Shown: positions 1 through 64,000 of the stretch, one piece after another
Position numbering within the stretch: the stretch's first letter is position 1
Layout: every line of letters starts with the position of its first letter
Origin: Octopus sinensis
Lineage: Eukaryota
Direction: 5' to 3'
Length of the DNA: 64,000 nt
Assembly: GCF_006345805.1 (NCBI RefSeq)
Contig: NC_042999.1
Coordinates: forward strand, 24,242,001-24,306,000
Translations under genes and position numbers: made by a program
The notes under the pieces: generated by a model
Told to the model about the DNA's origin: nothing
The model's input: only the letters and a program-made list of their open reading frames with translations
Database searches by the model: none

Positions 1-867
1 AATAAAAGAAGATAAATGTTAATTCTCTTCAAATAGATTAGAATGTACTTGAACTACCCCTAACACCTAAAAAAGGATACAAGAGATGAAACCGCTCATG
101 TAAAGCAATGAAAACAAAGTGATTATATATACATATAAACATGTATATATTTACACGCACAGGTGTATAAAAACCAATATTTTAGCGTAAACTAAATAAA
201 CGAATGACTGTAAACTAGTACTAAATAACCTGTCTTTAGGGAAATAAACGGAAGACGTCAGAAATCTGAGGAAAATCTATCTATTTATTAATTAAAGATT
301 ACGTAAGGAAAACCACCCTATTTCCTCTCGAGAAGAAATGACGTGTTATGAGGTTGTAAATGTAAATAATGAACAAGCGATAAAATTATAACCCTTACAT
401 AAGTTTTAACTTGTTTATCGAATTTACAATTGTTGTTGCTTAGCACCTGGTTTGGATTTAGCGGAGCATATAATTCATCAAAGGCATTCTAACCACGAAC
501 ATCATGCCTCATCAGATGTAGGTTTTTATTTTCATTTTGTTTTTTTTATATTTTAACTCAGACTGCATTAACTAGTTCATCCTTCGTTTCCCTGAAGATA
601 ATTTGGTGTGATTTGAAAGAAATTTGACTACCATTTCTTGTAGTCAGAGCAGTCGGACAGAGGTTCCCATATTTGGTTCGTTTCTGTGGTGTAGCTAGAA
701 AAGATGTATTATAAATATCATTCGCGGACTAATTACATTATGTAAAAAAGGAGGTGTTGTGTAAATGCTTAGAAAAAACAGTGACGCTTAAGAACATAAC
801 ATGTAAATTAGTGATTCCGATTTCAATTTTCACCATCGGACCGTTTTCAACTCAAATGCACAAACCT

Positions 868-1070
868 ATTTCTTTACTACCCACAAGGGGGCTAAACACA
901 GAGAGGACAAACAAGGACAGACAAACGGATTAAGTCGATTACATCGACCCCTGTGCGTAACTGGTACTTAATTTATCGACCCCGAAAGGATGAAAGGCGA
1001 AGTCGACCTAGGAGTAATTTGAACTCAGAACGTAACGGCAGACGAAATACGGCTACGCATTTCGCCCGTG
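868..1070 (-). mobile_element. SINE family A copy (tRNA-like head, central GAGGTCGACTTTGCCTTTCATCCTTTCGGGGTCGATAAA domain), head truncated by (TG)n
   Basis: Matches copies at 58830 and 45351. B-box GAGTTCAAAT on minus strand. The central domain resembles the conserved MetaSINE/Sauria-SINE-type segment (from recall, not aligned). Confidence 0.9.
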
Positions 1071-1075
1071 TGTGC

Positions 1076-1118
<43 letters not shown>

Positions 1119-1309
1119 TGTGTATGTGTGTGTTTGTGTGTGTGTATCATATATGTACATGTACGATGCGGACTTAGTTAACCGAAACATTAAAGTCTTG
1201 TTTAAGAATAATAAATGTGTACTCTACAAACGTACAGAGCGCCCATTTAAATTAATGTTAAATTGTTTTTATTACAACTGAACATAAAAAGCAAACATTA
1301 ATATATATA

Positions 1310-1716
1310 AGGCACAGGAGTGGCTGTGTGGTAAGCAGCTCGCTTACCAACCGCTTGGTTCCCGGTTCAGTCCCACCGCGTGGCACCTTGGGCCGACCAA
1401 AGCCTTGTGAGTGGATCTGGTAGACGGAAACTGAAAGAAGACCCTCGTATATATATGTATATATATATATATATATGTGTGGTGTGTGTGTGTGTGTGTG
1501 TGTGTGAGTGTGTGTGTGTGTCTGTGTTTGACCCCCCAACATCGCTTCACAACCGATGCTGGCGTGTTTACGTCCCCGTAACTTAGCGGTTCGGCAAAAG
1601 AGGCTGAGAGAATAAGTACTAGGCTTAAAAAAGAATAAGTCCTGAGGTCGGTTCGCTCGACTAAAGGCGGTGCTCCAGCATGGCCGCAATCAAATGACTG
1701 AAACAAGTAAAAGAGA
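1310..1716 (+). mobile_element. SINE family B (~400 bp, internal TA/TG microsatellite; probably octopus OK-type SINE)
   Basis: A-box TGGCTGTGTGG, B-box-like GGTTCAGTCCC, tail ...ATGACTGAAACAAGTAAAAGA. More than 10 copies in the window. Confidence 0.9.
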
Positions 1717-1718
1717 GT

Positions 1719-1790
<72 letters not shown>

Positions 1791-2025
1791 AGAGAGAGAG
1801 AGAGAGAGAAAGACATGCATGCACACATACACATACGAACAAATATGCGAACACATACCTACATACAATTTGTCAATTAGTTTCTGGATATTTCGTCTTT
1901 ATTTTGCACTTGCATTATAACCAGGTTTTGCCGGGATTAAGTTAGGATTATTAAACAAATCAAGTTCTCTATTTCAAACCAAACTAACATCGACGTCAAA
2001 TTTTGGCGAAATCCTTTGGAATTCC

Positions 2026-2075
<50 letters not shown>

Positions 2076-2204
2076 CATGCGCAACACACACACATACACA
2101 CACAGACACACACACACACACACATCCTGCTTTTTAAATATACAGATTATTATCGCATTAAAAAACTTTCAGATAATGCGAACAGACCGTCTAATAATGG
2201 TATC

Positions 2205-2822
2205 AAATTTTGGCACAAAGCCAGTTATTTTGGGGGAGGGAGAAGTCCACTACAGAGCGCCAGTGCTCAACTGGTACTTATTTAATCGACCTCGAAAGGA
2301 TGAAAGGCAGAATTTGAACTCAGAACGTAAAATCGGAGGAAATACCTATTTCTTTACTACCCACAAGAGGGTAAACACAGAGAGGACAAACAAGGACAGA
2401 CAAACGAATTAAGTCGATTATATCGACCCCAGTGCCTAACTGGTACTTAATTTATCGACCCCGAAAGGATGAAAGGCAAAGTCGACCTTAGCGGAATTTG
2501 AACTCAGAACGTAACGGCAGACGAAATACCTATTTCTTTATTACCCACAAGGGGCTAAACACAGAGGGGACAAACAAGGACAGACATAGGTATTGAGTCG
2601 ATTACATCGACCCCAGTGCGTAACTGGTACTTAATTTATCGACTCCAAAAGGATGAAAGGCAAAGTCGACCTCGGCGGAATTTGAACTCACAACGTAACG
2701 CAGACGAAATACCGCAAAGCATTTCGCCCGGCGTGCTAACGTTTCTGTCAGCTCGCCGGCCTGAAACGGAAGAAATACCGTTAAGCGCTTTGCCCGCTGC
2801 GCTGACGGTTCTGCCAGCTCTC
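2205..2822 (-). mobile_element. SINE family A tandem array (two 184-bp-type units plus a degenerate older copy and a duplicated head)
   Basis: Repeated CTGGTACTTA..TCGAC..GAAAGGATGAAAGGC blocks at ~2270, 2440 and 2625. Confidence 0.9.
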
Positions 2823-3979
2823 CACACACAAACCTTCTAATATTGATCCTTAAGAATGTATGAGAGCAAAGAATATGGGTTGTTTGATTGTTAAGGTCGG
2901 TGTTTTGAGTAGCTGTAATATCTGATGGGAATTATGTGTTTGTGTGATCGTTTAAGTGGATTCCTGTTTTTGTTTACGTTTGAGTAAGTATTAAGTCGAA
3001 CTGAAAGCGGTTAACGTGTGAATTTCCTACAAAAAGGAAGAAAAATTAAAATATTTTCCTTTGCGATTTTCCGAAGGTAAGGTAAGCAAGAGAGAAGAGA
3101 AGACATAGTTATTGAAAAATTGTATATTCATTAAAGTGGGTAAACAGAAGAAAATTACTATACAAGAAAGAACACCGACAATTTAAGGTGTGAAATAGGA
3201 TTTCAAAGCGAAGCGATCACTTTGAATTTCCTGTTATAGCTGTTTGTATGTTCCCAATGCAATAATGTATATTGTTTTGACGTCATGCAGAAAGCTGTTC
3301 AAAGACCCAACATGTTCTGTTTTGAGTTTTGTTTAGTCATCAAAGCTATGGCCATGCTGGAGTATGTGCTGGAATTGTGTTGTTTTAATAGATTTTTTAG
3401 AAATTAATTGCCGCAAAATTTTTAAACAAGCGAGTCTGTGGTAACTACCTTCCGTAGTTATATCCTTCGTTAGATGCTTAACTTGAGGAACTAGGAAGAA
3501 GTGAAGAAGTGGCCCGAGATAACCTTCAACGGTGCCATGGAAATTAAGGGTACATAATTTTTTGGGGGTTATATAACAGCAGATATTCGATGCAAAATTA
3601 TTTCAGTATAGACACGTGATTCAAGATTGTTGAGTAAGAAGGTGAGGCGATTCCCAGAGTTACGTTCGATTCCTCTAATTCTTTTTAATACACACAAGAA
3701 GCAGCCTAAGATTACAAAACCAGAATGTATAACATATATGATATGTATACAAACGTGAAACAATACTAGTTATAACAAGTTGTACCAGAGAAAAATCTCA
3801 GAGAGTTATGCTCTAAGTACAAAGTTTAGCATAGCATGCAGGCAGATGACTAGACGCTGTGTTTCGACTTTATTTGGTCGTTTTACTTCCTGTGACATAA
3901 ATGGAAGAAAGACCATTAAAAATCTACCCACAATGGATTGGATATCAGTTCTGTAATTTGTAATACAATTATTCTTAAA

Positions 3980-4372
3980 CTAGCAGTATCGCCCGGCGTT
4001 GCTCGGGTTTGTTTCGACCCTTTAGAATTGGAATTTTTGAAAAGTAAAAGTTTTGCATTATGTAGCTTGTTATTCTCTTTAAGTTAACATTTTTCTGGTT
4101 GAAATACACCGAAAAATGGCGACACAGCAGTCAAAAAATCGTAAAAAATAGGGATTTTCATAGAAAAAAAAGCAACTTTTTGATGTAAATAATTTTTTAT
4201 GTTAACATGGTCTGATTTGAATTTTTTCTTCTACGGAAGGAAGAGCAAGCCTTCTTCTATCATACTTTCAATTTTGGTCAACTTGCGCCGCAGGGTCCCG
4301 AAGGAGATAGTGTTAGTTCAAGGCTATCAAACCTGCCATACACAGACAACTTCAGCTTTATATATAGAGAGA
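3980..4372 (-). mobile_element. Non-autonomous Helitron
   Basis: On minus strand it starts A|TC and ends with hairpin CCCGAGCAACGCCGGG followed by CTAG|T. No TSD. Second copy at 14465. Confidence 0.85.
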
Positions 4373-4894
4373 TTGCTAAAATATCTTATATAAGAAAAGG
4401 AAACTCAGATAGTTCTGGCAGAAGTTTTTTCTTTTTTCTTTTCTCGAAGGATAAACCATATGTTCGAAGATTTCGACAGAAGTTGTGTAAAACGTCTGAA
4501 TTCACCAGTCTTCATACCATCTGAGCTAATTTTACGAATTTATTTACTGTTTCTCGTGGATGCACATCAACACAGTTTTCTAAGATTTTAGTCCTTCTTT
4601 CAATGTCAATTGAATTAATGCCTGAATGTCTTACCAACTTTTCGAGCTGTACCTATTTCGTTATTTCCATATACCATAACGTTGAATATTAATACTGACA
4701 CTAAGCGTTAACATAGCATTAACCCTTTCAATGAGATAAAGAACGACGCCACTACGATCTCAAGGTTACAAACAAGATAGTATATGACTCAGAAAAAGTA
4801 GTTCCCATAAAACAATTCGGTATCACATCGTGTTCTAAGCATTATCGGGTTCCATCCGGTTGTTGAAATATTGAAATATCAAGCATACACAAAA

Positions 4895-4956
<62 letters not shown>

Positions 4957-5101
4957 ACACACACACAAACAAACAAACAAACACACACACACTCACAATC
5001 ACGCACGCGTTTATATACATCTGTAAATGCATATAGATACTATGTGTGTGTATATATATATATATATGTATGTGTTTATATATATATAAATATGTATATA
5101 C

Positions 5102-5140
<39 letters not shown>

Positions 5141-5173
5141 CATATATATATACGTATATATATATGCATATAC

Positions 5174-5224
<51 letters not shown>

Positions 5225-5226
5225 GT

Positions 5227-5258
<32 letters not shown>

Positions 5259-5649
5259 AACAAGGGTACTGCTTGAGCACCTGCATCGCTAAAAATAGAA
5301 GTAAAAACTATTTCTATGCTGCGGAATAGTCATACACACACACACATACATACACATATACACATACACACATACACACACATACACATGCACTCACTTC
5401 CTCATTGTTTCTATTTCGGTGAATATCCTCATTTAGTAATATTAGACATTTAATAAGAGTTTTATTTAGCTGCCAACTCTCTTTCCAATACGCATGCGCG
5501 CACGCACACACATCATACACATCACATCTATACATGGACATACACATGTATAATTGTTTTTAACAGTGGCTTTGAGTAGTGATGTAGTGCATTATTATGT
5601 TAAAATGAACGAATAGAACCCACATGTAACTTTATTCATATCTATAAAT

Positions 5650-6030
5650 AGGCGCAGGAGTGGCTGTGTGGTAAGTAGTTTGCATACCAACCACATGGTT
5701 CCAGGTTCAGTCCCTCTGCGTAGCATCTTGGGCAAATGTCTTCTGCTATAACCTAGGGCCGACCAAAGCCTTGTGAGTGGATTTTGTAGATGGAAACTGA
5801 AAGAAGCCCGTCGTATATATGTATATATATGTGTGTGTGTAAGTTTGTATGTCTGCGCTTGTCCCCCTAGCATTACTTAACAACCGATGCTGGTGTGCTT
5901 ATGTCCCCGTCACATAGCGGTTCGGCAAAAGAGACCGCTAGAATAAGTACTAGGCTTACAAAGAATAAGTCTCGAGGTCGATTTGCTCGACTAAAGGCGG
6001 TGCTCCAGTAAAAGAGTAAAAGAGTAGAGT
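5650..6030 (+). mobile_element. SINE family B copy
   Basis: Homologous to 1310-1716. Confidence 0.9.
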
Positions 6031-6591
6031 AAATATGGCGTGAAATTGAGTCGTTAGTGTCACAGATAGATTGCTTTACCCGAAATCTTCCGGCTTTCTG
6101 TATTTTGAGCTTGAATTCCGCTGAGGTAAGCTTTTGTATTCCATCTTTCCAGGGTCTATAGATAGAGTATCAATTTAGTACTTGAATCAATTCGTTCGTT
6201 CGTTCCTTCATTCTTTCCTTCGTTCCTTCCTCCTTTCTTGTTTGCTTCTCCTTGTAGAAGCAATCTGCTGTGGTGATCCATCGGAAGAGAGAAACTGCAC
6301 CAGGTCTAAAATTGCTCAATGAGTTGAGCAATTAAAGCAAAGGAATACATCTCATATGCCTATCCAAATGTGGGTGTCAATATATTAGCCTCATGATTGT
6401 CAGGTCGTTGGTTCGAATCTCTGACTGACCGGTGTGTTGTGTACTTGGGTACGACACTTCATTTCATGAGGTGTCAGTCTATACAGTTAAACGTGAACCA
6501 GCCCATACTGGTGCAGTTCATTTCCTCACACAGGTGTCACATCCTCCATGTTCTAGTAGAGTTAGAAGTAGGAGCGATGAAAGCTGTTATG

Positions 6592-7093
6592 TCAATTCGC
6601 GACAGTGATAATGGACTGAGCTGAACCGCAACTAATCTGCACATCCTCTGATAACTCATGGATGGTGATTCGACGATTTCCCCTCACAGCTACACACATA
6701 TTTGTGATGTTTTTCTCACTTCTGCTGGTTGCGGATCTCCCAGAATGTTCGTCAATATCGAGATTTTTCGGCCATCTTGGAAACGTCTGAACCACTCGTA
6801 CACTTGTGTGCGGCTCATACCCTCCTTTCCTTACACTTTCTGCAACATTGCGTCGGCCAATGAGCATGTATCACCACCATGACAACTTTCCTGTCATGGT
6901 CAATGCGACGATCACACGCTACACCACGTTCCTTTCAAGCATTGCTGTAAATTGCGAAAGTGAGCTAGAACGTTAAAACTTAGTGCGTATGCACAGCGAA
7001 AGTACCAGGCCAATCTGTACCAAGCGACTTTCACTTTGAATTTTTAGCTTCATTGCTATGGCAGCATTCGGATACTTGTTGATCAACCTCGTA
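6592..7093 (-). pseudogene. Mariner-family transposon 5' fragment (HTH region)
   Basis: Translation ...DEHSGRSATS...VRGNRRITIHELSEDVQISCGSAQSII is typical of a mariner N-terminus. TIR-like end ...TTGATCAACCTCG|TA at 7080-7093. Confidence 0.75.
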
Positions 7094-7577
7094 TATATCG
7101 TTGCTATTATGTTAAACTGTCGTATGTCCAAATTTAGCCAAATGCCTTTTCTTCAATTTTAATTTGGCTTGCAATAGCCGGTCAAACTTTTGGTCAACTA
7201 TCGTATCCCCACCTGCTTCAGATGCCAAGATATCAAAAATTGGTAAAGTTTAGTACAACAGTTTTACTATGGGATGGTGAAATTATGTTTTCGTTTACTA
7301 AAAAAACAGCGTTTTGGACTTACGACACTTTTGCATAATAGCAACGCTATATATCGGGATTTAAGTATGTATAAGTGTGTAACTCTATGCTTTTCTGTAT
7401 AAAGTTCTTTTTTAAAAAAAAATGCATTAACATCAATTTACAAGCAACTAAATTACATCTAAAAAGCAAGAAAATACTCCATTAAGTGAGCACACTTGTG
7501 CTGGTTGTGTTTGTACACACGCTAATATGTATTTTCGTTGGAAACTTATTAACCGACTTTTCTTTCTTATTCTCTGC

Positions 7578-7725
7578 TGACGTCATTTCAATTAACAAAA
7601 GCGAAATCGCCTGATTTCATTTCTAACCAAGACGTAGTGGACAACGTATTCAATTGCACTTCCGGTTTGTTCATTCTCTACGGTCGACATTGTGTACAGC
7701 GTAGTATTCTGATTGGTAGCAACAG
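7578..7725. promoter_or_regulatory. Candidate Pol II promoter/enhancer motif cluster
   Basis: CRE TGACGTCA at 7578, ETS/GABP CACTTCCGGT at 7657 and CCAAT box (CTGATTGGT) at 7709, in non-repetitive sequence. Confidence 0.45.
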
Positions 7726-7921
7726 CTCCGTGTGGTTGTTCGCTTTACTAACAATCTCAGCTAACAGAAAAAGGAGAAGAAAAAAATTGGAAGAAGAAGG
7801 GGCTAAAATTTATTAGAAAAACAGAAAAAAGGTTAAGCTATAGATACTTCTTGCTTTTATTGCAAAACATGTGGAGTGAGGTATTCTTCACGAATGGTGT
7901 AATGAGTGTGTGTATGTGTGT

Positions 7922-7953
<32 letters not shown>

Positions 7954-8032
7954 GTGTGTCGCATATGTGCGTGCGTTCGTTTTGTGTACGTGCGTGTGTG
8001 TATGTATGTAATGTTTTATATAGATGTATATG

Positions 8033-8071
<39 letters not shown>

Positions 8072-8312
8072 GGTATATATGTATATACATATGCATGTAT
8101 ACACCATATACATATAATGTTATATGTGTGTGTTAGTGTGTGTGTATATACATGTATATATACATATATATACGTAGACGTAGAAACACATGGATATATG
8201 GTCTTTATTTATTTATTTCCCCCTCTCTTACTTCTCTATCAATATTTAATATATACTTCATATGTGTATACATACATACATGCATACATACATACATACA
8301 TACATACATACA

Positions 8313-8345
<33 letters not shown>

Positions 8346-8376
8346 GTGTGTGTGTATACATATACATATAGTATAT

Positions 8377-8476
8377 NNNNNNNNNNNNNNNNNNNNNNNN
8401 NNNNNNNNNNNNNNNNNNNNNNNNNNNNNNNNNNNNNNNNNNNNNNNNNNNNNNNNNNNNNNNNNNNNNNNNNNNN
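8377..8476. other. Assembly gap (100 N) between microsatellite blocks
   Basis: N run. Confidence 1.
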
Positions 8477-8512
8477 TGATGGTGGTGGTGGTGGTGGTGG
8501 TGGTGGTGGGGG

Positions 8513-8558
<46 letters not shown>

Positions 8559-8621
8559 ACTGCATCAGGGCAGCTATTATTATCATTATTATTATATTAT
8601 TATTATTATTATTATTATTAT

Positions 8622-8684
<63 letters not shown>

Positions 8685-8693
8685 CAGTAGTAG
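8477..8693. repeat. Compound trinucleotide microsatellite (GGT)(GAT)(TAT)(AGT)
   Basis: Direct reading. Confidence 0.95.
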
Positions 8694-9345
8694 TTCGTAC
8701 TGGGGGAAAAAAAAACTGTTCGTGTCTTTTGCTGCCTCCCGTTTTACCAGAACGTTTTTGATGTTAATAATTTTGAGGTTTAGTTATATAATTCACTTGT
8801 CATTCCACTCATATTCGTGTTCTTATATTCTGCTGTAGATGGAATGAGTTCTTACTCTAATCAGCGTATCTCTCTGTTCGTGACAAGTTAATTTCTTGTG
8901 TCATTTCTTTAACTGCCCTCTTCGTATAGTCATTTAATTAATATCTATTCTCGCCTATAATATTAAAATTTCCAATTATAAATGTGTTCTGCAGTATCTG
9001 TTTATTGTTCCTTAATCACCATTTAATTCTTCGTTGATTGTTTTTTCTTTAATTCTTCCACTTGAATAACTGCGATGACAAGTGACACGTTATTAAGTTA
9101 TTTCCGTTGTTTACAAAATTATATCTTATGCAAGACCTTTCCCACCTATGAACCGCTTCAAAACTTCACAACCGCAAAATTAGCATCATATTTTCACAAT
9201 TAACACGAAAGGGCCTCTCAATTAACATTATTATATTCACGGTTTCATCCCGTTTATGTTAATAATTAAAAATTCATAATTTATTTTTCTGTTCATAATT
9301 GCAAAGGCTCCTTCCTACTTAATATCATCAACATCTTATTTGCAG

Positions 9346-9574
9346 ATAGTCTGTCAGCATCAACGCTGATTACATTCACAAGAAATTTTCTGCTTCAAAT
9401 AGCACGAACTGCTCTGACTTTTACAGAATGTATTCACTAGCTTTGAGCAATAACAGTCGCCATTACTAATTTACATTCATTTCGATATTAAACAAACGCC
9501 TCAACTACGGGAGATATGTCTGGTGTTGGAAAGGCTATTAAAGATGCAATATGTGAAGTAAATGGGTCTCGACA
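9346..9574 (+). other. Candidate exon (possible 5'UTR plus short ATG-initiated segment MSGVGKAIKDAICEVNGSR)
   Basis: Acceptor TCTTATTTGCAG| at 9345, donor |GTAAGC at 9575, ATG at 9516, unique sequence. No homolog recognised. Confidence 0.35.
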
Positions 9575-9782
9575 GTAAGCTATATACATACACCCATGCA
9601 TGTGTACATGCACGGACATATATGCATAAACACATACATACATAAATACTACATATAATACTTATATATATGTACATATATGCTATATTATATATATATA
9701 TATAATATATATTATATGTATATATATATGTATATATATATATATTATGTATTATGTGTGCATTGTGTGTATTATGTATATT

Positions 9783-10003
9783 CGCTGCTTTCTTCCAAGG
9801 AATCTAATACTCTTAGCTGGCCAGATTGGAGCAATCTCAAGAATAATCGCGAAATTGCGAGGATAATCTGGTGCTTGACTGAAGAAAGAAAACTTCGAAT
9901 GACCCGTCCTTGTTTTCTTGTATCGCGTATCTGGATATTTTTGTTGTCCCTTTTTGTATCACCTAGTTGTCCGGATGTTTTGCGTTCTTGTTCCATTGTG
10001 TAG
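9783..10003 (+). mobile_element. Repeat fragment inside TA microsatellite, probable Penelope-like element terminal piece
   Basis: Diverged relative in opposite orientation at ~28515-28710. Contains hammerhead-like CTGAAGA and GAAA words. Confidence 0.5.
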
Positions 10004-10016
10004 TCTATATATATGT

Positions 10017-10062
<46 letters not shown>

Positions 10063-10077
10063 ATATAGAATATATGT

Positions 10078-10458
10078 AGGCGCAGGAGTTTCTGTGTATT
10101 AAGAAGCTTGCTTAGCAACCACCTGGTTCCGGGTTCAGTCCCACTGCGTGACACTTGGCTAGTGTTTTTATTATAACCTCAGGCCGACCAAAGCCTAGTG
10201 AGTGGATTTGGTAAATGGAAAACTGGAAGATGCCCGTCGTATATATGTGTGTATATGTATGTATGTATTCCCCTCCCACCATTGCTCGACTACCGATGCT
10301 GGTTTGTTTACGTCCTTGTAACTTAGCGGTTCGGCAAAAAACTGATAGTATAAGTACTAGGCTTACAAAGAGTAAGTCCTGGGGTCGATTTGTTCAACTA
10401 AAGGCGGTGCTCAAGCATGGCCGTAGTCAAATGACTGAAACAAGCAAAAGAATAAAGA
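10078..10458 (+). mobile_element. SINE family B copy
   Basis: Homologous to 1310-1716. Confidence 0.9.
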
Positions 10459-11943
10459 ATATATACATAAATATATATAGAAAGAGAGAGAGAGAGAGAG
10501 AGAGTGAGTGAGAGAGGGAGAGAGTACATGTGTGTCTGTGTGTTTGTATGCGAACGTATAAGTACTCAAATGTTCGTATTTTATGAAAAAAATTCAGAAT
10601 ACTTAATGTTTGGTCAAAAATATTTTATGTAAACTGTATACTTTAACAAGGAAAAGAATTGAATCTAAATATACATTAGACAATGAGCACCAAAAGAAGA
10701 TAACACGGTTGGGGCAAGTTTACATCGACCTCAGTGTTCAACTGGTACTTATTTTATAGAACCCGAAAGGATGAAAAGCAAAGTTGATCTTAATAGAATT
10801 TGGACTCAAAACGCAAGGACGGACGAAATGTCGCTAAACAGTTTTCCCAGTATGCTAACTCAAAATCAGATTTAAAAAGAAGTCCTAAACAGAAGGCCAT
10901 TGTATGCAAGACTATGGCATAACACTTAAGAAACTGACCGCATTTGATGCTATATCCCCATCCTACCCAAAACAAAAAACGTATCGAAAATCACTCTGGG
11001 TCTTATATGCAACTTTGGTCCACCCACGAGCTATAATTGTTTCCTGAATATGCGCTGCTGGAATCGGCGTGTGTCTAATATGCCGGTGTATCTTTTATGC
11101 CGTAAAATACGATATATCATTACTGCAACAAGTACGCATTAAATTTGTCCAGGGACAGTATACATATAACTATAATTCTCAGAGAATGGAACTTCTTATA
11201 AAGTACTTAATTTGCGTAAATAGTCAACGGAAAGACAGCAAAAAATCACCATGAAAAGGACACTTCTAGAAATAGATGTCAATGATGAGTTGTGCACTGG
11301 TTGGAGCATTTCAAAGCTTGCTCCAAACGAGTAAGAAATTATGCTGGTTCTATGGGGAACATATGTTCTCAGCTGTTTCGATTTAGACTAATATTCATGT
11401 ATATGGTCTGTAAAGTTATTGAATTAATGGCAGAACTACAAACAATGCCATGACAATAAACAATGAAAATAGACTTAATGCATAGATGACATAGTGTGAG
11501 AAGCTGAAATCGCTAAGTCTATATTCCCTGAAGCGAAGACAAGAAAGATAATAATTTATGTATAGAAGACCCAGATAGGGCTAGCACCAATCTTTGATGT
11601 TCACAACTATGATAGTCATCAAATTAGTCGAGCCTGCATCAACTCAGATATCCAAACCTCCATATCAAGAGACAGGAATGGAGGAAAATTTATTCAAAAA
11701 ACACCTGGATATAGTACTACTGATAAATCAACGAGAGGGCAATGTTATCAAACTCTTTCACGAAAAAAAATAACTAAGTGTACACGGAAAAGTGTATTAA
11801 TAGTAGTAATAATATAGGCAGTGCCCAGCATTGCCACTACTCCTCGGTGAACTTTCGAAAGAGGACAGCCGTTTCCATTTCTCCCTCTCTCTCTCTTCCT
11901 CTCCCCTTTCCTCTTTCTCTCGCTCTCTCTTTCTGTCTGTATG

Positions 11944-12007
<64 letters not shown>

Positions 12008-12138
12008 TTATATGTATGTATATATTATATATGTATGTATGTATGTATATTATATATATATATATCTATATATATATATGTATGTATATATATATGTATA
12101 TGTATATATATAAATATATATATATGTATATGTATATA

Positions 12139-12181
<43 letters not shown>

Positions 12182-13969
12182 TCACATAGGCATCCCCTCC
12201 GCATGTATACATACATACATACATACATACATACATACATACATACATACATACATACATACATACATTTATATATATATATATATATATATACATAGTA
12301 CATACGTTTAGATACTCACGGAGATAAATAGATAGAGAGAGAGAATGAGAGATGATATATATATATATATATGTTTATATATGTATATATATGTATTAAC
12401 ATCTGTGGGTGCCTATGTACGTGCAAGGTTTTTTGTCTGTTTGATTTATCATGCATTGCTCATCAGGATGTTTACATCCGTTCACGCGTACAACTGCAAG
12501 TGAATGCAAACGGTACAATAACATCTAAATAAAAGTTAAAATAAGAAGATAAACAGTTCTTGAGCAGAGAAAACATGAACAGTTAGATTTCAATAAACAG
12601 ACTTCTAACGATAAAAGGTCGTTCGTTATCGGCATTATATAGCGTGTGTGCGTGTGTGCATGTGCATGTGCGTGTGTGTGTGTGTATACAGGAGCACACT
12701 CATATATATACTCACGTATATGTTTATATTATGGTGTGTATGTCTGTGCGTATGTTTGTGTGCCTGTATATATGTATTCGACCCATGCATGCCGAGAATT
12801 TTACAAACGTTGGAGTGTATACACGCACACACACTGATACCCATATATGCATATATATCGTTTTCTGTGTGTTGAAATGCGTATAAATATATATATATAT
12901 ATATTTGTGAGTGCGTGTCTGTATATACAGATATACATTCTGTCTTCTCTGCAATTCTGAGGTATTTTTCATTATTTTTTCTAAAATACTCTAGTAAACA
13001 CGGTTATAGAGCGAGTATACAGATGTAAGTATTGGCAAAAACATACGTTTAGTGCATATAAGTAGTCTCTATCATTATATATAATTTAAACTTTAATTTC
13101 CTTTATATTTAACATTCACTATTAATATCCCTACTCTTTCTGTTAGCTACTTATGACGTTATATCATATTACGTTTTTTTAAACAATAGTAATAGCGTTC
13201 TGTCTTCGCTATACAAATCCATCATTTTTTTTCTAAAATGTCGTATTGACAAGTTTCGTTTTTTGTTCACTTTCCCGAAGAGAAGATTGCATTGTTTATA
13301 CCATTTATTCTTTTGAATAGTATCAGTGGAATTTCGAAACATGTGTCGAAATAAAAAAATTTGATTACACCTGCTTAACTCCATTTTTATTCATATTATT
13401 CAAATATTCAACGTAACACGAAGTTTCTACCTTTATAAATAAGGAGTTACAACACCTTTACTTATGAGATTTTTGCTGCCCTGGTAACTATTTATTTATT
13501 TTTTCCGTGTTAATTGTTAACAAGGTAAAAAATACTCATCTATTTATATATATATATAATATATATATATATAGATATATATAAATATATGTGTGTGGTG
13601 TTGTGTGTGTGTGTGTGGTGTGTGTTGTGTGTGTGTGTGTGTGTTGTGTTTTTGTGTGTGTGTTGTATATATGTATGTATATATTAGAAGAAATGAGGTA
13701 CTCAGAAATTCGGATGGTTTTATATTTACAGATATTTATTAGTATGTCACATGTTTTATACATCATATATCATATATTATAGCACTTTCGTCCATTCTAG
13801 TGGAATTTCAAATTGATCTAAGTTATATATATAGTATATATATATATATCAATATATATATATCAATATATATATCAATATATATATATATTTATATATA
13901 TATATATATATTATATATATATATATATATATACATATATATATACATATTATATATATTATATATACA

Positions 13970-14014
<45 letters not shown>

Positions 14015-14464
14015 ATATATAAATATATACTACATATATATATATAATTATATATATATATTATATACATATATATATATCTATATATATATATGCATAC
14101 ATACACATATATAGATACATATATATGTCTGTGCGAGTTTAATCCTGTTTTCAAGGTTCATATTTCTTTCTTATTAGTTTATATTGAATTTAGAACTACA
14201 GCATTGAAGAACCATTACTTCATTACGGTATCAAAATCTTCCCGGTCCTATGAAGTACTATGAGCTAGTCAACGCACGAGAGCAACACATGTGTGTTACC
14301 ATTACGTCATGCAGTTGATATTACCGGGTTAGTCTTGAAACGTTGAAAGACTAAAGGATTTGCAGAAAATTAAACATTAACTATTATTAAGAACAAGGAG
14401 AAAGATATTCCCTTATGGCTGCTTGCCGACAAACTTTTCTGCTCTAAAAGGATTTTATCCTATA

Positions 14465-14858
14465 CTAGCAGTATCGCCCGGCATTGCTCGGGTTTGTTTT
14501 CTTTTCGAGCCTTTAGAATTGGAATTTTTGAAAAGTAAACAAATTTGCATTATGTAGCTTGTTATTCTCTTTAAGTGAACATTTTCTGCTTGAAATACAC
14601 CGAAAAATGTCGACACAGCAGTCAAAAATCGTAAAATATAGGGATTTTCATAGAAAAAAACACATTTCTGATGTAAATAATTTTTGGTGTTAACATGGTC
14701 TGATTTTATGTTTTTCTTCTACGGAAGGAAGAGCAAACCTTCTTCTATCATACTCTCAATTTTGGTCAACTTGCGCTGCAGGGTCTCGGAAGAGATAATG
14801 TTAGTTGAAAGCTACCAAACCTGCCATACACAGACAACTTCAGCTTTATATATATAGA
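14465..14858 (-). mobile_element. Non-autonomous Helitron, same family as 3980-4372
   Basis: A|TC start, subterminal hairpin, CTAG|T end. Colinear with first copy. Confidence 0.85.
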
Positions 14859-15617
14859 TATGCTGTTCTATCAGTATTTACGCGTTCAAAAAAAATATTT
14901 CTACTTGTTCTACACAACATTTCAACGCTTCAAAAACATACTTATGTTTGTTTACATATGATGTATACTATTTAGAAATTATGAAAGCAGTCTTAATAAA
15001 AATTATTAAACACGAACATGGGCTTGTATTCAATACTAATCGTGTCAAAGAAAAACTTTATCCTGTTTACACAAGTACGTACATCTATACATATGCGTGT
15101 GCTATGTATATATGATTGCAGATGATGACAACATATATACTACATGCAGATGCCACAATCCAGAACCCTGAACCAAATAACAGGATATCGTAATTCAATT
15201 CTTTATTGGTCAGATCAGAACATTTATACTTACTTCTTTGTGAACCTCCGTCTCTTCTAGCCTGTCAGGTTACGACCAATTACATGCTTCAAATCACTGA
15301 CCTCGTACCTAGTTCTACATTTTTGGTCAACTATACACCGTTGTAACTGGTATGATTTAGCCCTGAGGAAGATAAATGGTATCAGTCTATTTGCTACGTT
15401 ATTAGTCGATTGATAATGTAATTGTTATATTAGGGGTGCTTCTTCTATGGTACTCTGTAACTCCCAACCTAATTTAGTTGGTGACTAAGTTTGGCTTTAC
15501 AAATCGGGCTAGTGCTGATTTGATATACTACGGGTGATGTGGATTACTACATCTTAAACATGTCAATTCTCTTAACCTGGTTCATATCCTTCGTCCGATT
15601 TTGTAATCCTTTTTTCT

Positions 15618-15682
<65 letters not shown>

Positions 15683-15683
<1 letters not shown>

Positions 15684-15955
15684 GGAGCGCAATGGCCCAG
15701 TGGTTAGGATCGCGGTTTCGATTCCCAGACCGGGCGTTTGTGAGTGTTTTATTGAGCGAAACACCTAAAGCTCCACGAGGCTCCAGCAGGGGGTGGTTAT
15801 CCCTGCTGTACTCTTTCTCCAACTCTTTCTTCTGTTGCCTGCTCGCTTTACCCAGCGGGGTGGCGTCATTCGAAAGGCTAAAACAATGCGAACGCATTGT
15901 GACCAGCGATGTGTAGCTACAACTGATGGACTGGTCGGTCACGTCATCACGTGAT
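15683..15955 (+). mobile_element. SINE family C head/body with tail type 2
   Basis: TGGCCCAGTGGTTAGG A-box, GGTTTCGATTCCC B-box. Tail GGCTAAAACAATGCGAA shared with 59634. Confidence 0.85.
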
Positions 15956-16061
15956 AGATATATATATAAGAAGATAATGTGTCATGAGACCCAAAGGTGT
16001 CAGATTCGGTAATATTGCGAATAAAGGGTTCAATGTTGGTTCTATGTCAGCGTGTGTATAT

Positions 16062-16197
16062 AAGAATTTTTTGCGTAATAAGATAAAAAACCGAAGCTGT
16101 ATAGATATTAGAGCATTTATAGATAGAAGGTCTATCTATAAATGCTCTAATATCTACACAACTTCGGTTTTTTTATCTTATTACGCAAAAAATTCTT
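16062..16197. repeat. Near-perfect palindrome, ~66-bp arms, 3-nt loop
   Basis: Arms differ by 2 substitutions and 1 indel. Flanked by TA runs. Confidence 0.95.
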
Positions 16198-16239
<42 letters not shown>

Positions 16240-16298
16240 TATGTGTGCTCCAGCATGGCCACAGTCAAATGACTGAAACAAGTTAAAGAGAGAGAGGA

Positions 16299-16345
<47 letters not shown>

Positions 16346-16399
16346 AAAGGAAAGGGCCCATTTTCAGGTCTCTATTAAAAATGGAAAAGTCATGATTTA

Positions 16400-17625
16400 G
16401 ACAATAGTTACTCGTTAGCATAATTTCCATTGCTTTCTAAAACTTCATTCCATCTGTCAACAAGCTTATAATCGCTACGCTTGTAAAATTGTTTAGGATA
16501 TGATGCGAAATATGAATCCAACTAATTTTTTGATGTCAACCTAAGACCATCAAATGGTGCTGTAGTCCCCGAAACAAATGCTAATCAGAAGAAGCAAGAT
16601 CTGGAGAATATGAAAGAGGAAGTAATATTTCCCAACCAATTTCTTTCAAGAGATCTTTGGTCAGTCGAGCTGTGTCAGGACGAGCATTATCATAGTGAAA
16701 GATGATATCCTTTCTAAGTAGGTTTGCTTTTTGTTCAAAGCAGCTTTCAAACGATGGCGTTGATCACAGTAGAGATTAACAGTAATTGTTTGATTGTGGT
16801 CTAATGAACAACAATCTAATAACACACCATACACTCATTATGAGCTTCCATCGATGAAGTCCTCCTCTTGGTTGTTGAACAGGTCTTCCTCCTCGACTGA
16901 TCCACGATCGACAGCATTTAACGTTATCGTAATGGATCCACGTGGAGGCGCGTGGCTTAGTAGTTAAGGTGTCGGCATCATGACCATAAAATTGTGGTTT
17001 CGATTCCTGGACCGGGCGACATGTTATGTTCTTGAGCAAAACACTTCATTTTACATTGCTGCAGTTCATTCAGCTGGCAAAAATGAGTAACGCTGCGATG
17101 GACTGGCGTCTCGTACAGCTGGGGAACACAAACGCCATAGAAACCGGGAAACCAGGCCCAGTAGCCTGGCTAGACTTTAAAAGGGCGCATTTATTTTTCA
17201 TTTCAAAGGATCCACTTCCTATCACATGCAACAAGCCCTCCTAAAAATGTTTCTTTACGGTGTCGTGAAAGCAATGACTGATAACAAACAACACGCTGTT
17301 TCAGATTCTTTGGAGACAGTTCGTTCGGTGTAGAACAGTTGTATGGGCTACGTTAGTCTGATCTGCAAGTTCTCTACAAAAAGCGGTTGGATTTTCTATG
17401 ACAACAGCTTCTAACTCTTCAGAATTAAGTTCCTTTGTACGACCTTCTTTTGGCTCGTCTTTCAAACTCAAAACCCCACTTCTGAAGCGAGAAAACCACC
17501 TCCTGTAACTTGTTTCACTCACTACATCATCCCCATAAACTCTCTGAAGAGATTTTGCTGCTGTGCTTGCATTAACACCTTTATGAACTCATAGAGTAAG
17601 ACATGTGTAATGTGATCTTTAGATG
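16400..17625 (-). pseudogene. Decayed DD34D mariner transposase interrupted by a SINE
   Basis: Minus-strand peptides RRWFSRFRSG (HTH), ACDRKWI, WIHYDN and HYDNARP...YSPDLASSD, with 34 residues between the last two catalytic Asp. Stops and frameshifts present. Confidence 0.9.
16942..17200 (+). mobile_element. SINE family D (~260 bp, CORE-like body; probably octopus OR2-type)
   Basis: tRNA head, CTTGAGCAAAACACTT...AAAATGAGT body. GGATCCAC repeated on both sides (TSD-like) within the mariner. Confidence 0.85.
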
Positions 17626-17814
17626 GGACGAACGTGGGTGCGAACATAGCAGGAGATGATGGCAAATACAATCAGAATCTGAAAGAACAATGTATAAATT
17701 ACTCATTGTGACATTCTTAAAACATTTCAAGAAGCACAATTTAAAATAAAGTACTATCTAAAATTGTGTGTGTGTGTTTGTGTGCGTGTATATATATATA
17801 TAATAATATATATA

Positions 17815-17854
<40 letters not shown>

Positions 17855-18148
17855 GCTTAATGAAGAAAAAAAGGAAGCTGGAATATACGAGAATATTGAT
17901 CACTACAATATTTTCGACCCATTCATCATCAATCCCTCGCGGGTGGGATACTGTATATCTGGCTTAGAAGTATCCTTCGGTGTAGATGTGTCTTCTCGGG
18001 TGATTTCAAGATGCATCTCGTTAAAATAAACTCTGTTTCTTACAACATATTTCTGCTTGGCTTCTGTGACGTCAACACTAACGTAATGTAGCCTAAGATT
18101 TTCTTTTCTCTTACATGTCTTCAAACTTAATTAATTATCAATTTACTT

Positions 18149-18234
18149 ATTCCTGATGAAGGGGTCGTTGTCAGTGTGAAACTAAAGGATTCCCCCCCTT
18201 GTTGACTAATGGACTCCAGAAACGGGTGTCGAAT
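18149..18234 (+). ncRNA. Type I hammerhead ribozyme-like motif (Penelope-like element type)
   Basis: ATTC-CTGATGA-A-GGGGTC...GACTCC-A-GAAA-CGGGTG-TC-GAAT: 4-bp stem I, extended stem II, 2-bp stem III, GUC site. Confidence 0.6.
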
Positions 18235-18725
18235 TGCTTCATATATGACATTATAACCCTCTATAAACATTTCTTCGGAACTCTTCTAAACTTTTAAATC
18301 CATCATTAGGAATTCTCACTACCGCCGATGTATCTTACAACTTTTAATCCTTATTTCAACGTCTTCTAACCTTACATATGATATAATTTTTAATCGCTAT
18401 ATCAACCTTTATTTATTTATCCTTTCCACGTATATTTTTACCTCATATAGCTCTTATTTCTATTCTAAATATATAGATATGTTCCTTGTCTTGATATAAT
18501 TTTATGTTATATGTATTTATTATGTTGATGTAATTCATAACTATAGAATGATTATATAAATGTTTGTCGCTTCTTAAACCAAGTTATATAATGCCTAAAG
18601 TTTCGGGTTAGACATTATGTCATAATGTGCAAGTTAATTAAACATGTGTAAAAACAAACTTTTTCGAAAGAAAAAACAAGATATATATATATATATATAT
18701 ACATGTGTGAGTGCGTGTGTGTGTC

Positions 18726-19096
18726 TTTTATATTTTCTTTTATCTTTTAGTTGTTGCGCTAACTAGACTGCATTGCAGGGATGGTGGGGCACCGTATTAA
18801 AGGGTTTAGTCGAACAGTTCGATCCCAGTAACAAACAAAAGATGTAAGCTAACCTACACCGGCTGCCAATCGGTTGTGGGGAACAAACACAATCCAAGCA
18901 CAATGACACGCACATATGTATATATACGAGCCGCTTCTGGACAATTTCCTTCTACCAAATTTTCTCACAAGGTATTGGTCTGCACAGGGCTATAGAAGGA
19001 GACACTTATCAAAGGTGTTGTGCGCAGATGGACTTGAACCCAAAACCCAAGTGGATGGAAAATAAGCTTCTTAACCACACATTCATATTTGTGCCT
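18726..19096 (-). mobile_element. Old diverged SINE family B copy
   Basis: Recognisable head, body and tail blocks. Confidence 0.7.
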
Positions 19097-19773
19097 CTCT
19101 CAGTTACTTTTGAAAGGAAAATCTTGATCGGCCGACCGAAAAAGAAAAACCTATTTTGACAGCATGCTAAAGGTTGATATGCATTCTAATCTACGATTCA
19201 AAGAAATGTTTAATATATTTATATGAATATCTAACTACATTTGCTTAAAACTGTTACCAAATGCTTACATGTTTCTGGCGGGGAACCATCGTTTGATCTC
19301 AACATAAATACAATATATCATGCTTAATCTTTCAGTTATGTTTGACTCTTGACCTTATATTTAGAGTAGGGTGTCATTTTTAAGCAAAATACATTTCCTG
19401 TTTTGAAAACACTCTGCGCATGTCGATCAGTGCTTTTTTGCAGAATGGCATGATGTCATAATGCGCGAGTTAATATAAAGGTTTAATTATACACGTGTGT
19501 CTCTAACAACTGTATATATATATGAGTCATAACATCGAAACATGATCGTTATAAGGAGATAAAAAAAAAACTGGGCGTTTTTTTCTAAACTAAATATTAA
19601 ACTAGCCATCATATATTATTCAAGAGGAGAGAAGTAGCCAATTTAGAATTCGTGAATACCTCCTTATAAGTATAACTGCATATATGAGAATATGTATATG
19701 TGTGTGTGTGTGTGTATATATATATTCACACATAAACACACACATATATACACACATACATACATATATACAC

Positions 19774-19806
<33 letters not shown>

Positions 19807-19897
19807 GGGGGAAAATTCACGAAAAAAACAAAAGACGAAGACAGATGGTGTAGAAAACAAACAGATGTATTAGTATCACGCTGGGGAATTGAAAAAG

Positions 19898-19935
19898 TCT
19901 TTTACGTTTCGAGCCTACGCTCTTTCACAGAAAGA
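19898..19935 (-). ncRNA. Degenerate minimal hammerhead-like motif
   Basis: TCTTT-CTGTGAA-A-GAGC-GTAG-GCTC-GAAA-CG-TA-AAAGA. Stems intact, core deviates from CUGANGA. Confidence 0.45.
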
Positions 19936-20815
19936 AACAAAGAGAGAAAAATATGTGTGTAGTGGCTACCGATCTATCATGGCGACTGCCATATATATAT
20001 ATATACACACACACATACACACACATATACACACATACATACATACATACTTACATACATACATGTATACATATATATAATATGTATACACACACACACA
20101 CATATATATAAGGAAAAGAATCTAAAAATGCAGGAGTCTCTTAAAATCATTTATTAACTTAACTGGTTTCATTTATTAAAACAGATTTTCAAAAGTCAAG
20201 TGTGCGATTTCGAATATCTTTTGTGGTGTCAAAAATTAGTTTACAAAAATGTATTCAAATCAAATGAAAAAATCTTTGACAATAATAAGGAAAGTTCTAA
20301 AGCTTTGTGTATCCTCTGTGATGAGTCGAGAAATAAGTTTACCTAAAAGCATTCAAATCAGGTAATAATTTTTAAATATATATAATGATAAGAAGATGAA
20401 AATCAATTTAGATGAATATATCCCGATCAAGTAATAGAGTTTTTGACAAGAAAATGAAATGAAACAGACCATTTAAAGGTCCCGGATCTGGTTTCTAAGG
20501 GTCTTGCATCTGGCTGGAATTTTACCAGTTATACGCAGAGTTGCAATCCTCCTGTGTAAAAACTTCCTTTTATCCAAAAATGATGAATGTTAATGATATA
20601 TCCCTTAAATACCATTGTCATAGAGTATTTGTTTTCAGGTGTAAAAATAGTGTGGGTTGCTGATGGTCACAGGTCACGATGTTGTTGACGATTGATAAGA
20701 AGGTTTTGAGTGCGTTTATATGTATCGCATCTGGCAGGAGTTTGGCAGTTATAAACAGAGTTGCAATTTTCTGTATAAAATCTTCCTTTTATCTAAAAAT
20801 GCTAAATATTAATGA

Positions 20816-20860
20816 CTTGCAGAGATACCCGGCATTGCTCGGGATTACAATGGCATAGTT
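20816..20860 (-). mobile_element. Helitron-like 3' terminus (third family)
   Basis: Hairpin CCCGGCATTGCTCGGG as in the 14465 copy, terminal CAAG|T. Confidence 0.5.
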
Positions 20861-20880
20861 TGTGTGTGTGTATATATATA

Positions 20881-21615
<735 letters not shown>

Positions 21616-22313
21616 GTGTACACATATCAATAGCTAGAAAGTTCGACATACGGCGACTGAGCCAGCAATAAATCCATGGATACAGTATGGCTAATCCTTC
21701 CTACTACGATTTCAATCCTATGGAATTCCACCGAACTGTCTCTGATTTTCCCTTCAGACGTCGACTTACAGCTGATCAAACTTAACTTTAACCAAATCAT
21801 ACGCTTTGCGGCAATAACGTATATAATTCCACTCCTCCTCAGTAAAACTACGAATGTATACAAACATACGCGCATACATTCATACATACAGGCATATATA
21901 TACGTACAGCGGTACTTATATACATTCTCACACATATGCAAGCACTAATCCAGGAAGGATAGGTGGAAATAAATCCTCACGCGAAACTTGAACTAACTAT
22001 AATCCGGACGATCTTAGTAATTTTGACAAATATCACTGGCTATAACAAAATGCCGTGAAAATTTGCAATACTTAAGGCTTCAAATTATGGAACAGGACCG
22101 ACAGTTTTTGAGGGAAAGTGGAAGTCTATTACATCGACCCATCAACTCAACTGGCATTTATTTCATTAAGCCAGAAAGGATGAAAGACAAATTCGACCTC
22201 GGCCGAATTTGAACTCAGAGCGTAAAAAGAAACGAATGCAGCTTAGCATTTTGTCCGACGAATCAACGATTGTGCCAAAGTACCGCCTTGTCTTGGGTGT
22301 ATATAATAGTTAT

Positions 22314-22884
22314 GTGGAGACGCAATGGCCCAGTGGTTAGGGCAGCGGACTCGCGGTCATAGGATCGCGGTTTCGATTCCCAGACCGGGAGTTGTGAGTG
22401 TTTATTGAGCGAAAACACCTAAAGCTCCACGAGACTCCGGCAGGGGATGGTGGTGATCCCTGCTGTACTCTTTCACCACAACTTTCTCTCACTCTTACTT
22501 CCTGTTTCTGTTGTACCTGTATTTCAAAGGGCCGGCCTTGTCACATCAACGGAACAGCTGCTCGTGAAATTAACGTGTAAGTGGCTGAGCACTCCACAGA
22601 CACGTGCACCCTTAACGTAGTTCTCGGGGATATTCAGCGTGACACAGAGAGTGACAAGGCAGGCCCTTTGAAATACAGGTAAAACAACAAAAAGGAAAGG
22701 AAGAGTGAGAGAAAGTTGTGGTGAAAGAGTACAGCAGGGATCACCACCATCGCCTGCCGGAGCCTCGTGGAACTTTTAGGTGTAATCGCTCAATAAACAC
22801 TCACAACGCCCGGTCTGGGAATCGAAACCGCGATCCTATGACTGCGAGTCCACTGCCCTAACCACTGGGCCATTGCGCCTCCAC
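22314..22884. mobile_element. Two family C SINEs fused tail-to-tail in inverted orientation
   Basis: Plus copy 22314-22543 directly joined to minus copy 22544-22884. Confidence 0.9.
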
Positions 22885-23298
22885 ACACACTATACTATAT
22901 CTATACTCACATTCACACACATAAAGTTCACGCGATGGAAGTGGCAAAAGGACGGCTGCAATTCTTCGTGTGTGGTGCAATACACGAGAAAGCTACATTA
23001 AGAAACTGTAAACAAAGATTTCATGAATAACACTGGTGCTAACTAGGAATCAAATCTCTCAGGCTAGAATCTCCATTGATACGAAAAAAAAAAAACATCT
23101 TGCACCTAACATATAAGATGCACAAACAAAACACTCAAGAACCAACACTAAGAGTAGGGAAACCAAGAACAGTGTTACAGGACAAAGTCCCCTGGTCAGA
23201 ATTCGAGCAGCCAGTGATCTCCGTGCACTTCACATCCACGTATACGTGCAACCATGTTAAAAACTTCACACCCAGACACTGAAATACATTAAAAGCAC

Positions 23299-23493
23299 GG
23301 CGATCCTTCAGTATACGGACCATAAGTACCGAAAGTGGCTTTGTTTACATTTCTGAAGATAACAGAAACCCTTTTCTCCCACCCCTAACCCTAACACAAA
23401 CCCTAACCCTAACCCTAACCACCCATATATATATAAAAAAACACTTTCTTGAAATGTATCCGGTACTTCCGGTACCTATACCGAAGTTACGCC
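23299..23493. mobile_element. MITE with 8-bp TSD, GG termini and internal (CCCTAA)n; Merlin-like
   Basis: TSD AAAAGCAC at 23291 and 23494. Imperfect ~23-bp TIRs GGCGATCCTTCAGTATA / TATACCGAAGTTACGCC. Confidence 0.8.
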
Positions 23494-24024
23494 AAAAGCA
23501 CCAACGGTTACAAATTTGGGACCACAAAACGAACCGCTTCCAATACTAAGGAAGCCGAAAACTGTGTTAGAGGACAAACTAACCCAGGTCAAAACTTCAG
23601 CTGCCAGCGATCTCAGCCCATCTCACATCTATGCGTGCGTGCAACCATGTCAAAAGCTTCACACCCATACACTGAACACTGAACACTGAAACACACTAAA
23701 AGGACCAACACTCACAAATTCTGGGACACAACGCTCAACAAAAAATATGAAAAAAATGAATATAAAAAATAGATATATTAAAATATAGAAAAATAAGAAC
23801 AAACATAAAAACAGACGATGAAGCTCCGAAAAAACTGGCACGTATACAAAATAATGCATGCACATTTCAGAAAAGGGGGAAAATCTGAATAAATATTTAA
23901 CTTGTGTAACTACCTCTATAAATATAGGCATTTCTTTCGATGTTTTATCCAATTACGATAACACTGATTTAAAATATTTATACAGATTTTTCCTTTCCTG
24001 AAGAGTGTGTACATTGCCTTGGAG

Positions 24025-24075
<51 letters not shown>

Positions 24076-24204
24076 ATATATATATGTATATATATATGCA
24101 TATATATGTATATATATATATAACTATATATATATTTATATGTGAATATATATATATAACTATATATATATATATATATATATATTGTGCATATATATTA
24201 TATA

Positions 24205-24258
<54 letters not shown>

Positions 24259-24502
24259 ATATATGCATATATATATACATTTATATATACACACACACAC
24301 GCGCGCGCGCGCGCGCACACACACACACACACACATATATATATACACACAATACATTCACACTAAGATTTGAAAGAAGATGTCTCTACTGTTAATATCA
24401 ACTGTGGATAAATTCTAAAATTGATGACTTTAGCTCTTATTTCTAGCAGGTGAATGCTTTTTAAGCATCATTACGCTTCATGCAAACTGATATATATATA
24501 TA

Positions 24503-24533
<31 letters not shown>

Positions 24534-25280
24534 ACATACATATATTCATGAGTGTGCATAAGTGTATGCGTATGTATGCGCATGTGTTTTGATGCGTGTG
24601 CAGGTGTGTGTGTGTGTGTGCGTGCGTGCGTCGCTTACTGGTCTAAGTCATTTGGGTGTGATCATACTGAGAACCCTATTTAGTTTCTTCGTCTTTACGT
24701 CCCGCTGCAGATTGTAATGAGTATCTCAACGGATCTCGAAGACAACTCTCTATATTTTCTTTTGGGAAAAATGCGTTTTTAAATGATTACACACGCTTTC
24801 TCTCAATTATTTGAATATCATATAACATTTCTGTAGACTCTTATGTCAATGATTCACAGAAATCTTCTGGAAAATCTTGGGTATTACGTTTCCTGTATGT
24901 GAAGATTCGGTAATATGTACAAAGCGGAAGTCTAGCATAGCTATTGTTTCAAAACACCATCTCTGAAAATAACTCGTCTTTTGAGATCTTTATTTCTCTG
25001 AGGATTTACTTTGTTGTAAATTGCCTCCAACACGAATTTTCTGGCAAATAAATCAACAGCTATATTTTATCCTTTACCAACCGAAGCAGAACAAAAACAT
25101 TATATTTTGTCTATTTTTATTTATTTCTTCAAGTTATTTGTAATTATAAAAACATAATGCTTTCTATCAATGAAATTTAAAATAAATAAATTGCGATATA
25201 TCTTTCTCAGTCCACACTGAATCCTTAAACAAGATTATTTGCTTGCCAAAAGACCGTTGTGGACATAAAATTAATTTGGG

Positions 25281-25525
25281 CATGACAGTATGGGTGTGTT
25301 CTTATGAAGCCAATTCCCACATGGTTTTGGGTCCAATCCCAGTATGCGGCACATTGGGCAACTGTATTCTATTATAGCCGTAAGCAGAACTATGTCTTGT
25401 GAGTAAATTTGCTGAACCGAAATAGGATGAAAGCCCGTCGTTTGTATGCGTGTGTATCTCTATATTTTCGCATTTGTCACCCAACCCAACTTCCCAGCCG
25501 ATGCTGGTTTGTTTTCATCCTCCGA
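25281..25525 (+). mobile_element. Old diverged SINE family B fragment
   Basis: TTGGGCAAC, AAGCCCGTCG and CCGATGCTGG blocks. Confidence 0.65.
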
Positions 25526-26699
25526 CATAATCATTGTCAAATAACTCAAGTGCCAAATTTCGTCATTTATCAACCTAACCAGTACAAAAACAATCTATCA
25601 TATTCGGTTAAACTTTTCATATTACCAAGTTCTTATCTGTATTTTTAGAAATGTTGTAATTGCTATAAATGAAATCTTAATTACAAATATTAGATTAAGG
25701 AACCTTTGTTAGTCATTAATTAACACTTCAAGAACATTATATTTGTGGGTGTAGCATTATCCACATGAGCAGAAAGATCGCACTCCGGACAGTTTTCTGC
25801 TAGCCACCTGATAATATTTTCACATTCGATTCCCAATTCTAATAACTTTTATGATATTTTACGTCTAATTATTTATTTTTATAATAGTGCTCACTTGCTT
25901 AGTAAATATTGCTTTCCTTATTTTATCACAGTCATAATCTATCATTTTTAAACAAACATCAAGGTAGCCCAACTACAAAGGGAAAGTAGTGTCTCAAGTT
26001 TTATCTTCCCTTCAAAGCAGCATAGAGATTTCAATTCAGCAGCAAGTTTTGCAGTGTGTGTGTGTGTGTGTGTGGTGTGTGTGTGTGTGTGTGTGTGTGT
26101 TCGCGAATGTGTGCATGTGTGTGAATGGGGGCGGATAGAGAGAACATTACAAATAATGAGTGAAATAAACATGAAATGAAAAGTTCATATAAATACAAGG
26201 ACATAACTATAGATGTATACGCCTCCGACTTTGATGACTCACAACATCCAGAAATCTGGATACTTTTTAACGTAATTTTTTACAAATACCGCTTAGATGT
26301 TGTGGCTTCAGATTATATAAGGATTTATGGGAAAGAATTTTTCCGAGAGAAAGGAGAGAGGAGTTTCAGAAAATTCACGCGATCCAAATGTTTTCCCTCA
26401 TAACTTTCAGGAAAATGGGTATTTTTTAATGAAAGTTTATACAAATACCTTTCAGACGACATAGGTTTCGATTATAAAGAAATTTATGAGGAAAATGTTT
26501 TCCGAGGGATGAGGAGAGAGGCGTTTCGGAACAGCTAGACCAAATAAGTTCGAACTACTCTGTTTTGATGGAGATTTTTCTCATTTTTATAAACCACAGC
26601 CTTCGAAATGATGGGGTGGGTGCGTTGCATCTTTGTATGAAAAAAAGTTTTGAAAGAAATTTTTAACACCCTCCCTGATCATCGCACTCCGGACCTACT

Positions 26700-27420
26700 T
26701 TGGCCAATTCTTTTGCACTTCAAGACCATGGGAAGAGCCTTTTCGGTAAAAAAAAAAAAAATGACCTTTTTAAAATTGTTAATATTTTCAGAGGGAAACG
26801 TGAATGATTTAAGGAGGATTTGGCTGTTGTTTCTAGCTTATCCAAAGAAAATTCTCCTCGTTTCTTTATCACTCTCGCATGTACTGATGTTTTTTGGTAT
26901 TTTCTCCCCATAAATACATTTATATACTATAAAAAATAAAATTTGAAAAATAATAAAGTTTTGAAACCTCACTCCCTGTTCCCGATTGTTTCTGTTTATA
27001 ATTTAAAATACTGGAGAGCCTGAGAAGATCATTGCTGGCATTTATCCACAGTGATTTTAAAAAAGAGTTACCTAAACGATAATTCATTTTAATAGCATAC
27101 TTTTCTGTGAGAAAATGTTTTTCTTACACACGTACACGGCTTCGCTTGATTGAGGCAGGAGTAAAAATTTAGATTACAAATTTTTCTTGTTGTTTATATT
27201 CCACCAATGGACAAAGCGTGTGCTATTTCGGCATCATCATTCCATATTGAGAAAACATCAATACATGTGAAAGTGAAAACGGAAGGTGGTTTGGATTGTA
27301 CTAGAAACAACAGCTAAATCTCCCTTTAATTCTTCACCTTTTCTTCTGAAAATTATGCATTTTTTTTTTACCGGAAAGGCTTCTCCTATGGTTTTTAAGT
27401 TAAAAACAATGGCCAAAATC
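26700..27420. repeat. Old inverted repeat pair (~140-bp diverged arms), probable decayed fold-back/DNA transposon
   Basis: 26700-26846 (GATTTGGCTGTTGTTTCTAG) versus 27289-27420 (CTAGAAACAACAGCTAAATC). Confidence 0.7.
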
Positions 27421-27941
27421 TGTCCGGTTATTATTCTTATAGCATTCCAAACAGCTATAAAAACGCAAATCACTTCTTAATTTATTTACAAAAATTATAC
27501 CAGTATATTAAAAAATTTCCAATCACTAAATAATGTTTTTACATTACTTATATAGAACAAAACTGTGAGTTTTGCAAATTGCGAATCAAAACTTGAAATG
27601 AAAACATTGAAATACAGAGTGAGAGACTTTGCAAATGAAATGAAATACTCTGCAGTAATTGCAACAAATAGTTAAATTTGTGAAAAATTGGAGTTCAAAA
27701 ATTTAGTCAACTTCAGAAATTGAAATTATAGAAAATTTCTTGGAATATGAATTTATAAAAAAATTCCAGACGGCCAAGCTCTTAATAATTGCTACTTTTT
27801 AATAACTGTCACATACGTAATTAATAAGTAGCTTTCCCATTACAATATAGCTAGGTTTTATTTGAATATGTTGTAAGCATAGAAGTGTGGTTAAGAAGTT
27901 CGCTCGCAACCACGTGAACCTGTGTAGAAGTCCGTCATGTT

Positions 27942-28011
<70 letters not shown>

Positions 28012-28151
28012 ATATATATATATTTTAACAACATTAAGGAACGGTCCTGATAGGCCATTCTACCCACTAGAAAGAGCAGCCAATACTCAAACCGCTAAAT
28101 AGTTGTAATTCAGAAATCAAAGGAAAATTAAAAAAACATTTACCCTATTCA

Positions 28152-28259
28152 TCTTTAGACAATGCATTGTTTCGACGCACTTTATTACAAACCAGCCTAA
28201 TTAAATTAAATTAAATTTAATCAAGTCAATCTACCAATGGCCCGTCTCATCGGTAAAGA
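28152..28259 (-). ncRNA. Type I hammerhead ribozyme with palindromic stem III
   Basis: TCTTTA-CCGATGA-GACG-(65 nt)-CGTC-GAA-ACAATGCATTGT-C-TAAAGA: 6-bp stem I, 4-bp stem II with G-C closing pair, 12-nt palindromic stem III, GUC cleavage triplet. Confidence 0.75.
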
Positions 28260-29490
28260 AGCCAGGAGGAATAAATATACACGAGGCAGCAGCATTTGTG
28301 CCTCGGGAATATATACTCTAAATTTTCAAAACCACCGTAATCGCGCTAACTTATCAGCAGCAAATATAAACTGCTGATTTAATTTCAGAATTAGTCAGAA
28401 AATCATTAATTAATCAATATAAGGGTAGCAAATAATTCAATAGAAATCTTTTCGCCACCAGCGGTCTAGTGAGAAAGAGAAAATAGTCACAGACTATATA
28501 TATAAATTCAACAACATTAAACAGAACAAGAATGTAACGGACAACGATGAAAATATACGGACAGATGGACTATACAAAGACGGACAGGAAAACCAGGTCG
28601 AAATATTCGTGGCTTTCTATTCATCAGTCAAGCTTCCAATCATCATTACAGTTTTGGCCTGTTACGCTTGAGACTGTTCAAAATTTGCAGGCTTCAAAAA
28701 TCTAAGCTAAAGGTATAAAGTTTTTGGAAGAAAGCGAGTGAATATATGCAACAACAGGGACAGAAAAACTACAAGAGGAAGAAAATGTTACACGCTTACA
28801 AATACAAACAACAAGAATAACAACAGGTGTCTTTCGACTAAAAGAACAAGTTAAATTAAGCTGGCGTGTGAAGTGGAAGCCTTGTGGCAACAGACGTAGA
28901 TGCAAGTCAGGAGACAGTAAAATAAGGTGTTACGCGAGCGGTGGTCAAACCAAGAAAGAAAGGGAAGGAACTAGAGACAGAGAGGGGCAGAGAGAACAGA
29001 GGGAGAGGTACAGTGGAGATAACAGAGGAAAGTAGATAGATCAGAGTAAATGAATGACGAGAAATGTGAGAGAGGGGGAGAGAGAAAAAGAAAAATGGAA
29101 CGAAAAATAATGCCAAGAAACTGTGAGAGAGGGACCAAGAAAAAGTATATGTGTGTGTGTAGGTGTCTAGGTGTGTATCTTTGTATTTGCCCTCCCGACC
29201 GCATCACAGCCGGTGTTGCTTTGCTTACGTCCTCTTAAATTATTCGTTCGGTAATAATGAATATCATACTCAAAATCAAGTACTGGAGTCGACTTTGTCG
29301 ATTTACTCCACAAACTTGTGCCATATCATGGCTGCAGTTGGATAACTGAAACAAGTACAGGAAGTGGATTAATGAGAAAATAGGGAAGAATCGCAAGAGT
29401 TCATCAAGCCGAGCCAACTCGCAGGTGACCTAGGTAAATAAACCAAGAACGAGAAAGTTAAATAATATCCATAGTCTCAATAACGATAAA

Positions 29491-29795
29491 CGTCGCCCTT
29501 TTCAAGCCTAGCCAGGCACATGGGCCCGGTTTCCTGGTTTCTGTGGCGTATGTGTTCCCCTCAGCTGGACGGGACGTCAGTCCATCGCAGCGTTACTCAA
29601 GGAACAGGAAGAGAAAGTAGGAGAAAGTTGTGACGAAAGAGTACAACAAGGGTCGCCACCACTACCTGCTGGAGCATCGTGGAGCTTTTAGGTGTTTTCG
29701 CTCAGTAAACACACGCAACGCCCGGTCTGGGAATAGAAACCGCGATCCTCCGACCGCGAGTCCACCGCCCTAACCACTGAGCCATTGCGCCTCCA
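29491..29795 (-). mobile_element. SINE with family C head/body and family D tail
   Basis: Head matches 40814; tail matches 17090-17190. Confidence 0.85.
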
Positions 29796-30463
29796 CTCAT
29801 TGTCTCAATACTCGCTTGTGAATATGAATGGAAATTTTAATAATAGTTGCTTCTGCTAGGACCCTGTGTAGGAGTTGCCCGAGGAATCTACCTCCAAAAT
29901 CACCCTCCACCCCAGGAATAGTTAATGGATAAAATTGATGGATGGATGAACAGATAAATGAACGTTAATGCGTGAATGATCTAAGACTGTGGCCCCTGCT
30001 CGGTGTATGTCGTTAGTAGTAATTACTTTATTTTACTCATATTGATACTTCTCTTACGAAAGACATTTATTTCGAAACTTCTAGTCCTTTCTACCCAAAG
30101 GTTTTCTTTCTTGCCCTTCATGCTCGGTTGAAAGAGGACACAAAATTACTCTAGTGTCTTCTCTCTGATTTTTTTTGTATGACAACGTCATATCAAGTTA
30201 CACCAGATAAAATATATTGTATATCATAAGAACTGAATGGATTCGCGAAATATGACCTTTATCATTTAGTAAAACAGTGAAACAGTCACGTCTCAGAGAA
30301 CCTAATCTGCGTCACTAGTTTGATGACAGCTGGAAACGCTTCGTTAGCGTATCATAATTCTTTTCAGGAACGCATTAAGACCACGTCTACTTATCTCCCT
30401 CTCGTCGTGTACCCCCCTCTCCTGAATATTGCTTACGATTGAAGCAGTCATTAGCGCAAAAGT

Positions 30464-31481
30464 CTAGTCGTTATGCTCGACCTGCTAGAAATGACGGCAG
30501 CATATTATTCAAATTACATTCACTGTCTTAAAACAGGACACATAATATGTTGTACTAGATACAAACCCCGTGATTTTTAAAATAGACGAAATACTTCTGA
30601 ACAGATTGTATTCGAGCTCTGTTCTCCTGGATCAGAACTGACCTAGAAATAACCATAAACACAACAATATTAACAACAACGACTGTACTTGTTCTGAATT
30701 CATAATTATCAGTACTATGACTAGTCGTTATGCTCGACCTGCTAGAATTCGGCAGCATATTATCAAATTACAATTCAGTCTTAAAACAAGACACATAATA
30801 TAATGTGTACTAGATACACCGTGATTTTTAAATACGAAAACTCTGAACAGATTGTATTCGAGCTCTGTTCTCCTGGATCAGAACTGACCTAGAAATAACC
30901 ATAAACAACAACAATATTAACAACAACGACTGTACTTGTTCTGAATTCATAATTATCAGTACTATGACTAGTCGTTATGCTCGACCTGCTAGAAATGACG
31001 GCAGCATATTATTCAAATTACAATTCACTGTCTTAAAACAAGGACACATAATATAATGTTGTACTAGATACACCGTGATTTTTAAAATAGACGAAATACT
31101 TCTGAACAGATTGTATTCGAGCTCTGTTCTCCTGGATCAGAACTGACCTAGAAATAACCATAAACAACAACAATATTAACAACAACGACTGTACTTGTTC
31201 TGAATTCATAATTATCAGTACTATGACTAGTCGTTATGCTCGACCTGCTAGAAATGACGGCAGCATATTATTCAAATTACAATTCACTGTCTTAAAACAG
31301 GACACATAATATAATTTTACTAGATACACCGTGATTTTTAAAATAGACGAAATACTTCTGACTATTGTATTCGAGCCTGTTCTCCTGGATCAGAACTGAC
31401 CTAGAAATAACCATAAACAACAACGATATTAACAACAACGACTGTACTTGTTCTGAATTCATAATTATCAGTACTATGACT
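30464..31481. repeat. Tandem repeat, four ~250-260-bp units
   Basis: Units start CTAGTCGTTATGCTCGACC at 30464, 30721, 30968 and 31227. They differ almost only by small indels. Confidence 0.95.
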
Positions 31482-31689
31482 GCAATCTCTTATACTACGA
31501 TTATCACCACCGCCACCACCACCACCGTCACAATTAATATTATCGTCTCTCGCCATGTCTTCAACCATGCTTCGGAATCCCAAATGTTTTAAAAACGTTC
31601 ATCACAAGACATCGCGATTAAGACAGTTATTATAAAGAAATCCATCACCGGCTAATCAACTTGCACTTGATAAACAGTATCATTATCAA

Positions 31690-32485
31690 CAAAACCCGCC
31701 ACCACCACCACCGCCAATACCACCAACACCACCACCACAACGACGACGACGATGACGACTACTACCACCACCACCACCACCACCACCACCACCACCACCA
31801 CCACTACCACCACCATTACCAATGCCACCAACTCTACCATCGAGACTTCCACAACCATCACCACCACCACCACCACACACCACTACCACACCACTACCAC
31901 ACCACAACCACCACATCACCACCACCAGCAAAATCACCATTACAGCCACCACTACCACTCCAACCGTCAATAACACGATTAAAATAATCACTACCACTAC
32001 CACCACCACCACCACAACCACCACCACAACCACCACCACAACCACCACTGCTACCATCACAACTACCACTGCAACTACAACTCCCACTACCACACCACTA
32101 CCACCAAAAACATCACTAATACTACTACTATCACTGTCATCACCACTACCAACACACCACCACCACCACCACCACCATTATCAATGTCATCAACACTACC
32201 ATCAATACCATCGACACCTCCACAACCATCCCCACACCACCACCACCACCAGCAAAGACACCATTACAGTCACCACCAAAACAGCCATCACCGCTACCAT
32301 CACAACTACCACTGCAACTACTACCCCCACTACCACACCACTATCACCAAAAACATCACTATAAATACTACTATCACTGCCACCACCACTACCAACACCA
32401 CCACCAGCATCACCACTCCACTAGTGCCATCAACTCTACCACCACTACTTCCAGCACAAGCACTTCTACCATCACCACCACAACG
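31690..32485. repeat. Degenerate (ACC/ACT)n low-complexity tract
   Basis: Direct reading. Internal ~80-bp duplication (32045 vs 32290). Confidence 0.9.
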
Positions 32486-33366
32486 ACAAGCTATCACCTA
32501 CTTAGATAAGGTTTATTTTATTTACCCACTCCTCAAATCAAAGCCCCTTCAGGTAAACTACGCTATCTAATTTGAGTAGCAATAACACACTTCCAGAATA
32601 GAATCAAAAGCTTGTGAACGAAATATATCTTTCATGTGCCAGTTTCAAAACGCCGTTTTACTTCGTTTTTGCGTTCATATTTTGCATATTTGGTAATTAA
32701 CTGATAATTAGGCTTCTCAGCATCTCAGTTTTTCATCATTGGGTGGAACCCGTTTCTTAATATCTTGATTACTTTGCACGCGATATATAAGCCCAGATAT
32801 ATAAAAAGCAATTTTGAAAATATGCTTATGTTTACAGCAATTGCAGATACGCACACGCAAAGACAGACACACGTTCACGCATACACACACATATACACAT
32901 ACATATACATACAGAACTTAGTTCACATTTTTTTTTCTTTGATGTTAATCTCCTTTAAGGAACTACCAGCAGCTACTTAAATGTCTTTGACAGTCTCCAA
33001 GAGATGTTTGATTAATTTCATAAAAGAAAATATGGAAAATAAACACCAGACATTTCATCAGCTCAATATTTAAAAAGTTGCGTCAAAAGAAATGCGACAA
33101 AAAAAAAATGTTTCTGAACAAAAATAATAATAATAATGACCCTTTCTGCAATAGGCACAGGGACCTAAATTTTGAGGGTATGTCAGTGCTCAGCTGTTGC
33201 ATCTATCGACCCTGAAAAAGGATAAAAGACAAGGTGGCGGAATTTCAATTCACAATGTAAAGACGGACAGAACGCTGCTAAGTATTATGATGGGTTTACT
33301 GGGCTTCGTATATTTTACCCCAGGGTCACTTTGATGGCATGCACTGCTCTCTCTCACTCAATAATG

Positions 33367-33436
<70 letters not shown>

Positions 33437-33437
<1 letters not shown>

Positions 33438-33790
33438 TACCATCCCTGCACCCTGGCTTACCATCCCTGCACCCTGCAAGAAGTGCTCCCTGGCTTACCA
33501 TCCCTGCAAGAAGTGCACCCTGGCTTACCATCCCTGCAAGAAGTGCAAAAGATTGTCTTAACTGGTACATCACACATATTGAGAAGAGCATTGTCGATGT
33601 GAGAACTGTTGCTGCTCATGTATTTTAATTTAACTTTAAAAAAAATTTTTTTTTAATAAAAAAATGAACGAACTATTGAGTTTGGTTTAATGGCCTACCA
33701 ATGTATACTATGAGTTTCTTTGCCCTAGGAGTCGGGAAGACACTCGGCAAGAAATGGAAGCAAATTTGAAAGAAGAAAAAAAATAATAAT
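33437..33790 (+). mobile_element. 5'-truncated R4/Dong-like (RLE) LINE 3' end inserted in (TAA)n
   Basis: C-terminus PGLPSLQEVQKIVLTGTSHILRRALSM*, 3'UTR and TAA tail. Confidence 0.8.
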
Positions 33791-33894
33791 AATGATAATA
33801 ATAATAATAATAATAATGATAATAATAATTATAAACATAGATACAACAATAAAGGCAGTAATTGACAACTGCCCTACTGCCACTACCCTAACCC

Positions 33895-34410
33895 CTGAAA
33901 GTGGTAATGGAGGAACTGAAACAGCACCAAGTTGCAAAGAAAGCAAAGTTATTAAGATACTACCAAAAAATGAAGGGTTACCAGCAGAATAGGTTATTCA
34001 GAGTAGATCAGAAGAGATTTTATAAAGAAATAAATGGAGAGTGTTCAGATGAAAAGTTGATAACAGATAACATTGAAAGTCAGTGGTTTTGGAGTGACAT
34101 CTGGAGCAAAGACAAAGAACACAAGAAGGATGCTGAATGGTTGCAAGAACTGAAACAAACAATAGTCTGTGCAAAATAGGCAGAACTAGTCATTTCAGTT
34201 AAGAAAGTGAAGGAAATCAGCAAGGTGACCAAATGGAATTCAAGGCTACTGAATCAAAAGATTTGGTGAATGTCATGCACGAATAGCTGCACAATTCAAC
34301 ACCTTGTTAATGGCCGACCAAATAACACTAGAGTGGTTGACATTGGGTAGGACAGCGCTGTGCTTGAAAAACATCAAAAAAGGCAATGCGGTAGACAATT
34401 ACAGGCCGAT
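33895..34410 (+). pseudogene. R4/Dong-like LINE ORF fragment (pre-RT region)
   Basis: EELKQ..AKKAKLLRY..QQNRLFRVDQKRFYKEI..FWSDIW..DAEWLQELK ... EWLTLGRT ... NYRP, with stops and frameshifts. Confidence 0.8.
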
Positions 34411-34417
34411 GGTGGGG

Positions 34418-34469
<52 letters not shown>

Positions 34470-34601
34470 GGCTTCTTTAAGTTTCCGTCAACCAAATCCA
34501 CTTACAACGACTTGGTTGTCCCGAAGCTTTAGTAGAAGACACTTGCCCAAGGTGCCACGCATTGGGAATGAACCTGGAACCATGTGGTTGGGAAGCAGGC
34601 T
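34411..34601 (-). mobile_element. SINE family B fragment
   Basis: GACACTTGCCCAAGGTGCCACGC block. Confidence 0.8.
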
Positions 34602-35921
34602 CTATTTTTTCCTTTTTCTCTCTGTCTTTCTTCCCTTTATCCTCTATCACATGACTTTGTAAATGAACAATCTAGTGTATTTATTTTAATGGCCTACCAA
34701 TTTATACAGTGCGTTTCTCTGCCCTTGGTTTCAGGAAGACACTCGGCAAGAAATGGAAATAGAATAATAGTAATCTTTCTAATACATACACAAGGCCTGG
34801 AAATATTAGGGTAAGTGGGTAGATAATTACGTCGATCCAAGTGCTCTGGTGCTACATATTGTTTCAACGCCGAAAATATGTATAATAAAAGAAAATAAAA
34901 TGGAATTAGTCATTGGAAATAAAGCCCTATATTCTAACCACTATAATAATCACTATAGTCATAATTATCCCAGCCACCAACACCACTATCATCATCAACA
35001 TCATTGTCACTATCTTGACAACAACCACCACTATCAACAACGACAAGAACAACATCATCATCGTCGTCGTCGTCGTTGCATGTCCCATTAGCCTCACCAG
35101 CTACGTCGCAATCTTTATCTCCCATACTCGTCATCAGTATAGCCATCGAGTTCATACGCATGATATTTGTCCTTCTTCGACAGAAACTACTGAGCATCTC
35201 TGCATAACGTCTTCCTCATGCATTTATTCATTCACATCAGCAGCACCAATTAATAATTATAGAAATAAATACGTTTTTGTATAATCGTCCTTTCTCGCTC
35301 TATGTTATTGGATATTCTGGCGTTATCTGGATAACTATGTTATCATATATTAGATGATGGTATTGCTTAGCCTAAGGTCTATAGGAAATTAGTTTTAATT
35401 TGGTACAGGAAATTCATCTATATACATATATATATACATATATATACAAACAAACATACATACACAAATGCGTGCGCGCGAGAGACAAGGAGAGAGTGTA
35501 TGCTTGTGTGTGTGTGTATCTGTGTGTGTGTATATGCTTGTGTGTGTGTGCAAGTATGTATGAAACTGATATAGAGAGATACATCTATATATGCATGCAT
35601 ATACACGTATGTGCATACATACACACACACACACATGTTTATATATAAGTATACAGAGATAAATATACGTGTAAGTATGCGTTTCGGTACAAATGCGTGT
35701 TTATGAGTGTGGATTCATGTATGGATGGGCAAATGGGTGGCAAATGGTATGTAAGAATGCGCATATGTAAGAGTGTATGGATCCATGTATGTATGCATGC
35801 ATGAATGCGGTGCGTTATGAGCAAGTAGTTTAGAAATAAGCTACTATTTAGACAAATATATCTACGTGAAGGCTACTTGTTGTGTTTGCGTGGTCTTTGT
35901 GTGGGCAAATGTGTGTGTATA

Positions 35922-35960
<39 letters not shown>

Positions 35961-35963
35961 TAT

Positions 35964-35994
<31 letters not shown>

Positions 35995-36115
35995 CTATTA
36001 TCTATCTCTCTATCTCTCTGTCTACCTGCCTATCGATATATCTATCTATCCATCCATCCATTCGTCCGTGCGTCCGTCCATCCATCCATCCATTCATCCA
36101 TCCATCCATCCATCC

Positions 36116-36171
<56 letters not shown>

Positions 36172-36235
36172 GTGTATATATTCTTTTTCTATAAATGCAT
36201 ATGACGTCAAAATATGTATATACATACACACACAC

Positions 36236-36276
<41 letters not shown>

Positions 36277-36822
36277 TACACACAGACATACAGACATACG
36301 TTTATATGAGTGTGTGTGTCTGTGTTTGCGTGTACAGAAATACACACACGCATACACACACACAAATATGCACAACCGCATATATATTCATGCATACATA
36401 TACACACACATATGTGTATATATATATATGTGTGTGTGCGTGTGTATGTGTGTGCGTGTGCATGCTTATGTGTGCGTGTGTTCATACATACACAACGGTA
36501 CCTCAATGTATTCCTCGTTAAAATAAACAATGAATGAAGGTACACCCCGTCGCTTCGATTCAACTGAAATCTGAATTCATTGACTTTTTAATTGGAAGGG
36601 GTTCTAAGAATAACAGAAGCAACACAACTGGTTTGTTCTATACAAAACAAATAAATCTTCCATAGAAATTTCTCACAACTGGTATTAAACAGATGTTTCT
36701 TTAGTAAATAGATAACTTCACACAAATGGCTTCCAACAAACAGGGTGAAAACGGGAAGCGCGCAGGCCCGCAAGCTGGAATATACTTATGAGTTTGATGC
36801 TTGTGTGTTTGTGTGTGTGTGT

Positions 36823-36862
<40 letters not shown>

Positions 36863-37156
36863 CGTGCGTGTGTTTGTGTTTGTGTGAGCGCGCTTCGTGT
36901 GTGTTGTATACATCCACCCACAAACACAAACACACACATCTACACATACGCTCACACATGCATGCACGTATGTATGAATGTATGTATGTAGATAGATAGA
37001 TACATACATACATACATACATACATACATACATTGTAATAGATAGATATCCACACATACATAGAAAGAATATACTCATACACAACCAGACATACACATGC
37101 CTACACGCACGCACACATGCACACGCGGGTGCCACCCCACCCCCGCATATATATAT

Positions 37157-37245
<89 letters not shown>

Positions 37246-37864
37246 ATAAATATGTATATGATGTATGATATTTCGTCGAGTACATATCCCCTTTGTAACT
37301 TTTTCTATATACATGTATACTTACACACACACACACACATACACGCACACATGCAGACATACAGACATACAGACAGAGAGACTGATATACAAACAACCCC
37401 CACGCACACATATATATATGTGTGTGTGTGTGTATGTGTGTGTGTGAGTGTGTGTGTGTATAAATATGTGAGCGTTTGTGAGAGGCTATGTGTGTGGATG
37501 TGTGTATGTGTGTTTGTGTGTGTGTACGCGCGCGTGTATCGAGGCAAGTTTTGTCACAAACATATGGGTAAGAAGAAGAATAAAAGGGCGAAATGATGAT
37601 AAAATTTACAAAAAAATAGAAAAATAGACACAACGACGTTAGAAATATTACAACGTTAATGATATAACAGACATAAGACATTAGACCTCCATATATGTGT
37701 CAGTGGCAACTTATATAAAGGAAAAGTACGAATGAAGATATTGTACATATGTTTCTATTTTAAATAGGAATACGATCGTATTCTTTTCTCATTATTCTAT
37801 TATAACCGGGTGAAACAGAAATGAAGCAGGTAATTCATTTCGTAATGATGTTTAGAAATGGCAA

Positions 37865-38810
37865 AGTGGGTTGGCTTCGAGTATACACTTCCGCTTCTTG
37901 TGGAAGGGACGCGTCCCGATGGTCAGTCAGTCTATCTGCTGTCAACACCCGCTGAGTGTTGGCCTCGGCATGCCGTGGTTGATGATGCGCAGACAGGCGC
38001 TGAGGCTACGATTTTCCCAGTGCTTCCTTGACGGTGAACAGTAGTGGTCGCCGCTCACCAGACACGTTTTCCACAGCTAGTTTATTTAACAGAGATGCAC
38101 CTGGGTAACACAGAGACCGAGTGGGAGCATTTGGAAAGTGGAATGTCTTCAAGCGCTCACAGCCCTCAGCCAATCGAACACTACGATAGGTGGAACGTCC
38201 ATTTTAGTTTTTTTTTTATAGAGAAGTAGTGGAGGAAAAGCGCGACGACGTTCTTAGGGAAATCTTGAGGGTCGAAGATCACCTAGCTGCTCTTTTCCGG
38301 AGAACTTTCGGCCCAGGACCGATGGATAACTTACAAAAATCTCTGGCCTGACAGTGCTACCAGGGGGCTTTGCCTGTACAAGATAACCTTTACAGGCACG
38401 GAAGTGCCGCCAGCCGAGCATGTTCGAGATGTGCGCAGAACGACGAGACGGTCTTGCATGGACTCGTCCAGTGCCCGAGCATTGCTGACCTGTGGGTTTA
38501 TGTCGAACACCTGCTGTCGTGTGTGTGACGGATCCGGCTGTCAACTGACTCCATCATGATGATCGCCCTGCCGCCTTCCTTTAATCTGGAAGGAAAGGCT
38601 GTGTTTATATCTCTGGTGGCCATGGCGAAAGAGGTTGTATTGTGGACGAGATTGAAGGATTTGAAGGCAAACACTTTTCTCTTTTGCCAATCCTTGACCA
38701 ACACCTTCAAATTTCACTTGAACAAGAAAGTAAGGGAAGAGAGAGAGAAGTATTTTCTTCTATCCAGTTTACTGAAAGGTGGATGATAGAGGCGAGAATA
38801 ATACAGTTGG
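37865..38810 (+). pseudogene. L1/Tx1-clade LINE ORF2 C-terminal fragment
   Basis: FRFLWKGRVPMVS..CCQHPLSVGLGMP, then zinc knuckle CSRCAQNDETVLHGLVQC (CX2CX8HX4C). In-frame stops. Confidence 0.85.
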
Positions 38811-39069
38811 AAAAAAAAGGAAGGAAAAAAGGCATCTGCTCCAAAAGTCAGGATACTCTGTTTTTTTATGGGATTTTTCCATGAGCATCCCTCGAACGTC
38901 TCGTCCCTACTGACGATCACACGTTCTAGATTTAACAAGAAAATATTCATCTTGTTTATACGCAAAACCCCAACAAGAACACTCACACACATACATACAC
39001 ACATTTTTCGTTTTGTCCTGTACTGTCCATAATGTTTTTCTTGTAGTTAATAAAGAAATCACCATTATT

Positions 39070-39321
39070 ATTATTACTATTATTATGTTTGACTTTTGCT
39101 TAAATTTGTACAAGTTGGCTCCAAGTCTCACCCAGAAACATTACATAGAAAGTATTTTGCGTAGGATATGAGCAGTTCCCATGAGCACTATCTTTTGAAT
39201 TTCTGCCATTTTGGGGTTTCCTGGTATCTGAGTTAGGTAGCGATCAGCCCCTTTTGCTATCATTCCCAGGGCACCTATGACAACAGGTATTGTTTTAGTC
39301 TTCAGGTTCCACATTTTGCTG

Positions 39322-39323
<2 letters not shown>
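39070..39323 (-). mobile_element. 5'-truncated R4/Dong-like LINE 3' end in (TAA)n
   Basis: 39323-39141 encodes ISKMWNLKTKTIPVVIGALGMIAKG...IQKIVLMGTAHILRKILSM*. Confidence 0.85.
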
Positions 39324-39366
<43 letters not shown>

Positions 39367-39396
39367 CATTACTATTATCATTACTATTATCATTAC

Positions 39397-39437
<41 letters not shown>

Positions 39438-39608
39438 ATTTATTTTGCCTTTGCACAGCTTCTAACGCTGTTCACTACCGGTGTAGTCAATGAATCACCG
39501 AAGCTTCGCAATACTGAGCCGATGATTCACCGATTACTGGCCTGTAGAGTGTTTGAAGTGTAGGCGTGCGGTTGTGTACTAAGTTCACATATTCCATTCA
39601 CCTTCATA

Positions 39609-39815
39609 ATGCCAAGAAACTGTATAAACACCGGTGACTTAACATTCAAGTCACTAAGACGGCGTTTCGCGCCATTGATTAAAAAGTGTCATGAGCATTA
39701 TTTTGACTGCCAAGTGTGTGACCAGGATAAAAGCTGGGCCCCTCATGTGTGTTGTGTAACCTGTGGCAGGCTTCTCATTGCATGGGCCAAAGGTCACACG
39801 CCATACGCCTTTTGC
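39609..39815 (+). pseudogene. DNA transposase N-terminal fragment, Chapaev3/CMC-like
   Basis: MPRNCIN..KKCHEHYFDCQVCDQDKSWAPHVCCVTC. The DQDKxWAPH motif is recognised from memory; superfamily assignment is tentative. Confidence 0.6.
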
Positions 39816-39865
39816 CATATTGTTGTTGTTGTTATTATTATTATTATTGTTGTTGTTGTTGCTGT

Positions 39866-40232
39866 TTACTCTTTTACTTGTTTCAGTCATTTGAGTGTGG
39901 CCATGCTGGAGCACCGCCTTTAGTCGAGCAAATCGACACCAGGGCTTATTCTTTGTAAGCCTAGTACTTATTCTATCGGTCTCTTTGCCGAACAGCTAAG
40001 TTACGGGGACGTAAACACACCACCGTCGGTTGTAAAGCGATGTTGGTGTTGGGGCAAAAACAGGCACACAAACATATATATATACATATATACGACGGGC
40101 TTTTTTTCGGTTTCCGTCTACCAAATTCACTCACAAGGCATTGGTCGGCCCGAGGCTATAGTAGAAGACTCTTGCCCAAGGTGTCACGCAGTGGGACTGA
40201 ACCGGAAACCATGTGATAGTTAAGCAAGCTAC
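39866..40232 (-). mobile_element. SINE family B copy
   Basis: Homologous to 1310-1716. Confidence 0.9.
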
Positions 40233-40813
40233 TTTATTTCATTTCATTAAATTTGTCATGAAGACAGTACAACGGTTGGGTAGCTTTGCAGGCTGGACAA
40301 AAACATGAATGAATGAAATGAAATAAAATGAATAAATGAGAGACGAAACTTAACACCCGCCGATTGGATTTTTCTCGAAAACATATTTTCTTTTTTAAAA
40401 ATCAATATGGGTTTTCAAACCTCTTACAAGAAGGAGGCACTAAACCCTCTTACTTAATATGTTTTTTATTATACACAATTGAGGTTATCAACTACAACAA
40501 ATAATACAATAAGATGAGGTTTCAAACCCTCTAACGAGGCTTTTTCACCTCCTACTCATCGATATATCCATCAATATATCCATCATTATCTTCAATGCCG
40601 CTTGAATTCCTGTATCCCACCACCATTTCACATGCTTCATAAGTGAGGCATGTGAAATTTTCGGGGTCGATAAAATTAAGTACTAGTCAAGTACTGGGGT
40701 CGATGTAAATGACTATCCCCTCCCCACAAATTCCAGGCCTTGTGCAAAAATAATTATTATGATTGTTGTGCAGAAATGATTATAATTATTGTTGTCGTCG
40801 TGATATGTCTTCA

Positions 40814-41192
40814 GGAGGCGCAATGGCCCAGTGGTTAGGGCAGCGGACTCGCGGTCATAGGATCGCGGTTTCGATTCCCAGACCGGGCGTTGTGAGTGTT
40901 TATTGAGCGAAAACACCTAAAGCTCCACGAGGCTCCGGCAGGGGATGGTGGTGATCCCTGCTGTACTCTTTCACCACAACTTTCTCTCACTCTTACTTCC
41001 TGTTTCTGTTGTACCTGTATTTCAAAGGGCCGGCCTTGTCACTCTCTGTGTCACGCTGAATATCCCCGAGAACTGCGTTAAGGGTACACGTGTCTGTGAG
41101 TGCTCAGCCACTTACACGTTAATTTCACGAGCAGGCTGTTCCGTTGATTCGGATCAACCGGAACCCTCGTCGTCGTAACCGACGGAGTGCTT
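40814..41192 (+). mobile_element. Full-length SINE family C (~380 bp, tRNA-Arg-like head; probably octopus OR1-type), tail type 1
   Basis: A and B boxes, anticodon-like GACTCGCG. Matches the 22314 pair. Confidence 0.9.
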
Positions 41193-42053
41193 CAGAAGAA
41201 GATAAGTCTTCTTTCATAGCACTTTCATTTCTGGAGACATTTTATGATTTATATTCACAATTGGATTACTTTTCGTGTGTAATTTCGTTTCAACTGATTC
41301 AAAGAGAAATGAACATTATTGACATTTTTTTTATCACCCGCTGAGTGTGGAAGAATATGTTTTTGAAAGCATGTTTTTCTGTTTCTCATTTCATTTTATT
41401 TTTTTGTTAACATTCAGCTACGTGTCGCAAGATACGCTCCGCCAAACAAGCTTAAGTTGTGACAGCTGCATAGGAAACACACAAACGTCACAAAAAGAAA
41501 ACAGAAAAAAAAGATATTGTACAACAAAGCGCTAACACGTTGAAACAAAACCAATATTGATATATCCGGTGTTATTATTACGAATGAAAGAGGATTTTGA
41601 CCGCTCAAAATCAACAATGGCAATAAGCAATGACGAAATACAACAACAAAAACAACGACAACAGCAACAAAGCCAACCTCAACAACCACAACAACAATAT
41701 GAGCTGGTTTAAATCGCTTCCAATTAAGAACTCGTAAATACATGTCCAATCTCAGAAAAAATGTCCAGCGGCGAAGTGGTAGATTTGTGGTAGAATTGTT
41801 AGGGCATCGGAAAAAAATATTTAGCATCATTTCTTCAAGCTCTCTTGCTTTCCGAGTTGAAATTCTATCGGGGTTAAATTCTCTGTTCATCCCGTAGGAA
41901 ATCTTTTAAAGTAAAACAGCAATTAAACACTGAGGTCTATGTAATTGATTTCACCATCTCCTCTAAAAAAAATTGCTGGACTTCTGCCACAAATTAAAGC
42001 CGTTAATATAATTACTAGGTCAATTTTATATTCATCAACTTCGTCACAATAAT

Positions 42054-42298
42054 CACCACCACCACCACTGTCGCCGTATTCTTCCTCCTCCTCTTCTTCT
42101 TCCTCGTCCTCCTCGTCCTCTTCTTCTTCTATCCTCGTCCTCTTCCTCCTCCTCTTCCTCTTCCCCTTCCTCGTCCTCTTCTTCCTCCTCTTCCTCGTCC
42201 CCTTCCTCTTCCTCCTCTTCCTCTTTCTCTTCCTCTTTCTCGTCCTCCCCCCTCCCCCTCCTCCTCCTCCTCCTTCTTCTTCTTCTTCTTCTTCTTCC
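42054..42298. repeat. (CTT/CCT)n polypyrimidine low-complexity tract
   Basis: Direct reading. Confidence 0.9.
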
Positions 42299-42315
42299 AA
42301 TCAGGACTCCCGCCA

Positions 42316-42505
42316 TTAGCCGGGCGACATGCTTAGCGGTATTTCGTCTGCAGCAAGGTTCTGAGTTCAAATTCCGCCGAGGTCGACTTTGCCTTTTATC
42401 GTTTCGGGATCGATTTAAATAAGTACCAGTTACGCTAAATCCGTTTGTCTATCATTGTTTGTCCCCTCTGTGAGTAGCCCCTTGTGGGCAGTAAAGAAAT
42501 AAGAA
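42316..42505 (+). mobile_element. SINE family A copy with internal deletions
   Basis: B-box, central domain and tail present. Confidence 0.85.
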
Positions 42506-42826
42506 ATGAAGACAGTGTTGGGATCTGTTGAAATATGTCATTTTGTTGTAATTGAGACCCATTTAAGTAGTTCAATAAATTTAGCTCTGACTCTTTAGCT
42601 TATAAGCAGTTTAGTGTCATTTACATTCCCATGGATGAATAAGTCTACATTATTAGTGCAAATGCTTTTTATAATTGTTGATAGATCGACCAGGTTAATG
42701 CCGCAATTGTCTATCGCAGCTGTATTGGGTAACTGTAGTAGTTTTACGTTGGTACAAAACACTTATATAATAATTAGCAATTTTCATCATTAATTGGTGC
42801 TTTTTATGAACGAACCTTAATTTGTT

Positions 42827-43005
42827 CGAGGGTGAGTCAAAAATTATACGCACTTTTGTTTTTTCAGTGTATTTACCCAAAAGCATGAGTAAAATAAGTA
42901 CGTAATTTTTCTATATTGTAATCCTTCCTTTTCGATGCACTTGGTCCAGCGGTACACAAGCTTGTGTATTCCCTCCAAGAAGAAGGTTTTTCGGTTGGTC
43001 TACGC
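42827..43005 (-). mobile_element. Mariner 3' end fragment
   Basis: QPKTFFLEGIHKLVYRWTKCIEKEG on minus strand. TIR-like CGAGGGTGAGTCAAAAATTAT. Confidence 0.75.
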
Positions 43006-43872
43006 TTAAGCAGAGGACGGTCACACACCTTTAAAATCGTAATGTTTATAATACATCTATCTCATACTTATTCATCAAACAACGTATATTCAGTTTCTGG
43101 TACTAAATCTACTTCTATGTTTTCATTTTGTCTTTTTTTCAGCCTGCCTGATAATAACACATTTTTATTTCTTTATCGTGTGACTCAACGAACTACATTA
43201 ATTTGTTTCTGTCTATTGTGAGTAATTTACATAGATTTCTGTCCTGATAAGGGCGGTTTTTAAATGTTTTCATTTGGGTGTGATATTCTCTGTGTACAAT
43301 TAATTGTTTCCTTTTCTTCTAATTTCCTAAAAACTCGCATTAATTCAGTCACTCCTGAATTCTTTATTTTAAAACTATAATTAATTACTAGTATGGACAG
43401 TAATGATAATATCAGTTAATAAGTATATATCAGTTGGTAAATTGCTCTGTAGGGATCATTCCTTCGGTATTTACGCTTAACTATCTCTTGATCCTTACTT
43501 GTGAAACTTAACTACATATAATACCAAAATAATACAATATTCTAGACAATTATTATAATTTAATTATATAAATGATATTTATAATTTATTATTTTTACAA
43601 GGTGATGAAAACAGATTTCCTTTTATCTTAGGGAAAATAGTATTCTTATCCAACCTCTATATAATTGACAAATGTTATTTAATATGCCAAGACCTTTAAA
43701 CATGTCAGCCGCTTCTCCTTCCAGGCGCATTGCTTCTCTGCGGAGTTTCCTGTTAGTCATAAGTCCTTTTATTTTAATAGTTTCTTTCCTCTAACTACTA
43801 CACTCTAAAACTGACTACCATCGTTTTGCTTTCCACTGGCGTATGATGTTCAGTGTTTCTGAATCAAGCTTT

Positions 43873-44110
43873 CTTATTTCTTTACTGCCCACAAGGGGCT
43901 ACACACAGAGGGGACAAACAAGGACAGACAAACGGATTAAGTCGATTATATCGACCCCAGTGCGTAACTGGTACTTATTTAATCGACCCCGAAAGGATGA
44001 AAGGCAAAGTCGATCTCGGCGAAATTTGAACTTAGAACGTAAAGGCAAACGAAATACCGCTAAGCCTTTCGCCTGGCGTGCTAACGTTTCTGTCACCTCG
44101 CCACCTTTCC
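43873..44110 (-). mobile_element. SINE family A monomer with 12-bp TSD
   Basis: GAATCAAGCTTT at 43861 and 44111. Confidence 0.9.
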
Positions 44111-44286
44111 GAATCAAGCTTTGAATTAGTAGACCTTTCCTTTCTTTGTGTTTGTTTAGGCTACTGTGATCTGAAATATTGTTTGTGACAACCTCGTACA
44201 GGAAGGAGCAAAAGAAGTAGAAACATCCATATGCAAAGTAAATTTCGAGAAACACTACGTGACTAACTTCAGGAGATGACTTCAAT

Positions 44287-44511
44287 CTGTCGGTTACGAC
44301 GACCAGGGTTTTTTTTGATCCGATCAACAAAACAGCCTAGTTGTGAAATTAACGTGAAAGTGGCTGAGTACTCCACATACACGTATTTAGCAGGGAGGTT
44401 CAGCGTGACAGAGAATGTAACAAGGTTGGTCCTTTGAATTACAGATACGACTCATTTTTGACAGCTGAATGGACTGGCGCAACATAAAATAAAGTGTGTG
44501 ACCAGGATAAA

Positions 44512-44544
<33 letters not shown>

Positions 44545-44839
44545 TATTGCCTTTGCACAGCTTCTAACGTTGTTCACTACCGGTGAAATCATAAGTGTAG
44601 TCAATGAATCACCGAAGCTTCGCAATACTGAGCCGATGATTCACCGATTACTGGCCTGTAGAGTGCTTGAAGTGTAGGCGTGCGGTTGTGTACTAAGTTC
44701 ACATATTCCATTCACCTTCATAATGCCAAGAAACTGTATAAACACCGGTGACTTAACATTCAAGTCACTAAGACGCGATCAAGGACACGACTCACAATCG
44801 TGTGCTGAATACTCTAACCATTAAGTCACTCGTCTTCAC
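44287..44839 (-). mobile_element. SINE (family D body, tail type 1) interrupted by a ~280-bp copy of the 39.4-39.7 kb region
   Basis: SINE halves at 44287-44497 and 44779-44839. Insert nearly identical to 39430-39661. Confidence 0.85.
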
Positions 44840-45350
44840 ACTTTAGAAGATATGAATAAACTAAATAGAATATGTGTAAGATGGAATTTCTATCTTGCTC
44901 TCAAACAATTGAGAGATTAAAAGCCCATGATGGCGTATGATTATTTAACAAAGTAGGGCGGGTTTACGCTAGTTTTTTTTATAAACTTCAGTTGAGTTAG
45001 GAATATGTTTTCTTAATCAGACTATGTTGCTTAATACCAAACATAAATTCTCTAATGTGGATGGTTATCATTTAGTGCTCTAGGAAAATTATGTAACACA
45101 AAACTGAGCCTAAGAATTAATACTATTTAAAAAATGCTTAACTTTGACTGAAAACAATATTTAGGTTAAAACATCTACACAGATATTCGAGTTTATGCGG
45201 GCGATTAGCAGAGTCGAAAGGGTGTCGTCAAGAATAAATAACGATATTTGTTTTAGCTCTCTTTATTAAGTTCACATCCCACTGATTTTATACAAAAAGT
45301 GACTTTACCAATGAATATCGCATTGCAATTGAAACAAATGATGAGAATAA

Positions 45351-46500
45351 GGCGGCGAGTTGGCAGAAACGTTAGCGCGCCGGGCGAAATGCTTATCGGT
45401 ATTTCGTCTGCCGTTACGTTCTGAGTTCAAATTCCGCTGAGGTAGACTTTGCCTTTCATCCTTTCGGGATCGATAAATTAAGTACCAGTTACGCACTGGG
45501 GTCGATGCAGTCGACTTAATCCGTTTGTCTGTCCTTGTTTGTCCCCTCTGTGTTTAGCCCCTTGTGGGTAGTGAAAAAATAGGTATTTCGTCTACCGTTA
45601 CGTTCTGAGTTCAAATTCTGCTGAGGTAGACTTTGCCTTTCATCATTTCGGGGTCGATAAATTAAGTACCAGTTACGCACTGGGGTCGATTTAATCGACT
45701 TAATACCTATGTCTGTCCTTGTTTGTCCCCTCTGTGTTTAGCCCCTTGTGGGTAATAAAGAAATAGGTATTTCGTCTACCGTTACCTTCTGAGTTCAAAT
45801 TCTGCCGAGGTAGACTTTGCCTTTCATCCTTTTGGGGTCGATAAATTAAGTACCAGTTACGCACTGGGGTCGATGCAGTCGACTTAATCCGTTTGTCTGT
45901 CCTTGTTTGTTCCCTCTGTGTTTAGCCCCTTGTGGGTAGTGAAGAAATAAGTATTTCGTCTACCGTTACGTTCTGAGTTCAAATTCTGCCGAGGTAGACT
46001 TTGCCTTTCATCCTTTCGGGGTCGATAAATTAAGTACCAGTTACGCACTGGGGTCGATGCAGTCGACTTAATTCGTGTATCTGTCCTTGTTTGTCCCCTC
46101 TGTGTTTAGCCCCTTGTGGGTAGTGAAGAAATAGGTATTTCGTCTGCCGTTACGTTCTGAGTTCAAATTCCGCTGAGGTAGACTTTGCCTTTCATCCTTT
46201 CGGGGTCGATAAATTAAGTACCAGTTACGCACTGGGGTCGATGCAGTCGACATAATCCGTTTGTCTGTCCTTGTTTGTCCCCTCTGTGTTTAGCCCCTTG
46301 TGGGTAGTGAAGAAATAGGTATTTTGTCTACCGTTACGTTCTGAGTTCAAATTCTGCCGAGGTAGACTTTGCCTTTCATCCTTTCGTGGTCGATAAATTA
46401 AGTACCAGTTACGCACTGGGGTCGATGCAATCGACTTAATCCCTTTGTCTGTCCTTGTTTGTTCCCTCTATGTTTAGCCCCTTGTGGGCAATAAAGAAAT
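45351..46500 (+). repeat. SINE family A hexamer: one head plus six 184-bp tandem units
   Basis: Period 184 (anchor positions 45496, 45680, 45864, 46048, 46232, 46416). ACAAATGATGAGA on both flanks. Confidence 0.95.
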
Positions 46501-46788
46501 GGGACACAAATGATGAGACACAACCAAGACAATTTTTCTGCATATAAAGATGATATTTGAGAAATTATCTGTTAAAGTAATGGATAAAAGTGGAGAAAGT
46601 AAAAACCACTCTGATGATGCAATGGTAACTGACCACCATCTTATCAATCTGAAAGATGCTTTTTCTGCTTCCAACATAGGATGAGGCTAATATAAATTTA
46701 AGGCCTGCGCTGATATTCTGTCAGCTGCATCATTCCCAAAACGGTTAACAAATATCGCTTTCTGTTTTGTTTTGTTTTTATCAAATAG

Positions 46789-47291
46789 GAACTCCCTCAC
46801 GTCAAATTTTTAACTGGGTCGCTTTCATCAGGCTAGCGTCGACCGAGAATAAATTCAGTGTCCGCATTAATATTTGCTTTAAATGTTTTGGATTATTTCC
46901 TAACAGACATTGTCCTAGAATACTAGCAGACATGTTTCCTGTTTGCCATAATCTCTGCTGATAATGAAATTCAAACTGATGCTGGCTGCAATTTAAAAAC
47001 AACCGTCTAGAACCAATAATCAAATTTATTGAACCCCAAAGAATGATTTGTTTACTGATTAGATCTTAATCAAAACCATATTCATTTGTATTATGTGTAT
47101 GGTATTTCCGTAAGAAGCGTTTTGTCCTGGATAGAACTTACTCCAATCAAACAATTTTGTGCGCGTCCAATGAGTTAACAAAGATAAATGCCAGTACCAG
47201 CGCCAAAACCTGTAACTCTTATCTCGTGATTTAAATGCTTCTAACGTAATGCTTCTCCCCATATTCGAAGAGGCCCAACAAAATAGTACGG
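46789..47291 (+). other. Candidate exon (no continuous ORF; UTR or lncRNA)
   Basis: Pyrimidine-rich acceptor TTTTGTTTTTATCAAATAG| and donor CGG|GTAAGA bracket unique, complex sequence. Confidence 0.3.
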
Positions 47292-47737
47292 GTAAGAGCT
47301 CCTTATTCCAGAAATCGACGACATAAAGAGACCCGAAAATACACACACACACACACATACACACAAACACGCACAAATATACATACATATATACAAACAT
47401 GCATGCATGCATACATACATACATGTGTGTGTATGTTTGTTTGTGTGTGTGTGTGTGGTGTGTGTGTGTGTGTGTGTGTGTGCGTGTGTGTGTGCATGTG
47501 TGTAGGTAAGAGCTCACTATTTCAGAAATAGGCGACATAAAGAGGCCTGAAAACACGCACGCATTCACACACACACATGCACAAACATATATACATATAT
47601 ACATACATACATGCAAGCATACATAAATGAATGTACATGCGTGTGAGTGTGTATGTGTATGGGTGTGTGTGTGTGTGTATGGGTGTATCTTATGCAAGTA
47701 ACGCCTTTTTAATACACATACATTTTAATGTTTCTAT

Positions 47738-47943
47738 TACTCTTTTACTCTTTCACTTGTTTCAGTCATTTGACTGTGGCCATGTTGGAGCACCGCCTTT
47801 AGTCGAGCAAATCGACCCCAGGACTTATTCCTTGTAAACCTACTACTTATTCTATCGGTCACTTTTTTACCACACCATCATTGGTTTTCAAGCGATGTTG
47901 GGGGGACACAAACACAGACACACAAACATATACACGCACATAC

Positions 47944-47993
<50 letters not shown>

Positions 47994-48197
47994 ACATATA
48001 TATATATACCTACATATATATATATACATATATACGACAGCCTTCTTTCTGTTTCCCTCTACCAAATCCACTCACAAGGCTTTGGTCGGCCCGAGGCTGT
48101 AGAAGAAGACACATGCCCAAATTGCCAGGCAGTGGGACTGAACCCAGAACAACGTGGTTCGTAAGCAAGCTACTTACCACACAGCCACTCCTACGCC
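47738..48197 (-). mobile_element. SINE family B copy
   Basis: Homologous to 1310-1716, expanded internal TA. Confidence 0.9.
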
Positions 48198-48589
48198 TTT
48201 TTTCTATGTGAAAACTAATCAAAGCCCTTGTTAATATCACAAGTTTTATCTATCATGCTGTGAACAGAAAAGAGGATCAAAGAATTTTGTTGTAAATAAT
48301 GCGAACAATCTACGTGCTGTATCTGCTACTGTTATTTCCTGTTGTATGTGTCTTTGGATAAACCTTCTGAGGTTTGCTTATATATTTGTGTGCGTTCATT
48401 TCTTTCTTTCAAAATACGCCTAACATTACAATGATTGCTTCTGTTTTCGATCCCCACGGTCTGTATTTCAGAGGTATTTTTTTATATCTGTAGTTTCTCC
48501 ATTTCTTTCAGAGATTGTTTGTCTTTCTTTGAAATCGATACGTCAAATAGGATATCTTCTAACAATTATCCTTTACGTGTTTCAATCAT

Positions 48590-48852
48590 AACACTGTGGC
48601 CATGCTGGAGCAGTGCCTTGCTGGGTGTAGTCGAACAAGTCGATTCAAATTATTATGTTTTTTTTTTTCAGCCTGGTACTTATTTCATGGGTCTGTCTTG
48701 CTGAACCGTTAGGTTACAGGGACGTAAAAAAACGAGCACCTGTTGTGAAGCGGATGTAGTGGGACAAACACAAACAAATATACGTAAACAGATAAGCACA
48801 CTTGCATAAAACACACACTTAAATACAGAAGCACACACACACACACTCATTC

Positions 48853-48928
<76 letters not shown>

Positions 48929-49176
48929 GGGAATATAATTCCAAACTTACAGGGAAAAATTCAATTCAGCAATTCTAAATCAAATTTCGCGATATATCAT
49001 AAGGTTATTTCTCTTAATTATACACACACACACACACACACATGTATACGCTGGACTTCCATCTACTAAATACACTCTCAAGATATTGGCGGAGCTGGGG
49101 TTTATAGCCGAAGACAGTTGCCTAAGGAGATGCGCAGCGGGACTGGACGCGAAGCTACGTGGCTGCAAAGCACACA
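48590..49176 (-). mobile_element. Old SINE family B copy with insertion in its microsatellite
   Basis: Tail at 48590, head blocks at 49050-49176. Confidence 0.7.
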
Positions 49177-50463
49177 TTGTTTTGTAACAGTTTTTTGTCT
49201 AAAACTCACTATCAGCAAATCACTGAACATGGGTAATTTACCAATTTTCTATGAACTTTCCCCGTGATTTTTCGAATCATGTCCTTTCTTAATGAATGAG
49301 TAGTTACATGACAGACTGTGATAACTAAAAACAATGCTTGTTTCTTCACACTCACCAAATACTCTGCAGAGTTCTATACATTGCTTCTTCGTCAGTATTT
49401 TCCTATGAGAAGTGTGTTTGCTTTTTTTCCTAAACCATTCAAAACCTTTGCCCTCAGTCTTGAATACGGGAATTTTTAGACAATGCTGATGTTTTTCCTT
49501 GTTTTGTTTTGTTATTTTTGGAAGTTTCTGCTTTGTCAGGGTTTGTCGATGGATGCCCGTGTTCTTAATTTCTTTTTTTTTTTTTTGTCAAACCTTTAGC
49601 CTAAAGCTTGGTAGCTCCATTTTTAATTTAGGTTTTAGTTAAAAAATATTTTTCTCTTATATTTTTTTCCTTCATTCTTATCGCAGCTGTCTGTAATTGC
49701 ACCCTCTGTTTTATGTTCGTTTGCTTCCCTGAAAACAGAACTTATTGTTTGTTTTTCCCATTTTATAGTTTTAATGTTTTTTCTAGCTTCTGCAGTAATT
49801 ATTTTAAAATAGTTTTCTGGTTGCAGAAGACATCTACCACCCATTATCTAGGTTTGGGTGGTATTCTAAACACAGTCATTTCTTTCCATGTTTTCACATC
49901 TAGTTTTACCAATCTACTTAACTCTTGTTCTGAATATAAATTGCAATTTATTACTGGAAGAGCCAGACTATTTGCACTTAATGCCTTATGTTTGCTGTTT
50001 AGATTTTCAAGATTTAAGCCTGTAATTTTATTTGTTTATGTAATACACGTTCTAGTTAATTAAATCCTTAGAATTCGTAAGTGTGCTTTTTGTTCAGTTC
50101 TCTTATCTATGATTCTTTATCTGGTTTAATATTCTGGTTTTTATTAATTTTCCTGTTTTCAAAGTTGACTTCACGTAATTCCCTAACCTAATTTCATGCC
50201 AAGTTATTTTCGTTTACTACTGACTATAAATCAATGCTTGTAAGAGAATTACCAGTTGCTTTATATATGCATCACAGTTTCGCCCTTATTTCGTGTTAAA
50301 GTTGAAAGTTTTTTAACCACAAAGTAAAGAAACAGAGAAGGAACATCCAGCAATTACAAAAAATAAAGTTATCATTTCTGGGATAAATTTATTTCTGATG
50401 AGAATTAATTTGTTTTCAACAATTCTGTTTTGATTTGTAAACTTATATTTACCCATATTCATA

Positions 50464-50725
50464 AAAAATAAATGCGCCCTTTTAAAGCCTAGCCAGGCTC
50501 ATGGGGCCGATTTCCCGGTTTCTATGGCGTATAGGTTCCCCAGGTGGACGAGACGCCAGTCTTTCGCAGCGTTACTCATTTTTGCCAGTTGAGTGGACTG
50601 GAGCAACGTGAAATGAGGTGTTTTGCTCAAGAACACAACGCGTCGCCCGGTCCAGGAATCGAAACCACAATCTTACGACCATGACGCTGACACCCCTAAC
50701 CACTAAGCCACGCGCCTCCACACCT
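50464..50725 (-). mobile_element. SINE family D copy with 9-bp TSD
   Basis: ATATTCATA at 50455 and 50726. Homologous to 16942. Confidence 0.9.
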
Positions 50726-51228
50726 ATATTCATAGGAAATTTAAAATACCTGCCTGTTACTCGATGACTTAGTTCTTGGCTAATATTTACACAATCCAGA
50801 AGAGAGGGTATTAGAAGCCTCTTGAATGAAGCTATGTCCAGACACATCTTTCTCCTCTATTATCAACTGATATTTGATTATTACGTTTCACAGATGGAAA
50901 ACTTTTATCGACTTAATTCATTTAATTACCGTCACTTTTGCCCATATGTTCATTAGTGTAGCTGTATTTCAGATATTCTTAGTATAGTGTAGATTTGCTA
51001 GAATTCGATTTGGACGAGATTTCATTGTATTGATTATCCCCCTAGTTTTTTTTTGTCTAGATTTATGTTAGAAATCTTTATATGTGAGCCAGTTTGAGTC
51101 TTTTTTACTTTCTTCGAAAATTCCAGCTTTTCCAGTCTTTTATACAAATCTCTGGTTACACAGAGAAGTACATCTATGAAATTAAGTACAAATGAAAATC
51201 TATAATCTTAATACAAGTCCAAGTTGTA

Positions 51229-51624
51229 GAAGTGGCTGTGTGGCAAGTAGCTTGCTTACCAACCACACGGTTCCGGGTTCAGTCCCACTGCGTGGCACCT
51301 TGGGCAAGTGTCTTCGGCTATAGCCCCGGGCCGACCAAGGTCTTATGAGTGGAATTGGTAGACGGAAACTGAAAGAAGCCTGTCGTATATATATATATGT
51401 ATATATATGTGTGTGTGTGTTTGTGTGTCTGCGTTTGTCCCCCTAGCATTGCTTGACAACCGATGCTGGTGTGTTCACGTCCCCGTTACATAGCGGTTCG
51501 GCAAAAGAGACCGATAGAATAAGTACTGGGCTTACAAAGAATAAGTCCCGGGGTCGATTTGCTCGACTAAAGGCGGTGCTCCAGCATGGCCACAGTCAAA
51601 TGACTGAAACAAGTAAAGAGTAAA
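51229..51624 (+). mobile_element. SINE family B copy
   Basis: Near-consensus copy. Confidence 0.9.
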
Positions 51625-51720
51625 TAGCTCTAATACTTTTGCTCTTCTTTGTATTAATATTTTTATTCCTATTTTTATCATGTAGCTTTTCATTTACGTG
51701 TTATCTATTGTTTTATTTAT

Positions 51721-51976
51721 AGGCGCAGGAGTGGCTGTGTGGTAAGTAGCTTACCAGCCACATGATTCCGGGTTCAGTCCCACTGTGTGGAACTTTGGGC
51801 AAGTGTCTTCCACTATAGGCTCGGGCCGACCAAGGCCTTGTGAGTAGATTTGGTAGACGGAAACTGAAAGAAGCCCGTCGTATATATGTATATATATGCG
51901 TGTCTGCCCCCCCCCCAGCATCGCTTGACAACCGATGTTGGTGTGTTTACGTCCCTGTAATTTAGCGTTTCGGCAA
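51721..51976 (+). mobile_element. SINE family B copy, 3' truncated
   Basis: Head and body match. Confidence 0.9.
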
Positions 51977-52310
51977 TTTTAATACTTTCCGTATGAATTG
52001 TGTACCACGGTTTATTTTGAAATTAATTCGATTGTTTTCTTTAGCTTTTATTACCATTATGTGCTGAGCAGTTGGTGATTAGAGGGAATACCAGAATTAT
52101 TTTACAAGGAACAATATGATTAAAAAAAATTTTTTTTTTGTGGTTGAAAAAGTAACTACATTCCTCACGATTGACAAATAAAGATTTTGAAGTGAGGATG
52201 GATATATCTGTAGAAATAAGCTTCCAGTTTACCATAAAATTCATAAAATATTCCGTGTGAGCTGCTGTCTCATCGTAGAGCTGCCCAGTAATTTATACAT
52301 TGTTTGTTCC

Positions 52311-52508
52311 ATCTCGAGCCACGCCTGGCTCATTAGGGCCGGTTTCTCGGTTTCCTTGGCGTATAGGTTCCCCACCTGGACGGGACACCGGTCCGTCGCA
52401 GGTGAACTGCAAGATGCAGGAGGAGAGAGTAAGAGAAAGTTGTAGCGAAAGAGTCAGCAGAAGTCCGCCATTACCTTCTGCCGGAGCCGCTTGGAGCTTA
52501 GGTGTTTG
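52311..52508 (-). mobile_element. Partial SINE, family C body with D-like tail
   Basis: Similar to 29491-29700. Confidence 0.75.
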
Positions 52509-52724
52509 TACATTAATGGGTGTTATATTGAATAAATTTAGTTTCATGGTTTGGCTGAATGAATAGTAAAAATTGGATAACATGATGATATTTCTCCAAT
52601 AGTACCATCAAAACTTGACAAATTTTCAGTTTCTCAGATCTAGGCATTGCAAAATAACATGCAACCTACTAGAGAAATAGTGGCGTATAATCGCTTCGCC
52701 TCTGTCAAAGGCTCTACAAAATAG

Positions 52725-53070
52725 GGATCTTTTCACTTTGACCGGCAGATTTAAAAAATATTTTTTTGTAACTAAACACTATTAAACTTCGTATATTGGT
52801 AGAATGTGTCACATAAAACATCTTTTTCTCTTGGCGTTCTTGAGAAACTTCTGTAGTAATTGTCGTCATCTCAATAGACGTCATTGATTTGTTGAAATTG
52901 CCCAAATACGAAAAATTTAACAACAAATAGCTTACAAACTACAGAATTTTCTCAAGAACGCCAAGAGAAAAAGATGTTTTATGTGACAAATTCTACCAGT
53001 ATACGAATTTCAAAAATGTTTAGTTACAAAAAATTATTTTTTAAATCTGCGGGTCAAAGTGAAAAGATCC
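52725..53070. mobile_element. MITE with ~135-bp TIRs, GG termini and 8-bp TSD (Merlin-like)
   Basis: TSD CAAAATAG at 52717 and 53071. Ends GGATCTTTTCACTTTGA / TCAAAGTGAAAAGATCC. Confidence 0.9.
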
Positions 53071-53094
53071 CAAAATAGAGCTAGATAAGAACAT

Positions 53095-53131
53095 TTGCCT
53101 TTTTTTCCTTTCTTTCCCGTTTTAGGTGAGT
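53095..53131 (+). other. Candidate recursive splice site (3'SS abutting 5'SS)
   Basis: TTTGCCTTTTTTTCCTTTCTTTCCCGTTTTAG|GTGAGT. Confidence 0.45.
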
Positions 53132-53870
53132 ATTTCTTTATGTCAACAGTTCTATCTACTGCCCACACTCATTCGGTAGAGTATCTGCGGGTGTCACACT
53201 TACTGACCCACAGTATCTAGTTGTTGCGTTTGTGGATACCCTTTAAAAGTCAGTAGGTGCGGACACGTTTTTTTTCGTCTTCTTATAAAACCGTCTTTTT
53301 CAATGAGCTTCATTCCTGGCTTATACCATGTCCGGGTGAAACTAGTTAGGTTTGGTGAAACTTGATGTGTTAGCCGTTATGGCGCCGATGAAATAATGGC
53401 CAGGATTATATTGACAGGTCTGTGACCTTGTTTTGATCAGATGTTATTCTGTTACCGGATCATTGCGTCCGATTGGTAAAAACGGTGGGCGGTACGGTAG
53501 CATTATGAGTTAAAGTACGGGCGAGTAAATATCATTAACTCCTACCCAAGTGGTACACATGGGGTTTGCACCATACAGCGGCATAGTGTACGCAAGCACG
53601 CGCACGCTCGCACGCGCACATATTTATAAACGCCTTTCTGATTATCTTCCTCCTATATCTATCTCTGTGTATACATACATACATACATATATATATATTG
53701 AGAGCGAAAGAGAGAGAGAGAAAAAAAAAGAGAAAGAGAAAGAGTCAATTCAAATAAGCAATTCAGATAAAAGAATAAAAGCGAACAAGGGAACGTACAT
53801 AAGAGATGTTTTTGCTTGATGCTCGGGGAAGAGAGACAGAGAGAGATTATATATTACAATTACATACATA

Positions 53871-53928
<58 letters not shown>

Positions 53929-54013
53929 ATCCAAACAAGAAAACACAAAAAACCAAAAAAACACAGCAACGCGAGGACGTGGAACAAATAAAGTATTATT
54001 GGACGCTCAGGAA

Positions 54014-54048
<35 letters not shown>

Positions 54049-54059
<11 letters not shown>

Positions 54060-54169
54060 GAAAGAATGGAGTCGAACGACGATTTAACAAAATTCCTTTA
54101 GAAGACTGCATATTAAATAAAGGAATTTTGTTAAATCGTCGTTCGACTCCATTCTTTCATTTATTTATA
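54049..54169. repeat. Perfect hairpin, 52-bp arms, 17-nt loop, abutting (TA)n
   Basis: 54049-54100 is the reverse complement of 54118-54169. Confidence 0.95.
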
Positions 54170-54353
54170 GTAAAAAAACACAAAATTTCCACACGAAAGC
54201 ACGTGATTTCTGCCCTTGGCATGTAGCTTCAACCGTGTTTACTGACGTAAATTAGCTACCCGGGTATTGGTTAACCGAATTATCCATACTAGGATAATTC
54301 ACTTAACTACTTAAATATTCTTATATATATATACATATATATACATATATATG

Positions 54354-54428
<75 letters not shown>

Positions 54429-54554
54429 GTATGTGTGTGTAATAATGTATGTATATACGTATTATGTATATATAATTGTTAAAGCGGACAATAAACATTA
54501 AGGCAAGGCAAACATCTCAAGTTGTGTACAATATTATTGTTGGAAAAATTCAAA

Positions 54555-54610
54555 GCCTTACAGCTGTTTCTGGGATATCTCCGAGTGTGGGACATTCCGT
54601 CATCATAGAC
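54555..54610 (-). ncRNA. Degenerate type I hammerhead-like motif
   Basis: GTCT-ATGATGA-C-GGAATGTC..GATATCCC-A-GAA-ACAGCTGT-A-AGGC. Palindromic stem III; core C3 changed to A. Confidence 0.5.
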
Positions 54611-54774
54611 AAATAGGGAAAATGAGAATGGCATGTATAAATGCGATAACGACATAGAGGAAGAGAGTAAACGAATACTTTGTATATATATGTGTATATG
54701 TGTGTGTGTGTGTGTATGTGTGTGTGTGTGCGTGTGCGTGAATAACATTTATCAGTTATATGTTTAAAATTATT

Positions 54775-55031
54775 TAACTAAGGCCATGCAGGAGCACCAC
54801 CTCCAAGGAGTTCAGGCCAACAAATCGCTCCTATTAATTATATCCATTTTAACCCTGGTACTTATTTCATGAGTCTGTTTTGCCGAACAGGCGACATTAC
54901 GGGACGTATTTGCACCAACACCGGTTGTCAAGACGTGGTGGGATACAAACACAAACACAAAGACAAACACACTGAATCTAGGACGAAGTGGTTGAGAAGA
55001 AAGCTTCTTACTACACAGCCAAACCTGCGCC
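54775..55031 (-). mobile_element. Internally deleted, diverged SINE family B copy
   Basis: Tail at 54780, head at 54990-55031. Confidence 0.7.
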
Positions 55032-55064
55032 AATAATACATACATATATAGATACATATAGAGG

Positions 55065-55120
<56 letters not shown>

Positions 55121-55300
55121 CAAATAGAAAGGTAGACAGACAGACATATATATATATATATATATATATATACCTGTCTGTACACACAAACACACATACA
55201 TACAGACTGTCATTGTGCGCATTCAGACCCATACACACGCACACATATATATATAGCTAGACAGAAAGACAGACAAACAGAAAGGTAGACCGAGAGACAG

Positions 55301-55377
<77 letters not shown>

Positions 55378-56154
55378 TGTGTGTGTGTATGTGAGTGTGT
55401 GTCTGTCTGTACTCACACACACACACACATATATATACAAACTGTCTTTGTACACACACGCACCTACACGCACACATACACACACGCACATACATACATA
55501 CAGACATACATACATACATACACACATATATACATACAAGCAGACAACAGACTAGCAGACAGATTGATAGATAGATGGACAGAATTGTGGATCCAGTGTA
55601 ATCCCCCTAGAATAAGCGGAGTACGAAGGGACGGTTTAATTACTGCGTCATCGTGGTAAAAAAAAAAAAAGAGAAAGAAAATAGAAAACCAGAAAAAGCA
55701 GGGAAGTATGTCAGGAGCAAAATCCTACAACGGAAATGCAAAGTTTATCAGAGTTTAACACGTTTTTTATTTCTTTGTTCTTGTTTTCCTTGGAGCGTTA
55801 AACTAATATAAATTTTATATTTCTGCTGTTTGTCTACACACTATTCTCTCTCTTTCCTTGTCTTTTCTTTTATCCCCTCACATTGTATGTTTGTATGTAT
55901 ACACGTGTATGTGTGTGGACGGGTGTGCTTGTGCGTGTATTTCTGTGTGTAGGAGTGTTACGTGTGTATAAATAAACATAGAGAGAAGCGTTATATAATG
56001 CGCCATCTTTCCATAATGTCAGGTGTTAAAACTTGATATTTTTATCTTCAGTTACACCAAACAGAAGAAACAACTTTTACTGAAGTTTTAGTGTTAATAA
56101 ACGAATGTTTTTTATGACATTTCAGAGTATGGCAAATCAATTACGCTAGAAATA

Positions 56155-57605
56155 AAATATTATATATTTTAAAAAGCCTTTCTATTCTAATACTATTTCT
56201 AATATTTTCAGATATTTTTTTTTTATATACGAATATTAAATAAGAGATATCAAATTTACAGAGAATGGATAAAAATACCATGCATCCCTCAGAAGAACCA
56301 TGTTAAGACTTTTATGAGATTAGAACATTTTTTTTTTAAAGATCATACGGATCTTTTCGGTTTGAACGGCAGTTTTTAACATAATTTCTAGGCAACTAAA
56401 AAATGTCAAACTTCGTATACTGGTAGAATGTGTTTATAAAATATCTATTTCTCTTGGCTTTATTGAGAAAATTCTATAGTTTGTAAGATATTTGTTGTTT
56501 TTTTTCTTCAATTTCTGCAATTTCAACAAATCACTGACGGCCATTGAGGTAAAAACATTCTGTGCCGTATGAATATGTCCCGCGTTTAAGAAACAGATTG
56601 GGTTTATTTACATTGTGAAGAAAAAAGATACCCTTCCCCCCCCCTAACTCTAACCCTAACTAATCCTAACCGTAAAATAGATTGAAATGCAATAGATCGA
56701 TAATAGGGTCATAATTATGGGTGACAATTTCATATGACACCGCTAGAAAAAACTGCCGTTCAAACCGAAAAGATCCAAATATTATATATTTTAAAAAGGC
56801 TTTCTATTCTAATACATTCTAATATTATTTATAATATCTTCAGATTGTTTTTTTATACGCAAATATTAAATAACAGATATCAAATATACAGAGAATGGAT
56901 AAAAATACCATGCATCCCTCAGAAGAACCATGTTAAGACTTTTATGAGATTAGAACATTTTTTTTTTAAAGATCATACGGATCTTTTCGGTTTGAACGGC
57001 AGTTTTTAACATAATTTCTAGGCAACTAAAAAATGTCAAACTTCGTATACTGGTAGAATGTGTTTATAAAATATCTATTTCTCTTGGCTTTATTGAGAAA
57101 ATTCTATAGTTTGTAAGATATTTGTTGTTTTTTTTCTTCAATTTCTGCAATTTCAACAAATCACTGACGGCCATTGAGGTAAACAACATTCTGTGCCGTA
57201 TGAATATGTCCCGCGTTTAAGAAACAGATTGGGTTTATTTACATTTGTGAAGAAAAAAAGATACCCTTCCCCCACCCCTAACTCTAACCCTAACTAATCC
57301 TAACCGTAAAATAGATTGAAATGCAATAGATCGATAATAGGGTCATAATTATGGGTGACAATTTCATATGACACCGCTAGAAAAAACTGCCGTTCAAACC
57401 GAAAAGATCCAAATATTATATATTTTAAAAAGGCTTTCTATTCTAATACATTCTAATATTATTTATAATATCTTCAGATTGTTTTTTTATACGCAAATAT
57501 TAAATAACAGATATCAAATATACAGAGAATGGATAAAAATACCATGCATCCCTCAGAAGAACCATATTAAGACTTAAGTGAGATTAGAACATTTTTTTTA
57601 AAGAA
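56155..57605. repeat. X-MITE-X-MITE-X tandem structure (~635-bp period)
   Basis: MITEs at ~56349-56776 and ~56989-57410 with 29-bp TIRs GGATCTTTTCGGTTTGAACGGCAGTTTTT. Three ~200-bp X segments. Confidence 0.9.
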
Positions 57606-57841
57606 AATACTTAAGACAGCTGGGGGATTAAAAATTTCTCGGTATAAAGCTGTCCGGTTGAAGTTAAAGAATGTAACAATTCTGATTTATTGTTAATAAT
57701 TGTAATCTAATGTTGTCTTTCTCCGAATGACTGATATTACACCCTCGGGAACCGTTAATGTAGGACAGGGTATATATTTTTTTATAATGGACTAGCAGAA
57801 ATTAAAATCGTAATGTCATCATATATTGGGAAGTTAAAATA

Positions 57842-58408
57842 TTGGGTTGTCTGGAAAGTTAGTAGTGATTTTTAAAGGAAATGAAAAGGTCAATAAATAC
57901 TTGCCATTACATTTTTAAACAACCAAATATGAACCATTTTGTTGCACAATGTGTCTCCATCTTTCCTTTAACTTGAAAATACCCCCCTTCCCAGAATTGA
58001 GGTGGTTTTAGAGCAAAGAATTCACCAAGGTATCTTTTTATGTTATCCAAGGAATTGAAATTTTTACCATTAAGACTATTCTGCAGAGACCTGAATAAGT
58101 GGAAATCCGGAGTAACAATATATGGTGAATATGGAGGGTGGGATAACACATCCCAGCCGAGCTGCAGCAATTTTTGTCTGGTTCCTAAAAAATCAAGTGC
58201 CGAAAATGAACTTTCTTGTCTTCCATTTTAAAGGGTTACAAAATTAACACAGGTGATAGGAACACAAACCTTCTTCCACGAAAAGATAGCTTAAACTGTG
58301 CTCTAAATGGAGGTGTAGTCAAATCCTATTTTATGGACTCAACCATGTTCTAAAATAAGTCGGAAGGTAAGCTGCTATAAATCGGCACGAACTTTCCGGA
58401 CAAACCAA
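57842..58408 (-). mobile_element. Internally deleted mariner with both TIRs and TA TSD
   Basis: TA|TTGGGTTGTCTGGAAAGTT ... AACTTTCCGGACAAACCAA|TA. Peptide LGWDVLSHPPYSP..PDFHLFRSLQN. Confidence 0.9.
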
Positions 58409-58829
58409 TAGTAATGTATAGTTTTGTGTATTTACTGCGATAACCATTTATTGTTCATCTGTACGTGCACATAGTGCGAGAATCAATATAGGCACATATA
58501 CGTTATTTGCAAACTATTCATATAACCGATGAAATAATATTTAAAAACAGCGTTAGATTCGAGGTTTACTGAGAAGAATTATGGAATTTGCTTGTTCATA
58601 TTGGAAAGATTTCTTATGAGTTTATCGTTTGTGTAAGCAGCAAAACGTTAGGTGTAAATGTAGTCAGCATAAATTTATTATTTAAAATCTACTGATATTT
58701 ATGCTCCTCAAAGACGTGGTTGATCATAAGGTTTTAAAAACCCAACATCCAGCTTTAGAACGAGTATTAAACCATAGGTTGTTTGCAGCTTTTAGTATTT
58801 CGTCTCTTATTTATGCGGTTAACAATATT

Positions 58830-59060
58830 TATTTCTTTATTGCTCACAAGGGGTTAAACATAGAGGGGACAAACAAGGACAGACAAGGGGATTAAGTCGA
58901 TTGCATCGACCCCAGTGATTAACTGGTACTTATTTAATCGACCCCGAAAGGATGAAAGGCAAAGTCGACCTCGGCGGAATTTGAACTCAGAACGTAACGA
59001 CAGACGAAATACGGATACGCATTTCGCCCGGCGTGTTAACGTTTCTACCAGCTCGCCGCC
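58830..59060 (-). mobile_element. SINE family A monomer with 19-bp TSD
   Basis: TTATGCGGTTAACAATATT at 58811 and 59061. Confidence 0.95.
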
Positions 59061-59282
59061 TTATGCGGTTAACAATATTACTTAGTCATTTTTTAATAAT
59101 GATTAATCCTATCAAATCATGAAATTCAACTCCTTCCTCAGCTTATCTCCAAAACTAGCTGTTGCGTCTGAACCAAAAGAAATATCATAAAATAAAAATT
59201 TCCTATACTGCATTTATATTATTAATGTCCAAATTATATTTTGGACTAATACCTGAACGAAGTTATAGAGGTTTTGGAAGAA

Positions 59283-59350
59283 GAGGCTTCAGTATAGACA
59301 ATGAAGCTTCGGTATAGACAGTGAGGCTTCGGTACAGACAGTGAGGCTTC
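59283..59350. repeat. 20-bp minisatellite, ~3.4 copies
   Basis: GAGGCTTCGGTATAGACAGT variants. Confidence 0.9.
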
Positions 59351-59633
59351 AAATTCATTAACCCGCATGAAGTTCAAAAGTGAGAAAAACTACTTGATAA
59401 CAGATACACTATTATTCCATAATGGAAGAGAAGTGATTTACTTAATGTTAAAAATAGAGAAATCCGAATTCTTTCTTCTAAGTACACATGTTTCAATTTC
59501 GAGCAAATCATTATGCAAGTGCGATTAGCAAAAAAACAAAACAACAGAAAACAAAATACTATTATGATCTTTAAATATTATGTAGCCAAAAATGTCTACT
59601 TTATTGCCTCTTTTTATGCAGTCGATCTCGATG

Positions 59634-59905
59634 TCAATGGCCCAGTGGTTAGGGCAGCGGACTCGCGGTTTCGATTCCCAGACCGGGCGTTGTGAGTGTT
59701 TATTGAGCGAAAATACATAATAGCTCCACGCGGCTCCGGAAGGGGGGTGGTGGTGATACCTGCAGTACTCTTTCACCACAGCTTTCTCTCACTCTTTTTT
59801 CTGTTGGCCTGCTCGCTTAGCCAGTGGGGTATCGTCATTTGAAGGCTAAAACAATGCGAAGCGCATTGTGACCAGCGATGTGTAGCAAGGTCGGTCACAG
59901 TGATA
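59634..59905 (+). mobile_element. SINE family C head/body with tail type 2
   Basis: Matches 15683. Confidence 0.85.
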
Positions 59906-59984
59906 CATATATATATATATACATACATACATATATATATACATATATATATACATATATATATATACATATATATATATATAT

Positions 59985-60269
59985 TCGGAGACCCCCTTCG
60001 ATCACGACACAGACCATGGGATTGCACATAGAAAGTTACCCTCCTAGACACAAGTCCGGGCGAGGTTGTTTATGGAAGACCAGTAGTCGCCCATGCATAC
60101 CAGCCTCCCCTCTCCACGCCACCAGTGTTATCCAAGGGAAAAGACAAAGGTCGATACAGCTTGGCACCAGTGACGTCGCAACTCATTTCTACAGCTGAGT
60201 GAACTGGAGCAACGTGAAATAAAGTATCTTGCTCAAGAACACAACACGCAGCCCGGTCCGGGATTCGAA
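59985..60269 (-). mobile_element. SINE family D body with a fourth tail type
   Basis: Body 60180-60269 matches 50575-50660; tail unrelated to the other tails. Confidence 0.75.
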
Positions 60270-60847
60270 TATATGTATATATATATAATGTCAAATTTCA
60301 GTCTCTGAAATAATTTTTGAAAAATGTTATTGTCCAATCACGCAATGAAATTTAACCGGGAACTATTTGGTTGCGAATAGTAACAGCTAAACAGCCACAA
60401 CAAAAAATATATGGTGTAGAAACGGAGATTTTTCTATAAAATGTTTAGCATATACAAAATGATAAAGAAAATGTATATTAGAAATAAAAGCAGCAGGAAT
60501 ATACTTCATTAAATATTCTGGAGATATGTTACTTCATTCGAGCATAATACCAACTTCATTAACTGATAACAGATTTAACAGATATATATATATATATATA
60601 TATATATGTGAGTGTGTATGTATATGTATATGTATATATATATATATATAGATATATATATATATATTCATACATCAATGCATATTTATATGTATATATA
60701 TATAATCTACAATCTGTTGGAGACTTATATACATATCTGATATCCATTGAGGTTCATTATATTGTGTATATTTTAATCTTGATCCTCATTATCAGACAAT
60801 CATAATCCTCCTCTCTGTTCTACTACTACTACTACTACTACTACTAA

Positions 60848-61471
60848 GGCGGCGAGCTGGCAGAAACGTTAGCACGCCGGGCGAAATGCGTAGCCGTATT
60901 ACGTCTGTCGCTACGTTCTGAGTTCAAATTCCGCCGAGGTCGACTTTCGGGGTCGATAAATTAAGTACCAGTTACGCACTGGGGTCGATGTAATCGACTT
61001 AATCTGTTTGTCTGTCCTTGTTTGTCCCCTCTGTGTTTAGCCCCTTGTGGGCAATAAAGAAATAAGAAACGTTAGCACGCCGGGCGAAATGCGTAGCCGT
61101 ATTTCGTCTACCGTTACGTTCTGAGTTCAAATTCCGCCGAGGTCGATTTTGCCTTTCATCCTTTCGGGGTCGATAAATTAAGTACCAGTTACGCACTGGG
61201 GTCGATATAATCGACTTAGTCCATTTGTCTGTCCTTGCTTGTCCTCTCTGTGCTTAGCCCCTTGTGGGTAGTAAAGAAATAGGTATTTCGTCTGTCTTTA
61301 TGTTCTGAGTTCAAATTCCGCCGAGGTCGATTTTGCCTTTCATCTTTTCGGGGTCGATAAGTTAAGTACCACTTATGCTCTGGGGTCGATGCAATCGACT
61401 TAATCCATTTGTCTGTCCTTATTTGTCCTCACTGTGCTTAGCCCTTTGTGGGTAGTAAAGAAATAGGTATT
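60848..61471 (+). repeat. SINE family A trimer
   Basis: Three units. Second unit restarts at AGAAACGTTAGC, third at GTATTTCGTC. Confidence 0.95.
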
Positions 61472-61945
61472 TAAGATTTACTGAGAATTTTGCTTTTCAT
61501 CATTTCGGCGCCGACAAAAAATTACCAGTCCAAAGCAGTGGATTGGCGAAACGTTCAGAAGTAAAGACTGGATGCCTTGCAATATATGCAAGTTCAAACG
61601 TAACAAGTGCTACATAACGTAATAGGGGCTACAGGTGCTAGTTCAAATCTAACAGGTGCTACATAGGTGTTGAAACGGGACAGGCGCTACACAGGTGGTA
61701 GAATTTTTCCATTATCTAGCTTAGCACCATCACATGGCATTTTGGATTCCTTTAACGGAGCCCAAGCTGTATGAAATATTTCATCTAAGTATATCTAAGG
61801 TCCCAGTAAAGGGTCATGGGCACTGTCTTCTCTAGAATAATAAGAAAATAAAAATTAAGGTAACTATTGTTAAATTTTTGGTCACTCATTTTGTCAGTAA
61901 GCACATACTATTTATTTGATTTTCACTTTTCCACACGAAGACAAG

Positions 61946-62260
61946 TGGAGGCGCAATGGCCTAGTGGTTAGGGCAGCGGACTCACGGTCGGAAGATCACA
62001 GTTTCGATTCCCAGATTGGGCGTTGTGTGTGTTTATTGAGCGAAAGCATCTAAAGCTCCACGAAGCTCCAACAGGGGGGGGGGCGACTCCTGTTGTACTC
62101 TTTCGCTCCAACTTTCTCTCACTCTTTCTTCCTGTTTCTAGAGTTACGCTGCGATGGACTGGCGTCCCGTCCATTTGGGGGGAGGGGACACATACGCCAT
62201 AGAAACCTGGAAACCGGGCCCATGAACCTTGCTAGGCTTGAAAAGGGCGCATAAAAAAAA
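61946..62260 (+). mobile_element. SINE with family C head/body and family D tail
   Basis: Same architecture as 29491-29795. Confidence 0.85.
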
Positions 62261-62819
62261 TAAACACAAAGACAAAACGGAACAGAGAATACAAAACCAG
62301 AGGTAAGCGGAGATACGAGGGCAGGATGTCATCGAAGAGGTCACGGAATGTGTGAAAAAAGAACTCTGACAAATAAACAACAAATGACAATAAAGGTTAA
62401 GTGAAGATCAGTAAACACTGCCTGCGTTTATTGGTAAAATGACCGTCCCCAAATATAACAAAGTCCGTTTCAACACATGATGTCACATCAAGAATCTTGC
62501 AGAACAAATTCATGAACGCATATTATTGTAAATGTACAAAGTTAACACAATTTTTAAGAAAGAAGTGTGCTGAAGTTTAACAAGCGCTACGGGGGAATGC
62601 CCTGTCGTTAAAAGCCTAGTATAGCTATTTTTAAAATATACTTTTCTGTATCTTTCTAGAAAACTTGCCAGTAGTTGTTAGAGTTATATGTGTGTATAAT
62701 TTTAGGTATGTTAATTACAAATGAGATAATAGTCGCATTCCTTGACTGCCATATTTTTTTAATTCTACAGTTAGTTCTGTGTATTTTCTAAACTTCTCAG
62801 CTGACATCTGCACAATATT

Positions 62820-63250
62820 GGTTTCGAGTTCTGGAAGAAGGCCAGCAATTATGGAAGAGGGTGTAAGTTGATTACTTTAACCCCAGTGCTCAAATGGTAT
62901 GTATTCTATCGCTCCCATAAGGTTGAAGGTCAAAGTTCGATTCTGACGGCATATGAACTCAAACCGTCAAATCCAAAGAAATGCTGCTCAGCATTTGGTC
63001 TGGCACCGAAACGGTTCCGCCAGCTCGCCGTCTTAATTATCCTTTCTACTATAGGCAAAAAGCCTGAAATTTGGGGGAGATGACTAGTCGGTTACATCGA
63101 CGCCCCAATGTTTCACTAGCACTTATTTTATCGACCCCGAAACGATGAAAAGCAAAGTCGACCTCGGCGAAATTTGAACTCAGAACGTAGTAGCAAACGA
63201 AATACGCTATGCATTTCGCCCGGCGTGCTATCAATTCTACCAGCTCGCCG
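62820..63250 (-). mobile_element. Two older family A-related SINEs with alternative tail (..CCCCAAATTTCAGGC..)
   Basis: Same head and central domain but different tail. Relatives at ~22085, 33140, 40655 and 41760. Confidence 0.75.
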
Positions 63251-63253
63251 AAT

Positions 63254-63353
63254 NNNNNNNNNNNNNNNNNNNNNNNNNNNNNNNNNNNNNNNNNNNNNNN
63301 NNNNNNNNNNNNNNNNNNNNNNNNNNNNNNNNNNNNNNNNNNNNNNNNNNNNN
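63254..63353. other. Assembly gap (100 N)
   Basis: N run. Confidence 1.
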
Positions 63354-64000
63354 TTTACTACTCACAGGGGCTAAACACAAAGCGGACAAACAAGGACAGA
63401 CAAACGGATTAAGTTGATTATATCGACACCAGTGCGTAACTGGTACTTAATTTATCGACCCCGAAAGGATGAAAGGCTAAGTCGACCTCGGCGGCATTTG
63501 AAATCAGAAAGTAACGGCAGACGAAATACCTATTTCTTTACTACCCACAAGGGGCTAAATACAGAAAGGACAAACAAGGACAGACAAACGGATTATGTCG
63601 ATTACATCGACCCCAGTGCCTAACTGGTACTTAATTTATCGACCCGGAAAGGATGAATGGCAAAGTCGAACTCGGCAGAATTTGAACTCAGAACGTAACG
63701 ACAGACGAAATACCTATTTCTTTACTACCCACAAGGGGCTAAACACAGAGAGGACAAACAAGGATAGACAAACGGATTAAGTCTATTATATCGGCCTCAG
63801 TGCGTAACTGGTACTTAATATATCGACTCCGAAAGGATGAAAGGCAAAGTCGACCTCAGGGAAATTTGAACTCAGAACGTAGCGGCAAACGAAATACCGC
63901 TATGCATCTCGCCCGGTGTGCTAACGTTTCTTATTTCTTTACTGTCCACAAGGGGCTAGACACAGAGGGGACAAACAAGGACAGACAACGTTTCTACCAG
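63354..64000 (-). repeat. SINE family A multimer array (at least 3.3 units)
   Basis: 184-bp units between the gap and the window end. Confidence 0.95.

What the first reader, a model, noticed from the sequence alone, without database searches (positions are those of the whole stretch)
28152..28259. Near-textbook type I hammerhead ribozyme hidden on the minus strand
Seen: TCTTTA/TAAAGA stem I, core CCGAUGA (U4-to-C variant), GACG/CGTC stem II around a 65-nt AT-rich loop, GAAA, a perfect 12-nt palindrome ACAATGCATTGT as stem III, and a GUC triplet. Predicted cut is between 28158 and 28157. Established: Penelope-like elements and non-LTR retrozymes carry type I hammerheads whose palindromic stem III allows dimeric cleavage. 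Inference: this is a possibly still active ribozyme of an octopus PLE/retrozyme-like repeat. The long loop II and long palindrome are atypical for minimal PLE hammerheads.
Basis: partly seen in the sequence, partly recalled or inferred. Interest (0 to 1): 0.75.

Follow-up and report, generated by a model that had tools for sequence, protein, structure and literature searches.

The report
Hammerhead retrozyme with Penelope-type insertions
This is one lone copy of a protein-less jumping repeat with hundreds of relatives in the genome; it carries a well-conserved hammerhead-shaped RNA that likely cuts itself and is likely pasted in by a borrowed Penelope-type enzyme, though this particular copy is predicted to fold poorly.

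Summary
Real. All listed parts are at the stated coordinates, and no such motif arose in 300 shuffles. The hammerhead lies in a 484-nt non-coding repeat unit (28520-28024, minus strand) with at least 179 motif-intact relatives. Stems I, II and III covary across subfamilies. Copies show Penelope-type insertion anatomy: (TA)n targets, two fixed 3' ends, variable 5' ends, partial tandems and inverted arms. 5' ends are somewhat enriched just after the predicted cut (suggestive only), yet 59 of 95 arms read through it, which needs a circular or uncut template. No helper Penelope element was linked. The window copy is solitary and has private changes that favour a misfold. Verdict: new member of the known non-LTR retrozymes; cleavage untested. 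This scan already reported several such families, U4C cores and the two-fixed-end pattern on other DNA of this genome.

The parts
28024..28520 (-). Non-coding retrozyme-like element copy: slightly more than one 484-nt unit (u1 = 28520), 5' end fused to a different repeat, 3' end on a (TA)n tract
   Evidence: Homology to relatives stops at 28520 and runs into the TA array; 87-95% identity to the 29 other loci; no stop-free frame of 110 aa or more over the unit
28152..28259 (-). Type I hammerhead motif (stems I-III and core)
   Evidence: Sequence; descriptor scan 1 hit, 0 in 300 shuffles; covariation
28247..28253 (-). Core CCGAUGA with U4C, shared by the whole subfamily
   Evidence: 64 of 64 exact-pattern hits with the GACG stem have C4; the U4C copies form one side of a 100/99 branch
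28174..28246 (-). Stem II: 4-bp proximal helix (28246-28243 with 28177-28174), internal loop, then a long G-U-rich hairpin (apical helix 28225-28214 with 28207-28196)
   Evidence: Folds; fourth pair A-U 55 / G-C 42 of 101 copies; private changes at 28187, 28186 and 28178 in this copy
28159..28170 (-). Stem III as a 12-nt palindrome (4 bp plus UGCA loop; candidate dimer helix)
   Evidence: Third pair U-A 66 / A-U 30 of 101; hairpin 0.0 against self-duplex -15.1 kcal/mol
28157..28158 (-). Predicted cut after GUC (u363|u364)
   Evidence: Hammerhead consensus (established knowledge); 5' ends of arms 12 at u364-375 against 3 at u352-363 of 95; cleavage itself untested
28260..28264 (-). UGGCU just outside stem I: candidate 5' half of a kissing/pseudoknot contact (inferred)
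   Evidence: GGC here and GCC in the stem II loop both present in 91 of 114 copies, including relatives about 70% identical; covariation weak
28238..28242 (-). GGCCA in the stem II internal loop: candidate 3' half of that contact (inferred)
   Evidence: Same as the previous row
28039..28060 (-). Conserved hairpin near the 3' end (possible RT recognition signal; inferred)
   Evidence: 284 exact genome matches to a 31-nt pattern over it, 0 for the reversed control; folds in the monomer
28495..28505 (-). TA-like tract u16-26: one of the two fixed 3' end points of family arms
   Evidence: 47 of 95 arms lack the tail beyond this point; junctions shown
28409..28422 (-). TA-like tract u99-112: the second fixed 3' end point (end of the 'tail')
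   Evidence: 41 of 95 arms end at u100-120
27946..28023 (.). (TA)n target microsatellite at the element's 3' end
   Evidence: Tandem Repeats Finder; arms of relatives likewise end in (TA)n

Best explanation
This is a solitary genomic copy of a protein-less, 484-nt, hammerhead-bearing repeat (a non-LTR retrozyme) whose RNA likely self-cleaves and is likely copied into (TA)n tracts by a borrowed Penelope-type reverse transcriptase/endonuclease. Shown: the motif, the family, covariation in all three stems, strand-specific folding, and the insertion anatomy. Inferred steps: (1) tandem source loci are transcribed on the hammerhead strand; (2) the ribozyme, probably helped by palindromic stem III pairing between two units and by a GGC/GCC contact between stems I and II, cuts after GUC to give unit-length RNA, part of which circularises; (3) the helper nicks a (TA)n target and primes at one of two TA-like tracts inside the unit (u26, u112), one per DNA strand in two-armed insertions; (4) copying runs off near the cut on linear RNA, or reads through it on circular or uncut RNA. 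The window copy crosses the cut and exceeds one unit, so its template was not a cleaved linear monomer. It is now most likely a decaying, low-activity copy.
For: Family: 2962 first-look candidates, 50 matches from 40 scored; 179 exact hits to a relaxed hammerhead pattern, 0 for the control. Covariation on 44 distinct rows: 93.2% of cells paired, 11 of 24 pairs changed on both sides, 0 of 500 shuffles as high, slid controls 33-42%; stem I, which no pattern fixed, has G-C 85/A-U 11, U-A 75/C-G 22, U-A 87/C-G 10 of 101. Real monomers fold better on the hammerhead strand than on the opposite one (window -116.6 against -73.0 kcal/mol, z -4.3; same direction in 6 of 6). Arms end at two fixed points on (TA)n (47 and 41 of 95), 13 of 14 two-armed loci use one of each, 5' ends vary; this matches the PLE anatomy described in PMC8557442. 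A relative about 70% identical forms a young array of near-identical units (488-491 matches in 490-492 nt) plus an inverted arm. 5' ends in the 37 nt after the cut: 23 of 82 arms at risk, against 7 of 89 in the next 37 nt downstream (p=0.0006). U4C is a natural variant that stays functional in a viroid (PMC3088659).
Against: No cleavage, circle or strand of RNA was shown. The 5'-end excess is not significant against the 37 nt upstream of the cut (23/82 against 10/59, p=0.16), is spread over about 35 nt, could come from TA microhomology or a length preference (19 of 48 tailed arms but only 8 of 47 short arms start there), and is not significant in either core class alone. 59 of 95 arms cross the cut. 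No autonomous PLE sharing the unit's ends was found (30 GIY-YIG loci; 29 short and 20 long loci of a second PLE family). Most family insertions hold only 1-2 units, unlike typical retrozyme arrays, and 484 nt is above the 150-450 bp given in PMC7229834. Stems II and III were partly fixed by my search patterns, and cells count related copies, not events. The nearest-neighbour model gives the hammerhead fold only about 1% of the ensemble even in typical copies. For the kissing contact, 7 of 9 copies with ACC in the loop keep GGC (a mismatch), three of them from one U4C sub-lineage.
Confidence: 0.78

Rival explanations
1. Same mobile element, but the hammerhead is vestigial in the window's U4C subfamily: it no longer cuts usefully, and copies are made from uncut read-through transcripts of tandem loci.
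For: U4C considerably lowers activity in vitro (PMC3088659). 59 of 95 arms cross the cut site. In arms assigned to U4C references 10 of 48 start in the 37 nt after the cut, against 13 of 34 for canonical-core references. U4C copies have a stronger competing hairpin over the core (median -6.5 against -2.8 to -5.9 kcal/mol), and several copies have lost the segment inside that hairpin.
Against: Compensatory changes occurred inside the U4C clade (stem I G-C/A-U and U-A/C-G, stem III U-A/A-U), which points to continued selection on the fold after U4C arose. Some U4C arms start at or within 2 nt of the cut (L021, L011).
Confidence: 0.25
2. The unit is the 3' terminal repeat (pLTR) of an autonomous Penelope-like element, and these copies are ordinary 5'-truncated insertions of it.
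For: All insertion features are PLE features. The genome holds young, intact PLE ORFs of at least two families that also end in (TA)n. Retrozymes are reported to derive from pLTRs (bioRxiv 10.64898/2026.07.22.740005).
Against: Long arms wrap from the unit's end back to its start instead of running into an ORF; a relative has four near-identical ORF-less units in a row; none of the PLE loci examined carries the unit at its own 3' end.
Confidence: 0.1
3. Chance motif, or DNA-level repeat (MITE or satellite) in which the hammerhead look is accidental.
For: No Rfam hammerhead match; the motif is not the lowest-energy fold of this copy.
Against: 0 hits in 300 shuffles; core conserved and stems covarying down to about 70% identity; G-U pairs work on one strand only; fixed 3' and variable 5' ends mark reverse transcription.
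Confidence: 0.02

Closest known systems
Metazoan non-LTR retrozymes (coral, mussel, axolotl; Cervera and de la Pena 2020, PMC7229834, parts 2-3 of 6 read; Li, Clavereau and Pollet, bioRxiv 10.64898/2026.07.22.740005, part 1 of 5 and passages read)
   Same: Non-coding, AT-rich unit with one type I hammerhead, many genomic copies, self-paired monomer, monomers and short tandems, co-occurrence with PLEs; like the mussel ribozymes it lacks the usual loop 1/loop 2 nucleotides.
   Different: Unit of 466-492 nt (above the 150-450 bp reported); mostly 1-2 units with inverted arms; stem II extended into a long rod; stem III of 4 bp with a 12-nt palindrome rather than 1-2 bp; U4C in one subfamily; circular RNA not shown here.
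Minimal hammerheads in the pLTRs of Penelope-like elements (Cervera and de la Pena 2014, PMC4209133, parts 1-2 of 4 read; PLE anatomy from Craig et al. 2021, PMC8557442, passages read)
   Same: Type I, palindromic stem III/loop 3, longer-than-usual helix II, partial tandems, inverted 5'-truncated arm, tail on one end only, microsatellite targets.
   Different: No ORF; full 6-bp stem I and 4-bp stem III, so not minimal; tail about 86 nt instead of 30-40 bp; no autonomous partner identified.
Hammerheads with a pseudoknot between stems I and II, and the natural U4C core variant (Perreault et al. 2011, PMC3088659, passages read)
   Same: A base-paired contact in place of the loop-loop motif is described for all three types; U4C is described as a natural, slower but viable viroid variant.
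   Different: Here the contact would join a bulge outside stem I to an internal loop of a long stem II, and is only inferred; U4C is fixed in a whole amplified retroelement subfamily.

Membership tests
Type I hammerhead ribozyme | Core CUGANGA / GAAA / UH around a three-stem junction, open stem I | tested here: met
   All core letters present except the known variant U4C; sister subfamilies have canonical U4 (57 of 101 held copies; 12 of 12 distant hits)
Type I hammerhead ribozyme | Stems supported by covariation | tested here: met
   11 of 24 pairs changed on both sides, 0 of 500 shuffles as high; stems II and III partly fixed by the search pattern, stem I not
Type I hammerhead ribozyme | Tertiary contact between stems I and II | tested here: inconclusive
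   GGC/GCC conserved in 91 of 114 copies; only 3 copies show a two-sided change and 7 of 9 ACC copies are mismatched
Type I hammerhead ribozyme | Match to an Rfam hammerhead covariance model | tested here: not met
   No hammerhead row at E<=10 in the local scan; probably due to the long stem II (inference)
Type I hammerhead ribozyme | Site-specific self-cleavage | not testable with these tools
   Needs an in vitro assay; the genomic 5'-end excess is only suggestive
Non-LTR retrozyme | Non-coding repeat unit with one type I hammerhead | tested here: met
   One motif per unit, no ORF
Non-LTR retrozyme | Head-to-tail tandem organisation | tested here: met
   Ten real tandem monomers of 463-490 nt; four-unit array in a relative; the window copy itself is solitary
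Non-LTR retrozyme | Unit length 150-450 bp | tested here: not met
   463-492 nt; a descriptive range, slightly exceeded
Non-LTR retrozyme | Highly self-paired monomer | tested here: met
   Circular folds 61-70% paired, z -4.3 to -6.7 on 15 shuffles each, 6 of 6 monomers
Non-LTR retrozyme | Expressed as linear and circular unit-length RNA | not testable with these tools
   Only contigs of runs guessed to be RNA were available
Autonomous Penelope-like element | RT plus GIY-YIG ORF between pLTRs | tested here: not met
   No ORF in or collinear with the unit
PLE-mobilised element | Partial tandems, inverted 5' arm, one-sided tail, microsatellite target, 5' truncation | tested here: met
   definition from PMC8557442
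PLE-mobilised element | Sequence shared with the pLTR of an autonomous PLE in the same genome | tested here: inconclusive
   None found in the top 30 of 150 listed GIY-YIG loci or in 29 short and 20 long loci of a second family; thousands of PLE candidates were not examined

The most novel reading that the evidence does not exclude
A retrozyme lineage with a long-armed type I hammerhead in which a bulge outside stem I kisses an internal loop of a rod-like stem II, making the core robust enough for a U4C subfamily to arise and amplify; and whose genomic copies record cleavage in vivo, short arms running off at the cut of linear monomers while long arms read round a circle. The family would then be a natural paired test (U4 against C4, linear against circular template) of what hammerheads do for Penelope-type transposition.
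Probability: 0.3. Interest if true: 0.62.

Novelty: new member of a known kind. Interest (0 to 1): 0.42.

Why it matters
Whether hammerheads in Penelope-like elements and animal retrozymes cut in vivo, and whether the reverse transcriptase copies a circle, is stated as open in PMC4209133 and PMC8557442. This family offers sister subfamilies with canonical and U4C cores, a full-size fold that is easy to assay, and hundreds of insertions whose 5' ends can be mapped against the predicted cut. The single copy in the window is otherwise ordinary repeat DNA.

Tried and rejected
Rfam scans: no hammerhead match. 'U4C is fixed in the whole family': held, rejected (my first pattern excluded the canonical subfamilies). 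'The upstream 440 bp is the element's body': rejected, it is a separate repeat and was not found joined to the unit in any other held locus. Helper search: a Pfam accession recalled from memory was not in the library; PF01541 loci gave only a 40-nt antisense match inside the ORF at E 0.004, taken as chance; the PLE next to L069 and a 77% hit in L272 turned out to be neighbouring separate insertions. 'The hairpin competing with the core is a conserved switch': weak in canonical subfamilies (-2.8 to -5.9 kcal/mol), not pursued. Expression: no RNA holder listed. Contigs of runs guessed to be RNA match the family (167, 14 and 11 laid) and the four-unit relative (129, 38, 55), but give no strand or ends; none carried this copy's private bases at 28186-28187; coverage gaps near the relative's cut fall at different places and the other run dips there too, so nothing is concluded. 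Junction pattern: by hand count 22 of 23 distinct places among the first 100 of 423 rows start between the cut and the anchor, but most belong to the distant relative and sit on TA microhomology, so I give this little weight. PMC5785218 (PLE hammerhead variants cleaving as dimers) is not held; its content is known to me only from a review passage (PMC6765202). Paper searches for a cephalopod report of this family and for this contact in metazoan type I ribozymes found none; PMC6962438 only counts 235 Rfam hammerheads in giant squid. No supplements were read; ribozyme lists in those of PMC4209133, PMC7229834, PMC3088659 and the bioRxiv preprint may bear on novelty.

Full report
Observation. A descriptor scan finds this one hit in the window and none in 300 dinucleotide shuffles read on both strands. 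Rfam does not call it. The 65-nt 'loop II' is a long hairpin that needs G-U pairs and folds on this strand only. The unconstrained fold of this copy pairs the core with the 5' strand of that hairpin instead.

The element. A search of the own genome (2.72 Gb) with 361 bases gave 2962 first-look candidates and 50 matches from the 40 scored. Homology covers 28520 to the TA array at 28023 and wraps from the unit's end to its start, giving a 484-nt unit (u1 = 28520, cut between u363 and u364). There is no long open frame over it. The 440 bp upstream is a different repeat. The window copy has 10 private substitutions in 494 nt against 33 aligned copies; three lie in the outer part of stem II, none in the core, stem I, proximal stem II or stem III.

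Subfamilies and covariation. Under a pattern with the GACG stem, 64 of 64 hits have C4. A relaxed pattern gives 179 hits and shows sister subfamilies with canonical cores. Of 101 distinct copies held, enriched on purpose for canonical ones, 44 have CCGAUGA, 47 CUGACGA and 10 CUGAUGA. The U4C copies form one side of a branch with 100/99 support in a midpoint-drawn tree whose bootstrap had not fully settled. All 12 more distant hits and a four-unit relative have U4, so U4C is probably derived (inference, no rooted test). Nearest-neighbour identities are alike in all groups, 96-98%. On 45 chosen copies (44 distinct), 93.2% of cells pair, 11 of 24 pairs change on both sides, and 0 of 500 shuffles reach this. 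Stems II and III were partly fixed by my patterns; stem I was not, and it covaries at three positions among the 101. Compensatory changes also lie inside the U4C clade.

GGC 8-10 nt before the core and GCC just after proximal stem II are both kept in 91 of 114 copies while neighbouring letters change. They could form a 3-5 bp contact between stems I and II, a kind of contact described in PMC3088659. Support by covariation is weak: two copies of one sub-lineage and one other copy have GGU/ACC, while 7 of 9 ACC copies under the pattern keep GGC and 6 of 8 GGU copies keep GCC. The palindrome alone forms no stable hairpin but a -15.1 kcal/mol self-duplex, which fits the dimer mechanism described in PMC4209133. 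The predicted hammerhead share is 5e-4 for this copy, fifth lowest of 44 U4C copies (median 0.013); the model ignores tertiary contacts.

Insertion anatomy. A 31-nt pattern near the 3' end has 284 genome matches. I analysed the first 100 listed (contigs 1-7), which gave 95 distinct arms. 47 end at u26, 41 at u100-120 and 7 elsewhere or run on; 13 of 14 two-armed loci have one end of each kind. Ends abut (TA)n. This is the anatomy that PMC8557442 gives for PLE insertions, and it sets the hammerhead strand as the RNA strand. Both end points are TA-like tracts inside the unit, not the cut site, so priming is probably internal (inference).

5' ends against the cut. 27 of 95 arms start at u364-400, 7 at u401-437 and 12 at u327-363. 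First-lap rates are 23/82, 7/89 (p=0.0006) and 10/59 (p=0.16). In 12-nt bins there are 12 starts after the cut and 3 before. Four of the six arms that reach a second lap also stop in that bin. Against: the excess is spread out, stronger in tailed arms (19 of 48) than in short ones (8 of 47), not significant in either core class, and open to a TA-microhomology explanation. 59 of 95 arms cross the cut, and so does the window copy, so many templates were circular or uncut. A relative about 70% identical forms four near-identical tandem units and an inverted arm, as expected from repeated copying of one RNA.

Helper and expression. The genome holds young PLE ORFs of several families, but none of the loci examined shares the unit's ends. 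RNA evidence is uninformative.

Mechanism. Most likely a non-LTR retrozyme moved by a PLE enzyme: transcription of tandem sources, slow or dimer-assisted cleavage after GUC, a mixed pool of linear and circular units, priming on (TA)n at two internal tracts, and run-off or read-through at the cut. The anatomy and covariation are shown; cleavage, circles, dimer use, the kissing contact and the helper are inferred. The window copy is a solitary, about 2% decayed insertion with an intact core and a favoured misfold.

Comparison and novelty. It works like the metazoan non-LTR retrozymes (PMC7229834; bioRxiv 10.64898/2026.07.22.740005) and meets their sequence-level criteria except a slightly longer unit. 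It is not an autonomous PLE. U4C and base-paired stem I-II contacts are known for other hammerheads. Seven paper searches showed no description of this family; supplements were not read. Earlier scan notes report several similar families, U4C cores and the two-fixed-end pattern elsewhere in this genome, none on this sequence. Papers seen: PMC4209133 parts 1-2 of 4; PMC7229834 parts 2-3 of 6; the bioRxiv preprint part 1 of 5 and passages; passages of PMC8557442, PMC3088659, PMC10085705, PMC6765202 and PMC6962438. Verdict: real, new member of a known kind, interest 0.42.

Noticed in passing
window 28521-28962, minus strand (motif 28677-28611): A different high-copy repeat of about 440 bp (2878 first-look candidates) is fused directly to the 5' end of the element. 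It holds hammerhead blocks in the non-circular S-G-C order of PMC10085705 (cut site, then GAAA, then CUGAUGA), with 5-bp stems I and III and 7 nt inserted before a 3-bp stem II. The window copy has A in place of G12 (28655); 4 of 5 other copies seen keep GAAA. Earlier scan notes describe this kind. The fusion could be an insertion into its 3' end or a template switch; no second such fusion was among the held loci.
   Followed up: partly
L280 (G000:C25:28651800-28660300): Young relative about 70% identical: four near-identical 490-492-nt units plus an inverted arm; hammerhead with 8-bp stem I, GUA triplet and a G-U in the palindrome. Its family has far higher depth than the window's in run X14; the best candidate for an assay.
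   Followed up: partly
L003, L004, L005, L008, L009 (matching window 28250-28238): Several U4C copies have lost 6-14 nt inside the hairpin that competes with the core, as if the copying enzyme skipped that hairpin.
   Followed up: no
L222, L223 and L276-L295: Young, intact-looking PLE ORFs of at least two families (about 780 aa; 800-1100 aa with an Asn-rich linker before the GIY-YIG domain); no canonical hammerhead was found by my pattern in their 3' flanks.
   Followed up: partly
window 26689-27427: About 740-bp element with long imperfect terminal inverted repeats (68-80% complementary), MITE-like.
   Followed up: no
window 2310-2713, 45398-46500, 61099-61472, 63354-63898: Four arrays of a 184-bp unit (2 to 6 copies), the same repeat on both strands.
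   Followed up: no
window 30464-31481: Four tandem copies of a 259-bp unit, 94% matches; no type I hammerhead by my descriptor.
   Followed up: no
window 23383-23420: Six copies of CCCTAA, an interstitial telomere-type repeat.
   Followed up: no
window 33892-34179, plus strand: Frame that resembles the N-terminal part of an RTE-type LINE protein (resemblance recalled, not searched).
   Followed up: no
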